From an uncultured delta proteobacterium (GTDB lineage Bacteria; Myxococcota_A; Polyangia; Polyangiales; Houyiibacteriaceae), in contig CAVOVB010000001.1 of the NCBI GenBank assembly GCA_963699755.1, forward strand, positions 1,664,001 through 1,728,000: a DNA stretch of 64,000 bases, written 5' to 3'. Every line of letters starts with the position of its first letter. Position 1 is the first letter of the stretch. A model generated the notes under the pieces. It searched no databases. It saw only the letters and a program-made list of their open reading frames with translations, and was not told the origin of the DNA. The position numbers and the translations under genes are program-made. Positions 1 through 64,000 of this stretch are shown piece after piece.

Positions 1-26
1 CCATGGGGGTCGAGTTAGCCGACTAA
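1..26 (+). CDS. rplK: 50S ribosomal protein L11, 3' end only (partial)
   Basis: atg ggg gtc gag tta gcc gac taa = MGVELAD*, resembling the L11 C-terminus (SMGxEV); directly upstream of rplA. Confidence 0.75.
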
Positions 27-77
27 CTCTGCGGAGCGATTGATTTCGCTCACCTGGACCACCCAGGCACCCAGTTG

Positions 78-112
78 GTGGTAGGCGGCTTCGAGTCGCC
101 GCAAGGAGTCAC
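78..112 (+). promoter_or_regulatory. Putative L1-binding autoregulatory stem-loop covering the rplA Shine-Dalgarno
   Basis: GTGG-TA-GGCGGC-ttcga-GTCGCC-GCAAGGAG-TCAC: two stems separated by a purine-rich internal loop that contains AAGGAG, immediately before the ATG at 114. Confidence 0.5.
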
Positions 113-113
113 G

Positions 114-812
114 ATGAAACCCGGAAAAAAGCGCGCGGGCGCATTACAGTTGCCCGACAAAAGCCAGCGCTACGCGTTGAGGGAAGCCGTCTCGCTCGTG
201 AAGGAGTTGGCGTTCGCCAGCTTTGACGAGTCGGTCGATGTTGCCGTTCGGCTTGGTGTCGATCCGAAGCACGCGGACCAAATGGTTCGTGGCGCTGTCG
301 TCTTGCCTCACGGGACGGGAAAGACCAATCGCGTTCTGGTTTTTGCGAAAGGCGAGAAGGTGAGCGAAGCGGAGGAAGCCGGCGCCGATTTCGTCGGTGG
401 TGATGATCTGGTCGCCAAGATTACCGAGGGCTGGCTCGATTTCGACACCGTCATCGCCACTCCGGACATGATGGGGCAGGTTGGCCGTCTCGGTCGCGTC
501 CTCGGTCCTCGTGGCCTCATGCCGAACCCCAAGGTCGGCACCGTGACCTTCGACGTGAGCAAGGCCGTTCGCGAGGCCAAGGCCGGCAAGGTCGAGTTCC
601 GCGTCGAAAAGGCGGGCATCGTCCATGCACAGGTGGGCAAGAAATCCTTTGGTGTGTCCGAGCTCGCGGGCAACGTGAAGTCGCTGGTGGGCGCGCTCGT
701 GAAGGCCAAGCCGGCCGCCGCCAAGGGGACCTACCTTCGAAGCATCACCTTGAGCTCCACGATGGGCCCCGGGATCAAGATTGACCCCGGAACCATCGAG
801 GTGGAGGCGTAA
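114..812 (+). CDS. rplA: 50S ribosomal protein L1
   Basis: [48 protein letters not shown] aaggag before ATG 114. Confidence 0.98.
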
Positions 813-814
813 TC

Positions 815-1384
815 ATGAGGCTTACACGAGAAGACAAAGCGGCGCAGGCCGTCTCGGTCCGCGAGAGCTTCGCGAACGCGACAGCGACTGTCCTCGTCGA
901 TTTTCGTGGCGTGAACGTCGAGCTCATCACGGATTTGCGCGCTCGTTTCCGCGACGCCGGTGTCGAGTACAAAGTCGTCAAGAACAACGTCGTTCGAAAA
1001 GCACTGGAAGGTTCCGAGCTCGCCGACAACGACGAGTTCACGGCCCATCTAACTGGGCCAACGGCGATCGCCTGGAGCTTCGAAGATCCTTCGGCTGCGG
1101 CCAAGGTGATCAAGAACTTCCGTAAGGAGCACACCGACGTCCTTCAGCCCAAGGACGGAAACGCCAAGCTCCTCGTCAAGTGCGGCCTTCTCGAGGGCCA
1201 AGTTTTGGACGCGACGCGCGTCGAAAAAGAGCTCGCCTCGCTTCCGGGCAAGGATGAGATTCGTGCCTCGCTACTCGCGCAGCTCATGGCGCCCATGCAG
1301 AACCTGGTCGGCCAAATCAATGCACCGGCCCAAAACCTCGCTCTCGTTCTCGATGCGTACCGGCGCAAAGAGGCAGGCGAGTAA
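815..1384 (+). CDS. rplJ: 50S ribosomal protein L10
   Basis: VDFRGVNV..LRARFR..YKVVKN, LTGPTAIA, LASLPGKDE; position between rplA and rplL. Confidence 0.96.
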   Translation: MRLTREDKAAQAVSVRESFANATATVLVDFRGVNVELITDLRARFRDAGVEYKVVKNNVVRKALEGSELADNDEFTAHLTGPTAIAWSFEDPSAAAKVIKNFRKEHTDVLQPKDGNAKLLVKCGLLEGQVLDATRVEKELASLPGKDEIRASLLAQLMAPMQNLVGQINAPAQNLALVLDAYRRKEAGE

Positions 1385-1435
1385 CCCAACAACAACTTTA
1401 GCCGTGTCGCACGCACGGTTAGCGGAGAGTCAAGA

Positions 1436-1819
1436 ATGCCAAATATGAATGTGGAACAGATGGTCGAAGAGCTCAGCTCCTGGACTGTCATGGAAGTTGC
1501 AAACCTGGTCAAAGAGCTCGAAGAGAAGTGGGGCGTTTCGGCAGCACCGGCAGCGGTGGCCGTAGCGGGACCTGCCGGCGGCGGCGCTGCAGAGGCGGCC
1601 GAAGAGCAGACCGAGTTCGACGTCGAGCTGAGCGAAGCGGGTGCCAAGAAGATCAACGTGATCAAGGCCATCCGTGAGATCACTCAGCTCGGCTTGGCGG
1701 ACGCCAAGGCTTTGGTGGAAGCAGCTCCCAAAGTCGTCAAAGAGGCCGTTTCCAAAGAAGAGGCCGAAGAAATCAAAAAGAAGCTCGAAGAAGCTGGCGC
1801 GAAGGTCACCGTCAAATAA
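1436..1819 (+). CDS. rplL: 50S ribosomal protein L7/L12
   Basis: [51 protein letters not shown]. Confidence 0.98.
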
Positions 1820-1835
1820 CCCTATGGGGTTATTT
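1814..1835 (+). terminator. Hairpin overlapping the rplL stop codon (possible terminator or attenuator)
   Basis: AAATAACCC-tatg-GGGTTATTT, a 9-bp inverted repeat. Confidence 0.4.
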
Positions 1836-1856
1836 CTCGGAGCCCTGTGTCGCGAC

Positions 1857-1884
1857 TTGACACATGGTTCGGTCGAGTTAGGTT
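1857..1884 (+). promoter_or_regulatory. Putative sigma70-type promoter for rpoBC
   Basis: TTGACA (1857-1862), 16 nt spacer, TAGGTT (1879-1884). Confidence 0.5.
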
Positions 1885-2033
1885 CTCGGCCGGGGCAGCA
1901 CCGGTTCGCGCAGCGCAGCATTCATGACTTTCCGCAACACGGCGGGAGGCCCAAGGGTCTCCTTGTCGTGCACTTGTCTCTTAATTCTTGGCTTTAGGGT
2001 TCCAGCAGCAGTGGTTCGGTAGGAGTCTCTCTC

Positions 2034-10385
<8,352 letters not shown>

Positions 10386-10400
10386 GCTCTCACCACTTTG

Positions 10401-11547
10401 GTGAAGAGCTATCTATTCGAAACGGACGAGCATCGCGCGCTGCGTGAACAGGTGCGGCGGTTCGCGGCTTCCGCGATCGCGCCGCACGCGCATGATTGGG
10501 AAGAAGCCAACGAATTCCCTCGCGAGCTCTATCAGCAGTCTGCGGCGGCCGGCTTCTTGGGGACGGGGTATCCCGAGGAGTTGGGCGGTGACGGCGGGGA
10601 CTTGAGCCACGTCCTGGTGGCCGCTGAAGAAATGGTGATCGCCGGGAAGTCGGTGGGGACCTGCGTGGGGCTCGGCAGCCACGGCATCGCCCTGCCGCCG
10701 ATCGTGAAGTTCGGGACACGACGCGCAGAAGGAGCGCTACGTTCGACCCACGCTACGCGGTGACAAGGTTTCCGCGCTGGGCATCACCGAGCCGGGCGGC
10801 GGAAGCGACGTCGCGGCGGTGACGACCAAGGCGGTCCGCGACGGAGACCATTACATCGTAAACGGTGCCAAGACGTTCATCACGTCCGGCACGCGCGCGG
10901 ACTTCGTGACCACCGCGGTGCGAACGGGCGGCGAGGGTCATGGCGGCATTTCGATGCTGATCATCGACAGCGACGCCCCGGGCTTCAGCGTGGCCGGCAA
11001 GCTCAAGAAGACCGGCTGGTGGGCCAGCGACACGGCCGAGCTCGCGTTCGAGGACTGCCGCGTGCCGGTGGAGAATCTCATCGGTCAGGAGGGCGCTGGC
11101 TTCCTGATGATCATGACCAACTTCGTCACCGAGCGCCTCATGCTCGCCGGCCAGTGTGTTGCGATCGCCGAGCTCGCCTATCGTGAGTCGGTCGCGTACG
11201 CCAAGCAGCGACACGCGTTCGGCAAGTCCCTATCGGGCTTTCAGGTGGTCCGGCACAAGCTCGCCGACATGGCGACCGACATCGCGGCCGCACGTGCGCT
11301 CACTGGGGAATGTGTCACGCGCTTCCTCAATGGAGAGCAAACGCCGTCCTTGGCGGCGATGGCCAAGAACACGGCAACCGACATGTGCTCGCGGGTCTGC
11401 GACCAGGCGGTTCAAATCCACGGTGGATACGGCTACATGCGCGAGTACGTCGTAGAGCGCCTCTACCGCGATGCACGCCTCTATCCGATCGGCGGTGGCA
11501 CCCGCGAGATCATGAACGAAATCATCAGCAAGGTCGAAGGCTACTAG
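10401..11547 (+). CDS. Acyl-CoA dehydrogenase (one apparent +1 frameshift at ~10718)
   Basis: N-terminal part YPEELGG; re-framed QKERYVRPTLRGDKVSALGITEPGGGSDV; NGAKTFIT, QIHGGYGYMREY, YRDARLYPIGGGTREIM. Confidence 0.92.
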
Positions 11548-12269
11548 GAAGGGGGGCGAGAACGCCCTCCAATGATGAAGTCCGCGATGATGGCGGAAAG
11601 CTTTTCTACGAAGGCTGGGCCGATTTCGGTGTGGTGCTGGGCGGCGATGCGTTGGACCGACTCTGCGACGGTTTCATCGGCGCGTTTCCAGGCATCGAGG
11701 AGGTCGGCCGCCAAGGCGTTCAGCGCTTTGGTCGAGGCTCGGTGCTCGGCATCCCGGTAGACACACAGGACGGTTCTATGGGGCTCGTACCCTGCGGCCG
11801 GCGTGGGCTTCTTCTGGACCGGATACTCGAGGCGGATGACCTCGAGCGCAGCACTGAGCACCGGCCTTCGGTCGAACGCGAACTCCGATTCGGGTTTTGG
11901 GTCCCGGGGTGCGTGCCGCACGTTCCAGCTGGCGATCTCGAAGCGCGCCAGCTCCGCCACCCAGGGTGCTTCCTGACCTTGCCAGATTGGAATCGCGAAA
12001 TCTGCCAGCTCGACGGGCACGTAGCGCAAGTATCGGGTTTTGGGTCCGCCCGTGCTCAGCCACTCGGAGACAGCACGACCAAACGCCTCGTCTCCGAGCG
12101 CCGCTTTGGTGCGAGCGAGGGCGACGCTGATCACCTGGACGAGCCTGTTCTGCACCAGCTCTCGATACACCAGCCATCGCTCGCGCGATCCCAGAAGCTC
12201 GAGGTCGGCTTCACTCGGTTCGGCGTCGAAGCAAACACGCTGCATGGCTTTGGCGCGATCAGCGAGCAT
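11544..12269 (-). CDS. DUF2063-like (HvfC/BufC-type) MNIO partner protein, putative RiPP recognition
   Basis: RWLVYRELVQNRL, F..AVSEWL..GPKTRYL, WVAELARFE, LEYPV; overlaps the DUF692 gene (coupled); ATG at 12269. Confidence 0.78.
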   Translation of the reverse strand: MLADRAKAMQRVCFDAEPSEADLELLGSRERWLVYRELVQNRLVQVISVALARTKAALGDEAFGRAVSEWLSTGGPKTRYLRYVPVELADFAIPIWQGQEAPWVAELARFEIASWNVRHAPRDPKPESEFAFDRRPVLSAALEVIRLEYPVQKKPTPAAGYEPHRTVLCVYRDAEHRASTKALNALAADLLDAWKRADETVAESVQRIAAQHHTEIGPAFVEKLSAIIADFIIGGRSRPPS

Positions 12270-13125
12270 GTCCGTCTTCCGTCGCGCGCCGATAGATCTT
12301 CCAGAGCTCATCGACCTCGGCCAACAGCTCGTCCAGTGGTGGCACGTTGTTGTCCCGCTCGAGCAGGACTGGCACGGGACCGATCTTTCGCAGCGTGTAG
12401 TCCAGGAGTTGATAGACGTCGTTCGGCACGGGTTCGCCATGGGTATCGATGCGAAGTCCGTCGTCGCGAATGAAATGACCCGCGACGTGGATTTGCACTA
12501 CGCGATCGGGCGGAATCTTGTCGATGTAGGCTTTGGGATCGAAGTCGAAGTTTCGACCGTTGACGTAGATGTTGTTGACGTCCAAGAGCAGCTTCGCATC
12601 TGCGCGTTCCAGCACCTCGACCACGAAATCGGCCTCGGCCAATCCATCCTCGCATTGCGGCGCGTAGTAGCTCGCGTTCTCCAAAGCCAGAGGCAGGTCG
12701 ATCGCGTCTCTCACTTCGATCAATCGTTGGGATGCGATTTGCGCCGCCTCGTCGGTGAACGGAAGCGGAAGCAAGTCGTGAAAGAAGCGATCTTCGACGC
12801 CCCCGAGACATAGGTGCTCGCTGTGCCAAGGAACCTCGACGTCAGACAGGAACGACCGCAGCTCCCGGAGGTAGCTGGCGTCGAATGGCTCGGGCGCGCC
12901 GAGGCAGGTGCTGAGCCCGTGGGTGACGATGGGCCAATCTTGCCGCGCGAGGTCCAGCATCTCCTGGTAACGGCCGCCTCGATTGACGTAGTTCTCCGGG
13001 TGAATTTCCAGCCACGAGACCGCTTCCGGCCGGCGTTCGAGCAGCTCGGTTGCAAGGTCGTAGCGCAAGCCGAGGCCGATTCCATTTACCCTGCTCTTCA
13101 CCTCAGCACTGATGTTTCGACTCAT
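12259..13125 (-). CDS. DUF692 family multinuclear non-heme iron-dependent oxidative enzyme (MNIO, HvfB/BufB-like)
   Basis: GLGLR, LEIHPENY, HGLS, SEHL, DLLPLP, LENASYY, LLDVNNIYVN, QIHVAGH, IDTHG, LLERD motifs. Confidence 0.95.
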   Translation of the reverse strand: MSRNISAEVKSRVNGIGLGLRYDLATELLERRPEAVSWLEIHPENYVNRGGRYQEMLDLARQDWPIVTHGLSTCLGAPEPFDASYLRELRSFLSDVEVPWHSEHLCLGGVEDRFFHDLLPLPFTDEAAQIASQRLIEVRDAIDLPLALENASYYAPQCEDGLAEADFVVEVLERADAKLLLDVNNIYVNGRNFDFDPKAYIDKIPPDRVVQIHVAGHFIRDDGLRIDTHGEPVPNDVYQLLDYTLRKIGPVPVLLERDNNVPPLDELLAEVDELWKIYRRATEDGHAR

Positions 13126-13135
13126 GCGGGTCCCG

Positions 13136-13175
13136 AAAAAAGACGAGCCGCGGCGACCAGTGCCGCCGCGGCTCG
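13136..13175 (-). terminator. Rho-independent terminator between the precursor and the MNIO gene
   Basis: Minus strand CGAGCCGCGGCG-gcactggt-CGCCGCGGCTCG-tcTTTTTT: perfect 12-bp stem followed by a U-run. Confidence 0.8.
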
Positions 13176-13221
13176 AAATACCGTGCTGCCCTTTTCGGGG
13201 CAGCTCGACGCGCGTGGACTG

Positions 13222-13463
13222 TTACTTCGCGCCGCCGCAGCTGCCTTCGCCGCAGGAAGCTTCTGCCGCGTCGCCTGCCTTTTCGGCAGCGTCGTCTTTC
13301 GCTCCACCGCAGCTGCCTTCGCCGCAGGAGGCTTCGGCCGCGCGGTCTCGGCGCCTGTCGTCGCCTCGGAGGCTTCCGGACCAGCGTCCGACTTGCATCC
13401 GGCCGTCACACTGAGTGCCGCAGTCGCCATCGCGATGATCGTGTGCTTGAGTGCTGAGTTCAT
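13222..13463 (-). CDS. Cys-repeat RiPP precursor lipoprotein (oxazolin/HvfA-like), ~80 aa after correcting one frameshift at ~13341
   Basis: MNSALKHTIIAMATAALSVTAG-C signal/lipobox, then in the shifted frame AEASCGEGSCGGAKDDAAEKAGDAAEASCGEGSCGGAK*; SD-like agagggt; directly upstream of DUF692. Confidence 0.85.
13235..13329. repeat. 23-bp direct repeat encoding the two SCGEGSCG cores
   Basis: ccgcagctgccttcgccgcagga at 13235-13257 and 13307-13329. Confidence 0.9.
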
Positions 13464-13729
13464 GTTTGTCTACCCTCTATTTGTTCGTAAGAGCATCGGG
13501 AGCATTGAAGCCGCTCCCCGGTGATGCAACGCGGCGTCAGGGACCAATCCCATGCCCCCGCTTCCCATGAAGGCACGCTAGCCAAAGCGATCGTGGGTCG
13601 CAATCTAAAAGCGAAGCGTGCGTCATGACATGCTCTACGTCCGTCGCGCCTAGATGTTTCGCCTGAATCGTGACGTCAGCCCACTGGCGATTTGCGTCGA
13701 ATACACCATAGATTTTCAGGACTTAGATC

Positions 13730-15116
13730 GTGTTGAACATCGGAAAGCTTGCAGGGTTGATTTGCCTCGTTTCCTGCGCTCACGGAGCGGATCGCGCTCC
13801 GATCGAGCCGCATTCGGGTGGGGTCGCTCACTACACGGTTACAATCTTTGACAACCTCGGCGGTGCTCGCGTTCGCGCATGCTTTTCCGGCTTGGCTTTG
13901 GCGGCGTTGGTTCCCATGGATAGGAGCGCTGCGAGGCAACTGCGGGGCGCTTGGATCGATGGCATCCCGCTCGAGACCCGTGACGGTCGAATCTTGCTCA
14001 GTCAGCAGTCCCGGCACATGTGCCTGGAGTACGAAACCCAGTTCGAAACGAGCCGGTTTGGGCTCGAGGATTCATCGGCTGTGGTCCTTTCGCAGAGCCA
14101 GTGGCTCTGGCGGCCCGAACCGTTTCCCCCGCAGGTCAACACCTCGGTTCGTTTCGCGGTTCCGGGCGACGGACAGGTATCGTTGGCATGGCCACGCTCT
14201 GACGGCGCATACCAGCCGAACCGAAATGCCTTCTTCGTCGAGACGTTTGGCGTCTTTGGGGCCTTCGACCTGCAGGCGTTCTCGGTCGCCAACACGCGTG
14301 TCGAAGTCGCACGTCTCGGGGCTACGCCACTCGACCGGGACGTTCGCCGCTGGCTCACTCGGGCGGTTCAGACCACTGCGTCGGTGGGCGGGCGATTCCC
14401 CAGTGACCGTCTTCAGTTCGTCATCGTCCCCGTTGACGACCCAGGCGCCGAGGTCGCCTTTGGGATGGTGCGACGGGGCGGTGGCTCGTCCATTCTTCTG
14501 CTTCCGTCCGTCCATGCCCAAGTGGTCGAGCTCGAGGCGGATTGGGTGGCCATTCATGAGCTCTCGCACCTCTGGCTGCCGCGGTTGCACGCCAAAGACC
14601 GCTGGCTCTCCGAGGGGATTGCGACCTATCTCCAGGAGGTGCTCCGCGCTCGATGTGGCCTGCAGAGCAGCGACCGCGCTTGGAGCCGCATCCGCGAAGG
14701 CTTCGAGCGCGGCCGGCGTTCCGGCGACCGCGCAACCCCTCGCCGATGAGAGCCGGAGCATGAACCGGACTGGAGCCTACCAACGTGTGTACTGGGCAGG
14801 CACCGCGTTCGCGCTCGAAATCGATCTCCGGCTTCGTCGCCTCAGCAATGGAGAGAGCACGCTCCTCACCGTGCTCAACGATGCGCAGCACAATTGGCGA
14901 GAAGAGGCCCGCTTGGTCAGCGCATCGCGCGTCCTTGCGGCACTCGAAAAGGCAAGCGGGGTAGACTTCATCGCGGCGCTCGGCGACCGGTATGCCGCAA
15001 GCTCCGATTTCCCCGACACGAGCTATGCAGATTCGCCCGAATACGACGAACTTCGCGCTCAGATCAGCGCGCAAGTCGATGGAAGCTGCACGGTCAGCGG
15101 CGAATCGTCGCGATGA
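13730..15116 (+). CDS. Putative lipoprotein gluzincin metallopeptidase (M61/MA-like); apparent +1 frameshift at ~14726
   Basis: LICLVSC lipobox-like; HELSH followed by WLSEGIATY; continues in the other frame with YQRVYWAGTAFALEIDLRLR. Confidence 0.75.
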
Positions 15117-16425
15117 TCCGATCCCGAGGGGTAGGGCGGCGGTTTGCAATTCCAATTGCTGAAGCGGCGCGGTTGGCGCCTGGCCCTAGCAACGCAACGC
15201 GCGACGCATACAAGGTGGCTAGCGCGTCACCCTCCCGGACTTGGTCGCCGCGACGCACGTGCAATCGGATCCCGGCTCCCCAGTCTACCGCGTCCTCGGA
15301 ACGGCGGCGGCCTGCGCCCAGACCCATCGATGCATACCCGAGCTCGAGGGGATCCAGCTCCGCGACGTAGCCAGCTTTGGTCGCACGAATGGTCGACCGG
15401 TGACGCGCAAGCGGGAGTCGATCGGGTGCGTCCACCACGGCAGGATCGCCGCCTTGTGCGGCGACGATTTGCCGCATCTTCTCGAGGGCGCTTCCGTTTT
15501 TGACGGCTAGCTCGACGCGTCGTCGTGCCTGGGCCTTGGTTTTTGCGACGCCCGCGGCCCGCAGCATCTCGACCGCGAGCTCGTAGCTCAGGTGCCGCAG
15601 ATCGTCGGGCCCTTCTCCGTGGAGAATTTCGAGCGCCTCGCTGGTTTCGAGCGCATTCCCGATCGTGTAGCCAATAGGGCTGTTCATGTCGGTCAGGAGC
15701 GCGGAGACCCGTTTGCCAGCGAGGCTTCCAACGCGCACCAAAGATCGCGCCAGCGCCCTCGCATCCGACACGGTCTTCATGAACGCGCCGCGACCGACTT
15801 TTACATCCAATACCAGCGCGTCGATTCCCTCCGCCAGCTTCTTCGACAGAATGCTCGAGGTGATCAGGGGAATCGATTCGACCGTTCCGGTGACGTCCCT
15901 CAGTGCGTAGAGACGCTTGTCGGCCGGTGCTAGGTCGCCGGTTTGCCCGATCAGCGCGCAACCGATCTTTCGGAGTTGAGCACGGAACTCCCGCACCGAA
16001 AGATCGACCCGAAATCCGGGAATCGCTTCGAGCTTGTCGAGTGTGCCTCCTGTATGTCCAAGGCCTCGACCGCTCATCATGGGTACCGCCACCCCGCAGG
16101 CCGCGACGATCGGTGCGAGGCAGATGCTGACCTTGTCTCCGACGCCGCCCGTCGAGTGCTTGTCCACCTTGGGAGCATCGAGCTCGTCGAGGCTCAGGAC
16201 TGTGCCGCTGTCTCGCATGGCGAGGGTCATCGCGACCGTCTCGTCGAAGTCCATGCCCCGAAAATAGATCGCCATCGCCAGGGCGCTCATCTGGTAGTCA
16301 GCGACCGAGCCGTTCATGAAGCCGGCGATCAGAGCACGGATGTCCTCATCGCTGAGCCTGTTTCCCTCACGTTTGCGAGCGATCAACTCCGGGACGGCCA
16401 GAAGGTGTCGCTTCGTTCGAGCCAT
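15094..16425 (-). CDS. pdp: Thymidine / pyrimidine-nucleoside phosphorylase
   Basis: DKHSTGGVGDK, SGRGLGHTGGTLDKLEAIPG, LAPADKRLYALRDVTGTV, SILSKKLAEG. Confidence 0.95.
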   Translation of the reverse strand: MARTKRHLLAVPELIARKREGNRLSDEDIRALIAGFMNGSVADYQMSALAMAIYFRGMDFDETVAMTLAMRDSGTVLSLDELDAPKVDKHSTGGVGDKVSICLAPIVAACGVAVPMMSGRGLGHTGGTLDKLEAIPGFRVDLSVREFRAQLRKIGCALIGQTGDLAPADKRLYALRDVTGTVESIPLITSSILSKKLAEGIDALVLDVKVGRGAFMKTVSDARALARSLVRVGSLAGKRVSALLTDMNSPIGYTIGNALETSEALEILHGEGPDDLRHLSYELAVEMLRAAGVAKTKAQARRRVELAVKNGSALEKMRQIVAAQGGDPAVVDAPDRLPLARHRSTIRATKAGYVAELDPLELGYASMGLGAGRRRSEDAVDWGAGIRLHVRRGDQVREGDALATLYASRVALLGPGANRAASAIGIANRRPTPRDRIIATIRR

Positions 16426-18878
16426 CACTTCCGTCGTGTGCGCCGCGGCCGTTTCCTGGGTTCGGCGCTCTGCGTCTTCGAATCGTCGCGCACTTTTTTC
16501 GGTTGCCTGCCCCGTCTCTTTGAAGGGCCGGTCCGCTTCCCCGGCGCCGCCTTCCCTTCTTGGCGCGCATCGCCACGCTTCTTGGGCGCTCGGCCGCGCT
16601 CTTTGCCGCCGCTGCGTTGCATCCTGCGGACCTGTGTCGGCGCCTCCGCGGGCTGGTGCTCCAGCAGGGAGCCAATGACATCCCTAGCCTGGACATTGGC
16701 GTCCTCGATCCGCACTCTGACCGGATCGTTCATCGTGAAGATCTTCGCCGTCCTCGCTCCGATCAAGCGAATGCCCAAGTCGTCTGGTTCGTAACGATCT
16801 TCGAGTTGCTCGAACGGCAGCAGGACGCTCACGAAAGGATCTGCGATCTGAATGTAGATGCCAAAGGGCGCAAAGCCCGAGATTCGCCCCTCGAACTCGT
16901 CTCCGATGTGCTTCTGCATGTAGATGGTCCGGTAGACGTCCATCACATCGCGCTCCACGATCATCGCGCGGCGTTCGGATTCGCTCGCTTGTGCGGCAAA
17001 TCGCTGAAGGCGCGGCCGAAGTGAAGCCGAGTCGAGGCTTTCGTTCCGAATCATGCTCCGAAGGACGCGATGGACCAGTAAGTCCGGATATCGTCGGATC
17101 GGAGACGTGAAGTGCAGATAGTCCTTCGCCGCGAGGGCGAAGTGACCGGTGGTCGGGTCGGTGTCGTAAATCGCTTGCTGCATGGCTCGCAAGAGCAGGT
17201 ATCGGAGCAGCGAGGCTTCGTCCGTGCCTTCGATTCGACGAAGGAACTGGCTGAGCTGCTTTGGAGTCGATGCAGCCTCTTCTTCGAGCTCGTAGCCGAA
17301 GGACTTCGCGACCTGGCAGAACATCGAGATCCGCTCCGGGTCGGGCTTGCCATGGACTCGAAACACGCCGGGCGCACCGTGCCGCTTGATGTGCGCAGCA
17401 ACGGTTTCGTTGGTCACCAGCATCATGTCCTCGACGATGCGGTATGCTTGTCGAATGCCTGGGTCTTTGCGGGACTGGACGATTTCCTTGGGCTCTCCGT
17501 GCTCGTCCAGGACGATCTTCCCCTCCGGAAGGTCGAAATCGAGCGAGCCGCGTTTCTGTCGGCGAGCTCGAAGCCGCTGCGAAAGATCGAGGAGGATTTT
17601 GAGGGTCTCGACCCGCTTTTCGGCCGAGGGCTGATGCGGGCCCTTGTCGGTGAGGCGGAGCGCGCGAGCCACGCCCTCGTAGTAGAGCTTCCCGTGCGAA
17701 CGCATCACGGCTTCGAAGATGCGATGGGAGCCCATATGCCCCTTCTCGTCGATGTGCATTTCGACCGCCATACAGAGGCGGTCGCGGTTCGGCACGAGCG
17801 ACGCAAGATTGGTCGAGAGCTCGGGTGGCAGCATTGGGATCGCGCGGTCCGGCAGATAGACGCTCGTGCCTCGGCTGATCGCTTCGCGGTCCATCGGGCT
17901 GCCTTCGATGACGTAGTGAGATACGTCTGCGATCGCGACGATGAGACGGAAGCCGTTTCGTGTGCGCTCGACCCAGATCGCGTCGTCGTGGTCGCGCGCG
18001 GTTTCCGGGTCGATCGTGACGAGATCGACGTCTCGCAGGTCCTCGCGATTCTTCAGCACTTCCCGGTCCACGCGGGCGGGGAGGGCGGCGGCCTCTAGCT
18101 CGACGTCGTCCGGGAAGACCTCCCGGATCCCGTCGCGGATCTTGATCTTCTCCACCTCGGTCCGTGCGACCCCTTGTGCGCCGAGCACTTCGACGATGCC
18201 CACCTCGGGACGGTCCTCGCTCCGCTGTGGAAACGTGACGATCTCTGCGAGGATGACGTCTCCTTTTCGGACGGACTTCGGGACCTTGCCTACCACGCGC
18301 ATGGGCGAGCGCAGCCGCTCGTCGTCGGGCTCGAAGCTCATCCCCCGGCCGCGCGGGTGCAGCATTCCGGTCACGTTCTTCAGTCGCCGCTCGACGATGC
18401 CGACGATGAGACCTTCTCGGCCTTTCGACGAAGGACGGGCCCTGAGCTGGACCGTGTCCCCATGGAGCGCTGGCCCCACCGCATCGGGCGGAATGAAGAC
18501 GTCGGAGCCTCCGTCGTACACGTTGACGAAGCCATACCCTTGGCGCGTCATCGTCAGCTTGCCCTCGATCACGGGAGTCAGCGGTGCAGCAAGCTGCTGC
18601 CGCTCCTCGGCCTTGCGGCCGCGTCCTCGTGTGGTCTTCGCTTGCTCGCGACCTCGCTTCTTGTTTTTGTCGACAGCGAGCGCACGAAAGCGCAAGCCCG
18701 GCATCTCGGTCACGAGGTTCTCGTCTTCGAGCAACAAAAGGCGCCGGACGATCTCGTCCTTGGCGCTGCGCGGAACATTGAGCCTTCCGCAGAGCTCTCC
18801 AACGTGCATCGCACGGGGAGCGTTTGCCTGCAGAACCTGCAGGATTTCGTTCTTCTCAGGAATTTCTTCGTTCATCAT
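16425..18878 (-). CDS. rnr: Ribonuclease R
   Basis: Cold-shock domains, TIDPETARDHDDA, AIADVS, HFTSPIRRYPDL, S1 domain, K/R-rich tail. Confidence 0.95.
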   Translation of the reverse strand: MMNEEIPEKNEILQVLQANAPRAMHVGELCGRLNVPRSAKDEIVRRLLLLEDENLVTEMPGLRFRALAVDKNKKRGREQAKTTRGRGRKAEERQQLAAPLTPVIEGKLTMTRQGYGFVNVYDGGSDVFIPPDAVGPALHGDTVQLRARPSSKGREGLIVGIVERRLKNVTGMLHPRGRGMSFEPDDERLRSPMRVVGKVPKSVRKGDVILAEIVTFPQRSEDRPEVGIVEVLGAQGVARTEVEKIKIRDGIREVFPDDVELEAAALPARVDREVLKNREDLRDVDLVTIDPETARDHDDAIWVERTRNGFRLIVAIADVSHYVIEGSPMDREAISRGTSVYLPDRAIPMLPPELSTNLASLVPNRDRLCMAVEMHIDEKGHMGSHRIFEAVMRSHGKLYYEGVARALRLTDKGPHQPSAEKRVETLKILLDLSQRLRARRQKRGSLDFDLPEGKIVLDEHGEPKEIVQSRKDPGIRQAYRIVEDMMLVTNETVAAHIKRHGAPGVFRVHGKPDPERISMFCQVAKSFGYELEEEAASTPKQLSQFLRRIEGTDEASLLRYLLLRAMQQAIYDTDPTTGHFALAAKDYLHFTSPIRRYPDLLVHRVLRSMIRNESLDSASLRPRLQRFAAQASESERRAMIVERDVMDVYRTIYMQKHIGDEFEGRISGFAPFGIYIQIADPFVSVLLPFEQLEDRYEPDDLGIRLIGARTAKIFTMNDPVRVRIEDANVQARDVIGSLLEHQPAEAPTQVRRMQRSGGKERGRAPKKRGDARQEGKAAPGKRTGPSKRRGRQPKKVRDDSKTQSAEPRKRPRRTRRK

Positions 18879-18880
18879 TT

Positions 18881-20159
18881 CTATCGCAGGGCGTGAACCC
18901 CGCCGTCATCCGATCCGAAATACAGTGTGCCGTCGGATCCGATCTCCACCGTCGAGTCGACGTCCTGGCCGACGTTGTATCGCCAGAGCACAGAACCGCT
19001 GGGGTCGATGCAGTAGAGAAAATTGTCTTGGGAGCCCACGTAGATGCGACCATCCGCATCGATTCGGGCTGAGGCACGTACTCGACCTCCGGTCGCGACC
19101 TTCCAGCGAAGCGCGCCCGAGGGGCTTATGGCATAGACGTTGCCATCGTACGAGCCGACGACGATCGTGCCGTCTCGAGCGATCGCCGGGGTTGCTCGAA
19201 CCTCGTCGCCGGTCTTGAATTTCCAGCGCACGTCGCCCGTCTCGTCGACTTGAACGATTTCCCCGCGACCCGTGCCCGCGTAGATGTGCCCCTCGTCATC
19301 GACCGACGCCGAGCCCTCGATGGCGCCACCGAGTTGCACCGACCAGGCGAGCGATCCGTCGGGCCGAAGCGCGATCAGCGAACCTTCCGTCGTGCCGATG
19401 ATGACCAGGCGCGTCGGGTGAATTACCGGAGCGCTCCGAACGTGGTCGGCCGTCGGTTTGTGCCAGTGCAGCCGGCCGAGAAGATCGACGGCATAAGCGC
19501 CGTTGGCTACGACGTAGACCCGTCCGTCGGGGCCCAAAGTGGCCGATGCATCCACGACGTCGTGAAGGGGAAGCTTCCAGCGGGGCTGTCCTTGGAGCGA
19601 AAGCGACACGAGCTCTCGCTGGTGCGTTCCAAATATGATCGACGAGCCTGCGACGAGCGCGCTCGGGTAGATCTTTTGCCCCGCCGCGTACCGCCACTTG
19701 AGCGTGCCGTCGGCATTCAACGCGACGAACTGCCCATCGAGCGAACCGATGTAGACGGTGCCATCATTTCCCGCGACAGGTGATGCGAATACGCGGGCGC
19801 CGGTTTGGTAGGTCCATGCCGCCGAGGGCCTCCCTGACGGGCCGCGGTTTTCGCTTCGACCGGTGTGCGCCGCGTCTCCCATGAAGCCGTTGGCGCTTCG
19901 AGATGCTGCGCCCGATTCGAGCGACGTCCGGCCCGACCACCGGTGTCGCAAGCTCAGCGAGTACTTCTTCGACGAAGCGGCACTTCCCTTCATGGCAGAT
20001 TCGATCTGCCCGGCACTCCGCGTCCGACATGCAGGGCGTAGACGGACGCGAGCGGGGACCGCTACAGGCGGCGACCACCAACAGCACGACCAGTGCCAAC
20101 AAGAGTTGCGGGCTGCAGCGCAATGCGCCGACACTATACCATCGCGGATCGATCGTCAC
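18881..20159 (-). CDS. PQQ-like beta-propeller repeat lipoprotein with a Cys-rich N-terminus (apparent +1 frameshift at ~19921; start uncertain)
   Basis: LVVLLVVAAC lipobox, C-x5-C-x5-C-x4-C; repeated W-x-F..SP..DG.IY.GS.DG..YA PQQ-type repeats. Confidence 0.82.
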
Positions 20160-20171
20160 AGTCGCGGCCTG

Positions 20172-21920
20172 CTACCAGCTCAGAAGCCGGATCTCACTTC
20201 CTTTTTGTAGCGCGATCTTCCTGCCGTCGGGGCTGATGGCGATGCTCCGGAGCTCGCCGGGAACTTTGTCCCAATCCGCCGGCCGCAGCCAGAGCCCCGT
20301 ACCGCCGTTGCGCCAGTCGCGCACGACGACGCCCTCCGGATGCGGAATCACATAGCGCGCACCGTCGGCGGTGATCCGAGCGCCACGGATTGGAGCGGGC
20401 AAGGGGCTCGTCGTGCTCAGGTCGATGGGCCGACCGGCCGGCTTCGCGAATTGATTGAGTGGCACGACCCGAAGTACGTCTCCCGACGCGGCGACGAGCC
20501 CTTGGGGCGCCCAGCCGAGCACTGCCCATTCGAAAACGGTCGCGGGTCGATCGATTGGAGTCCTGCATGGAGCCTTGCTCGACCGCCTCTCGATCGGCGC
20601 TCGATGGCTTTGCTTGCCTCGGATCGGACCGACCTCCGCTTCGAAGCCGGCGCAGGTAGCACGCACCGAGCGGACGGCGAAGCGGCCACTTGGGTCACGA
20701 ATCGCGGGAACGAGCTCAGCTTCAGAGAGCGCCGTCTTGATTCCCGAGCTGAGCTGGACCTGGCGAGGTGCTCGCCCATCGATCACGAGGGTGTCAGCGT
20801 CTCGGAAATAGAGTGAAGTCTGGCCGCCCTCGCTGTCGACCGTACGCCAAGTCGCGACGGAGTTGGCTTTCGCCGAGCGCCAAGCGGCTTGAACGAGGTT
20901 CCGCTCTTCCGGGCTCGGTTCGAGCGTCGGATTTTGCCACCAGCGCTGCAGCTCGAGCGCCCGAACGAAGCTACCTTGCCGAATGGCGGCGGATATTGCC
21001 ACTGAAGCAGCGCGCGCCGTTGCTGCCGACTGCTGACATTGCAGGCCATGAGTTCCTGAAAGTCCGACTCGGGCAGCACCGCTTTCGCGGCAGAGTGCGA
21101 CGAACGCATCGAGAACGGCAAGTGCTCGTGCGTTCGCGCTGGCGGGATTCGCGCTGAGCGATTCCCAGGCGGCGTCCGCGAGCTCTTTCAGCCTTGCCTC
21201 GGGTTGCGAAGCATCTCTTGCGAAGCCACCTGGCCTGTTCAGCCACGCCAAGGGGATGCCCGTCTTGCCGATGCGCAGGTTTGCAACCACGTCTTCGTAG
21301 CCGTCCGCATCGCGGTCTTCCGCGACGAGCTCGATTTCGATGTCCGCGCTCGATTGCTCATTCGGGGGCAAGACGGTGATTCGTTCTCGCACGCGCGGCT
21401 GGGCCTCGATCGTGACGAGCCACAAGTTGGTTCGTTTTCCCGTCTCGCAGCGGTGCTCGACGCGAGCTGCGACCAAGGAGCTAGAGAGCTGACGGATACT
21501 CGCGGTGGGTTCGACGCAATGCGCAGGCACGAGGAAGGAATCGATGGCCCGTGAGGAGATGTCGAGGCCGCGAGGGTAGGCGGCCTGGAGACGGACCTCT
21601 TGTGGATCCGCCGACACGACCAGCGCATCGACCGGCTCTCTTCCGTCGAGATTCAATTGCAGCGCAGCCAAGGCATAGCCCGTTTTGAGAACCAAGGTCG
21701 ACTCGGCAACGCGAACCTCGACCTGGTCGGGTCCGTAGCGCTCCCCAACGGGGAGCTCGGGCGCGCCCTCTTCGACTCCAGTCGCGGGCTCGCCTGCATC
21801 TTCGCCTGCATCACGCAGGCCGAAAGGAACCTGCTTGCGGCCGGAGCAACCCCAAATGAGCGCCCCGGCAACAAACACGAGCAGGACAGCAGCCCGGCGC
21901 TGCGATCGGCACAGGTTCAT
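20172..21920 (-). CDS. Hypothetical lipoprotein (582 aa)
   Basis: Signal peptide ending ALIWG-C; DRDADGYED loop; WD/TolB-like C-terminal AISPDG. Confidence 0.7.
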   Translation of the reverse strand: MNLCRSQRRAAVLLVFVAGALIWGCSGRKQVPFGLRDAGEDAGEPATGVEEGAPELPVGERYGPDQVEVRVAESTLVLKTGYALAALQLNLDGREPVDALVVSADPQEVRLQAAYPRGLDISSRAIDSFLVPAHCVEPTASIRQLSSSLVAARVEHRCETGKRTNLWLVTIEAQPRVRERITVLPPNEQSSADIEIELVAEDRDADGYEDVVANLRIGKTGIPLAWLNRPGGFARDASQPEARLKELADAAWESLSANPASANARALAVLDAFVALCRESGAARVGLSGTHGLQCQQSAATARAASVAISAAIRQGSFVRALELQRWWQNPTLEPSPEERNLVQAAWRSAKANSVATWRTVDSEGGQTSLYFRDADTLVIDGRAPRQVQLSSGIKTALSEAELVPAIRDPSGRFAVRSVRATCAGFEAEVGPIRGKQSHRAPIERRSSKAPCRTPIDRPATVFEWAVLGWAPQGLVAASGDVLRVVPLNQFAKPAGRPIDLSTTSPLPAPIRGARITADGARYVIPHPEGVVVRDWRNGGTGLWLRPADWDKVPGELRSIAISPDGRKIALQKGSEIRLLSW

Positions 21921-21963
21921 GCGAACGGATTAGCACGCGCCTGCGGGCGAAGCTTCAAAAGCG

Positions 21964-22425
21964 TCACTCGGGCCCCGGTACGCAAATCGCGTCGTTTTGG
22001 TCAATGGGGCATGGGTCGAGATTGACTCCGCAGAGGCCTGCTGCCCCGAGGCAGCGGAAACCTGGCTGACAGTCCCCGTCGACGAAGCACGGATCGAAGC
22101 AAACCAAAGTATCGTCGATACCACCGGCGACGCTGGACGGGTAGCAACTCCCGAAGAGCCCCAGATAGGCTCGCGGGCAGTCGGCGGAAACGGAGCCTTC
22201 GGCCACGCAGGTCAAGGTGCAGATGGAATTGACGTAGTCGAAGCCGGCGAATTCCACGCTGAGCTCTTCGCAGAGCGTTGCGGTTTCCACACATTCGTTG
22301 ACGCTAAAGCAAGCGTCGTACACGGGTATGAAGAGCTCGCTCCTGGGGGAGCTGCCGCAGCCCTGCAATGTCGCGAACAACGCTGCAGCGAGAAACGGCA
22401 CCGGGATCTCCGCGGTTCGAGGCAT
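21964..22425 (-). CDS. Cys-rich lipoprotein
   Basis: LQG-C lipobox; 14 further Cys in 153 aa. Confidence 0.72.
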   Translation of the reverse strand: MPRTAEIPVPFLAAALFATLQGCGSSPRSELFIPVYDACFSVNECVETATLCEELSVEFAGFDYVNSICTLTCVAEGSVSADCPRAYLGLFGSCYPSSVAGGIDDTLVCFDPCFVDGDCQPGFRCLGAAGLCGVNLDPCPIDQNDAICVPGPE

Positions 22426-22429
22426 CGCG

Positions 22430-23131
22430 CTAGTTTAGCCAGCGGGGCTCGTCGGCGCGACCACCCTTCACCACATCCAAGGAGCCCTTCTTTTTGCGCC
22501 GTTTTGGCCGACGGCGCCGGCTGCTCGGGGGCCGCCGAAGCCACTCGATGAAGGCCATCCCTCCGCAAATGGCGCCGATGTCTGCCGCGAGCGCAACCGC
22601 GTCGCCGGAGGTGATGAACATCAAGACGCTCAACGCGAGCACCAAATAGATGATGTGCACGGGCTTCATGTCGACGACGCCGAACAAGCTCATGCGCCCT
22701 TGCCCGCGGTACGACCATGCGAAGGCCGCGATCGACCCCAAGAGCATGGCCTGCGCTCCGTACAGAGGCGTCGGGTTGGGAACCATAAGCCCGACGATGA
22801 GCGCGAAGATGGCGGATGAAAGCACCGCGACGGCGCAAAGCTGAATGGTGCGCTTTTCGCCGAAGCGCTGCTCGAAAGGTGCAAGCATCCACCAGAGAAA
22901 GACCAGCATGATCAGCATGGAGAAGACGGCCTGGGGACCGGTAGGAAAGGCCAGCACGTGGGTGCCGAGCTGCCAGAGCGTTGCGACTCCTGGCTGTGCC
23001 GTGTCGAGCGCGAGAAATGCGAAAATCGGTACGCCGGCCCAGTTCTGAAGCAGGATCTGCAAAATCCACGCGCCAAAAAGCGCGACCAGCAGCTTCTTCA
23101 CGAACGGGGTCAGTGGCGGAAATCGGAACAC
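22430..23131 (-). CDS. Rhomboid-superfamily (DUF1751-like) membrane protein, catalytic residues apparently missing
   Basis: TPFVKKLL, LWQLGTH, FEQRFG, ~6 TM; GAQA in place of GxSG and ADIG in place of AHLG. Confidence 0.72.
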   Translation of the reverse strand: MFRFPPLTPFVKKLLVALFGAWILQILLQNWAGVPIFAFLALDTAQPGVATLWQLGTHVLAFPTGPQAVFSMLIMLVFLWWMLAPFEQRFGEKRTIQLCAVAVLSSAIFALIVGLMVPNPTPLYGAQAMLLGSIAAFAWSYRGQGRMSLFGVVDMKPVHIIYLVLALSVLMFITSGDAVALAADIGAICGGMAFIEWLRRPPSSRRRRPKRRKKKGSLDVVKGGRADEPRWLN

Positions 23132-23170
23132 TGGGTTGGTATGGCTATCCTAGGGTTGGTTTGCAAGGGA

Positions 23171-23710
23171 TCAAGGCGCTGGGCATTCCACGCCGGCATC
23201 AATGGTTCGGAAGTCCACGGTGCCCACATCCAGGATGCGGTCGGTGCCGCCATCGATGGTCGAGATCGGGGTGGTTTGGATCTCTGAGCAGTCGACGACG
23301 AACTTGAGGCCAGTGGTCGCACGCCAGCGCGATTTGTACTGCTGCGGCGCCGGGTCAGGCGGTTTCGCGAGAATCTTGCCCGTTCCATCGCAGCGATTGC
23401 GCGTGACCTGGATCGTGTCGAGGTACGCGCCTCCGTCGATGACCGCGGCGTTGGAGTCGCTCAATGCATCGCATCGCAGCGTAAACTCCGGCGCTGCCCA
23501 GAACTGGCGCTCCGATTCGTCGATGATCGCGAGCTCGACCAATGCGATGTTTCGGCAGACCTCCGCGGTTGGATTCTGGCCGTCGACGAGCCAGCGTCCC
23601 CGGACGTGCACATCGCAGCCCGACGGATTGAAGCGCACATCCTGCACGCAGCCAGCCGGTAGCGCGCCACCCATCACGGCCAGCAGGAGCACAAGCGTTG
23701 AAACCCTCAT
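23171..23710 (-). CDS. Hypothetical lipoprotein
   Basis: MRVSTLVLLLAVMGGALPAG-C; ATG at 23710. Confidence 0.62.
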   Translation of the reverse strand: MRVSTLVLLLAVMGGALPAGCVQDVRFNPSGCDVHVRGRWLVDGQNPTAEVCRNIALVELAIIDESERQFWAAPEFTLRCDALSDSNAAVIDGGAYLDTIQVTRNRCDGTGKILAKPPDPAPQQYKSRWRATTGLKFVVDCSEIQTTPISTIDGGTDRILDVGTVDFRTIDAGVECPAP

Positions 23711-23754
23711 CTGCGGGTAGCCTATCGCGCCCGAAAATGCAGTCAATTCGAGAG

Positions 23755-23782
23755 TTGACACCGCGGTTTCCATGCTTAGTTT
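23755..23782 (+). promoter_or_regulatory. Putative sigma70-type promoter for hsp20
   Basis: TTGACA, 16 nt spacer, TAGTTT about 100 nt upstream of the ATG at 23882. Confidence 0.45.
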
Positions 23783-23881
23783 GCGTCCATCGTTGGAAGA
23801 TGGCTGAGGCGCGTTGGTGGCGCTTCGGCTTGATCCCACCGTTACCGGGCCTGCGAACGCAGGCTGACGGAGGAGTACATC

Positions 23882-24298
23882 ATGTTGGTTCGTTGGGATC
23901 CATTTGAAGAGATGAATCGCCTCCATGACCACTTCCTAGGTGGCAGGGGGCTTGCAAAGCAAGCGTTTCAAGTCGCGGTCGACATCCGCGAAGAGGCTGA
24001 TGCTTTTTACGTAGACGCTGAGGTTCCGGGCCTGACCGCAGATGAGGTCAAGGTCGACGTCGAGAACAAGGTTCTGACGCTCAGCGGCGAACGCAAAGTC
24101 GAGAAGGAAGAGACCGAGGGCAGCTATCGTCGCGTCGAGCGACAGTACGGCAGCTTCACCCGATCGTTCAGCCTTCCCGAAACGGTCGACGCCGACCACA
24201 TCAGCGCCGACCTGAAGGACGGGGTGCTCGAGCTCCGGCTTCCCAAAAAGGAAGCGCCATCGCCGCGGAAGATTTCAGTCCAGGCCGGGTCGAAGTAA
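23882..24298 (+). CDS. Hsp20/alpha-crystallin small heat shock protein
   Basis: RWDPFEEM, VDIREE, EVPG, ERQYGSFTRSFSLP, LKDGVLELRLPK; SD ggaggag. Confidence 0.96.
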   Translation: MLVRWDPFEEMNRLHDHFLGGRGLAKQAFQVAVDIREEADAFYVDAEVPGLTADEVKVDVENKVLTLSGERKVEKEETEGSYRRVERQYGSFTRSFSLPETVDADHISADLKDGVLELRLPKKEAPSPRKISVQAGSK

Positions 24299-24495
24299 GT
24301 CGAAGTAAGGCTTGCATGGAACCATCAAGCGGCCTCGTCGTCGGACGGGGCCGCTTCTCATTGCTGCGTTGCTCCTCGGGCTCGCGCTGCCGCGGGTGTT
24401 TGGGGAGGTGGGGGGCGGGCGTCGCCGTTCGGCTTGTGCTGCCGCGGGTGTTTGGGGGGCAGGTCTTGGGTGGGCTGCGTGGTACGGCTTGTTGA

Positions 24496-24621
24496 CACCG
24501 CCCCGCCCCGCTTACCCCCACCCGTAATCCTCCCTGGCGCGGCGTTCGCTGCGCTCCGCCTTGCCGGCGCATTCGCGCCGGGCTTCGCCCTTCGGGCTCG
24601 CGCTGCCGCCTGCCGGTTGGG
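24496..24621 (+). repeat. Dispersed ~125-bp structured intergenic repeat, copy 1 (partial 3' ends also at ~24377-24405 and ~24438-24458)
   Basis: Shares acccccacccgtaatcctcc and gcgccgggcttcgcccttcgggctcgcgctgccgc with 48750-48870 and 50435-50560(-). Confidence 0.88.
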
Positions 24622-24649
24622 AACGTTGTGCGTCCTGTCTCCGTATGGA

Positions 24650-24839
24650 GGGGCGCGGAAAAAGGCGCGATATGGGGCGGAGTCGGCGTGTGAGTGACAA
24701 TCGGCAAGACAGCAACCAACCCCGATTGGCGCGAGCTCCGAGGGGCCGCTTGCGTGGCCTCAGGCCCCAAGCCCCTCCGGCCACCTTTGCAAGCCGCCCC
24801 GTCCGACGCAGCCCCGTGTCGCGCCTTTTTTCGCGCCCC
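24650..24839 (+). other. 190-nt element closed by a 37-bp imperfect inverted repeat (MITE or structured ncRNA)
   Basis: 24650-24686 pairs with 24803-24839 (32 Watson-Crick, 3 G-U, 2 mismatches); internal hairpins caatcgg/ccgattg and gaggggc/gcccctc. Confidence 0.65.
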
Positions 24840-24967
24840 GGTAGTTGCGGTGCCCGTGCCAGTGTCCGCTATGTTGTGGTGTGCTTGCTAGGCGCTGCCG
24901 ACGGGATCGGCATGCCGTCTGGGTTTCTAAACCGTCCTACCCAGCGATCCATCCCGGCCAGCGCGGA

Positions 24968-27919
24968 CTAGTGAAAAACTTCGTCGACCAGCAGCCGTTG
25001 TTCGAGCTTGTGCGAGGCGCCGGAGCCCGTCGCAGGGCTCGCGCTTTCCGGGCGGGCAATGCAACGCAGAGGTTGCTCGTTGCCTAGAATTTCTGGGAGC
25101 CGCGCACGCATGAAGTACCAGGCGCCCATGTTCCAAGGTTCCTCTTGGACCCAGACCAAATCGACGTCTTTCGGATACGGGGCCAAGCGCGCTTGGAGCT
25201 CGCCTGCACGGAGCGGATACAGCTGCTCGACGCGGATGATTCCGATGTCGTCGGCTTTGGTTTTCTCCCGCCTCTCGAGAAGGTCGTAGTAGATCTTGCC
25301 GGTGCACAGGGCGAGGCGCCGAACCTTGCTCGGCTCCACGGAGGGGTCGTCGGGGATGATTCGTTGGAAAGACCCGTCGGCGAGCTCGTCTAGGGTGCTG
25401 ACGGCGCGGCGGTGTCGAAGCAGGCTCTTCGGGCTCATGACGATCAAGGGCTTACGCCAGGGACGAAGGACCTGACGCCGCAGGCAATGAAAGAGCTGCG
25501 CGGGGGTCGTGAGGTTGACGACCTGCATGTTGTCCTCGGCGCAGAGCAAGAGGAAGCGCTCGAGTCTCGCGCTCGAGTGCTCGGGCCCTTGGCCCTCCAT
25601 GCCGTGAGGGAGCAGCATGACCAGGCCGCTCAGGCGCTGCCATTTGTCTTCGGACGAGGAAATGAACTGGTCGATGATCACCTGGGCGACGTTGACGAAG
25701 TCGCCAAACTGAGCCTCCCAACACACCAAGGCGTCCGGCGAGTCGAGTGAGTACCCCCATTCGAAGCCGAGGACGCCGACTTCCGAAAGCGGGCTGTCAT
25801 AGATCTCCAGGTGTGCCTGGTCGGCGCTCAGGTGCCCGAGCCGGGTATATCTGCGGCCGGATTTTTCATCGAAGATCACGGCGTGCCGGTGGCTGAAGGT
25901 CCCGCGGCGGACATCCTGGCCGGTTAGCCTGCAGCGGACGCCCTCGAGGAGAAGACTTGCGAATGCGAGGTTCTCGGCGGTGCCCCAGTCGACGCCTTCG
26001 CCGGTCTCCATGACTTTGATTTGCTTGTCGAGAACGAAGCGCTGAATGCGCGGGTGCGGGGTGAACCATTCCGGGTAGCTCGTCAGCTTGCCCAGGGCAT
26101 CGATGAGCTTTGGTTTCGGAATTCGTGTATCCGCGTCCGGGACGTCCAAATCGCTGCCGCCCCTGTAGCCGGTCCAGAGGCCCAGCATCGTTGCTGGGAT
26201 GAGGTCGTAGTTCCCGTTGTTGCGCGTATCCTCGAGCGCACGCTCTAACTCTTGTTGGCGCTGGACCTTGATCTCGTCGGCTTGCTGAGTGGTCAGCTTC
26301 CCCGTCTTGATGAGATGGTCGATGTAGACCTCGCGGACTGTCTTCTTTTGGTCGATTGCCTCATACATCTCGGGCTGTGTGAATCGCGGCTCGTCGCCTT
26401 CGTTGTGGCCGTACTTGCGGTAGCAGAACAGGTCGAGCACCACGTCTCCGTGGAAGCGCTGCCGGTATTCGGTCGCCAAGGTCACCGCCTGGGCCACGGC
26501 TTCGGGATCCTCGCCGTTCACGTGGAACACCGGGCAACGAAGCATCCGAGTGATGTCGGTGCAATACGCGGTCGAGCGCGAGTCTTCGGGATTGGTGGTG
26601 AATCCAATTTGGTTGTTGATGACGACGTGAATCGTGCCGCCGGTTTCATATGCCGGGAGCCGGCTCAGGTTCAGCGTCTCTGCGACGACCCCTTGGCCCA
26701 CGAATGCGGCGTCGCCATGGATCAAGAGAGGCAGCACGCTGACCCGGTCCTCATCCCCTTTTCGATCTTGCTTGGCGCGGACGCGGCCTTCGACCACTGG
26801 GTTCACGAACTCTAGATGGCTCGGGTTGAAGGCCAACGTCATGTGCATGTTGTTGCCGCTCGCCGTCTTGCGATCGAGCGAGTAGCCGAGGTGGTATTTC
26901 ACATCGCCGGTGCCGACGTACTTCTCCGGGTCGTCATCCTCGAACCCTGCGAAGATCTGCCGCACGTTCATTTCCATGATGTTGACCATCACGTTGAGCC
27001 GCCCGCGGTGCGCCATGCCGATGACCATTTCCTCTACGCCCAGCTCGGAGGCGCGCTCGGTGAGGATGTCCAGCATGGGAATCACGCTCTCGCCGCCTTC
27101 GAGCGAGAAGCGCTTGGCGCCGGTGTACTTCGTATGCAGAAATTGCTCGAAGATCTCGGCATCTGTGAGCTTGGTGAGGATGCGAACCTGTTGCTCGCGA
27201 CTGAGGTCGATGTGGTTTCCGGTGAGCTCCATGCGGTCGCGGAGCCAATCGCGCGCCTTCCGGTTCTCCAGGAAGGTGAACTCGGAGCCGATCGTTCGCG
27301 AGTAGGTGTCTTTCAAGCGTGCCAGAATCGAGCGCAGCGATTCGTTCGGCGGCCCCGCCAGGTTGCCCGTCGCAAAAATGGTGTCCGGGTCGACATGGGC
27401 GAGCCCGTAACGCTTCAGAACGAACTCCTCCCCGGACGGCTTGCGATGCAAGCCCAGCGGGTCCAGGTCGGCGTAGAGATGACCGCGTACGCGGTGCGCA
27501 TTGATCAGCGTGGAGAGACGGGCCTGAAGCTCGTTGGCTGCGAGCAACTCGGACGAAGGCGGGAACGACGTGCGGACGTCGGTGAAGACGGGCTCGAGCG
27601 GAGTTTCCGCGGTGGGTGGCAAGAGGACTGAGTTCCGTACGCCGCCCAATGCCTCGGTGCCGTCGACGAGCGCGACAGCGTGTGGCACGGCCAGTGCGGG
27701 CGAACCATTTCCATCCGAGGGCAGCGGGTCCGGACTCCGAAGGCCGGTGGCCGTGACGGGCGCCATGATCGTCCCTGCGCTCGAGATCTGCGGCCAGTCG
27801 GTTGGCGCGAGGCTTTCGAAGTACGCGCGCCAAGCCTCGTCCACTGCAAGCGGGTTATCTACCCACTTGAGAAACTGCTCTTCGACCAGTCCTTGGTTTA
27901 CGCCGAAATCTGCGGTCAT
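24968..27919 (-). CDS. sucA: 2-oxoglutarate dehydrogenase E1 component
   Basis: KRFSLEG, GMAHRGRLN, GDVKYHLG, NPSHLE, HGDAAF, WEAQFGDF, GQGPEHSSARLERFL. Confidence 0.97.
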   Translation of the reverse strand: MTADFGVNQGLVEEQFLKWVDNPLAVDEAWRAYFESLAPTDWPQISSAGTIMAPVTATGLRSPDPLPSDGNGSPALAVPHAVALVDGTEALGGVRNSVLLPPTAETPLEPVFTDVRTSFPPSSELLAANELQARLSTLINAHRVRGHLYADLDPLGLHRKPSGEEFVLKRYGLAHVDPDTIFATGNLAGPPNESLRSILARLKDTYSRTIGSEFTFLENRKARDWLRDRMELTGNHIDLSREQQVRILTKLTDAEIFEQFLHTKYTGAKRFSLEGGESVIPMLDILTERASELGVEEMVIGMAHRGRLNVMVNIMEMNVRQIFAGFEDDDPEKYVGTGDVKYHLGYSLDRKTASGNNMHMTLAFNPSHLEFVNPVVEGRVRAKQDRKGDEDRVSVLPLLIHGDAAFVGQGVVAETLNLSRLPAYETGGTIHVVINNQIGFTTNPEDSRSTAYCTDITRMLRCPVFHVNGEDPEAVAQAVTLATEYRQRFHGDVVLDLFCYRKYGHNEGDEPRFTQPEMYEAIDQKKTVREVYIDHLIKTGKLTTQQADEIKVQRQQELERALEDTRNNGNYDLIPATMLGLWTGYRGGSDLDVPDADTRIPKPKLIDALGKLTSYPEWFTPHPRIQRFVLDKQIKVMETGEGVDWGTAENLAFASLLLEGVRCRLTGQDVRRGTFSHRHAVIFDEKSGRRYTRLGHLSADQAHLEIYDSPLSEVGVLGFEWGYSLDSPDALVCWEAQFGDFVNVAQVIIDQFISSSEDKWQRLSGLVMLLPHGMEGQGPEHSSARLERFLLLCAEDNMQVVNLTTPAQLFHCLRRQVLRPWRKPLIVMSPKSLLRHRRAVSTLDELADGSFQRIIPDDPSVEPSKVRRLALCTGKIYYDLLERREKTKADDIGIIRVEQLYPLRAGELQARLAPYPKDVDLVWVQEEPWNMGAWYFMRARLPEILGNEQPLRCIARPESASPATGSGASHKLEQRLLVDEVFH

Positions 27920-28033
27920 CTACGAGTCGTGGCTCCAGGAACCCTGGTCGCTGGCGAAGCCTAACGCGATCGCCTGCGAGGTGCTAGCGCGCGGCCTGGT
28001 CCCAATGCAGGACTTGGCACATCATGGGCTCCC

Positions 28034-28429
28034 ATGCCCAGAATTTTCATCGTTCTTTCCGGCTTGCTCGGCTTGAGCGCCGTGGCTCTCGGCGCGTTTG
28101 GCGCGCATGGCTTGCAATCCCGCCTCGCTTCGCTGCCCGACGCCGTCAAGCGCTTGGACTGGTGGAACACAGCCGCCCACTATCACCTGACGCATGCGCT
28201 GGCTCTCGCAGTGGCGGCCTGGCTCGTCCATCGCGGTGCGGGCGCCTCGGCGCTGATTGCGGGCTGGTCGTTCGTCGGCGGAGTCACGCTCTTCAGCGGG
28301 AGCCTCTATGTGATGGCAGTGACCGGCCAGACAAAGCTTGGAGTCATCACGCCTTTGGGTGGTCTGCTCTTCTTGGTCGGCTGGGGTGCCATCACGGTCG
28401 CGGGCTGGCGGCTTGGGGCCGGAAGCTAG
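28034..28429 (+). CDS. DUF423 (YwdK/YgdD) membrane protein
   Basis: VALGAFGAHGL, YHLTHAL, LFSGSLY, GVITPLGG. Confidence 0.9.
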   Translation: MPRIFIVLSGLLGLSAVALGAFGAHGLQSRLASLPDAVKRLDWWNTAAHYHLTHALALAVAAWLVHRGAGASALIAGWSFVGGVTLFSGSLYVMAVTGQTKLGVITPLGGLLFLVGWGAITVAGWRLGAGS

Positions 28430-29514
28430 CGCTGCTGTCCCTGTTGCTGTGCCCGGATCTGCTCGCGGAGTTGCTCCATGACTTCCGGTGGAAGCTGAGG
28501 CTGCTGCTGGGCCCCCGCCGCTGGTCCCAACGGTGGCTGTGCGGGCGATGCGGGAGGCGGCTTGCTGGGCGCTTGGAACGCCGTGGCGTCGGGCTGTAGT
28601 CGGTCCGCGAGGTACTGCGAGATCACATAAACCGTGGGCTCGCCCCTGCGCCGCAGGTAGAGCTCGTCCCCTTGTTCCGTGGCGGCACCGAGCTCGAGCA
28701 CGATCGGATCGGGGTTCTCTGCCAAGGTCAAGGTCACTGTCGCTCGGGGCTCGGTCAGCCCGGCCCTCGCTTCGGAAATGTCTGCCGCCGCGAAGTCGGA
28801 CGCCACGAGCCGTGCGGTGGTCGAAACCGTGCCCGCCACTTGCTTTGGATCGAAGTCTCCGAGCGCTTTGTGTCCTTTGCGGGCGGCCCAACCCTCTCCT
28901 TCGCGCTCGAAGACGAACGTCCCCTTCGGACCTTCGAATTGGATTGATTGCACGTCAGCGGGTTCTACGCTGACGACCTTTCGATCGCGCCAGGCCTTGA
29001 GCTCACGGTCGAACGCATAGCGAAGCGAGCCGCTCGCTCCGAAGACCTCGCTGCGTTTGTCGATCCGAACCATGGTCATCCCGTTGCCGTACTTTCCGAC
29101 CATCAGCTCGCTGAGGGTCTCGTTTCCGGCCTTCACCGTGACCCGCACGGCGCTCGCTTCGTCCACTTGGAGCCGTGCGTAGTGGTCCGGTTTCGTTGCG
29201 ACGATACGGCTGATCTCGAGGTCGGCGAGCCGCGTAAGCGCAGAATCGACGTTGTTCTGATCTGCAGCAGTCTCCAAGGGCTCGATGACCCGCCAGGAAC
29301 CGTCGACTTTGGACAGCACGACTCGCCCGTTTTCGGGCCGCGTGATCTCGAGCGCGGTGATCGCGGCCTTGTCGAGCTCGATCGTCGGTATCTCTCCGGA
29401 GCTCGTGGGTCGACGGTTTCTGTTGTTGACCGCCCAGGCCGTCAGGCCGAGGAGCACGAAGAACACCAAGGCTCCAATCGCAACTCGATTCTTTCGCCAT
29501 TCCATTGCGAGCAT
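28426..29514 (-). CDS. DUF4340 domain protein
   Basis: N-terminal TM, two repeated ..W..P..AD.. / GL..P units, WRDRKV; downstream of a GldG-like gene. Confidence 0.75.
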   Translation of the reverse strand: MLAMEWRKNRVAIGALVFFVLLGLTAWAVNNRNRRPTSSGEIPTIELDKAAITALEITRPENGRVVLSKVDGSWRVIEPLETAADQNNVDSALTRLADLEISRIVATKPDHYARLQVDEASAVRVTVKAGNETLSELMVGKYGNGMTMVRIDKRSEVFGASGSLRYAFDRELKAWRDRKVVSVEPADVQSIQFEGPKGTFVFEREGEGWAARKGHKALGDFDPKQVAGTVSTTARLVASDFAAADISEARAGLTEPRATVTLTLAENPDPIVLELGAATEQGDELYLRRRGEPTVYVISQYLADRLQPDATAFQAPSKPPPASPAQPPLGPAAGAQQQPQLPPEVMEQLREQIRAQQQGQQR

Positions 29515-29523
29515 TCCCCCAGC

Positions 29524-31233
29524 TTAGAGTGTGAGCGTCCTCTTTTTGTTCAAGCGTTGCCGCCAGCGCAAGAGTCCAAAAAGGGCAACCAGGAACGGAA
29601 TGCCGAGGGTGTTGAGCCAGCGATAGCCGAGTTTCTTGGAATCCCAGGACTCGATGGCAGCTCTGCGTTCCGCGAGTGCCGCCTCGACGCCGCCTTCGTC
29701 GCCCTGCTCGGCAGCCGAAAGCGCGGTGCTTTCCGCGACGAGCACCGAGTCGGGAATGTCGAGCGCGGGCTCTTCGGTCGTCTTGGCGCGAATCGCAATC
29801 AAGTCCGAGTCGGCGGCCAGCCAATCGATCGCGTTCAGCGCCAGAGCAAGCGCGGCGTTCATCTGCACGTCGCCTTGCTGCGGACGTGGCGGCATGAACG
29901 CGTCTTCGAGAAACGAGCCAGTACCCACGACCAGGACGCGGACATCCTTTTCGGCAACCGGCGGGGCCGGGATGGCGTTGGCCTCGTCTTCGTTGATCGG
30001 GGCAGCAAACGCCGAAGGCAACTTGCCCTCGATGGCGACCACGAGGTCGAACGGGCCGGCGTCGCTGCTCATCTGCCAGTCCCTTGGATTGCGTGGCGCG
30101 AGTGAAATCGTCGCTCCGGACATCGTCCAGGAGTCTTGCGACGAGCTCGCGAGCACGGTGAGCTTGGTGTTCGCGGGCGGCTCACTCAGCTCGAGCGGTG
30201 CGACAAATGGAAGCATCGGCGAGGCGAGTCGGAACATCACCGGATGCTCCTTTTGCGCTTCCTGGAGCTGGAGGACGGGGATCGGCGGGTATGGGACGAG
30301 CACTTGCAGGCCCAAAGGCCCCGCCATCGGTGCGCGGCTGCACTGTGCATCGGCGACCAGCTTCGAGCCGAGGCGAACGCCCCAAGCGCCAAGCAGGCCA
30401 TCCATGCGCAAGCTCAAGGCCCGCGCCGAGGGTCCAGCTTGACCGCCGAGGTCGACCGCGATCCCGCCTCCGAATATGCCAAGCGAGCCGCCACGCATCA
30501 CGAATTGATCGATGCGCCTCAGCTCCTGGTCGCTAAACGGTTCTTGGGGCCCGATGACCAAGAGTGCAGCAAGCGCGGGGTCGATGTCTTGCGTGGCGTC
30601 GACCTCGCGGACTTCGTAGAGCGAGAGCACGGACCTGAGGCTCGTGAGGCCTTGCTCGAGGCTGGGGCCGCCGTGGCCTCCGACGACCCCGATCGGTTTG
30701 CGCTCGCCAACCAGCTCCTTGATCGCCGAGGTGATGATGTACTCGAGCCCGGTGGTGTCTTGGATGATAGGAATCGCTCGAGTCTGATCGAGATAGCGGA
30801 GCACCATGCCGCGGTAGCCTTCGACGACGGCGACCTGATCCTCCTCGATTTTCTGATGGGCGACGCGTTGGACGCCGTCGGCGCGCGCGGCCTCCTGCTC
30901 GTCCTCGTCGTTTGGATTGACGAAGCGAACGATGATTTGGCCGTTCGACGCGGCCGAGTACTCTGCGAGCAAGTCACGCACCTGACGCTCGGTGGCGTTG
31001 AACGGAGGTGGGAGGTTCTCGGTGAAGTAGGCCGTGACCTCGAGGCGGTCGTCCAGGTTCGAGGCGAGCCGCTCGGACCCTTCAGCCAAGGAGAAGAGCT
31101 GGTTTTGCGTGAGGTCGATTCGCGGCGACCGGAAGTACGCGGCGAGCACGTTGAGCAAGATCAGGATGCCACCGACGATCAGAAGAAAAATCAGGGATTC
31201 GCCAGCGGCGCGTTTTTGAACACTGGATGACAT
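29524..31233 (-). CDS. GldG-family ABC-associated protein
   Basis: RIDLTQNQLFSL, LEYIITSAI, IDQFVMRGG, LNAIDWL..DSDLIAIRAK, C-terminal TM. Confidence 0.85.
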   Translation of the reverse strand: MSSSVQKRAAGESLIFLLIVGGILILLNVLAAYFRSPRIDLTQNQLFSLAEGSERLASNLDDRLEVTAYFTENLPPPFNATERQVRDLLAEYSAASNGQIIVRFVNPNDEDEQEAARADGVQRVAHQKIEEDQVAVVEGYRGMVLRYLDQTRAIPIIQDTTGLEYIITSAIKELVGERKPIGVVGGHGGPSLEQGLTSLRSVLSLYEVREVDATQDIDPALAALLVIGPQEPFSDQELRRIDQFVMRGGSLGIFGGGIAVDLGGQAGPSARALSLRMDGLLGAWGVRLGSKLVADAQCSRAPMAGPLGLQVLVPYPPIPVLQLQEAQKEHPVMFRLASPMLPFVAPLELSEPPANTKLTVLASSSQDSWTMSGATISLAPRNPRDWQMSSDAGPFDLVVAIEGKLPSAFAAPINEDEANAIPAPPVAEKDVRVLVVGTGSFLEDAFMPPRPQQGDVQMNAALALALNAIDWLAADSDLIAIRAKTTEEPALDIPDSVLVAESTALSAAEQGDEGGVEAALAERRAAIESWDSKKLGYRWLNTLGIPFLVALFGLLRWRQRLNKKRTLTL

Positions 31234-31236
31234 CGT

Positions 31237-31947
31237 TCAGCTCCACCGCCGCGATTCGAGCGCCCGAAACGCGAGCGCCAGCGCGAACACGACCACGGAA
31301 ACGAAGAAGAGAACGTCACGCAGGTCGATCACACCGCGCGCCATGCTTTGGAAATGGTAGTCGAACGAGAGCCACTGCAAGGCCGACGCGGCGTTCGTCG
31401 GGAGCAGCGCCAAGAATTTGTCGAGGACCCAGAAGAAGACGCTCAAGGTCAGCGCGACGAAGAGCGCGATGAGTTGATTGCTCGTCCAGCTCGAGGCCAT
31501 CAATCCGATGGCCAACACCGCCGACCCCTGCAGCAGCAAGCCGAGGTAGCCGCTCCAAACCGGGCCCCAGTCGAGGTCGCCGAGCGTGGAGACGCTGAGC
31601 GGGTAGCTGATGGTCAGCGCGAGGAGGACTGCATAGAGCCCCAAAACGCCCAAGAACTTCCCTAGGATCACCTGCGCCTCGGTCACCGGCAAGGTGATGA
31701 GCAGCTCGATCGTGCCGGTTCGCTTCTCTTCGGCGAGAAGGCCCATGGTGAGCGCAGGAAGTGAGAAGACGAGGATCAAGCCGAGCCATCGAAACATCTC
31801 TCGAGCGCTTGCGCGACCGAATAGAAAGAACGTCTTCCAGAAGAAGAACCCAAGCGTCAGCAAGATGATGCAAATGACGATGTAGGCGACCGGGCCGTTG
31901 AAGTAGCTTCGGAACTGGCGTCCGGCGATGGTGAGAACCGATCTCAT
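31237..31947 (-). CDS. GldF-like ABC-2 permease
   Basis: FRSYFNGPVAY, PALTMGLLAEEKRTGTIELL, ILGKF, RGVIDLRD. Confidence 0.9.
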   Translation of the reverse strand: MRSVLTIAGRQFRSYFNGPVAYIVICIILLTLGFFFWKTFFLFGRASAREMFRWLGLILVFSLPALTMGLLAEEKRTGTIELLITLPVTEAQVILGKFLGVLGLYAVLLALTISYPLSVSTLGDLDWGPVWSGYLGLLLQGSAVLAIGLMASSWTSNQLIALFVALTLSVFFWVLDKFLALLPTNAASALQWLSFDYHFQSMARGVIDLRDVLFFVSVVVFALALAFRALESRRWS

Positions 31948-32912
31948 GATGAGGCTCCTCCGTTCCCCGTGGTGAGCTGTCGAAAGATGTCTTCGAGGTT
32001 TTCGCCGCGCTGCTCGAGGCCGAGGAGCACGAGCTTGGCGGACACAGCCGCCTGAAAGATTTCGGCGCGCAGGTCTTGGTTGCCTTTGGGGACGACTTCG
32101 ACCAGAAGCTCTCCAGGCGCTCCGCCAGCCTGCTCTTTCACGCTCTGCGCATCGCCGATGACGGAAAAGACTTCGCGGACTTCGCTGGCACTGTGGCCGT
32201 TTTGCTTGAGCGTCGCGATGAATCGCGGTTTCCCGGCGCGCGCGGCGAGCTCGTCGGGGGTGTCGTCGGCCACGAGTTGCCCCTGCGAGATGATCAGAAC
32301 GCGACCGCAGGTCACCCGAACTTCCGCGAGATTGTGGGTGGATAGAATGATGGTCCGCTCACGACCAATCTCGCGGATCAGCTCACGGATCTCGGAGGCC
32401 TGGTTCGGATCGAGGCCGCTCATCGGCTCATCGAGGATCAGCACAGGAGGCTCGTGAATCAGTGCCTGCGCAAGACCCACACGTTGACGAAAGCCCTTAG
32501 AAAGCTCGCCAATACTCTTGCCGATGACTTCGCCGAGGCTGGTTTCCTCGACCACCCGGCGGAGTCTCGCCTCGAGACCTGCACCGCGAAGGCCGCGCAT
32601 CTTGCCCACGAACTGCAGGTACTCGAGCACCAACATCTCGGTGTAGAGCGGGGTGCTCTCGGGCAGATAACCGATGAGCTCGCGGACCGCGATGGGGTCC
32701 TCGAAGATGTCGGCGCCGCCGACCCGAGCCGTCCCTCCGGACGGCGCGATGAAGCAGGTCAGGATCTTCATCGTCGTGGTCTTCCCGGCCCCATTGGGTC
32801 CTAGGAAACCGACGACCTCCCCCCGATTCACTTGAAAACTGGCGTTCTTTAGCGCGGCGACCGTACCGTAGTGCTTGGTCAAGTCCCGCGCATCGATCAT
32901 CACATCGCTCAT
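31944..32912 (-). CDS. GldA-like ABC transporter ATP-binding protein
   Basis: GPNGAGKTT, LSKGFRQRVGLAQAL, LILDEP, STH; SD gggag before ATG 32912. Confidence 0.93.
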   Translation of the reverse strand: MSDVMIDARDLTKHYGTVAALKNASFQVNRGEVVGFLGPNGAGKTTTMKILTCFIAPSGGTARVGGADIFEDPIAVRELIGYLPESTPLYTEMLVLEYLQFVGKMRGLRGAGLEARLRRVVEETSLGEVIGKSIGELSKGFRQRVGLAQALIHEPPVLILDEPMSGLDPNQASEIRELIREIGRERTIILSTHNLAEVRVTCGRVLIISQGQLVADDTPDELAARAGKPRFIATLKQNGHSASEVREVFSVIGDAQSVKEQAGGAPGELLVEVVPKGNQDLRAEIFQAAVSAKLVLLGLEQRGENLEDIFRQLTTGNGGASS

Positions 32913-33068
32913 AAACTCCCTCGCGCGTGATCCGTTGCTTTTCCCAGGGCTGGCGGAGGTTAGCCCCGGCTCTAGGGCTGTCAAGACACCTCCGGAGACC
33001 CAAACCCGGGTCCCCGTGGCCTTATTCCAATGGTTGAGCTCGACGACTCCCGTGGCACGATCGCACTC

Positions 33069-34391
33069 ATGAGCCCGCTCCAGGCAGTTTCGCCGCCCAA
33101 AGTGCCGCCGATGGCGCGCATCCGGGGTGTCGCTCGCCGCGTCTCCGATCTTTGGCCGCTCACCTGGCTGGGACTGGCCCTCGCCCTCGTCGCGTCGGTG
33201 GCCCTCATCAGCTTCGGCTTCAAGAAGCTCGATTTAGTCCTCCTAGTGCTTGGCTATGGGGGAGCCGGCCTGCTGCTGATCTCGACTTTGCTGGTCGTGT
33301 CGAGCGCGCTCGGGCTTTTTTTCTGGCTCCGGCGCGCATCGTTTTCATGGCGCACGTCGACCTTCGAGACCGGGATGCCTTTGCTGACCGGATTTTCGCT
33401 GCCGTCCATGTGGTGGTTGCCCTTGGTGCAGTTGCGCTGGTCGTGGGAGGCTCCGGACGCGCTGCCCGTCGAGCCAGAGCCAGGTGCCGGACGTCTCAGA
33501 GAACGGGTGACCCTTCGTCAGCGCGGCATCTTCGAATCCGTCACGCGGCGATTGGTGATTCAAGACGCCTTCGGTCTGGCGCGGATCGTGTGGAGGCATC
33601 GTCAGCTAGGGCCGATTCAGGTGCTTCCCCACCTCGGCGGCATTCGGCGTCTACCGGTCCTGACCTCTCTCACAGGCGGGGAGGAGTTTCCGCACCCGAT
33701 GGGGCTCGAGGACGGCGACCGGGTCGAGCTCCGAAGATATGTCCCGGGCGATTCAGCACGCTTCATCCATTGGAAAGTGTTCGGCCGCACGAGGAAGCTG
33801 ATGGTGCGTGTTCCGGAGCGGGCCTTGAGCCGTGCTCGAAGGACGGTGGCCTATCTCGTCGCTGGCGTCCACGACGAAGCCGCCGCTGCAGCGGCGCGGG
33901 CGGCCATCGAAGAAGAGGCGCTCGGCACGGAATGGCAGTTCGGAGCCGATGGCTCACCGGACGCGACCTCCGATCGCTCCGAGGCCCTCCACAAGGTGAT
34001 GACCTCCTCACGACATGCGGTCGCGAGCGGCAGCGGGATGAAGCGCTTCCTGGCAGAGGTCGACCCGCGCGGGCCCGCAGCGCTCGTCGTGTTTGCGCCT
34101 CCGACCATGGGCGCCTGGCTCGATGAGATGCGCTCGCTGACCATGAGGCGCTACGGCCGCGTACGCGTGGTCATCGCGGTCGACGCCGTTCACGACCCGG
34201 ATCGTCAGCCGGGTTGGCGCCGATTTTTGCTGAGGCCATCTCGGGTCTCGGGCATCGACCGTGCTGATCTCGAGAGAGTCGGGCGCGCGCTCGGTCAGCT
34301 TCGTTGCGAGGTCGTCATCATCGACCGCGTCAGCGGGCGCCTGCTCGGAGACGGGACCCATCTCAGCTCGCCGTGGAGAAACGCCGCATGA
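33069..34391 (+). CDS. DUF58 domain protein with N-terminal TM helices
   Basis: ELRRYVPGDSARFIHWKVFGRTRKLMVR. Confidence 0.85.
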   Translation: MSPLQAVSPPKVPPMARIRGVARRVSDLWPLTWLGLALALVASVALISFGFKKLDLVLLVLGYGGAGLLLISTLLVVSSALGLFFWLRRASFSWRTSTFETGMPLLTGFSLPSMWWLPLVQLRWSWEAPDALPVEPEPGAGRLRERVTLRQRGIFESVTRRLVIQDAFGLARIVWRHRQLGPIQVLPHLGGIRRLPVLTSLTGGEEFPHPMGLEDGDRVELRRYVPGDSARFIHWKVFGRTRKLMVRVPERALSRARRTVAYLVAGVHDEAAAAAARAAIEEEALGTEWQFGADGSPDATSDRSEALHKVMTSSRHAVASGSGMKRFLAEVDPRGPAALVVFAPPTMGAWLDEMRSLTMRRYGRVRVVIAVDAVHDPDRQPGWRRFLLRPSRVSGIDRADLERVGRALGQLRCEVVIIDRVSGRLLGDGTHLSSPWRNAA

Positions 34392-36565
34392 CGGCAGACC
34401 CCCATCCGGAAACGAGCGGGATCGCCGCCGCCGTCGCCGAGCTCGGTCGGGCCATGATTCACGGCCTCGCCTGGGCGGTTCTGGTCGCCACGATGGCTCC
34501 ATTGAGCTCGGTGCTCGTCGCGTTTGCAGGAGGCTTCGGTGGCTGTCTCGTGGGATCTCAGCTCGGACAGTCGCGCATCCGTACGCCCGCGATCTTCGCA
34601 GGAGCCGTGATTCTAATCGCCTTGGCTGCCTGGTTTCGTGCTTCGCTGACGCATAGCTCGTTCTTGGCGGCCTCCTTCGGTCCGGCTGGCGCCCTTCGCT
34701 TGGCCGGCATGCTCGCGGCGCTGCTGGTCGCTGCGATCGGCAGCGCCGCGATCCGAGCGGGTTCCACGCGTCGGGCGATCTTTTCGGTTTTGGAGTTACT
34801 TCTCGTCGCCGTTGCGTTCGGGCAGCTCTTCATCGCGCACCGACACGGCGCGATCAATCGACCTTTCTACTTGGCCGACTGGATCATCGCGCTTGGCTGG
34901 GACCCGACCTGGCTCTTCCTCCTCATGGGTGGGACGGCAACGGTATTCGGCCTCGTGCTCTTGCTTCGAGAGCAGCGCTTCGGGCGGGCCGTTCTCAACC
35001 TCGGTGTGATCGGGTTCCTGCTCGCGTTGATCGTCGTCGCCACGCCCCTCGTCGGAATGCCACCACCGCCCGACGGTGGAGGCGGGCTCGGTCTTCGTCC
35101 CGACGAGTCCGAAGCCAAGGAAGGCAAAGGTCAGCAGCAAGAGCGAGGCGGGGCTTCCGCCAGCGAGCTCGAGTTTCGGGACAAGTACAACCCCGGCGGT
35201 GCCCGCGTTCCCGTTGCGGTCGTCCTCTTCCACGACGACTACTCCCCGCCGAGCGGCGTCTACTACTTTCGACAGGGCGCGTTCAGTCAGTACAACGGGC
35301 GAAAGCTAGTGGTCTCCGGGCGCCAGGACGTCGATACCGATCTCATCCCGTATTTCCCAGCACGACTCACCGAGATCGAAAACGCGCCCGAGGTCAATGA
35401 GAATCGCGGGCCACTCGAGACGACGATCGCACTCATGGCCGACCACACCCAGCCGTTTGCGCTCGAGTCGCCGATCGAGGTCGAGCCGATGCAGAACCCC
35501 TCACCGAATCGATTCCGTCGCGTCTACCGCGCGCTGTCCGGCGTGCTCACCGCCGACTACACTTCCATGCTCGACGCAAATCCGGGGTCTTCAGAGTGGT
35601 CCAAAGAACAATGGGCGCACTACACCGAGACACCGCCCGATCCGCGCTACGCCGAGCTGGCGAACGAGCTCACCGCCGAGCTGCCTGCGAGGCTAGCGAA
35701 GAATCCGGTCGCGAAGGCCTTCGCGGTGACCGGCTGGCTCGGGCGCGAAGGCATCTACAGCCTCAAGAACGAGCACAGCAACGCCGAGGATCCCACTGCG
35801 AGCTTCTTGTTCGGCGATCGAACGGGCTATTGCGTGCACTTCGCCCATGCCGCGACCTACCTGATGCGAAGCCTCGGCCTTCCGGCCCGGGTGGCAACCG
35901 GCTATGCAGTAAGCGAATCGGCGCGGCAGGGCGGCTCCTCGTTGCTTCTGTCTGGCTCAGCGTCCCACGCTTGGCCCGAGATCTTCATCGATGACTTCGG
36001 CTGGGTGGTCTTGGATGTGTATCCGGAACGCGCGCTCGATCCTCCCGAGCAGCCCATGGACGCCGACTTGCAGCGGCTCCTCGGAGAGCTTGCCCGCGGT
36101 GCGTCTCCCATTCCGCTGTCTGCGACCGACTTGCCCAAGCTCAAAGAGTTGGCGCGTCGCATCTCGTTGACGTTCGGGACGTGGGTCTTGGCGCTTTTCG
36201 CCTTCGTACTGCTCCTGCTCTACTTGGGGAAGCTCTGGCGCCGAATGGCGCCCAGCTTGGCTCCGGCTGCTTCGCTGCCCAGGGTGATCTATCGAGCCGA
36301 GCTCGACCGCATCGGCGAGCTCGATGTTCGAAGAGGTCCCGGCGAGTCGCGAGAGGCCTTCGCGCGACGTGTGCGGGGCCGATTCCCTGCATTCGAGCCG
36401 TTGACCAATGCGCACCTTGCAGCGGCATTCGGCAGGCACCAGCCCGATCCCGGCAGCCTGCGCGATCAGGCAGCGGAGGTGCGCAGCGACATTCGCAAAG
36501 GATTCCCGCTTTGGAAGCGGTTTTTGGGGCTCCTCACGCCCTGGTCTTGGTTACGGTCAAAATGA
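34388..36565 (+). CDS. Membrane-anchored transglutaminase-like protein
   Basis: Multi-TM N-terminus; GYCVHFA..RSLGLPARVATGY, HAWPE, GWVVLD (C-H-D triad). Confidence 0.87.
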   Translation: MTADPHPETSGIAAAVAELGRAMIHGLAWAVLVATMAPLSSVLVAFAGGFGGCLVGSQLGQSRIRTPAIFAGAVILIALAAWFRASLTHSSFLAASFGPAGALRLAGMLAALLVAAIGSAAIRAGSTRRAIFSVLELLLVAVAFGQLFIAHRHGAINRPFYLADWIIALGWDPTWLFLLMGGTATVFGLVLLLREQRFGRAVLNLGVIGFLLALIVVATPLVGMPPPPDGGGGLGLRPDESEAKEGKGQQQERGGASASELEFRDKYNPGGARVPVAVVLFHDDYSPPSGVYYFRQGAFSQYNGRKLVVSGRQDVDTDLIPYFPARLTEIENAPEVNENRGPLETTIALMADHTQPFALESPIEVEPMQNPSPNRFRRVYRALSGVLTADYTSMLDANPGSSEWSKEQWAHYTETPPDPRYAELANELTAELPARLAKNPVAKAFAVTGWLGREGIYSLKNEHSNAEDPTASFLFGDRTGYCVHFAHAATYLMRSLGLPARVATGYAVSESARQGGSSLLLSGSASHAWPEIFIDDFGWVVLDVYPERALDPPEQPMDADLQRLLGELARGASPIPLSATDLPKLKELARRISLTFGTWVLALFAFVLLLLYLGKLWRRMAPSLAPAASLPRVIYRAELDRIGELDVRRGPGESREAFARRVRGRFPAFEPLTNAHLAAAFGRHQPDPGSLRDQAAEVRSDIRKGFPLWKRFLGLLTPWSWLRSK

Positions 36566-36598
36566 TGCCATCCTTCTCAACTGGAGACCGGAGCTGAA

Positions 36599-37612
36599 AT
36601 GCAGCAAGCGATTCAATCACCCATCGATGACAGCCTCAGTGGCGCGCGCGAGGTCGCCGAACGCCTGGGCGCCCGCCTGAGAGCCGCCGTTCGAGGTCGG
36701 GACGAGGTGGTCGAGCTGGTGCTCGTCGCGCTGCTTTCCGACGGCCACGTGCTTCTCGAAGACTATCCGGGCTCCGGCAAGACGACACTTGCACGCGCGC
36801 TTGGCAATGCGCTCGAAGAAGGAGACGGCACCTCCGGCGTTGCCGCGTTCCGCCGCATCCAGTTCACACCGGATCTGCTTCCCAGCGACATTACGGGCAC
36901 GAACATCTTCGACGTGGAGACGAGCCGCTTCGCATTTCGTCGTGGCCCCGTGTTCGCGCACATCGTACTGGCGGACGAGATCAACCGCACCTCCCCAAAG
37001 GTGCAGGCGGCCATGCTCGAAGCAATGGCCGAGAAACAGGTCACGGTCGACAACCACTCGTATCTGCTCGACGACCTGTTTTTCGTCATTGCCACGCAGA
37101 ACCCGCTCGACTTGGCCGGTACGTACCCGCTTCCGACGCCGCAGCTCGATCGTTTCCTCTTCAAGATCGAGATGAAGCACATCGACCGCGCCTCCGAGCT
37201 CGAGGTGCTGGATCAGTATCCACGGGCCAGCCTCGAAGTCGCCCGCGATCATCCCGGCGTGACCCGCGGGGAAATTCTCGCGGCGCGGCGGCAGACCCGC
37301 GGTGCAGTTCACGTCGCCCCTGTCGTGAAGGAGGCCTTGGTGGACCTGGCGCGCCTGCTTCGAAGCGATTCCCGTGTCCTTCAGGGGGCGTCGACCCGCG
37401 CGCTGGTCTTGATGCTGCCCGCACTTCAGGCTCGTGCCGTCATCTACGGGAGGGACTTCGTTTCCCCAGAAGACATTGCGGCGCTGGCGCCGTACGTGTT
37501 CAAACACCGACTCGAGTGTGCGCCCGGCGTAGAAGACGTGGACGCGCTCATCGAAGAGGCTACCGCCGTCGAGGTCGAAAAGCTCGCGCGGGCGAGCCTG
37601 CGTCGCGGTTGA
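36599..37612 (+). CDS. MoxR-family AAA+ ATPase
   Basis: HVLLEDYPGSGKT, RIQFTPDLLPSD, LADEINR, ATQNP, QLDRF. Confidence 0.95.
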   Translation: MQQAIQSPIDDSLSGAREVAERLGARLRAAVRGRDEVVELVLVALLSDGHVLLEDYPGSGKTTLARALGNALEEGDGTSGVAAFRRIQFTPDLLPSDITGTNIFDVETSRFAFRRGPVFAHIVLADEINRTSPKVQAAMLEAMAEKQVTVDNHSYLLDDLFFVIATQNPLDLAGTYPLPTPQLDRFLFKIEMKHIDRASELEVLDQYPRASLEVARDHPGVTRGEILAARRQTRGAVHVAPVVKEALVDLARLLRSDSRVLQGASTRALVLMLPALQARAVIYGRDFVSPEDIAALAPYVFKHRLECAPGVEDVDALIEEATAVEVEKLARASLRRG

Positions 37613-37614
37613 CG

Positions 37615-39588
37615 ATGCCCGCCACCGAGTCAGCTCGCGTCGTGCAAGTGATGCTGGCAGCGCTGCTGGCGGCGATTTGCGTCGCCGTCCACCCGGCTTC
37701 TCCTGCGGCCGCGGACGATATGATGGCGCCGCTGCTGCTCGAGGGGGAAGAGGCCGAAGTCGAAGAGCTCGCGCTGTGGGAGCTGATCGAACGCGAGCGC
37801 TATGTGAGATCTCGCGAGGAAGCCGAGAAGTACTTGCAAGAGCACCCGAGCTCGTACGTTGCACACCTCGTTCTCGGCATGGCGCAGCACTACGGTGAGG
37901 CGAATTTCCCCAAGGCCCTATTTCACGAAGCCCGCGCCCTCGCGCTTTTCGAGGCGGCCGAAGGCGTACAGCCGACGCCGAGTCAGCCCTGGCGATGGCA
38001 CGCGAGAATCTTGACCGCGCTGACCCGGGCGCACGGCGACCTCGAGCACTACGACGAGCAGCTTGGTTTCATGTACCGGTACAACGAGCTCTACACCCCG
38101 CAGCTCAAGGCCGAGCTCGCCTGGCCCTTGATGAAGAAGCGAGACTTCGCAAAGGCGCGACTCGCAGCAGAAGAGGGATTGGCCACCGCCGATCCCTATC
38201 AAATCGAGCGCGCAAAGAACGCCCTGTGTGCCATCGAGTATGAGGCCGGCGACGACGAGAAGGCCTACGAGGTCTGCGCCGACGCAGTGGAGTACGGGCG
38301 CACGCATTTCGGCAGCGCGACGGCGGTCGACCTTGGGAACTTCGCCGAAGCGGCCAGGTCGGTCTTTCGGTTCGACGAAGCGGAGCGCCTCTTGATGGAC
38401 GCATCGAAGGGCGGGCTTTCCTGGTATGGGAACCCCTGGCTCGAGCTAGCCGATCTCTACATGAGAGCGGGCCGCTTTGCCGAAGCCTTGTCGGCCCTCC
38501 GGGAAGTCCCACGCCATCGGGCAGCTCGGCCGGCGCACGTGCGCGACTCGGATCGCAACGAGGCGCGCCGGTCTCTGGCGGCGTTTCTTCTCCTGATGGG
38601 ACGGCCCGACGAAGCGCTGCGCATCACCGACAAGGCTGCCGTGCTTCCGGACCGCCGTGCGCACAACAGCCGCGATCCGGAGCAAGATCGGAGCATCGTC
38701 GCACTGCTCGATCGGCAAGCGCGCTTGATGTTGGCCGAGATGACCTTGGAGCGGGCCGCTGCCAAGCCGTTTCACCTGCGCTGCTGGGCGCATGGAAAAG
38801 CGCTTTTGCTGCGGTTCCAGGCCTGGATGAGCGCTCGGCAAGTCGTTCGCTTCCTCGACGACGAAACGAGGCTGGTAGGTACCTTTGCTCTCGGGACCGC
38901 GCGGAGCGCAGTCATGCCATCTTGGCTTTTGGGCGAGCTCATTGGTGTTCTCGGTCCCGGAGTGGTCAGGGCGGCGGTGACCGAGATGCGCCGTGAAGAC
39001 CGGAGGCAGGGCGCGGCCCCCTACTATGACGCCGTGCTTGCCGAGGTGTCGTTGGCGCAGCGAGAGTACGACGAAGCGATCGAGCACGCGGAGAAGGCGC
39101 TCCGCCAGTTGCCGCCGGGAGACGCGCTCCTGCGGGAACGCGTTCGTGCGGTCTTGGGGAGGTCACTGTCTGATCCACGCGAAACGACGTCGCTCTACGA
39201 AGAAGTTCTCGGAACCGACCCAGGTTTGTTCCGTCGCTTGGGCTGGGCGCTTCCCGCCGAAGTCGAGTCGGGCGACGCTGAAATCGACCGGACTCTGGCA
39301 AGCGCGGTGATGCGATCTCCGCGTTTCGAGCGATCGAGCAACGGCCTTCGCATCCAAATCGACAGCGCACGAATTTGCTTGTTCGGCCGCACTGGCGCGG
39401 CTTGGGGCTGCAGCGACGTGGGGCTTCAAGAGGACGAAAGCGCGGAGACCTACGCGGAGCGCATCGTCGACTCGTTTCACGCCGCGATCTTTTCGCCTCG
39501 CGTCGACCTGAGTCGCATCGACATCAATTCGCTCGATGGCTCGAATCGGGTCACCCGCAATCCGCTCGATATGCTCCTCCCCCCATGA
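37615..39588 (+). CDS. Secreted TPR-like repeat protein
   Basis: Signal peptide (ASPAAA), helical repeats such as LADLYMRAGRFAEAL and YDEAIEHAEKAL. Confidence 0.72.
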   Translation: MPATESARVVQVMLAALLAAICVAVHPASPAAADDMMAPLLLEGEEAEVEELALWELIERERYVRSREEAEKYLQEHPSSYVAHLVLGMAQHYGEANFPKALFHEARALALFEAAEGVQPTPSQPWRWHARILTALTRAHGDLEHYDEQLGFMYRYNELYTPQLKAELAWPLMKKRDFAKARLAAEEGLATADPYQIERAKNALCAIEYEAGDDEKAYEVCADAVEYGRTHFGSATAVDLGNFAEAARSVFRFDEAERLLMDASKGGLSWYGNPWLELADLYMRAGRFAEALSALREVPRHRAARPAHVRDSDRNEARRSLAAFLLLMGRPDEALRITDKAAVLPDRRAHNSRDPEQDRSIVALLDRQARLMLAEMTLERAAAKPFHLRCWAHGKALLLRFQAWMSARQVVRFLDDETRLVGTFALGTARSAVMPSWLLGELIGVLGPGVVRAAVTEMRREDRRQGAAPYYDAVLAEVSLAQREYDEAIEHAEKALRQLPPGDALLRERVRAVLGRSLSDPRETTSLYEEVLGTDPGLFRRLGWALPAEVESGDAEIDRTLASAVMRSPRFERSSNGLRIQIDSARICLFGRTGAAWGCSDVGLQEDESAETYAERIVDSFHAAIFSPRVDLSRIDINSLDGSNRVTRNPLDMLLPP

Positions 39589-39674
39589 AGTCGACCCCGT
39601 AGAGTCGTCGCTTTGCGTCGACCACGGGGCTTCGCCTCTGGTCTTGTGGGCAAGGGTGTGTCTTACTGCGGGCC

Positions 39675-40235
39675 GTGAGCAATACCTGGGTTCGTCTCGC
39701 GCTTCTGGCGGCCTTTCTGATTGGCGTCTACCTGATCGGTCGAGCCACCGGTTTCACCGACCAGCTCACTGTCGACGGCATTCGCGCATCGATGCGGGCC
39801 GCAGGGGTCGGAGGATTTGCCGTTTTCGTGGCGGTCTTCTGCGTGGGCCAGCTGCTCTACATCCCGGGTTTCGTTTTCGTCATGGTGTCGGGGCTTGCTT
39901 ACGGTCCATTCTGGGGTTCTCTCGCCTCGGTGATCGCAGCCACGATATCGGTTGCCGTTTCGTTCTTCATCGTGCGCACGATTGGTGGTCAGCCCCTCAA
40001 GAACCTCAACATCAAGCGCCCGTTTCTCCAGAAGCCTCTGGACCGCCTCGAGCAGCAGCCCATTCGCTCGATGATCGTCATCCGGCTCTTCCTCTGGGCG
40101 ATTCCCCCGGTGAACTACACTCTGGCCATGTCCGGGGTGACCTTCCGCGACTACATGATCGCTGCAATCATCGGGATGACCCCGCCTTTCGTCGCGCTTT
40201 CGGTGGCGGCGGGCTTGGGGTTCAACCTCTTGTAG
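39675..40235 (+). CDS. TVP38/TMEM64 (DedA/VTT) membrane protein
   Basis: YIPG..GLAYGPFWG, IRL..P..VNY..SGVTFRDY..GMTP. Confidence 0.88.
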   Translation: MSNTWVRLALLAAFLIGVYLIGRATGFTDQLTVDGIRASMRAAGVGGFAVFVAVFCVGQLLYIPGFVFVMVSGLAYGPFWGSLASVIAATISVAVSFFIVRTIGGQPLKNLNIKRPFLQKPLDRLEQQPIRSMIVIRLFLWAIPPVNYTLAMSGVTFRDYMIAAIIGMTPPFVALSVAAGLGFNLL

Positions 40236-40238
40236 CGA

Positions 40239-41285
40239 CTATTTCCGCCGGGTGAGGGGGATGCTGGTGTCGGGGAGGGTTTGTTCGGCCGAGTCGGCTT
40301 TCTCCAGGGCGTCCCGGGCAGCGAATGGCTTCGTCGGTGGCTCGCTGAGCTGCGCGCGCTCGAGTTGGGCAGTGGCCCATCGCACGCTTTGCGCGATCAC
40401 ATGGGAGTCGGTGACCTCGTCGGTCGCGCGCAGAAGCATCGCGAGGTCCCGCGCCATCTCCCGGCTCGAGGTGTAGCGTTCGATCGGGTTTCGGCGAAGT
40501 GCCTTGTTGATGATCTCGACGAGGCGCTCGGGCAGGTCGTCGCGAAACTCCCCGAGGTCAGGCGCGTCCGACGCGCGGATCGTGCCGAGGACTTTGAGCG
40601 GGTCCTCGCCCTTGAAAAGCTTCTCACCTGCCAGAATCTCCCAGAGCACGACGCCGGCGCTGAACACGTCGGTCTGCGCGCTTGGTTCCGCTTCGTAGGT
40701 CAGCTCGGGTGCCAAATAGGAAATCTTGCCCTTTACGAAACCGGGCTTGGTGATCGAGCTGCGATCCATCGCGCGAGCCAGACCGAAGTCGGTTAGCTTC
40801 ACGACGCCGCAGTTGCTCAACATCACGTTTTGCGGAGTGACATCTCGATGAAAGACCGGGGCCGGCCTTCCTTCCGCATCCAGGCGCGCATGCGCTGCGT
40901 GAAGAGCCTCGAGGACTTCGATTCCGATCGCGGCGGTCAGGCTCCAAGGGGTATGGTGCCCGTGCGCCCTGTGGGCTCGACGCCACTCGGAAAGCGTCAG
41001 GCCTTCGACCCACTCGAGAACCAGATAGTACTCGCCGTTGCGATCCCGATCGAAGTCGTGAATCTGAGCGATGTTCGGGTGATCGAGCTCGGAGACGACG
41101 CGCGCCTCTTCGACGAACATCTTGAGAAACTCGGGGTTCTGACTGAGCGGCGCAAGCACGCGTTTGATCGCGACAGGCCGCGTGAAGCCGGCCGCTCCGT
41201 GCGTCTGCCCGCGATACACCTTGGCCATCCCGCCTTCGCCGGCGAGCTCTAGGACCTCGTATTTTCCGCCAAGCAGTTCCACCAT
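40239..41285 (-). CDS. Hanks-type Ser/Thr protein kinase (cytoplasmic)
   Basis: GEGGMAKVY, VAIK, HRDVTPQN, TDFG, YLAPE, DVFSAG. Confidence 0.94.
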   Translation of the reverse strand: MVELLGGKYEVLELAGEGGMAKVYRGQTHGAAGFTRPVAIKRVLAPLSQNPEFLKMFVEEARVVSELDHPNIAQIHDFDRDRNGEYYLVLEWVEGLTLSEWRRAHRAHGHHTPWSLTAAIGIEVLEALHAAHARLDAEGRPAPVFHRDVTPQNVMLSNCGVVKLTDFGLARAMDRSSITKPGFVKGKISYLAPELTYEAEPSAQTDVFSAGVVLWEILAGEKLFKGEDPLKVLGTIRASDAPDLGEFRDDLPERLVEIINKALRRNPIERYTSSREMARDLAMLLRATDEVTDSHVIAQSVRWATAQLERAQLSEPPTKPFAARDALEKADSAEQTLPDTSIPLTRRK

Positions 41286-41303
41286 AGGAGGGCGGCTGAA
41301 CCC

Positions 41304-41624
41304 TCAACTTTCTTTAGCAGAAAGCAGGGCCTCGAGTTCACCCTTCTCGTACATCTCACGAATGATGTCACAGCCGCCCACGAACTTACCCCGGACGTAA
41401 AGCTGCGGGATCGTTGGCCAGTTGGCGAACTCCTTGATTCCCTGCCGGATGGCCTGGTCTTCGAGGACGTTCACATCCTGGAACTCCGAGCCGGAGCGGC
41501 GCAGGACCTCGACCACGGTCGCGGAGAAGCCGCACTGCGGAAAATGCTTGGTGCCTTTCATGAAGAGCACGACCTCGTTGCCTTCGATGATGCCCTGAAT
41601 CCGTTCTCGCAAGGTATCTTCCAT
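41304..41624 (-). CDS. grxD: Monothiol glutaredoxin (Grx4)
   Basis: VLFMKGT..FPQCGFS, WPTIPQLYV..FVGGCDI. Confidence 0.95.
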   Translation of the reverse strand: MEDTLRERIQGIIEGNEVVLFMKGTKHFPQCGFSATVVEVLRRSGSEFQDVNVLEDQAIRQGIKEFANWPTIPQLYVRGKFVGGCDIIREMYEKGELEALLSAKES

Positions 41625-41627
41625 CGT

Positions 41628-41882
41628 TTAACCCTCTGCCTTAGCCCAACTCTCGGGCGAGTAGGTCTTGAGCGCAAGTGCGTGGACCGGCCCGGCCATC
41701 AGCTCGCCCAGGGCAGCGTAGACCATTTGGTGCTGCTCGATGGGGGTTTTTCCAGCGAAAGCCGCCGAGACGACCAGCGCCTCCCAATGGTCCTTGGTGC
41801 CGGTCAGGTCCCTGATTACCAAATGGGAGACCTCTCCGAGACCTTCACGAATTCGCTGTTCCAAGACCTCTGCTTCAAGCAT
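41628..41882 (-). CDS. BolA/IbaG family protein
   Basis: DH..VVSAAFAGK..QHQMVY..VHALALKT; adjacent to grxD. Confidence 0.92.
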   Translation of the reverse strand: MLEAEVLEQRIREGLGEVSHLVIRDLTGTKDHWEALVVSAAFAGKTPIEQHQMVYAALGELMAGPVHALALKTYSPESWAKAEG

Positions 41883-41959
41883 CGCGGCGCCTCCACTGCA
41901 ATCCCCGGGCTACGGCCCGTGAACGTGCTTGTCAATCGCCAAGAAAGTCACTGAGCGAG

Positions 41960-42424
41960 TCAATGCACTCCGAACAGCCGCTTCACCGAGGGCCGCGCAA
42001 GGACGATGATCGTGAAGATGCCTAGAACCGTACCAAAGGGAAACATGAGGCATTCGCCCCAGCCCGTGAGGTAGCAGAACGTCCACCAGCGACGTTTGCG
42101 GATCTGAACCCCGACCAGGGCGAGGTGCACGGCGCTGATCAGCGCGAGCAGGAGCCCGGCGACGATCATGGTCGTGATCAGGGTGTTGAGGTCTTGAGCC
42201 ATCGCTTCGGGGCTGCCTCCGAATGTGTCGGTGACGACTTGTCCCGGGATTTCACCCATCGCCATCCCGAGATCACTTCCGACCTCATCGATGAGCTTCG
42301 CGCCGGCTACCCCGAACATCAGCGTCGGAATTCCACCGAGCACGGCCACCCCGGCCAAGATGAAATGGCCGATCGAAAGCGCGCTCAGGTGCTCTCTGTC
42401 TTCCGCGGTTGGCTCTTCTTCCAA
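41960..42424 (-). CDS. Hypothetical membrane protein
   Basis: HLSALSIGH, C..FPFGTVLGIFTIIVL.RPSVK; 3-4 TM. Confidence 0.72.
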   Translation of the reverse strand: MEEEPTAEDREHLSALSIGHFILAGVAVLGGIPTLMFGVAGAKLIDEVGSDLGMAMGEIPGQVVTDTFGGSPEAMAQDLNTLITTMIVAGLLLALISAVHLALVGVQIRKRRWWTFCYLTGWGECLMFPFGTVLGIFTIIVLARPSVKRLFGVH

Positions 42425-42461
42425 GCGATCCCCTTTTCAGATCGTGCTATGCCGCCAGCCC

Positions 42462-43391
42462 ATGGGCAAGGTCGCATTTGTTTTCCCGGGTCAAGGCAGC
42501 CAAAAAGTCGGCATGGGTCGCGACGCATTCGAGGCGTCCGATGCAGCACGCAGTGTCTTCGAAGAAGCCGATGAGGCGCTCGGCGAAAGCCTCTCGCAGC
42601 TCTGTTTCGAAGGTCCCGAGGAAGACCTGAAGCTCACCTCCAATACCCAGCCCGCGGTTCTGACCGCGTCGATCGCGATCCTGCGTGCGCTCGACGCGCC
42701 GTTCGACGTCGTGGCCGGACACAGCCTCGGTGAGTACTCGGCGCACGTTGCAGCGGGCACGCTCGAGCTTGGCGACGCGGTGCGGCTCGTGCGAAAGCGC
42801 GGCGAGTACATGCAAGAGGCCGTGCCGTATGGCGAGGGCTCGATGGCTGCGGTGCTCAAGGCTGACCGCAGTCTCGTCGAACGGATCTGTGCCGAGGTCC
42901 CCGGCCTCGTCGAGGCCGTCAACTACAATTCCCCTCAGCAAATCGTGATCGCCGGCGAGACGTCCGCTGTGAGCGAGGCCGGGACGAAGCTGCAAGCCGC
43001 CGGCGCACGAGCGAGCACCCTTCCGGTCAGCGCGCCGTTTCACTCCAGCTTGATGGAGCCCGCCGAAGCGCGGTTGCGCTTAGACATCGAACAAATCGCG
43101 CTCTCGGATCCGCGCGTGCCGGTGTATGTCAATGTGGACGCCAAGCCGATCCGCGATTCCGCCGCGGCAAAGGACGCGCTGGTCCGACAGGTGAGCCGGC
43201 CGGTTCTTTGGGAGGAGAGTGTCCGCAAAATGATCGACGACGGGGTTTCGCTCTTCGTCGAAGTGGGTCCGGGTAGGGTCCTGACCGGTCTCTTGGCTCG
43301 AATCGACAAGCGCGCGGGCCGGGTCAGCGTCCAGGGCCCGTCCGACTTCGCCGCGGCCAGAGACGCCATCGCGGAAGTCCACGGTGGCTGA
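42462..43391 (+). CDS. fabD: Malonyl-CoA:ACP transacylase
   Basis: FVFPGQGSQ, TQPA, GHSLGEY, LPVSAPFHS, EVGPG. Confidence 0.96.
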   Translation: MGKVAFVFPGQGSQKVGMGRDAFEASDAARSVFEEADEALGESLSQLCFEGPEEDLKLTSNTQPAVLTASIAILRALDAPFDVVAGHSLGEYSAHVAAGTLELGDAVRLVRKRGEYMQEAVPYGEGSMAAVLKADRSLVERICAEVPGLVEAVNYNSPQQIVIAGETSAVSEAGTKLQAAGARASTLPVSAPFHSSLMEPAEARLRLDIEQIALSDPRVPVYVNVDAKPIRDSAAAKDALVRQVSRPVLWEESVRKMIDDGVSLFVEVGPGRVLTGLLARIDKRAGRVSVQGPSDFAAARDAIAEVHGG

Positions 43392-43519
43392 TTTCGCTGT
43401 AATTCCAAGGCCGTGACCGAAACGGGCCGGCTGCGTTTGACCTAATTTCGAAATCTTGTAAAAACGCGCCGCCCGCCAGCATTTAACCGGGGTCGGGCTC
43501 GAATAGAGGTTCAGCGGAT

Positions 43520-45601
43520 ATGCAAAATCTGATTTACGCAGCCCCAGCAGCGGGTGTGCTTGCTCTGATCTTCGCCTGGGTGAAGGCGAACTGGGTTTCT
43601 CGGCAGGATCCTGGCGACGCCAGCATGGTTGAAATCGCTGGCCTGATTCAGGAAGGTGCCCTGGCATTCCTTCGGGCGGAGTACCGCGTGCTTTCGATTT
43701 TCGTGCTCGTCGTCGGCGCGATCCTGGGCGTTGCCTACTACGGCGACCCTCAGCGCGGCTGGCAGATCGCGGGCGCATTCGTCCTCGGGGCGGCAGCGTC
43801 GGCCTTGGCAGGCTGGGCCGGCATGAAGGTGGCGACCAACGCCAACGTGCGAACCACCGCCGCGGCTCGAATCGGGCTCTCGCCTGCGCTCGACGTCGCG
43901 TTCTCCGGCGGCACCGTCATGGGCATGACCGTCGTCGGTCTGGCGACCATTGGTCTCAGCGGGCTCTACCTGCTCTTCACCAACGTGCTCGGCTGGGAGC
44001 TCGCCCGCACGGTCAACGTGATCACCGGGTTCTCGATGGGTGCTTCCTCCATCGCGCTCTTCGCGCGTGTCGGCGGCGGCATCTATACCAAGGCCGCGGA
44101 CGTCGGCGCGGACCTCGTCGGCAAGGTCGAGTCCGGCCTCCCTGAGGATGACCCCCGCAACCCTGCGGTCATCGCCGACAACGTTGGTGACAACGTTGGC
44201 GATGTCGCCGGGATGGGCGCCGACCTTTTCGAATCCTTCGTCGGCGCGATCATCGGCGCCATGGTCTTGGCGCTCGGCTTTGCCGCCGTGAAGAGCGGGG
44301 CGAGCGTCGGCCCGGTCGTCCTGCCGCTGGTCATCGCTGGAGCGGGGATCCTCTGCTCGATGGTGGGTACCTTCTTCGTGCGCACCAAAGAAGGCGGCAA
44401 TCCGCAGCACGCCCTGGACATGGGCGCGTTCGGTGCAGCGGGGGTCATGGCGCTCGCCACCTTCGGCATCGCCAAGTACATGTGGCCGGAAGGCGGCACG
44501 ATGAACGCCGCGGGCAAGGTCGTCACCTGGATGAATGTGGGTTGGGCGACGGTTGCAGGCCTTGCCGCAGGCGTTCTCGTTGGTCTGATCACCTCGTACT
44601 ACACCTCGATGGAGAAGCCTCCAGTCGATAGCATCGCCGAGCAGAGCAAAACCGGCACCGCCACGAACATCATCGCGGGTCTGGGTGTCGGCATGCAGTC
44701 GACGGCCCTGCCCATCATCGTCATCGCAGCCGGCGTGGTCGTCGCAGCCGAGGTCGCAGGCCTTTACGGCGTCGCGATCGCGGCGCTCGGCATGCTCTCG
44801 ACCACGGGCATTCAGCTCGCAGTCGACGCCTACGGCCCGATTGCCGACAACGCTGGCGGCATTGCCGAGATGAGCCATCAGGCACCTGAAGTCCGTCAGC
44901 GCACCGACAAGCTCGACGCCGTGGGCAACACCACCGCTGCCATCGGAAAGGGCTTTGCCATTGGCTCCGCAGCCATGACGGCTCTCGCGCTCTTCGCGGC
45001 ATTCGCTCAGACGGCAGGCATCACCGGCATCGACATCTCCAAGCCGCTCGTCATGGCCGGCCTGTTCCTTGGCGGGATGCTGCCCTTTCTCTTCTCTTCG
45101 ATGGCGATGAAGGCCGTCGGTGTCGCAGCGATGGACATGATCGAGGAGGTTCGTCGTCAGTTCCGTGAGATTCCAGGGCTGCTCGAGGGCAAGGCCAAGC
45201 CGGACACCGCGCGCTGCGTGAAGATCTCCACTGAGGCGTCGCTCAAGCGCATGATCGCGCCTGGCGCGCTTGCCATTCTCACCCCCGTTCTCGTGGGTTT
45301 CACCATGGGCCCGGAGCCGCTGGGCGGCTTGCTCGCTGGCGTGACCGTCTCGGGCGTGACGATGGCGCTTTTCATGGCGAATGCTGGTGGTGCTTGGGAC
45401 AACGCCAAAAAGTCCTTTGAAAGCGGGGGCTACAAGATGAAGGATGGCACGGTCCACCCGAAGGGTAGCGAGGCTCACAACGCCGCGGTCGTCGGTGACA
45501 CCGTCGGTGACCCTTTCAAGGACACCGCGGGTCCGTCGCTGAACATCCTGGTGAAGCTGATGAGCATCGTGGCGCTCGTTCTCGCGCCGCTGCTCGTCTA
45601 G
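43520..45601 (+). CDS. hppA: Membrane-bound pyrophosphatase, K+-dependent, probably Na+-translocating
   Basis: [49 protein letters not shown]. Confidence 0.95.
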
Positions 45602-45727
45602 ACCCTCGTAAAGCCGATGCTTTGCATCGGCCGCGGGGCTTCGCCCCAGTGCATGCATGAGAAGACCCCGTCAGCCTTTGGCCGCGCGGGGTTTCTCTTT
45701 GGGCCTTGCCGGGGTTAGGATTGTCCG

Positions 45728-47377
45728 ATGGTCGACCCAAGCCGAACCGCTGCCTGGAAGGCCCTGCGCACGCATCACGAAGCGGTTGCCGACCTCGAGA
45801 TGCGTCACCTCTTCGGCGAGGATCCCGAACGCGCATCCCGCTTTTCCCTCATGCTCGGTGATCTTCTTTTCGATTACTCCAAAAATCGGATCACCGATCA
45901 GACGCTCACTTTGCTCGCCGCGCTCTGTGAACAGTGCGGAGTGCGCGATTGGATCGCTCGCATGTTCTCAGGCGATCCGATCAACGAAACCGAGGGGAGG
46001 GCCGTCCTCCACACGGCCCTTCGTAATCGCGGCGAGCGTCCGGTGATGGTCGGGGGTGTGGACGTCATGCCGGACGTGCGACGTGTGCTCTCGCAGATGC
46101 GTAAGTTCGCCGTCTCGGTTCGAGAAGGAGCCTGGCTAGGGCACAGCGGGCGCGCGATCACCGATGTCGTGAACATCGGAATCGGTGGCTCCGATCTCGG
46201 TCCGGTCATGGTCACGGAGGCGCTGCGCCCCTATTGGAAGCAGGGGCTCCGCGCGCACTTCGTGTCGAACGTCGACAGCAGCCATCTGAGCGAAGTGCTG
46301 CGCCGGGTGCAGCCTGAAACCACGCTTTTCATCGTGGCCTCCAAGACCTTCACCACGCAAGAGACGCTCACGAACGCGCGTTCTGCGCGCCAATGGCTCG
46401 TCGAGCGACTAGGCAGTGAAGACGCCGTGGCAAAACACTTCGTCGCGCTTTCAACGAACCGCGACGCGGTCGTGAAGTTTGGAATCGACCCGGAGAATAT
46501 GTTCGAATTCTGGGATTGGGTGGGTGGCCGGTACTCACTCTGGTCGGCCATTGGCCTTTCGATCGCCACCGTAGTCGGCATGGACAACTTCGAAGAGCTG
46601 CTCGCCGGGGCGTACGAAGTGGACGAGCACTTCCGAACTGCTCCGCTGCAGGAGAACATTCCCGTCGTCATGGCGATGCTCGGGGTCTGGTATCACAACT
46701 TCTTCGGCGCGCCTTCGCATGCGGTGCTGCCCTATGACCAGTATCTGCATCGCTTTCCGGCGTACCTTCAGCAGGCGGACATGGAGAGCAACGGCAAGAG
46801 TGCGTCGCGCGATGGGGAAATCATCGACGACTACACGACGGGGCCGATCGTTTGGGGGGAGCCGGGGACGAATGGGCAGCACGCGTTCTTTCAACTCCTG
46901 CACCAGGGAACACATTTGGTTCCTTGCGACTTCATCGTAGCGGCGCAGAGCCAGAATCCGATTGGCGAGCACCAGGACATCCTCGTGGCCAATTGCATTG
47001 CGCAAGCCGAGGCGATGATGCGTGGCAAGACGTCTGTCGAGGCCCGCGCCGAGCTCGAGGCGAGTGGTGCTTCTGCAGAGCGGGTCCAAGCGCTCGTCCC
47101 GCACAAGACCTTTGCGGGCAATCGTCCAAGCAATACGTTCATGCTGGACCGGCTCACACCGAGAGCGCTCGGCCGATTGATCGCGCTCTACGAGCATAAA
47201 ATCTTCGTGCAGGGAGTCATCTGGAACATTTACAGCTTCGATCAGTTCGGGGTCGAGCTCGGGAAGCAGCTCGCCAAGGTCATTCTTCCCGAGCTCGGTG
47301 GAGCCGACGGAGAGCATGATGGCTCCACCGACCAGTTGATCTCGTACTATCGAAAGCATAAGAAACCCGACCAATGA
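45728..47377 (+). CDS. pgi: Glucose-6-phosphate isomerase
   Basis: [42 protein letters not shown]. Confidence 0.98.
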
Positions 47378-48066
47378 CGACGCTTGCAGTCGATATCGGC
47401 GGGATGAGCCTCAAGCTCCTCGTGCTTGACGAACAGGGCGAGCCGCAATCGGAAACCGTGGCGCGACCCACGCCCGTGCCATCGAGTCCGGAAGCGCTAT
47501 TCACCTTGATTGACGACATGGCCGACACGCTGCCGCCCCACCAGCGAGTTTCGGTTGGTTTTCCGGGGGTGGTCAAAAACGGGGTGACCTGGAACGCGCC
47601 AAATCTCGGAGACGAGCTCTGGCATCGCGTTCCATTGAGCGAGACGTTGGGCTATCGCCTCGAACGCCCCGTTCGCGCGGTCAACGACGTCGATCTTCAG
47701 GGGCTCGGTGTCGTCCAAGGCGATGGCGTCGAGCTGGTGTTGACGCTTGGAACTGGAATGGGTGCGGCGCTGTTCACCGATGGCGCGCTCGTTCCAAACC
47801 TCGAGCTCGGGCACCATCCGTTTCGGGACGGACAAACCTACGAAGATCTCGTACGCGACAGCGAGCTCAAGCGCATCGGTCGGGTCGAATGGACGGCGCG
47901 GGTCCTCGATGCAATCGAGCAAATCGAGCCGATCTTCAACTACGATCGGCTCCACCTCGGCGGGGGCAACGCTCGGAACATTCAATCCGAGCTTCCCGGG
48001 AACGTCCGCGTCTTCTCCCTGGCAGAAGGGCTTCGCGGTGCGTTGAAGCTCTGGGACGACGCTTAA
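47374..48066 (+). CDS. ROK-family sugar kinase (polyphosphate glucokinase-like)
   Basis: VDIGG, VGFPG, NDVD, TLGTGMG, NLELGH, LGGGN. Confidence 0.85.
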
Positions 48067-48704
48067 GCGCCGCCGACGAACGGGTTCAAGCGGCGCTCTT
48101 CGCCGATCGTCGTGTTGGGGCCGTGGCCGCAGATCACCAGCGTTTCATCCGGCAACGCGAAGAGCTTGCGTTTGATCGAGTCGACGAGCTGCGACTCGTT
48201 GCCGCCCCAAAGGTCGCTGCGGCCGACGCTGCGCGCGAAGAGGGTGTCGCCTGCGATGACAACGGGTCGATCCCCCTCCAAGGTGAGGCAAATACTGCCC
48301 GGCGAGTGCCCCGGCGTGTGAACGACGTCGGCCTCGAGCGCGCCCGCCAAGACCGTGTCGCCGTGTGAAAGAAAGCGATCGACCGCCGCCACCTCTGGTG
48401 CGCGAAAGGGCGCCCCGAAACCATCGAGCTGCATCTGCACGCCTTCATAGAGGAACAGATCTTCTTCGTGAATCATGATCGGCGCATGGGTCCCGTCCTG
48501 AACCTCTTTGGTGGCGCCGATGTGATCGAAGTGCGTGTGCGTGTGGACGATCCCCTCACATTTGAGCCCCAGCTCCTCAAGGCGAGCAAGAATCCGGGGC
48601 GCCTCGCCCCCGGGATCGACGACGATCCCCGTCCCCCGCTCCTCGTCGCCTAGAATCACGCAGTTGCAGCCCAGCGGCGCGACGGAGAAATGCTCGATGA
48701 TCAT
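48063..48704 (-). CDS. Metallo-beta-lactamase fold hydrolase (glyoxalase II-like)
   Basis: THTHFDH, HTPGHSPG, GDTLF, GHG. Confidence 0.92.
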   Translation of the reverse strand: MIIEHFSVAPLGCNCVILGDEERGTGIVVDPGGEAPRILARLEELGLKCEGIVHTHTHFDHIGATKEVQDGTHAPIMIHEEDLFLYEGVQMQLDGFGAPFRAPEVAAVDRFLSHGDTVLAGALEADVVHTPGHSPGSICLTLEGDRPVVIAGDTLFARSVGRSDLWGGNESQLVDSIKRKLFALPDETLVICGHGPNTTIGEERRLNPFVGGA

Positions 48705-48749
48705 GGGGGGTCCATAGCATCTTGGGGGTGACAGCGTCAGCGTTGGTTA

Positions 48750-48870
48750 CACCGCCCACCCACCCCCACCCGTAATCCTCCGTGGCGCGGCGGGCGCTGC
48801 GCTCCGCCTTGCCGGCGCGTTGCGCCGGGCTTCGCCCTTCGGGCTCGCGCTGCCGCCTGCCGTTTTGGGC
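48750..48870 (+). repeat. Dispersed ~125-bp structured intergenic repeat, copy 2
   Basis: Same 20-nt and 35-nt identical cores as copies 1 and 3. Confidence 0.88.
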
Positions 48871-49015
48871 AGGTTGTTCGCCCTGTTAGCTGCAGTGTCA
48901 GCGCCAGCGCCACTGCCGCGCCGGTACTGACATGGCGCCGGGGTCGTGCTACGCCCGCGCTCGTAGGCGGCAGCGCGATGGAGACCGCGGCGCCGATGAT
49001 CCCGGGAGAGTGAGC

Positions 49016-49297
49016 ATGCTCGACGTCAATGAGTACTTCGATGGCAAGGTGAAGTCGATCGGCTTTCAGACCGAAACCCTCCGCGCCACGGTGGGCGTGA
49101 TGGCCCCCGGGAACTACGAGTTTGGAACCACTGACAAAGAGACGGTGACCGTCGTCAGCGGGGCGCTGACGGTGAAGCTTCCAGGCTCCGACGACTGGGC
49201 GCGATACGATGCAGGTGCGAGCTTCGTGGTCGATGCACAGCGGAAGTTCCAGCTGCAGGTCGCCGTCGACACGGCCTACCTCTGTACCTACGAGTAG
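49016..49297 (+). CDS. ppnP: Pyrimidine/purine nucleoside phosphorylase (DUF1255)
   Basis: [33 protein letters not shown]. Confidence 0.92.
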
Positions 49298-49309
49298 GAA
49301 CGCGTCCTC

Positions 49310-50434
49310 GTGCGACTCCTATTCGTCTCCCATTCGTTTCCGCCGTCCGACGCTCCATTGAGCAACTTGGGAGGCATGCAGCGCGTGGCGACGGAGCTCC
49401 ACAGCGTGCTCGAAAAACGCGACGACGTGGTGATGCGAACCCTGGCACTTCGTTCGAGTTGGAAGTGGGTGCACATCAAGGCGGTACCGTTCTTGGCTTC
49501 GCTTGCGGTTCGACTTGGGCGCGAGGCCGCCGCGCACCGGGCCGATGCGATCCTTTTCACCAGTATGACCACCGCGCTTCCGCTTCTGATCGCCGGTCCC
49601 GCACTGAAGAACAGGGGCATCCGGCTCGCCGCGATTGTGCACGGACTGGACGTCACCGATCCGAACCCAATCTATCAGAAGGCGGTGCGGCGTCTCTGCG
49701 GAATGCTCGACGCCGCCATGCCGGTCAGCCACGCCACCGGCGAGCAGTTGGTGGCGCGCGGGTTGCCGCGTGAACGCGTGCATGTGGTTCCCAACGCCGT
49801 CGACCTCGATCGCTTCGAGGGGGTGGCGGCTGCCCGCATGGAGCCCGTCAAGCTGCACATTGCCGGCGCGCCTCCGCTGCCAGATGACGCCTTTCTCCTG
49901 GTCACGGTCGGACGCCAGGTCCGCCGCAAGGGATTCGCCTGGTTCATCGAGAGCGTCATGCCGAAGCTCCCAGACCGCGTCGTCTTCTGGCTTGCCGGTG
50001 ACGGGCCGGAACGGGAGAACATCGAAGCGGCGATTGTACGTTCCGGTCTTCGACGACGTGTTCGTTGCTTGGGCAAGATCTCCGAGGACGAGCTCGTCGA
50101 GCTCTACCGAAGAGGCCAGCTGTTCGTCATGCCGAACATCGTCGTCCCCGGCGACATGGAAGGCTTCGGCATCGTGATGCTCGAAGCGGGCGCCTGCGGT
50201 CTTCCCACGCTCGCCGCCGACCTCGAAGGCATCCGAGACGTGATCGACGAAGGCATCAACGGCTGGTTCGCACCGACCCAAGACGCGGATGCGTTTGCGA
50301 GACGGATTCAAGCTCTAGCGGATGACCCAGAAGGCCTGCGCGCCGCAAGCGAACGCACCGCCGAGTACGTCACCTCGACGTTCCCCTGGGACAACACGGC
50401 GGAACGCTACCTAGCCGTACTGCGCGGACTCTAA
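49310..50434 (+). CDS. Glycosyltransferase family 4
   Basis: FPP..GGMQR, HGLD, VGR.VRRKG, EGFGIVMLEA. Confidence 0.92.
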   Translation: MRLLFVSHSFPPSDAPLSNLGGMQRVATELHSVLEKRDDVVMRTLALRSSWKWVHIKAVPFLASLAVRLGREAAAHRADAILFTSMTTALPLLIAGPALKNRGIRLAAIVHGLDVTDPNPIYQKAVRRLCGMLDAAMPVSHATGEQLVARGLPRERVHVVPNAVDLDRFEGVAAARMEPVKLHIAGAPPLPDDAFLLVTVGRQVRRKGFAWFIESVMPKLPDRVVFWLAGDGPERENIEAAIVRSGLRRRVRCLGKISEDELVELYRRGQLFVMPNIVVPGDMEGFGIVMLEAGACGLPTLAADLEGIRDVIDEGINGWFAPTQDADAFARRIQALADDPEGLRAASERTAEYVTSTFPWDNTAERYLAVLRGL

Positions 50435-50560
50435 CACCGCCCCCCAAGACATGCGCGGCAGCGCGAGCCCGAAGGGCGAAGCCCGGCGCAACGCGCCGCC
50501 AAGCGCAAGCGCAGCGAAGCGCGCGGAGGGAGGATTACGGGTGGGGGTGGGCGGGCGGTG
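50435..50560 (-). repeat. Dispersed ~125-bp structured intergenic repeat, copy 3 (inverted; bounded by caccgccc/gggcggtg)
   Basis: Reverse complement matches copies 1 and 2; 8-bp terminal inverted repeat in this copy only. Confidence 0.88.
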
Positions 50561-50614
50561 CAACTAGATACCGACCAATTGACACCGCCCATTCCCGGTG
50601 CTGATCTTCGCCCC

Positions 50615-51244
50615 ATGAAGCTCCGCAGCGACAGTTTCAACGACCGGGATTTCCTTCCAATCCAATACGCGTTCGGCAAAAGAAGCGCCGACGCGCAGAT
50701 CGATCTTTCCGACAATCGCAACCCTCACTTGGCCTGGTCGGACCTGCCGCAAGGCACCCAATCGATCGCGCTACTCTGTATCGATGGCGACGCGCCGACC
50801 AAGCCCGACGATGTGAATCAGGTCGGCCGTGTCGTCCCCGCAGCGCTGCCGCGCACCGACTTCAGTCACTGGGTTCTCATCGATCTCAAACCGGATGCCA
50901 CCGTTGCCGAGGGAGCGTTCTGCGACGGCATCACGGCAAAGGGAAAGCATGGGCCCGAGGGTCCTCAGGGCAGCCGTCAGGGCATCAACGACTACACCGG
51001 CTGGTTCGCGTCCGATCCCGACATGGCCGGAGACTACTACGGCTACGACGGACCCTGTCCGCCGTTCAACGACAGCATCGTGCATCACTACCGCTTCACT
51101 GCCTATGCGCTGGACGTCGACCGTCTCGGCGTAGACGGCAAGTTCACGGCCACAGACGTGCTGGCTGCCATGGAGGGCCACATCCTGGGCGAAGCGACCA
51201 TGGTCGCGAAGTACGCGATCAACGCCGATGCCGAAGAGCTGTAA
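50615..51244 (+). CDS. YbhB/YbcL (PEBP) family protein
   Basis: NPHLAWS..P.GT.S, D.DAP, HWV, YDGPCPP, HHYRF. Confidence 0.9.
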   Translation: MKLRSDSFNDRDFLPIQYAFGKRSADAQIDLSDNRNPHLAWSDLPQGTQSIALLCIDGDAPTKPDDVNQVGRVVPAALPRTDFSHWVLIDLKPDATVAEGAFCDGITAKGKHGPEGPQGSRQGINDYTGWFASDPDMAGDYYGYDGPCPPFNDSIVHHYRFTAYALDVDRLGVDGKFTATDVLAAMEGHILGEATMVAKYAINADAEEL

Positions 51245-51253
51245 CCCCCCGCG

Positions 51254-51907
51254 ATGACCCGTCGGGAAAAAGCCGACCGCATCGGAGAAATCCTCGACAC
51301 GCTCTACCCCGAGCCTCCGATTCCGCTCGATCACCAGGATCCATTTACGCTCCTCGTGTCGGTCTTGCTGAGTGCGCAGACCACCGATAAGAAGGTCAAC
51401 GAGGTTACCCCGGCTTTGTTTTCCGAGGCTCCGGATCCCGAGTCCATGGCTGCCCTGCCCGTCGATCGGATCCTTGCTCACATTCGCACGGTGGGACTCG
51501 CACCCACCAAGGCAAAGAATCTCAAGTCGATGGCCGGCTTGCTGGTTGCGCGCCACGGTGGCCGGGTTCCCGACGACATCGACGCGCTCGAGGCGCTTCC
51601 GGGGGTCGGGCACAAGACGGCCTCCGTCGTCGTGTGCCAAGCTTTTGGACGACCGGCGTTTCCGGTTGACACGCACATTCATCGCCTCGCCGCGCGCTGG
51701 GGGCTCTCGGACGGAAAGAACGTCGTCAAGACCGAGGCCGATCTGAAGAAGCTTTTTCCCGAAGACACTTGGATTCGCCGCCACCTGCAGATCATCTACT
51801 TCGGCCGCGAGCATTGCCCCGCGCGAGGACACGACCTCAGCGAGTGTCCGATCTGCGGCTGGGCGGCGACCAAGAAGCGAATTGCGGAAGAATCGCGTCG
51901 CCGCTGA
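51254..51907 (+). CDS. nth: Endonuclease III
   Basis: LLSAQTTD, HhH LPGVGHKTA, VDTHI. Confidence 0.92.
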   Translation: MTRREKADRIGEILDTLYPEPPIPLDHQDPFTLLVSVLLSAQTTDKKVNEVTPALFSEAPDPESMAALPVDRILAHIRTVGLAPTKAKNLKSMAGLLVARHGGRVPDDIDALEALPGVGHKTASVVVCQAFGRPAFPVDTHIHRLAARWGLSDGKNVVKTEADLKKLFPEDTWIRRHLQIIYFGREHCPARGHDLSECPICGWAATKKRIAEESRRR

Positions 51908-51953
51908 CTGCCGGTACTGGTCGTTGGCCCGGCCGCGACCCATATTCGGAGCG

Positions 51954-52976
51954 ATGAGTATCGAATTCAGCCTGTTTCGAATCCCAATCCGCATCCATTT
52001 GTGGTTTTGGCTGATGGCACTCTGGCTTTGGACGCTGAACAGCGAACAGGGCTGGGCGGGGCTTCTGATCTGGGTCGTCGTCGTATTCCAGGGGATTCTC
52101 ATGCACGAGCTCGGCCACGCCATCGTCGGGCGCGTGTTCGGCAGGCAGCCGCGAATCGAGCTCATCGCGCTCGGCGGTCTGACCTGGTGGGAGCAACAAG
52201 AGCCGATGAGCCCTGGGCGAAGCCTGATGGTGAGCGCCGCGGGTCCCGCCGTGGGCATTTTCATCGGGTCGCTCGCCCTGGTCCTGATGGACGCGCTACG
52301 CATTCCCGACCCTTCGCTTGCGCGCTATGCGTTTCGCTCGCTGATCTTCGTCAACCTCGGCTGGGGAATCTTGAACCTCTTGCCGGTGCTACCGCTCGAC
52401 GGAGGCAACATCGTGGCATCGCTCATGGAGCTTCTCGCCCCGTCTCGCGGGCGATTGCTTGCCTGCTACGTTTCCTTCGCAGTCATTGGCTTGCTCTTCG
52501 CGGTGACGGTCACCTTGCGACAGTACCCGATGACCATTCTCCTTTTCCTGCTGGCGTTCAGCACGTACCAAGCGTTTCGAATTGAACGGCAGCGCCTCGC
52601 CTCACCAGCCGAGCAGGGTGCGCCACCCCCGGGCTTGGTGCAGCAAGCGTTCGAAGCGCTCGAGCGCGGCGACGGCCAGGGCTTGATTCGCGCAGCGTCG
52701 GAGCTCATCGCCAAAGCCGATTCGACCCCAGAGCTCGATGAGGCCTTTCACCTCTTGGCCTGGGGGCGGCTCATCAATGGGGAGCCGGGCGAGGCCCATC
52801 AAGCGCTGTCCTCGATGTCTGGGGAGCGAAGCGCCGATCCGGCTCTCGAAGGCGCCGTTCTCGTGGAGCTCGGGAAGCCCGCCGACGCCGTGCCCTTCCT
52901 AGAACGGGCCTGCGAGCGGGGAGGGGACTTCGCGCATGCATACTACCTACGCGCACTAGAAGAGAAAAACGCATAA
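51954..52976 (+). CDS. Site-2 protease (M50) with C-terminal TPR-like region
   Basis: HELGH, AGP, NLLPVLPLDGG. Confidence 0.9.
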   Translation: MSIEFSLFRIPIRIHLWFWLMALWLWTLNSEQGWAGLLIWVVVVFQGILMHELGHAIVGRVFGRQPRIELIALGGLTWWEQQEPMSPGRSLMVSAAGPAVGIFIGSLALVLMDALRIPDPSLARYAFRSLIFVNLGWGILNLLPVLPLDGGNIVASLMELLAPSRGRLLACYVSFAVIGLLFAVTVTLRQYPMTILLFLLAFSTYQAFRIERQRLASPAEQGAPPPGLVQQAFEALERGDGQGLIRAASELIAKADSTPELDEAFHLLAWGRLINGEPGEAHQALSSMSGERSADPALEGAVLVELGKPADAVPFLERACERGGDFAHAYYLRALEEKNA

Positions 52977-53048
52977 TTTCAGATGTTTGTACGAATTGTG
53001 GGTTCACCTAGCTTGCATCCATGCGAATGAGGGAATATATGATCTCCG

Positions 53049-54023
53049 ATGACTGTGGCCCTCGCCGAATCCCCGCGCTGGGAGCTCTACCGACTTCTCG
53101 GCGAGCCGAGGCGACTCCGTTTGCTCGGCCTCACTTCTGAAGACGAGCTCTCGATTGGCGAGCTCGCGGAGCTTACCCGGGAAGCGCAGCCGAACGTCTC
53201 CAAGCACTTGAAGCTGCTCCGTGAGGCGGGGCTGGTTGCCGTTCGGCGTCAGGGCACGCGCGCGTTCGCGAGGCTGTCGCCCGACTTGAACGGGGATCCC
53301 CTCTTGGCGGACGCGATTCGGTCCGGCCGAGCACTTTGCAGCGAAGATGGCAGCCTCGAGCGCGTCGCCACGGTGATTCGGGCGCGCGACGAAGATGCGC
53401 GCGAGTTCTTCGAGCAACCGGCGGACGATGCATCTCCAAGGTCGGTGTCCGAATGGTCTGCCTACCTCACGGCGATTCGCACTCTGCTGCCCCGACGTTC
53501 CCTCGCGGTCGATCTAGGCACCGGCGACGGCGCCCTCGTCGAGCTCCTGGCGCCTCTGTTCGACCGGGTCATTGCAGTTGACCGTTCCGCAAAGCAGCTT
53601 GCAGCCGCGCAGCGCAGGCTTTCGAGCCATGGCTACGATCACGTCGAGCTCATTCAAGCCGAGTACGACGATCCAGCCGTTTCGGATCGGGTTTGCGAGC
53701 TCGGCGGGGCCGATGCGGTGTTCGCCGTCCGCCTGCTCCACCATGCGCCGAAACCCCAGCAGGTGATGTCGCTTCTGGCCTCGCTCGTTCGCCCAGGCGG
53801 CCAGGCGGTGGTCATCGACTACTGCTCCCACGATGACGAGCTCATGCGCGAGCGCCAGGCCGACCTCTGGCTCGGATTCGACCGCGATGAGCTTTCTGGT
53901 TTCGCAAAGTCAGCGGGGTTGATTCACCCCGACATATTTGAAATTCCCGCGGCGCGCTACGGGCCTGGGCCGGACGCCCATTTGAAGTGGCAGGTGCTCG
54001 CAGCGCGACGTGGACCGAAATAG
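53049..54023 (+). CDS. ArsR-HTH plus SAM-methyltransferase-fold regulator (SahR-like)
   Basis: [40 protein letters not shown]; directly upstream of ahcY. Confidence 0.88.
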
Positions 54024-54037
54024 GAGACAACACGATC

Positions 54038-55366
54038 ATGAGCCCAAATCCAGATCTGAAGCACAAAGTTGCCGACCTTTCGTTGGCCGACTGGGGACGA
54101 AAGGAAATCGCAATCGCCGAGCATGAAATGCCCGGACTGATGGCGCTTCGGCGCGAGTATGGCGCTCAAAAGCCGCTCGCTGGCGCGCGGATTGCTGGCT
54201 GCCTTCACATGACCATTCAGACAGCCGTTCTCATCGAGACGCTCCGCGAGCTCGGCGCCGAGGTCACCTGGACGAGCTGCAACATCTACTCGACTCAGGA
54301 CCATGCTGCGGCGGCCATCGCCGCAACCGGCGTTCCCGTCTTCGCCTGGAAGGGGGAGACCGAGGAAGAGTACGACTGGTGCATCCAGCAGCAGATTCGC
54401 GCGTTCGACGGCGGCAAGGCGCCGAACATGCTGCTCGACGACGGCGGTGACCTCACGGCCATTGTCCACCAACAGTATCCAGAGCTGTTTCAAGGCCCCG
54501 ATCGCATTCTTGGCCTCTCCGAAGAGACCACGACCGGCGTGCATCGTCTCTATGAAATGGAGCGTGACGGCGTGCTCAAATGCCCCGCCATCAACGTGAA
54601 CGACTCGGTGACGAAGGCGAAGTTCGACAACCTCTATGGCTGCCGCGAGTCACTCGTCGATGGCATCAAGCGGGCGACCGACGTCATGATCGCCGGCAAG
54701 GTGGTCGTCGTCGCTGGCTACGGCGATGTGGGCAAGGGTTGCGTCCAAGCCGTGGCCCGCGCAGGCGCTCGCGTTCTGGTGACTGAAATCGACCCGATTT
54801 GCGCGCTTCAGGCGACGATGGAGGGTCTCCAGGTCGTCACGATGGAAGAGGCCGCTCCCATCGCCGACATCTTCGTCACAGCCACGGGCTGCTGTGACGT
54901 CGTGACCGGCGAGCACATGAAGCAGATGAAGAACGAGGCCATCCTCTGCAACATCGGTCACTTCGATTCGGAGATTCAAGTCGCCTGGCTCACCGATCCT
55001 GCCAACGGCATCACCGAAGAGGAGATCAAGCCGCAGGTCGACCACTTCATCTTCCCCGACGGCAAGCGCATCATCTTGCTTGCACGCGGTCGCCTGGTGA
55101 ACCTCGGCTGCGCCACGGGCCATCCGAGCTTCGTGATGAGCAACTCGTTCAGCAACCAGGTGCTGGCCCAGATTTCACTCTGGACCGAGCGCGATCGCTA
55201 CGAGGACGGAAAGGTCTACGTGCTCTCGAAGGAGCTCGACGAGAAGGTCGCCGAGCTCCATCTCGGGCAGCTCGGCGCCAAGCTCACCAAGCTCACGCCG
55301 GCCCAATCCGAGTACCTCGGGATCTCACCTCAGGGTCCGTTCAAGCCGAGCTACTACCGCTACTGA
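54038..55366 (+). CDS. ahcY: Adenosylhomocysteinase
   Basis: [48 protein letters not shown] aggag. Confidence 0.98.
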
Positions 55367-55372
55367 GCCACG

Positions 55373-56275
55373 ATGGTCTCGCTTTTGATCGAGACTTGGC
55401 GCTACTTTGCGTCGCATGATGGGCGATTGCTCTCCGGGGCAATCGCCTTCTATGCGTCTTTGGCGATCGCTCCGCTCGGGGTCGTCGCCTTGCTGATCGC
55501 CTCGCTCGTCATGTCGGAGTCGGCGGCCCGGGAGGAGCTCGTCGGGCAGGTCGGGGCCTTTCTCGGGCCCGACCTGGCTGCGTTCCTCATCGACACGATC
55601 GTCAAGCTCGGCGATGAAGCGACGAGCTTCGCAGCTCCCGTACTCGGCGCGATCTTCATGCTCTACATCTCCGCGCGCCTGTTCTCCATGCTCCGGCGCG
55701 CGCTCAATCACATGTGGGGCATTCGACCCAAGCTCTTGGTTCACGCCAGTCGTTCCGAGACCTTGCATCTGGTACAGCGGCGACTGCTCGCGTTTGCAAT
55801 GGTTCTGGTGTTCGGAAGCTCGCTGATCGCCTTGGTCTTGCTGCACTCCGGCGCCGCAGCGGCGGCCCACCTCTTCGGCGACAGCCGCTACATGCTGACC
55901 TTGGCCGAATTTGGCAGCGCGTTCGCGGTCATGGCGCCCCTGATCGCCCTGGTTTACCGCTGGCTTCCGGACGCCGTCATCGCCTGGCGTGACGTCTGGG
56001 TGGGCGCCGCGGTGACTTGCCTGTTCGTCCTTGGCGGCTCCTTCTTGATCGGCATCTACCTCGGCTACGCAAGCCCGGCTTCGATTTACGGAGCGGCTGG
56101 ATCGCTGATCGTCTTGCTTCTGTGGATCTACTATACGACGCAGATCTTCCTGATGGGCGCGGTGTTCACGCGGGCCTGGGCGCGACGGCATGGAAGAGCG
56201 ATCGAGCCGCTACCTTTTGCCGAAGCGGTCGAAACCCGCGACTACTCGGCAAACGTCTCGGCCAGCGAAACGTAG
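55373..56275 (+). CDS. YihY/BrkB family membrane protein
   Basis: GAIAFY.SL..P, YRWLP, YGAAGSLIVLLLWIYY..QI.L.GA. Confidence 0.9.
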   Translation: MVSLLIETWRYFASHDGRLLSGAIAFYASLAIAPLGVVALLIASLVMSESAAREELVGQVGAFLGPDLAAFLIDTIVKLGDEATSFAAPVLGAIFMLYISARLFSMLRRALNHMWGIRPKLLVHASRSETLHLVQRRLLAFAMVLVFGSSLIALVLLHSGAAAAAHLFGDSRYMLTLAEFGSAFAVMAPLIALVYRWLPDAVIAWRDVWVGAAVTCLFVLGGSFLIGIYLGYASPASIYGAAGSLIVLLLWIYYTTQIFLMGAVFTRAWARRHGRAIEPLPFAEAVETRDYSANVSASET

Positions 56276-57285
56276 TGCGGCGCATGCTTGGGCGCTTCCG
56301 TCGAGCTGCCGTGCATGTGCTTGTCGAGGAAATCAAACAGAGCGCCCCATTGCTCGCGCGCAGCGGCGCGCCAGAGCAGAACGTTGAAGGCGTGGATCTC
56401 CCCGCGGAATACGTGCATCTCGCAGTCGGTGCCGCGTTTGGCAAGCGCGTCGTTCAGGCGAATGGTGTCGCCCAAGAGCGGGTCAGCCGTGCCGACGGTA
56501 GTGAAGAACGGCGGGAGCGGACGGCTTCCAGGCACTGCTGGCCTTTCAAACAGGCGCAGTGGGCTGGCCAGCGGGAACTGAAGCGCTCGCTTCACACGTC
56601 GGCCCAGGTAGGAGTAGGCGGTGCCTCGTATCTCGCCCTTGATCCAGCTTGCCATGCGCCGGCTCTTTTCTGGGTCGCGCCAGAAGCGTCGGACGTCGTG
56701 AACGTCGAGCAAACCGTACAAAGGAGCGACGCAGGAGATCTTCGCATCACGCTCGAAGATGCTCCGAGTGAACGGCTCGGGGCGTGGGTGCGTTGCGCAA
56801 TACGCGAGTGCCGCGGTGAGATTCGCGCCGGCGGACTCTCCGATGATCGCCAGCCGCGAGGTATCGGCACCGTACTTGGCCCCGTTGTCGAGCACCCACT
56901 CGAAAGCTGCGATCGCATCCTTGAGGGGTTTCGGATAGGTGTGCACCGGGCCGAGCCGGTAGTTGATGTTGAAAACCTGATAGCCCTGGGCCGCCAGGAC
57001 GTAGGCCATGATTCGGTGGGTGTCTTTCGACATCATCGAGAATGCGCCGCCGTGGACGTAGACGATCGTCGGCAGGGACCCAACGGCGTCTCTGCTTCGG
57101 TAGATGTCCAAAAGGTGTGAGCGCCTACGCGTGTTTCGGTACGGCACGTTGTGTTCGACGTGAACACGGCGCCAACTCTGAATCACCCAGGGAAGCACGC
57201 CGTACCCGAGGTGCGAAAGGCGATTCGCTGCCTTGTCCACGCCGTTGCGCACCAACGGCATGAGGGAGTCACGGGGACGGGCCAT
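56242..57285 (-). CDS. Alpha/beta hydrolase (HSL-family esterase)
   Basis: HGGAF, NYRL, GESAG, DPL, HAF. Confidence 0.9.
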   Translation of the reverse strand: MARPRDSLMPLVRNGVDKAANRLSHLGYGVLPWVIQSWRRVHVEHNVPYRNTRRRSHLLDIYRSRDAVGSLPTIVYVHGGAFSMMSKDTHRIMAYVLAAQGYQVFNINYRLGPVHTYPKPLKDAIAAFEWVLDNGAKYGADTSRLAIIGESAGANLTAALAYCATHPRPEPFTRSIFERDAKISCVAPLYGLLDVHDVRRFWRDPEKSRRMASWIKGEIRGTAYSYLGRRVKRALQFPLASPLRLFERPAVPGSRPLPPFFTTVGTADPLLGDTIRLNDALAKRGTDCEMHVFRGEIHAFNVLLWRAAAREQWGALFDFLDKHMHGSSTEAPKHAPHYVSLAETFAE

Positions 57286-57311
57286 GCCTCAATGATAGGG
57301 GTAGAAGCCGC

Positions 57312-58853
57312 TTACGAAAAGAAGCCGAGCTTCTTGAGCGCACTCCCATAGATGAATCGAATCATTCCATCGATTTCCTCTATGGTTTTCGCGGTATGTG
57401 GGTACCAAACCCGCTCTTTGTTTGCGGCCCAACGGTCGATGAAAATGGGCTGCTGATGGGTATATCCGCGAAGCCCTCCGAGGCCGTTGACCTGGCCCAC
57501 ACCGCTGTCCTTCATGCCGCCGAATGGCGCTTCGGGTGCGCCATAGGCCATCGACGCATCGTTGATCACGACCGAGCCCGTTTCGAGTCGCTTTGCGATC
57601 TCGATGCCCTTCTCAATGTTGCGCGTCCAGACGCTGCCGCTCAGCCCGTATTGTGAATCGTTGGCAAGACGAATCGCCTCTTCTTCGTCGGCGACACGCA
57701 TGACCGAGACAATCGGACCAAACGTTTCTTCCCGCATCAGCTCCATCGTGTGGTCGAGTTTGCGCACGAACGTTGGCTTGTAGAAAAGGCCCTTGCGCGT
57801 GTCGGCTTCTCCACCGACCACGATCTCAGCGCCTTTTGCTTTCGCGTCCTCGATGTGGCGCTCGATGATCGGCAATTGGCGATCCCAGAACACCGAACCC
57901 ACATCGACGTCATCGCCAGAGCCGTATCGGAGCTCGCTGACGATCTTTCGTACGCGATCTTCGAACTCGTCGGCCACGGATTCGACCACGTAGACCCGCT
58001 CCACACCCATGCAGACATGGCCCGAATTGAGCATGGAGTTGAAGACCGCACCGCCAGCAGCGCGTTCGAGATTGGCGTCCTCGCAGACGATCATGGCGTC
58101 TTTTCCGCCGAGCTCCAGCGTGCACGGGATCAGCTGCGCTGCGCACGCCGCCGCGATCTTCTTGCCCGTCCGGACGCTGCCGGTAAACGAGATCTTCTGT
58201 ACCCCGCCCTGAACCAGCGCTGCTCCCGTTTCTCCATCCCCGTGCAAGGTCTGTACGACGCCTTCGGGCACCCCCGCTTCCCTCAGGAGTCGGATAGCCC
58301 AGTCGCCGGAATACGGCGCGACTTCCGAAGGCTTCAAGATGACCGCGTTGCCCGCGAGTATCGCCTGCACCGTCGGATTCATCGCCAAGGAAAAGGGGCC
58401 GTTCCAAGGTGTGATGATGCCGACCACGCCAAGCGGTCGGTAGTGCATCATGAGCTTTTTGTAAGGGCGCAGATAGCCGTGGAGCTTTCGCTTCTCGTCC
58501 GAGAGCTCCTTCAGCGCGCGCCCGCACCAGAAGTTGATGTAGTCGCAGGATGGAAGGACCTCCATGATCAAACACTCGAGCTTCGTCTTGCCCGTTTCGT
58601 CGATGATCGTCTTCACCACCGCTTCGCGCTGCTCGACCAGAACGTCGATCGCGCCTCGGACGATGCGCGCACGTTCCGCTATCGGCACCCGAGCCCATTC
58701 CCTCTGCGCATCTCGCGCCTTGGCGATCGCTGCTTCCACATCGGCTTGGCCGTTGACGAGGATCTCGCCCACGGATTCGCGCGTTGCCGGGCTCCGAATT
58801 CCGAGCCTGCGGCGCCCCTCGGAAGTTGGGGAAAGTGGTTCGACGATGGCCAT
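57312..58853 (-). CDS. Aldehyde dehydrogenase
   Basis: PWNGP, LKPSE, FTGS, LELGGK, GHVC, EETFGP, PFGG; SD aggag before ATG 58853. Confidence 0.95.
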   Translation of the reverse strand: MAIVEPLSPTSEGRRRLGIRSPATRESVGEILVNGQADVEAAIAKARDAQREWARVPIAERARIVRGAIDVLVEQREAVVKTIIDETGKTKLECLIMEVLPSCDYINFWCGRALKELSDEKRKLHGYLRPYKKLMMHYRPLGVVGIITPWNGPFSLAMNPTVQAILAGNAVILKPSEVAPYSGDWAIRLLREAGVPEGVVQTLHGDGETGAALVQGGVQKISFTGSVRTGKKIAAACAAQLIPCTLELGGKDAMIVCEDANLERAAGGAVFNSMLNSGHVCMGVERVYVVESVADEFEDRVRKIVSELRYGSGDDVDVGSVFWDRQLPIIERHIEDAKAKGAEIVVGGEADTRKGLFYKPTFVRKLDHTMELMREETFGPIVSVMRVADEEEAIRLANDSQYGLSGSVWTRNIEKGIEIAKRLETGSVVINDASMAYGAPEAPFGGMKDSGVGQVNGLGGLRGYTHQQPIFIDRWAANKERVWYPHTAKTIEEIDGMIRFIYGSALKKLGFFS

Positions 58854-58893
58854 CGATCTGCTCCTGTTGATTCGCCTCGCCGGGGGCGACGAC

Positions 58894-58907
58894 TGAAACA
58901 TGTTCTA
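58894..58907. promoter_or_regulatory. KstR-like TetR operator (TnnAACnnGTTnnA)
   Basis: TGAAACATGTTCTA, 40 nt upstream of the aldehyde dehydrogenase start. Confidence 0.5.
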
Positions 58908-58948
58908 CTGACCAGCCGCCCAAACGCAAGCAGGCCCCTAGAGTTGGC

Positions 58949-58970
58949 ATAACTGTAATATTACACTTAT
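58949..58970. promoter_or_regulatory. AT-rich palindromic operator candidate
   Basis: ATAAc-TGTAATATTACA-cTTAT: 12-bp perfect core, 22 bp with one mismatched pair, in a divergent promoter region. Confidence 0.55.
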
Positions 58971-58980
58971 ATTTCAAAGC

Positions 58981-61695
58981 ATGCGCGCATCGATTTGTGT
59001 GGCCCTGCTTTGCGTGGCCGTGGCTGGCTGTGGAGATGCTTCAACGAGCTTTCCCCCTCGTCTCGGCACAGCGGGAAGCGGCGGGACGCCCAGCCCCGAT
59101 GGCGGCATCCTCTTCGGTTGCAACTGCCCGTTTGGAGAAGCGTGTTCTCCCGAGGGTCTATGCACTTCGATCTGCGGCGACCAAGCCGCCTGTGTCTTCG
59201 GTGGGACGGCTCAATGCTGTGGTGCCGGCAGCGTCTGCCAGGACGGGAGCTGCGTCACGGATTGCGGAAACGAAGTCGAGTGCAACGGGTCGTGCTGCGA
59301 AAGCACGGAGATGTGTTTCGAGGGAGCATGCGTCGCGCAATGCGATGATCCGTTGCAGCTCTGCGGAAATGACGATGAGCTCTGCTGTGCGAGCGGCGAG
59401 GGCTGTATCGGCAGCGCTTGCGTCCCGCTCCTGAACGACTGCACGTTCAGCGAGGATTGCGAGGTCGACGAGCTTTGCGAGCCCAGTCTCGGCGTGTGCA
59501 TTCCCCGCGATTCCGTCGACGTCTGCGAGTATCGGCCTCCAGTTGGGGACTTCGCGCCGACCATCGCCTGCAGGTGGACACCTCCCGAGGCACCGTCCGG
59601 CGCCAACGCCGAAGCCATCGAGCTCGCGAGCATGAGCGACGTCGTGATGACGCCGTCGGTGGCCAATCTCACCGACGACAACGGAGATGGCGTCACCGAC
59701 GTGTTCGATACCCCCGACATCGTGTTCGTGAGCTTCAACCGCACTGCGAACGGCTGCTGCACCAGCCGAGGCGTGCTGAGGGTCGTGTCCGGCGCCTGCA
59801 ACGGCGACGGAACGATGAACACGCACGCCACGCTCAAAGGCCTAGGAGCGGGGGATTGGATTGGGAATTCCACGGGTATTGCACTGGGCAACCTGCACCC
59901 CGACGACATGAGCGCAGAGCGTGTTCCTGAAATCGTCGCCACCTTCAAGAACGGGGGCACCATCGCCTGGCGGCGAACCGCGGATGACGGCTCGGTCTGG
60001 GAAGTCATGTGGCAAAACGACGAGCTTCCGAGTAACCAGCACACCCGCGGCGGCGCTCAACCGTCGATTGCCGACTTGAACGCCGACGGAAGGCCCGAAG
60101 TCATCGTCGGTAACGTCGTGCTCGATGGTCTGACGGGAAAGGGGCCAAACGACGCCGACTTGCCGGCGGAGGCGCTGGCCTGGGATGGGCGCGATCTCGA
60201 ATCCGCGACCCCCGGGTCCAATCTTGGAATCGGGAACAACGCGTTCCTCGGTCCGGTGTCGACCGTCGCGGATCTCGATCGGGATGGGCTCCAGGAAGTG
60301 ATCGCCGGGAACACGGTCTACAACTACGACGGGAGCCAGCGCTGGACCTACGAGTACACGACGGTCAACTCTAGCTGTGGGGGTTCGCTCGATTGTGACG
60401 GCTACAATGCAGTCGGCAATTTCGATGGCGACGACGACGGAGAAGTCGTGATCATTCGACAGGGTGAGCTCTTCATTCTCGACCACGATGGCTCTCCCGT
60501 TGCTGGAATTCCACTGCCGATTCGCATTCCCGGTGCTCCGGCAGACGTCGCGGAGCCCACGTACGCGCCGGCCGCCTACGTGCCCTCGGCCCCGCTCTAT
60601 GACGAGGACGGGGACCTTCTTCCACCGGAGCGGATTCTCTGTGGCGGAGCGCTGCATCTGCCCGCTTTCGACTCCGCAGGAAATCCAATCATGAGCGGGG
60701 GTTCCCAGGTCGTGGTCGACACGGCCGGTGCGAACGAAAGCGGACCGCCGACCGTGGCGGACTTCGACGGAGACGGATTTGCCGAGGTCGGTACGGCGAG
60801 CTCGACCGCCTACGTGGTTTTTGATTTCCAGTGTACGGGGGACCCGCTACCCCCCGAGTGTGAACGCGAGTGGGTCCGCTGGATGGTCGAGAACGACGAC
60901 TGCTCGAGCCGCGCGACCGGGTCGAGTGTCTTCGACTTCGAGGGAGATGGCTCCGCCGAGGTGGTGTATGCGGACGAAACGACGTTTCGCATCTTCAGAG
61001 GGTCCGACGGTACCATTCTCTATGAGGACTCTACCCACAGCAGCAACACGCGTGTGGAAATGCCCATCGTCGTCGACGTCGACAACGACGGGAAGTCCGA
61101 GGTCGTGATTCCCGAGCCGAATACCAATCCGGGTCTCGGTGGCATCGAGATTTGGGAAGATGCCGACAACAACTGGGTCCGAACCCGACGCATTTGGAAC
61201 CAGCACGGCTACAGCGTCACCAACGTCACCGAGGATGGTCAGATTCCACGCGTTCCAGCGACGAACTGGACGCGCTCGAGGCTCAACAATTTCCGGCAGA
61301 ACGTTCAACCCGGGGGGCTTTTTGATGCTCCCGACTTCGTCGTTCGCGAGATTTCGAGACTCGATTGTGACGAGAGTCATTTCGTCTTGGCGATCGTCGT
61401 AGGCAATGATGGCTCGTTGAGCGTCCCGCCGGGGATTCTCACCCACGTCGTGGTGACCAGCGACGATGGGCGGGTCTTCGACCTCGGCACAGCTGCGACT
61501 TCTGGATGGTTGCTCCCGGGACAGTCCGAGCAGCTCGAGGTCGTGTTCGCAATCCCGGATGGGCCCTCGATTGGCACGATCGTCGTTTCGGCCACGGTGG
61601 ACGAAGACGGGCTGGGCGGCCAGCAGTACAACGAATGTGACGATGAAAACAACGCTGCGGCGTCGAATCCGCTGAGCTGCCCGTCGGTCGAGTAG
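58981..61695 (+). CDS. Cys-rich lipoprotein with FG-GAP/VCBS beta-propeller and C-terminal CARDB-like domain
   Basis: VAVAG-C lipobox; Cys repeats; multiple DxDxDG..E loops; TRRIWNQHGYSVTNV; ECDDENN. Confidence 0.85.
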   Translation: MRASICVALLCVAVAGCGDASTSFPPRLGTAGSGGTPSPDGGILFGCNCPFGEACSPEGLCTSICGDQAACVFGGTAQCCGAGSVCQDGSCVTDCGNEVECNGSCCESTEMCFEGACVAQCDDPLQLCGNDDELCCASGEGCIGSACVPLLNDCTFSEDCEVDELCEPSLGVCIPRDSVDVCEYRPPVGDFAPTIACRWTPPEAPSGANAEAIELASMSDVVMTPSVANLTDDNGDGVTDVFDTPDIVFVSFNRTANGCCTSRGVLRVVSGACNGDGTMNTHATLKGLGAGDWIGNSTGIALGNLHPDDMSAERVPEIVATFKNGGTIAWRRTADDGSVWEVMWQNDELPSNQHTRGGAQPSIADLNADGRPEVIVGNVVLDGLTGKGPNDADLPAEALAWDGRDLESATPGSNLGIGNNAFLGPVSTVADLDRDGLQEVIAGNTVYNYDGSQRWTYEYTTVNSSCGGSLDCDGYNAVGNFDGDDDGEVVIIRQGELFILDHDGSPVAGIPLPIRIPGAPADVAEPTYAPAAYVPSAPLYDEDGDLLPPERILCGGALHLPAFDSAGNPIMSGGSQVVVDTAGANESGPPTVADFDGDGFAEVGTASSTAYVVFDFQCTGDPLPPECEREWVRWMVENDDCSSRATGSSVFDFEGDGSAEVVYADETTFRIFRGSDGTILYEDSTHSSNTRVEMPIVVDVDNDGKSEVVIPEPNTNPGLGGIEIWEDADNNWVRTRRIWNQHGYSVTNVTEDGQIPRVPATNWTRSRLNNFRQNVQPGGLFDAPDFVVREISRLDCDESHFVLAIVVGNDGSLSVPPGILTHVVVTSDDGRVFDLGTAATSGWLLPGQSEQLEVVFAIPDGPSIGTIVVSATVDEDGLGGQQYNECDDENNAAASNPLSCPSVE

Positions 61696-61774
61696 CCCGC
61701 AACTCCCAGTTTTTCGAGCAAGCGATCATGGCTATTGTTCAAAAGGGCCATCTAGGCGCATACTCGTCGATCCG

Positions 61775-62299
61775 GTGCTTCGTACATCCACGATCCCGCC
61801 GGCAAGCCGGCTGATTATCCGACAGGGAGGGGTTTCTGACCTCGGCGGGATCGTTCGGCTCTGCGAAAAGCATGCGGAGTATTGGGATGGCCTGCTCCCC
61901 AGTGCGATACGGTTGACTCGCTTTTTCGAGCGCGCTCTGAAGTCACAGGACGAGATCTTTCAGTTCTGGATCGCTGAAAGCGGGCGCGGCGCGATGGTGG
62001 GCTGGGAGATGCTGTCCGCCGAGACTGCTGATCCGGCGAATCGACGTCTGACTGCCCAAGCGACCACCTGTCTTGGCCGGGAAAGCTCTGCACTTGGTCG
62101 CATGTTGGCGACCCACGCGATTCGACACGCGGTTCGTACACCGCTTCAGTACGTGTTCGCACGGGTGCCGACTCGCAACACGCTGATGCTCAGCGTGCTC
62201 GAAGCGGTGGGTTATCAAGAAGTGGGTCTGATTCCCGAAGCGGCCAAACCGCCCACGCGTCCCGAGCAGCTCGAGTTCGTGTACGTCGTCGAGCGCTAG
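61775..62299 (+). CDS. GNAT-like N-acetyltransferase
   Basis: IRQ..SDLGGI, LGRML, N..ML..LE.VGY.EVG. Confidence 0.65.
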   Translation: MLRTSTIPPASRLIIRQGGVSDLGGIVRLCEKHAEYWDGLLPSAIRLTRFFERALKSQDEIFQFWIAESGRGAMVGWEMLSAETADPANRRLTAQATTCLGRESSALGRMLATHAIRHAVRTPLQYVFARVPTRNTLMLSVLEAVGYQEVGLIPEAAKPPTRPEQLEFVYVVER

Positions 62300-62361
62300 G
62301 GGCATCGTCCTCGCTTGCCCTCGGCACTGTTTCGGATAAGGTGCCCGATCTGGGAGGCGCC

Positions 62362-62847
62362 ATGGCGACGAAGCGAACGCCGAAGAAGAGAACCCCGAAG
62401 AAGGCGACGAAGAAGCGAGCGAGCAGAGCGCCCCGCAAAGAGACCGCGACGCGCTCTCCACGGGGCGAGGAGCCCCAGAAGAAGAGTGCGAGCAAACCGT
62501 CGGCCAAGAAGCGAGCGAGCAAAGCGCCCGCGAGCCGGGCGACCGTGCCCGCAAAGCCACGGGCGAAAAAGAAGGCAGCGGGAGTGTCAGCGCCAGTGTC
62601 CGCGCCAGTGCCACCGTCAGGGCCAGTGTCAGCGCCAGCGTCAGCGTCCGTGTCCCCGCCAGCGTCGGGGTCTGCGACAGCGGCCTCGTCTCGTCCGCCC
62701 TCTTATCTGGAGGGGGTGCCTCAGGATCCCGCTGAGCTCGTTTCGGGCCTCTTTCAGGTGTTTCGGGGGGCCGCCAAAGACCTCAAGACCCTCGTCACGC
62801 AGGCGATTGCCATCAGCAATCACAAGGACGATCCCTTCGATCGATGA
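62362..62847 (+). CDS. Hypothetical protein with histone-H1-like basic N-terminus
   Basis: KRTPKKRTPKKATKK..., VSAP linker, helical C-terminus; SD gggagg. Confidence 0.68.
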   Translation: MATKRTPKKRTPKKATKKRASRAPRKETATRSPRGEEPQKKSASKPSAKKRASKAPASRATVPAKPRAKKKAAGVSAPVSAPVPPSGPVSAPASASVSPPASGSATAASSRPPSYLEGVPQDPAELVSGLFQVFRGAAKDLKTLVTQAIAISNHKDDPFDR

Positions 62848-64000
62848 ACGGAATGAAGCGGATCGTCGTCGTCGGGGCATCCCTGGCGGGGTTGCGGGCA
62901 GTCGAATTCATTCGGCGCGCGAAGTTCGACGGCGAGCTCGTCTTAATCGGAGAAGAGAAACATCGCCCGTACGATCGACCGCCACTCTCAAAAGAAGTGC
63001 TCCGCGGCGAGGCGGAACAAGAGCGCCTGTCGCTTCGGCGGAAAAGCTACGATGAGTTGAACGTCGACCTGAGGCTCGGGCACCGCGCTCAGTCGCTCGA
63101 CACCCGCGCCGGCGCGGTGCTACTTCAAAGCGGCGAGGTGGTTTCCTATGATGGCTTGGTGATTGCAACTGGCGGTGCGGTGCGTGCGCTTCCAAATCAG
63201 CCACCGCTCGAGGGCATCCACGTGCTTCGAACGCTCGATGATGCGTTGGCAATCCGCGCTGCGCTCGATGCCAAGCCTCGGGTGGCCGTGATCGGTGCCG
63301 GTTTCATCGGCGCCGAGGTCGCGGCGTCGGCCCGGCAACTGGGGCTCGAGGTCACCATGATCGAAGCCTTGGAGACGCCGCTTGCCCAGAGCTTGGGGCC
63401 GCGGCTTGGACGTATTCTGCAAGGGGTGCACGAGCGTCGCGGTGTGCGGGTGCTCTGCGGACGGCGCGTCGAACGGTTTGGCGGTGCTCGCCGTGTCGAA
63501 AGCCTATGGCTCGACGATGGCAGCCGAGTGGATTGCGACCTGGTCGTGGTTGGCGTCGGGGTCGCCCCTGCGGTGTCCTGGCTCGAGGGCTCTGAAATAG
63601 AGATCGAAGATGGCGTGCGATGCGACGCAACGCTCGCGACCAACGTTCCTGGTGTCGTTGCCGCCGGGGACGTCGCGAGTTGGTACAACCCACTGTTCGA
63701 GGAGCGGATGCGGGTCGAGCATTGGACCAACGCTGTCGAGCAAGCGCGTCACGCCGTCTCGACGCTGTTCGCCGCGCCTGGCGAAGCAAAACCGTTCGAA
63801 TCGGTGCCGATGTTCTGGTCCGATCAATTCGACCTGAAGATCCAGGGCGCCGGCAAGCCCAAGCCTGGCGATGAGCTCACCATCGTCAAGAGCGGGCCCG
63901 ACGATGAGAAGCTCGTTGCCCTCTATAGCCGCGTTGGCCGCGTGGTTGGTGCGGTGGCCTTCAACCAGCCTCCCAAGCTCGTCCAGCTTCGCATGCTGAT
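62844..64000 (+). CDS. FAD/NAD-dependent ferredoxin reductase (partial, runs off the window)
   Basis: Read directly (absent from the ORF track): IVVVGASLAG, PYDRPPLSK, IATG, IGAGFIG.E, AAGDVA, RVEHW, FWSDQ. Confidence 0.9.
   Translation, partial: MNGMKRIVVVGASLAGLRAVEFIRRAKFDGELVLIGEEKHRPYDRPPLSKEVLRGEAEQERLSLRRKSYDELNVDLRLGHRAQSLDTRAGAVLLQSGEVVSYDGLVIATGGAVRALPNQPPLEGIHVLRTLDDALAIRAALDAKPRVAVIGAGFIGAEVAASARQLGLEVTMIEALETPLAQSLGPRLGRILQGVHERRGVRVLCGRRVERFGGARRVESLWLDDGSRVDCDLVVVGVGVAPAVSWLEGSEIEIEDGVRCDATLATNVPGVVAAGDVASWYNPLFEERMRVEHWTNAVEQARHAVSTLFAAPGEAKPFESVPMFWSDQFDLKIQGAGKPKPGDELTIVKSGPDDEKLVALYSRVGRVVGAVAFNQPPKLVQLRML

Follow-up and report, generated by a model that had tools for sequence, protein, structure and literature searches.

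Organization of the locus

Within the 64,000 nucleotides analysed (the window, C1:1664001-1728000), the minus strand carries a precursor gene (13222..13463), a gene for an MNIO (DUF692) maturase of the HvfB/BufB type (12259..13125; 288 aa; PF05114 303 bits, cut-off 25) and a gene for a PME1 partner (11544..12269; 241 aa), whose DUF2063 and NGO1945_C domains both score over the Pfam cut-offs (PF09836 34.2 against 27.2, PF22106 41.8 against 27). The precursor, 79 aa long in the nearest relative and split here by two extra bases in a CG repeat (13341..13344), comprises a predicted type II signal peptide ending in V-T-A-G-C23 with cleavage before C23 (13395..13463, minus strand) and two EASCG-EGSCG core repeats (13306..13335 and 13234..13263, minus strand), and an RBS-like AGAGGGT (13472..13478, minus strand) lies ahead of it. 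The gap between precursor and MNIO holds an intrinsic-terminator-like hairpin (13144..13175, minus strand; 14 pairs, 12 of them G-C, and a T-rich tail), which is retained in six of six aligned sequences. The first-pass annotation had proposed just this order of a strong terminator followed by DUF692 and DUF2063-like genes. A 298-aa ORF from 12440 overlaps the partner and probably over-extends it at the N-terminal side, as the partner more likely begins at 12269, where the gene overlaps the stop of the MNIO.

The operon of precursor, hairpin, MNIO and DUF2063/NGO1945_C partner is real and is conserved in relatives. Of 41 myxococcotal precursor loci, 36 have the MNIO gene next in order, and among 250 genomes drawn from the class, the precursor profile matches 17 of the 18 other genomes of the family, in which the operon behaves like a core gene set with a fixed place near rpoC. 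A divergent M61-like lipoprotein peptidase gene (13730..15116, plus strand) is broken by one extra base at 14729 and whole, with 461 aa, in the 98.9%-identical genome G034; its PF05299 match is weak and under the cut-off. This gene adjoins 26 of the 36 MNIO-linked loci and is thus a frequent, dispensable neighbour. The absence of DoxX-like and ECF genes nearby, noted in the first pass, was borne out: the sole DoxX match lies at C1:477114, and all 26 TIGR02937 matches are outside the window. A second copy of the operon on contig C7 was rejected as a paralogue, as it sits in a 19-kb duplicate of the rpoC-to-RNase R region; since this whole-region duplicate is 78-89% identical to the main region in an assembly with 9% contamination, the copy probably stems from a second organism.

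Promoter and regulation

A predicted ECF-sigma-type promoter, GAAAC-N16-CGTA (13636..13660, minus strand), is found in 34 of 40 related precursor loci and not in the other six. Among 306 spaced 5+3-mer patterns before the precursor, whose median is 2, none is better conserved than GAAAC-N16-CGT, and this motif also stands upstream of stand-alone precursors and of one relocated MNIO gene. Besides, it ranks first of 226 patterns upstream of exported msrAB, where it occurs in 28 of the best 30 loci, these being the 30 best matches to a promoter-containing query and kin to each other. Captophorin operon and msrAB apparently share one predicted ECF promoter type. A second conserved element, the sigma-70-like TTGCGA-N17-TAGCGT (13575..13603, minus strand; 30 of 40 loci), is a possible basal promoter; it can be seen in the leader alignment but falls under the threshold of the sigma-70 consensus scan, which returned no site.

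The motif shows no genome-wide enrichment (65 sites at spacing 16 versus 58-72 at spacings 14, 15, 17 and 18), and reversed-pattern controls gave similar site numbers. Ten genomes contained 109 matches, of which 60 were inspected and nine passed a non-coding filter: four before precursors, one before an MNIO gene and four before nothing recognisable. Within 450 nt, the motif was absent in four other genera of the family and two more distant genomes, and likewise at the 14 sigma-like genes inspected; the gene for the predicted sigma factor would lie outside the window. Nor was it found near copper ATPase or cus-like copper-efflux genes, so that copper induction is without support here. A structured leader RNA was considered and discarded, as the RNAalifold consensus of 27 leaders is weak (covariation -0.37, double changes in 2 of 14 pairs) and the three Rfam matches on the leader all stay under the gathering score. 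The RNA runs gave only contigs from related strains, with small shares, and these say nothing of transcription, its strand or its level.

Proposed mechanism: copper or oxidant defence

We consider it probable that the operon makes a lipid-anchored captophorin of the oxazolin type, which is predicted to bind copper. By analogy with homologues, each of the four core Cys would change by -4 Da on its oxidation to a 5-thiooxazole, a step that iron enzyme and partner would carry out before the peptide leaves the cytoplasm by Sec export. The host lipoprotein pathway would transfer diacylglyceryl to Cys23; cleavage and N-acylation would then give a 57-residue acidic lipopeptide that is anchored in the envelope and binds Cu. 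The conservation of the hairpin suggests that it may end most transcripts after the precursor, so that the peptide would exceed the enzyme, and conservation of the promoter suggests that, when metals or oxidants stress the cell, an ECF sigma factor encoded elsewhere may induce the operon together with exported MsrAB.

With the same chemistry and anchor, the main role might instead be oxidant defence, the thiol-bearing rings acting as a surface redox buffer beside exported MsrAB. This is possible, but on balance we find it unlikely. It would fit the promoter motif before msrAB and the lack of a detected motif at the copper ATPase and cus-like genes, and it is in line with the findings that sigma-E serves both the captophorin operon and msrAB in Neisseria (PMC2893595) and that RpoE2 of H. 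influenzae governs msrAB in the hypochlorite response (PMC7907618). However, characterised captophorins generally bind Cu, and copper and oxidative stress overlap, which means that co-regulation cannot separate the two readings; the msrAB loci, moreover, are kin chosen by a promoter-containing query, and the sigma factor is a predicted ECF. In its fullest form, which we regard as somewhat more doubtful still, the lipid-tethered acidic Ser-Cys thiooxazole peptide and exported MsrAB of this marine family would constitute a two-member ECF regulon without copper-efflux genes. The peptide, the product of an MNIO subclade that has specificity residues of its own, would then belong to the core genome and serve at the surface as an antioxidant or redox buffer instead of as a copper sponge. 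If true, the captophorin-MsrAB coupling of Neisseria and Haemophilus would be present in a distant free-living phylum. The predicted promoter, found also at msrAB, bears on what these peptides chiefly buffer, copper or oxidants.

Core repeats and their modification

The peptide looks like a captophorin precursor in that it is Cys-rich, is predicted to be exported and contains no fewer than two 5-mer repeats. The first-pass assignment to the HvfA/oxazolin type is upheld by NF050137, the NCBIfam model of HvfA-type repeats (cut-off 19.5), which the intact homologue passes with 22.2 bits and the window's own C-terminal frame with 24.3, and by the operon conserved in relatives. All three genes stay under the equivalog cut-offs, the precursor by far (HvfA 14.2 against 95; for the MNIO, its nearest NCBIfam models HvfB 292.9 against 360 and BufB 270 against 310; for the partner, HvfC 86.8 against 142), and are for this reason not filed as HvfABC orthologues. 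Neither precursor frame of the window has a Pfam match, DUF2282 included; the precursor has no CPACG motif and the score with the ChrH enzyme model is 64 against 600, which places the system outside Buf1 bufferins and chryseobasins (ChrH/DybH).

The best PDB match of the MNIO is 3BWW (E 7.5e-51), and the motifs HGLS, SEHL, LEN, LDVNN, HVAGH, DTH and LERD, which we take to be its metal-ligand motifs, are all present. The enzyme also carries the Asp matching FonB-D249, described as the proposed catalytic base (PMC13097082). Of the 454 Cys residues scored, 430 follow a Ser and four a Lys. The precursor repeat has no literal Lys-Cys dyad and so falls outside the strict Lys-Cys subgroup, though still within the class. 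Ser in place of Lys, put forward in the first pass as a distinguishing feature, does not hold as such: FonBC tolerates Ala, Arg and Thr at 5-mer position 3, the Lys position, Ser not being among the FonA variants in the available text of PMC13097082, and Lys-Cys repeats occur in L046, an orthologous locus from this very lineage.

It is improbable that the Ser-Cys clade installs a modification other than 5-thiooxazole owing to changed MNIO specificity residues. Apart from the prevalence of Ser and the missed equivalog cut-offs, this would agree with the altered enzyme positions across the clade, since all 33 myxococcotal MNIOs scored have Tyr, His or another non-Arg residue at the FonB-R16 position and mostly Asn at that of F250. 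However, FonB R16A, F250A and F250D are described as all still producing 5-thiooxazole (PMC13097082), and L046 with its Lys-Cys repeats has the same MNIO residues RY and ERDN, so that Ser and Lys appear interchangeable within the clade. Every characterised MNIO-PME1 cluster installs 5-thiooxazoles.

Signal peptide and lipid anchor

The predicted type II signal makes the precursor a likely lipoprotein, and the host genome has four, one and one matches over cut-off for Lgt, LspA and Lnt. Export without lipid, through signal peptidase I cleavage or with another role for Cys23, seems improbable to us. The usual lipobox residue at -3 is Leu, Val or Ile and the Thr found here is non-canonical, and the lipobox was judged by a simple rule of our own, which 117 of 120 homologues obey. 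Against this, Cys23, which follows a hydrophobic stretch, is invariant in 31 aligned homologues, 117 of 120 have Gly or Ala at -1 and no charged residue in the stretch before the Cys, one member of the precursor family (L202) has a canonical L-A-G-C lipobox, and in related small proteins without core Cys the N-terminal Cys is the only one kept.

Integrity of the precursor gene

The first-pass annotation had dismissed a 113-aa ORF as meaningless and sought the precursor in a second frame, and the window sequence has exactly this arrangement (ORF at 13463-13122; second frame AEASCGEGSCGGAK...AEASCGEGSCGGAK*). Of the proposed one-base re-framing near 13341, the site and the frame effect (+1) stand, but compared with G034 the CGCGCG run at ~13341-13344 has two extra bases and no missing one. 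Over positions 1-19771 (19.8 kb), the window differs from G034 by six indels, all of them extra bases in the window, and three of the others break rpoC, which is intact in G034 (1396 aa); the precursor frameshift is therefore very likely an assembly error. Both bases are missing from the contigs of three of four DNA runs (related strains), and the frame is intact in 18 of 19 loci of relatives. A pseudogene or slipped-strand phase variation in the source strain is very improbable: one other database protein (P0114) changes frame at almost the same place, and the best run, with 0.51 of the words, comes from a related strain and not the exact source strain, but P0114 seems to have further frame shifts and the MNIO and partner genes are whole beside the broken precursor. 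Recoding was likewise set aside as unlikely in view of the intact relatives and the pattern of extra bases. That automated annotation misses the precursor applies to this assembly only, as the intact genes of relatives do receive a call, as hypothetical or low-complexity proteins, and pass NF050137. "Hidden" small genes of this assembly can thus arise from extra-base errors.

Comparison with known systems

The lipobox tether, initially thought to be new, has precedents: lipidated oxazolins were already predicted as RiPP-lipoproteins ("DAG-RiPPs"), and for one of them, NedA, triacylation and modification were demonstrated (PMC13056109); moreover, ~16% of Buf2 bufferins are predicted lipoproteins (PMC12452194). 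Our precursor has the DAG-RiPP attributes of a predicted type II signal with lipobox Cys and a host with Lgt, LspA and Lnt. Given NedA and the tolerance described for FonBC at the Lys position, lipobox and Ser-for-Lys do not make a new class, and the EGSCG motif or family may already stand in the supplements of PMC13097082 or PMC13056109. New from this analysis is, on sequence grounds, the conserved ECF-type promoter GAAAC-N16-CGT at precursor and msrAB.

There is a close likeness to NedABC of Neisseria dentiae, with a type II signal, repeated ExxCG, MNIO and partner, and copper capture at the membrane proposed for both (PMC13056109). NedA has three EGKCG, is triacylated and shows -12 Da, whereas the window precursor is myxobacterial and has four Ser-Cys motifs in two decamers. 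The captophorins FonABC (fontiphorin), gonophorin and HvfABC (oxazolin) are described with the same MNIO-PME1 pair, EA.CG-EG.CG decamer and exported precursor (PMC13097082; 10.64898/2026.06.05.730506), and FonA EAKCGEGKCG is mirrored by our double repeat; they have Lys-Cys and MNIO Arg16/Phe250 where the window clade has Ser-Cys, Tyr or His and Asn (PMC13097082), and their clusters often carry DoxX, unlike the window cluster. Bufferins Buf1 and Buf2 use a related MNIO and DUF2063 partner, but their DUF2282 and 6/12-Cys precursor families are unmatched by ours (PMC11626156, PMC12452194). The bulbicupramide cluster of marine Microbulbifer, as described, is a genus-wide conserved copper-chelator RiPP from marine bacteria as here, but gammaproteobacterial and with no lipid anchor mentioned in the abstract (PMC12538549).

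In regulation, the sigma-E regulon of Neisseria (NGO1943-1948 and msrAB) has apparently the same coupling of a captophorin-type operon to msrAB, and NGO1945_C recurs in our partner; there, sigma and anti-sigma genes lie inside the operon and the promoter is GTMAGBWTT/CGTCTAAH (PMC2893595), whereas our operon contains no sigma gene, its predicted sigma factor being encoded elsewhere, and its motif reads GAAAC-N16-CGT. The locus would thus extend lipid-anchored captophorins to an uncultured marine sediment lineage of Myxococcota, and its natural Ser-Cys substrate/enzyme pair bears on the role of the Lys in EGKCG.

The precursor operon and its conservation

The cluster lies on the minus strand and begins with the precursor, whose ATG at 13463 opens MNSALKHTIIAMATAALSVTAGCKSD and whose second frame, with a stop at 13222, carries two EASCGEGSCG decamers. 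A hairpin of 14 pairs with a T tail (13175-13144, minus strand) is located downstream of the precursor and upstream of the 288-aa MNIO (13125-12259, minus strand; PF05114, 303 bits), and the 241-aa partner (12269-11544, minus strand), whose start overlaps the MNIO stop, scores over cut-off for both DUF2063 and NGO1945_C. The C-terminal frame of the precursor also passes the HvfA-type repeat model NCBIfam NF050137 (24.3 versus 19.5). The first-pass annotation had proposed a precursor with a lipobox signal clustered with an MNIO and a DUF2063 partner; these gene families are confirmed and conserved in relatives, and the operon is real and conserved.

The region was matched in 53 of the 54 other genomes of the genus; since three matches are confined to the last 50 bases, within the neighbouring gene, part of the cluster is present in 50 genus genomes. 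The DNA runs in which the stretch occurs are marine sediment, sediment or estuary metagenomes. When 250 other genomes of the class were searched with a profile, 17 of 18 members of the family were recovered and, weakly, both members of one other family, with no match in the remaining 230. Among 43 loci, 41 are myxococcotal: the precursor is followed by the MNIO in 36, stands alone in three and was not obtained in two. The MNIO-linked loci mostly occupy the same site, between thymidine phosphorylase/RNase R and acyl-CoA dehydrogenase/rpoC. A peptidase gene adjoins 26 of these 36 loci (two not assessable) and is not essential to the cluster, because it is absent beside eight loci with full upstream sequence. 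On another contig of the source genome (L068, G000:C7:314000-333000) the rpoC-to-RNase R region is duplicated at 78-89% identity with an intact second precursor; this contig also repeats the copper ATPases and probably belongs to another organism in the same bin.

Predicted lipobox and core repeats

A simple lipobox rule of our own was passed by 117 of the 120 homologues listed (of 191), and the other three have an over-long start with the same signal behind it. As the first-pass annotation expected, the lipobox cysteine is kept: Cys23 is invariant in 31/31 aligned sequences, and its equivalent is the sole cysteine retained in related small proteins lacking core repeats. Position -3 is Thr in the window precursor, one family member has L-A-G-C, and Lgt, LspA and Lnt genes are present in the source genome. 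Maturation is predicted to leave a peptide of 57 residues, of which 12 are acidic and 4 basic. Ser precedes 430 of the 454 cysteines scored in homologues and Lys four; the orthologous locus L046 reads EAKCG-EGKCG-EGKCG, and L064, an ordinary gammaproteobacterial oxazolin-type precursor, has EASCG as its first repeat.

Stand-alone precursor copies (L027, L028, L029, L186, L191, L195) adjoin a different acyl-CoA dehydrogenase gene and are presumably modified in trans. A conserved 79-aa lipoprotein-like family (G000:C3:219067, L212-L215) has a related signal and EG-rich repeats without core cysteines; it may offer a naturally occurring negative control or represent a relic.

The frameshift in the precursor

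The proposed re-framing at ~13341 stands as to the frame break, whereas its cause is not one base but two extra bases at ~13343 relative to the related genome G034. Against window 1-19771, G034 is 98.9% identical with six indels, every one being extra sequence in the window: in rpoC (8058, 9296, 9398), acyl-CoA dehydrogenase (10717), the precursor and the peptidase (14729). The corresponding G034 genes are unbroken (1396, 382, 79 and 461 aa for rpoC, dehydrogenase, precursor and peptidase). Three genuine rpoC frameshifts are not possible in an organism, and the precursor break is therefore most likely of the same error class, that is, an assembly error. The precursor is in a single frame in 18 of 19 loci of other genomes (a contig start truncates one of the 18; sequence of the 19th locus starts only beyond the precursor, on its downstream side), and the two bases are absent from contigs of three of four DNA runs of related strains. 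A frameshift that is real in the source strain would fit one of the 120 listed homologues, P0114, which breaks frame at almost the same site, and the DNA runs searched included none of the exact strain; an assembly error remains the most likely reading, and other genes that are split in the assembly are best regarded as likely errors too.

In the window, single extra bases divide rpoC (6192-10385) into three ORFs, and the dehydrogenase (10398-11547) and peptidase (13730-15116) into two each. A further extra base occurs at 19919, small indels relative to G034 cluster in a short GC-rich intergenic stretch (24440-24515), and the segment after 39729 is absent from G034.

A predicted ECF-type promoter shared with msrAB

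A GAAAC-N16-CGTA motif, whose AAC...CGT shape we take to be an ECF signature, lies ~190 nt upstream of the precursor and is present in 34 of 40 loci, and a second, sigma-70-like element in 30 of 40; these loci are kin and the counts not independent. GAAAC-N16-CGT also occurs ~75 nt upstream of most stand-alone precursors, and in G044 61 nt upstream of an MNIO gene without a precursor in front. Scanning the source genome with the motif matrix revealed a further non-coding site, 57 nt upstream of an exported protein (L095, G000:C2:790457-791674) that we take, from its motifs, to be an MsrA/MsrB fusion. The motif precedes msrAB in 28 of 30 loci, the best 30 among 50 matching genomes retrieved with a query that itself included the motif. 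Of the spaced patterns tested in each set (306 for the precursor, 226 for msrAB; median 2), this one is conserved best. We found no genome-wide enrichment, no copy in six more distant genomes or at copper ATPase and cus-like genes, and no cognate factor among the sigma-like genes inspected in the source genome. The predicted common promoter is the lead worth following.

A candidate regulator is the ECF sigma factor L082 (G000:C2:321341-321961), without a motif copy upstream. It has an 87-aa soluble zinc-finger-type anti-sigma; a gene for a 66-aa membrane protein with two helices comes before it, and the genes after it appear to encode an AhpD-type protein and a cation-diffusion transporter. 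The sigma/anti-sigma layout resembles the Neisseria/Haemophilus pair. In Neisseria, one ECF is linked both to operons of this kind and to msrAB (PMC2893595); in Haemophilus, RpoE2 is linked to msrAB and to a complex that contains DoxX (PMC7907618).

Directly before the ribosome-binding site, a GCATC...GATGC hairpin (13493-13527, minus strand) has stems that differ by eye in several relatives, and was not recovered in a consensus fold.

The MNIO and comparison with known systems

The MNIO, with 3BWW as its best solved relative, carries what we take to be the iron-ligand motifs and the LERD Asp. At the positions matching R16 and F250 of the fontiphorin enzyme FonB, all 33 scored myxococcotal MNIOs (mostly RY or RH, and ERDN) differ from two gammaproteobacterial ones (RR, ERDF). 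L046 has RY/ERDN alongside Lys-Cys repeats, so the substitutions go with the clade and not with Ser. FonB altered at these sites kept producing 5-thiooxazole, and only its tolerance changed (PMC13097082).

The first-pass annotation set the precursor apart by its lipobox and by Ser in place of Lys; published work does not support either as a novelty. PMC13056109 introduces the name DAG-RiPPs and predicts lipidated members among the oxazolins and bufferins; for NedA it demonstrates triacylation together with a change of -12 Da across three EGKCG motifs. PMC13097082, which defines captophorins from >24,000 MNIO-PME1 loci, reports that FonBC requires two repeats and tolerates Ala, Arg or Thr at the Lys position. 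Other sources give a lipoprotein share of ~16% for Buf2 (PMC12452194), list Myxococcota among MNIO hosts (PMC11626156) and reassign oxazolin rings as 5-thiooxazoles (10.64898/2026.06.05.730506). No RiPP paper with EGSCG, EASCG or SG8-38 was found among the top-ranked full-text matches (main texts). The cluster falls outside the strict Lys-Cys and HvfABC-equivalog definitions and within the captophorin class at sequence level. Most likely it yields a captophorin with a lipid anchor, predicted to work like NedA and fontiphorin.
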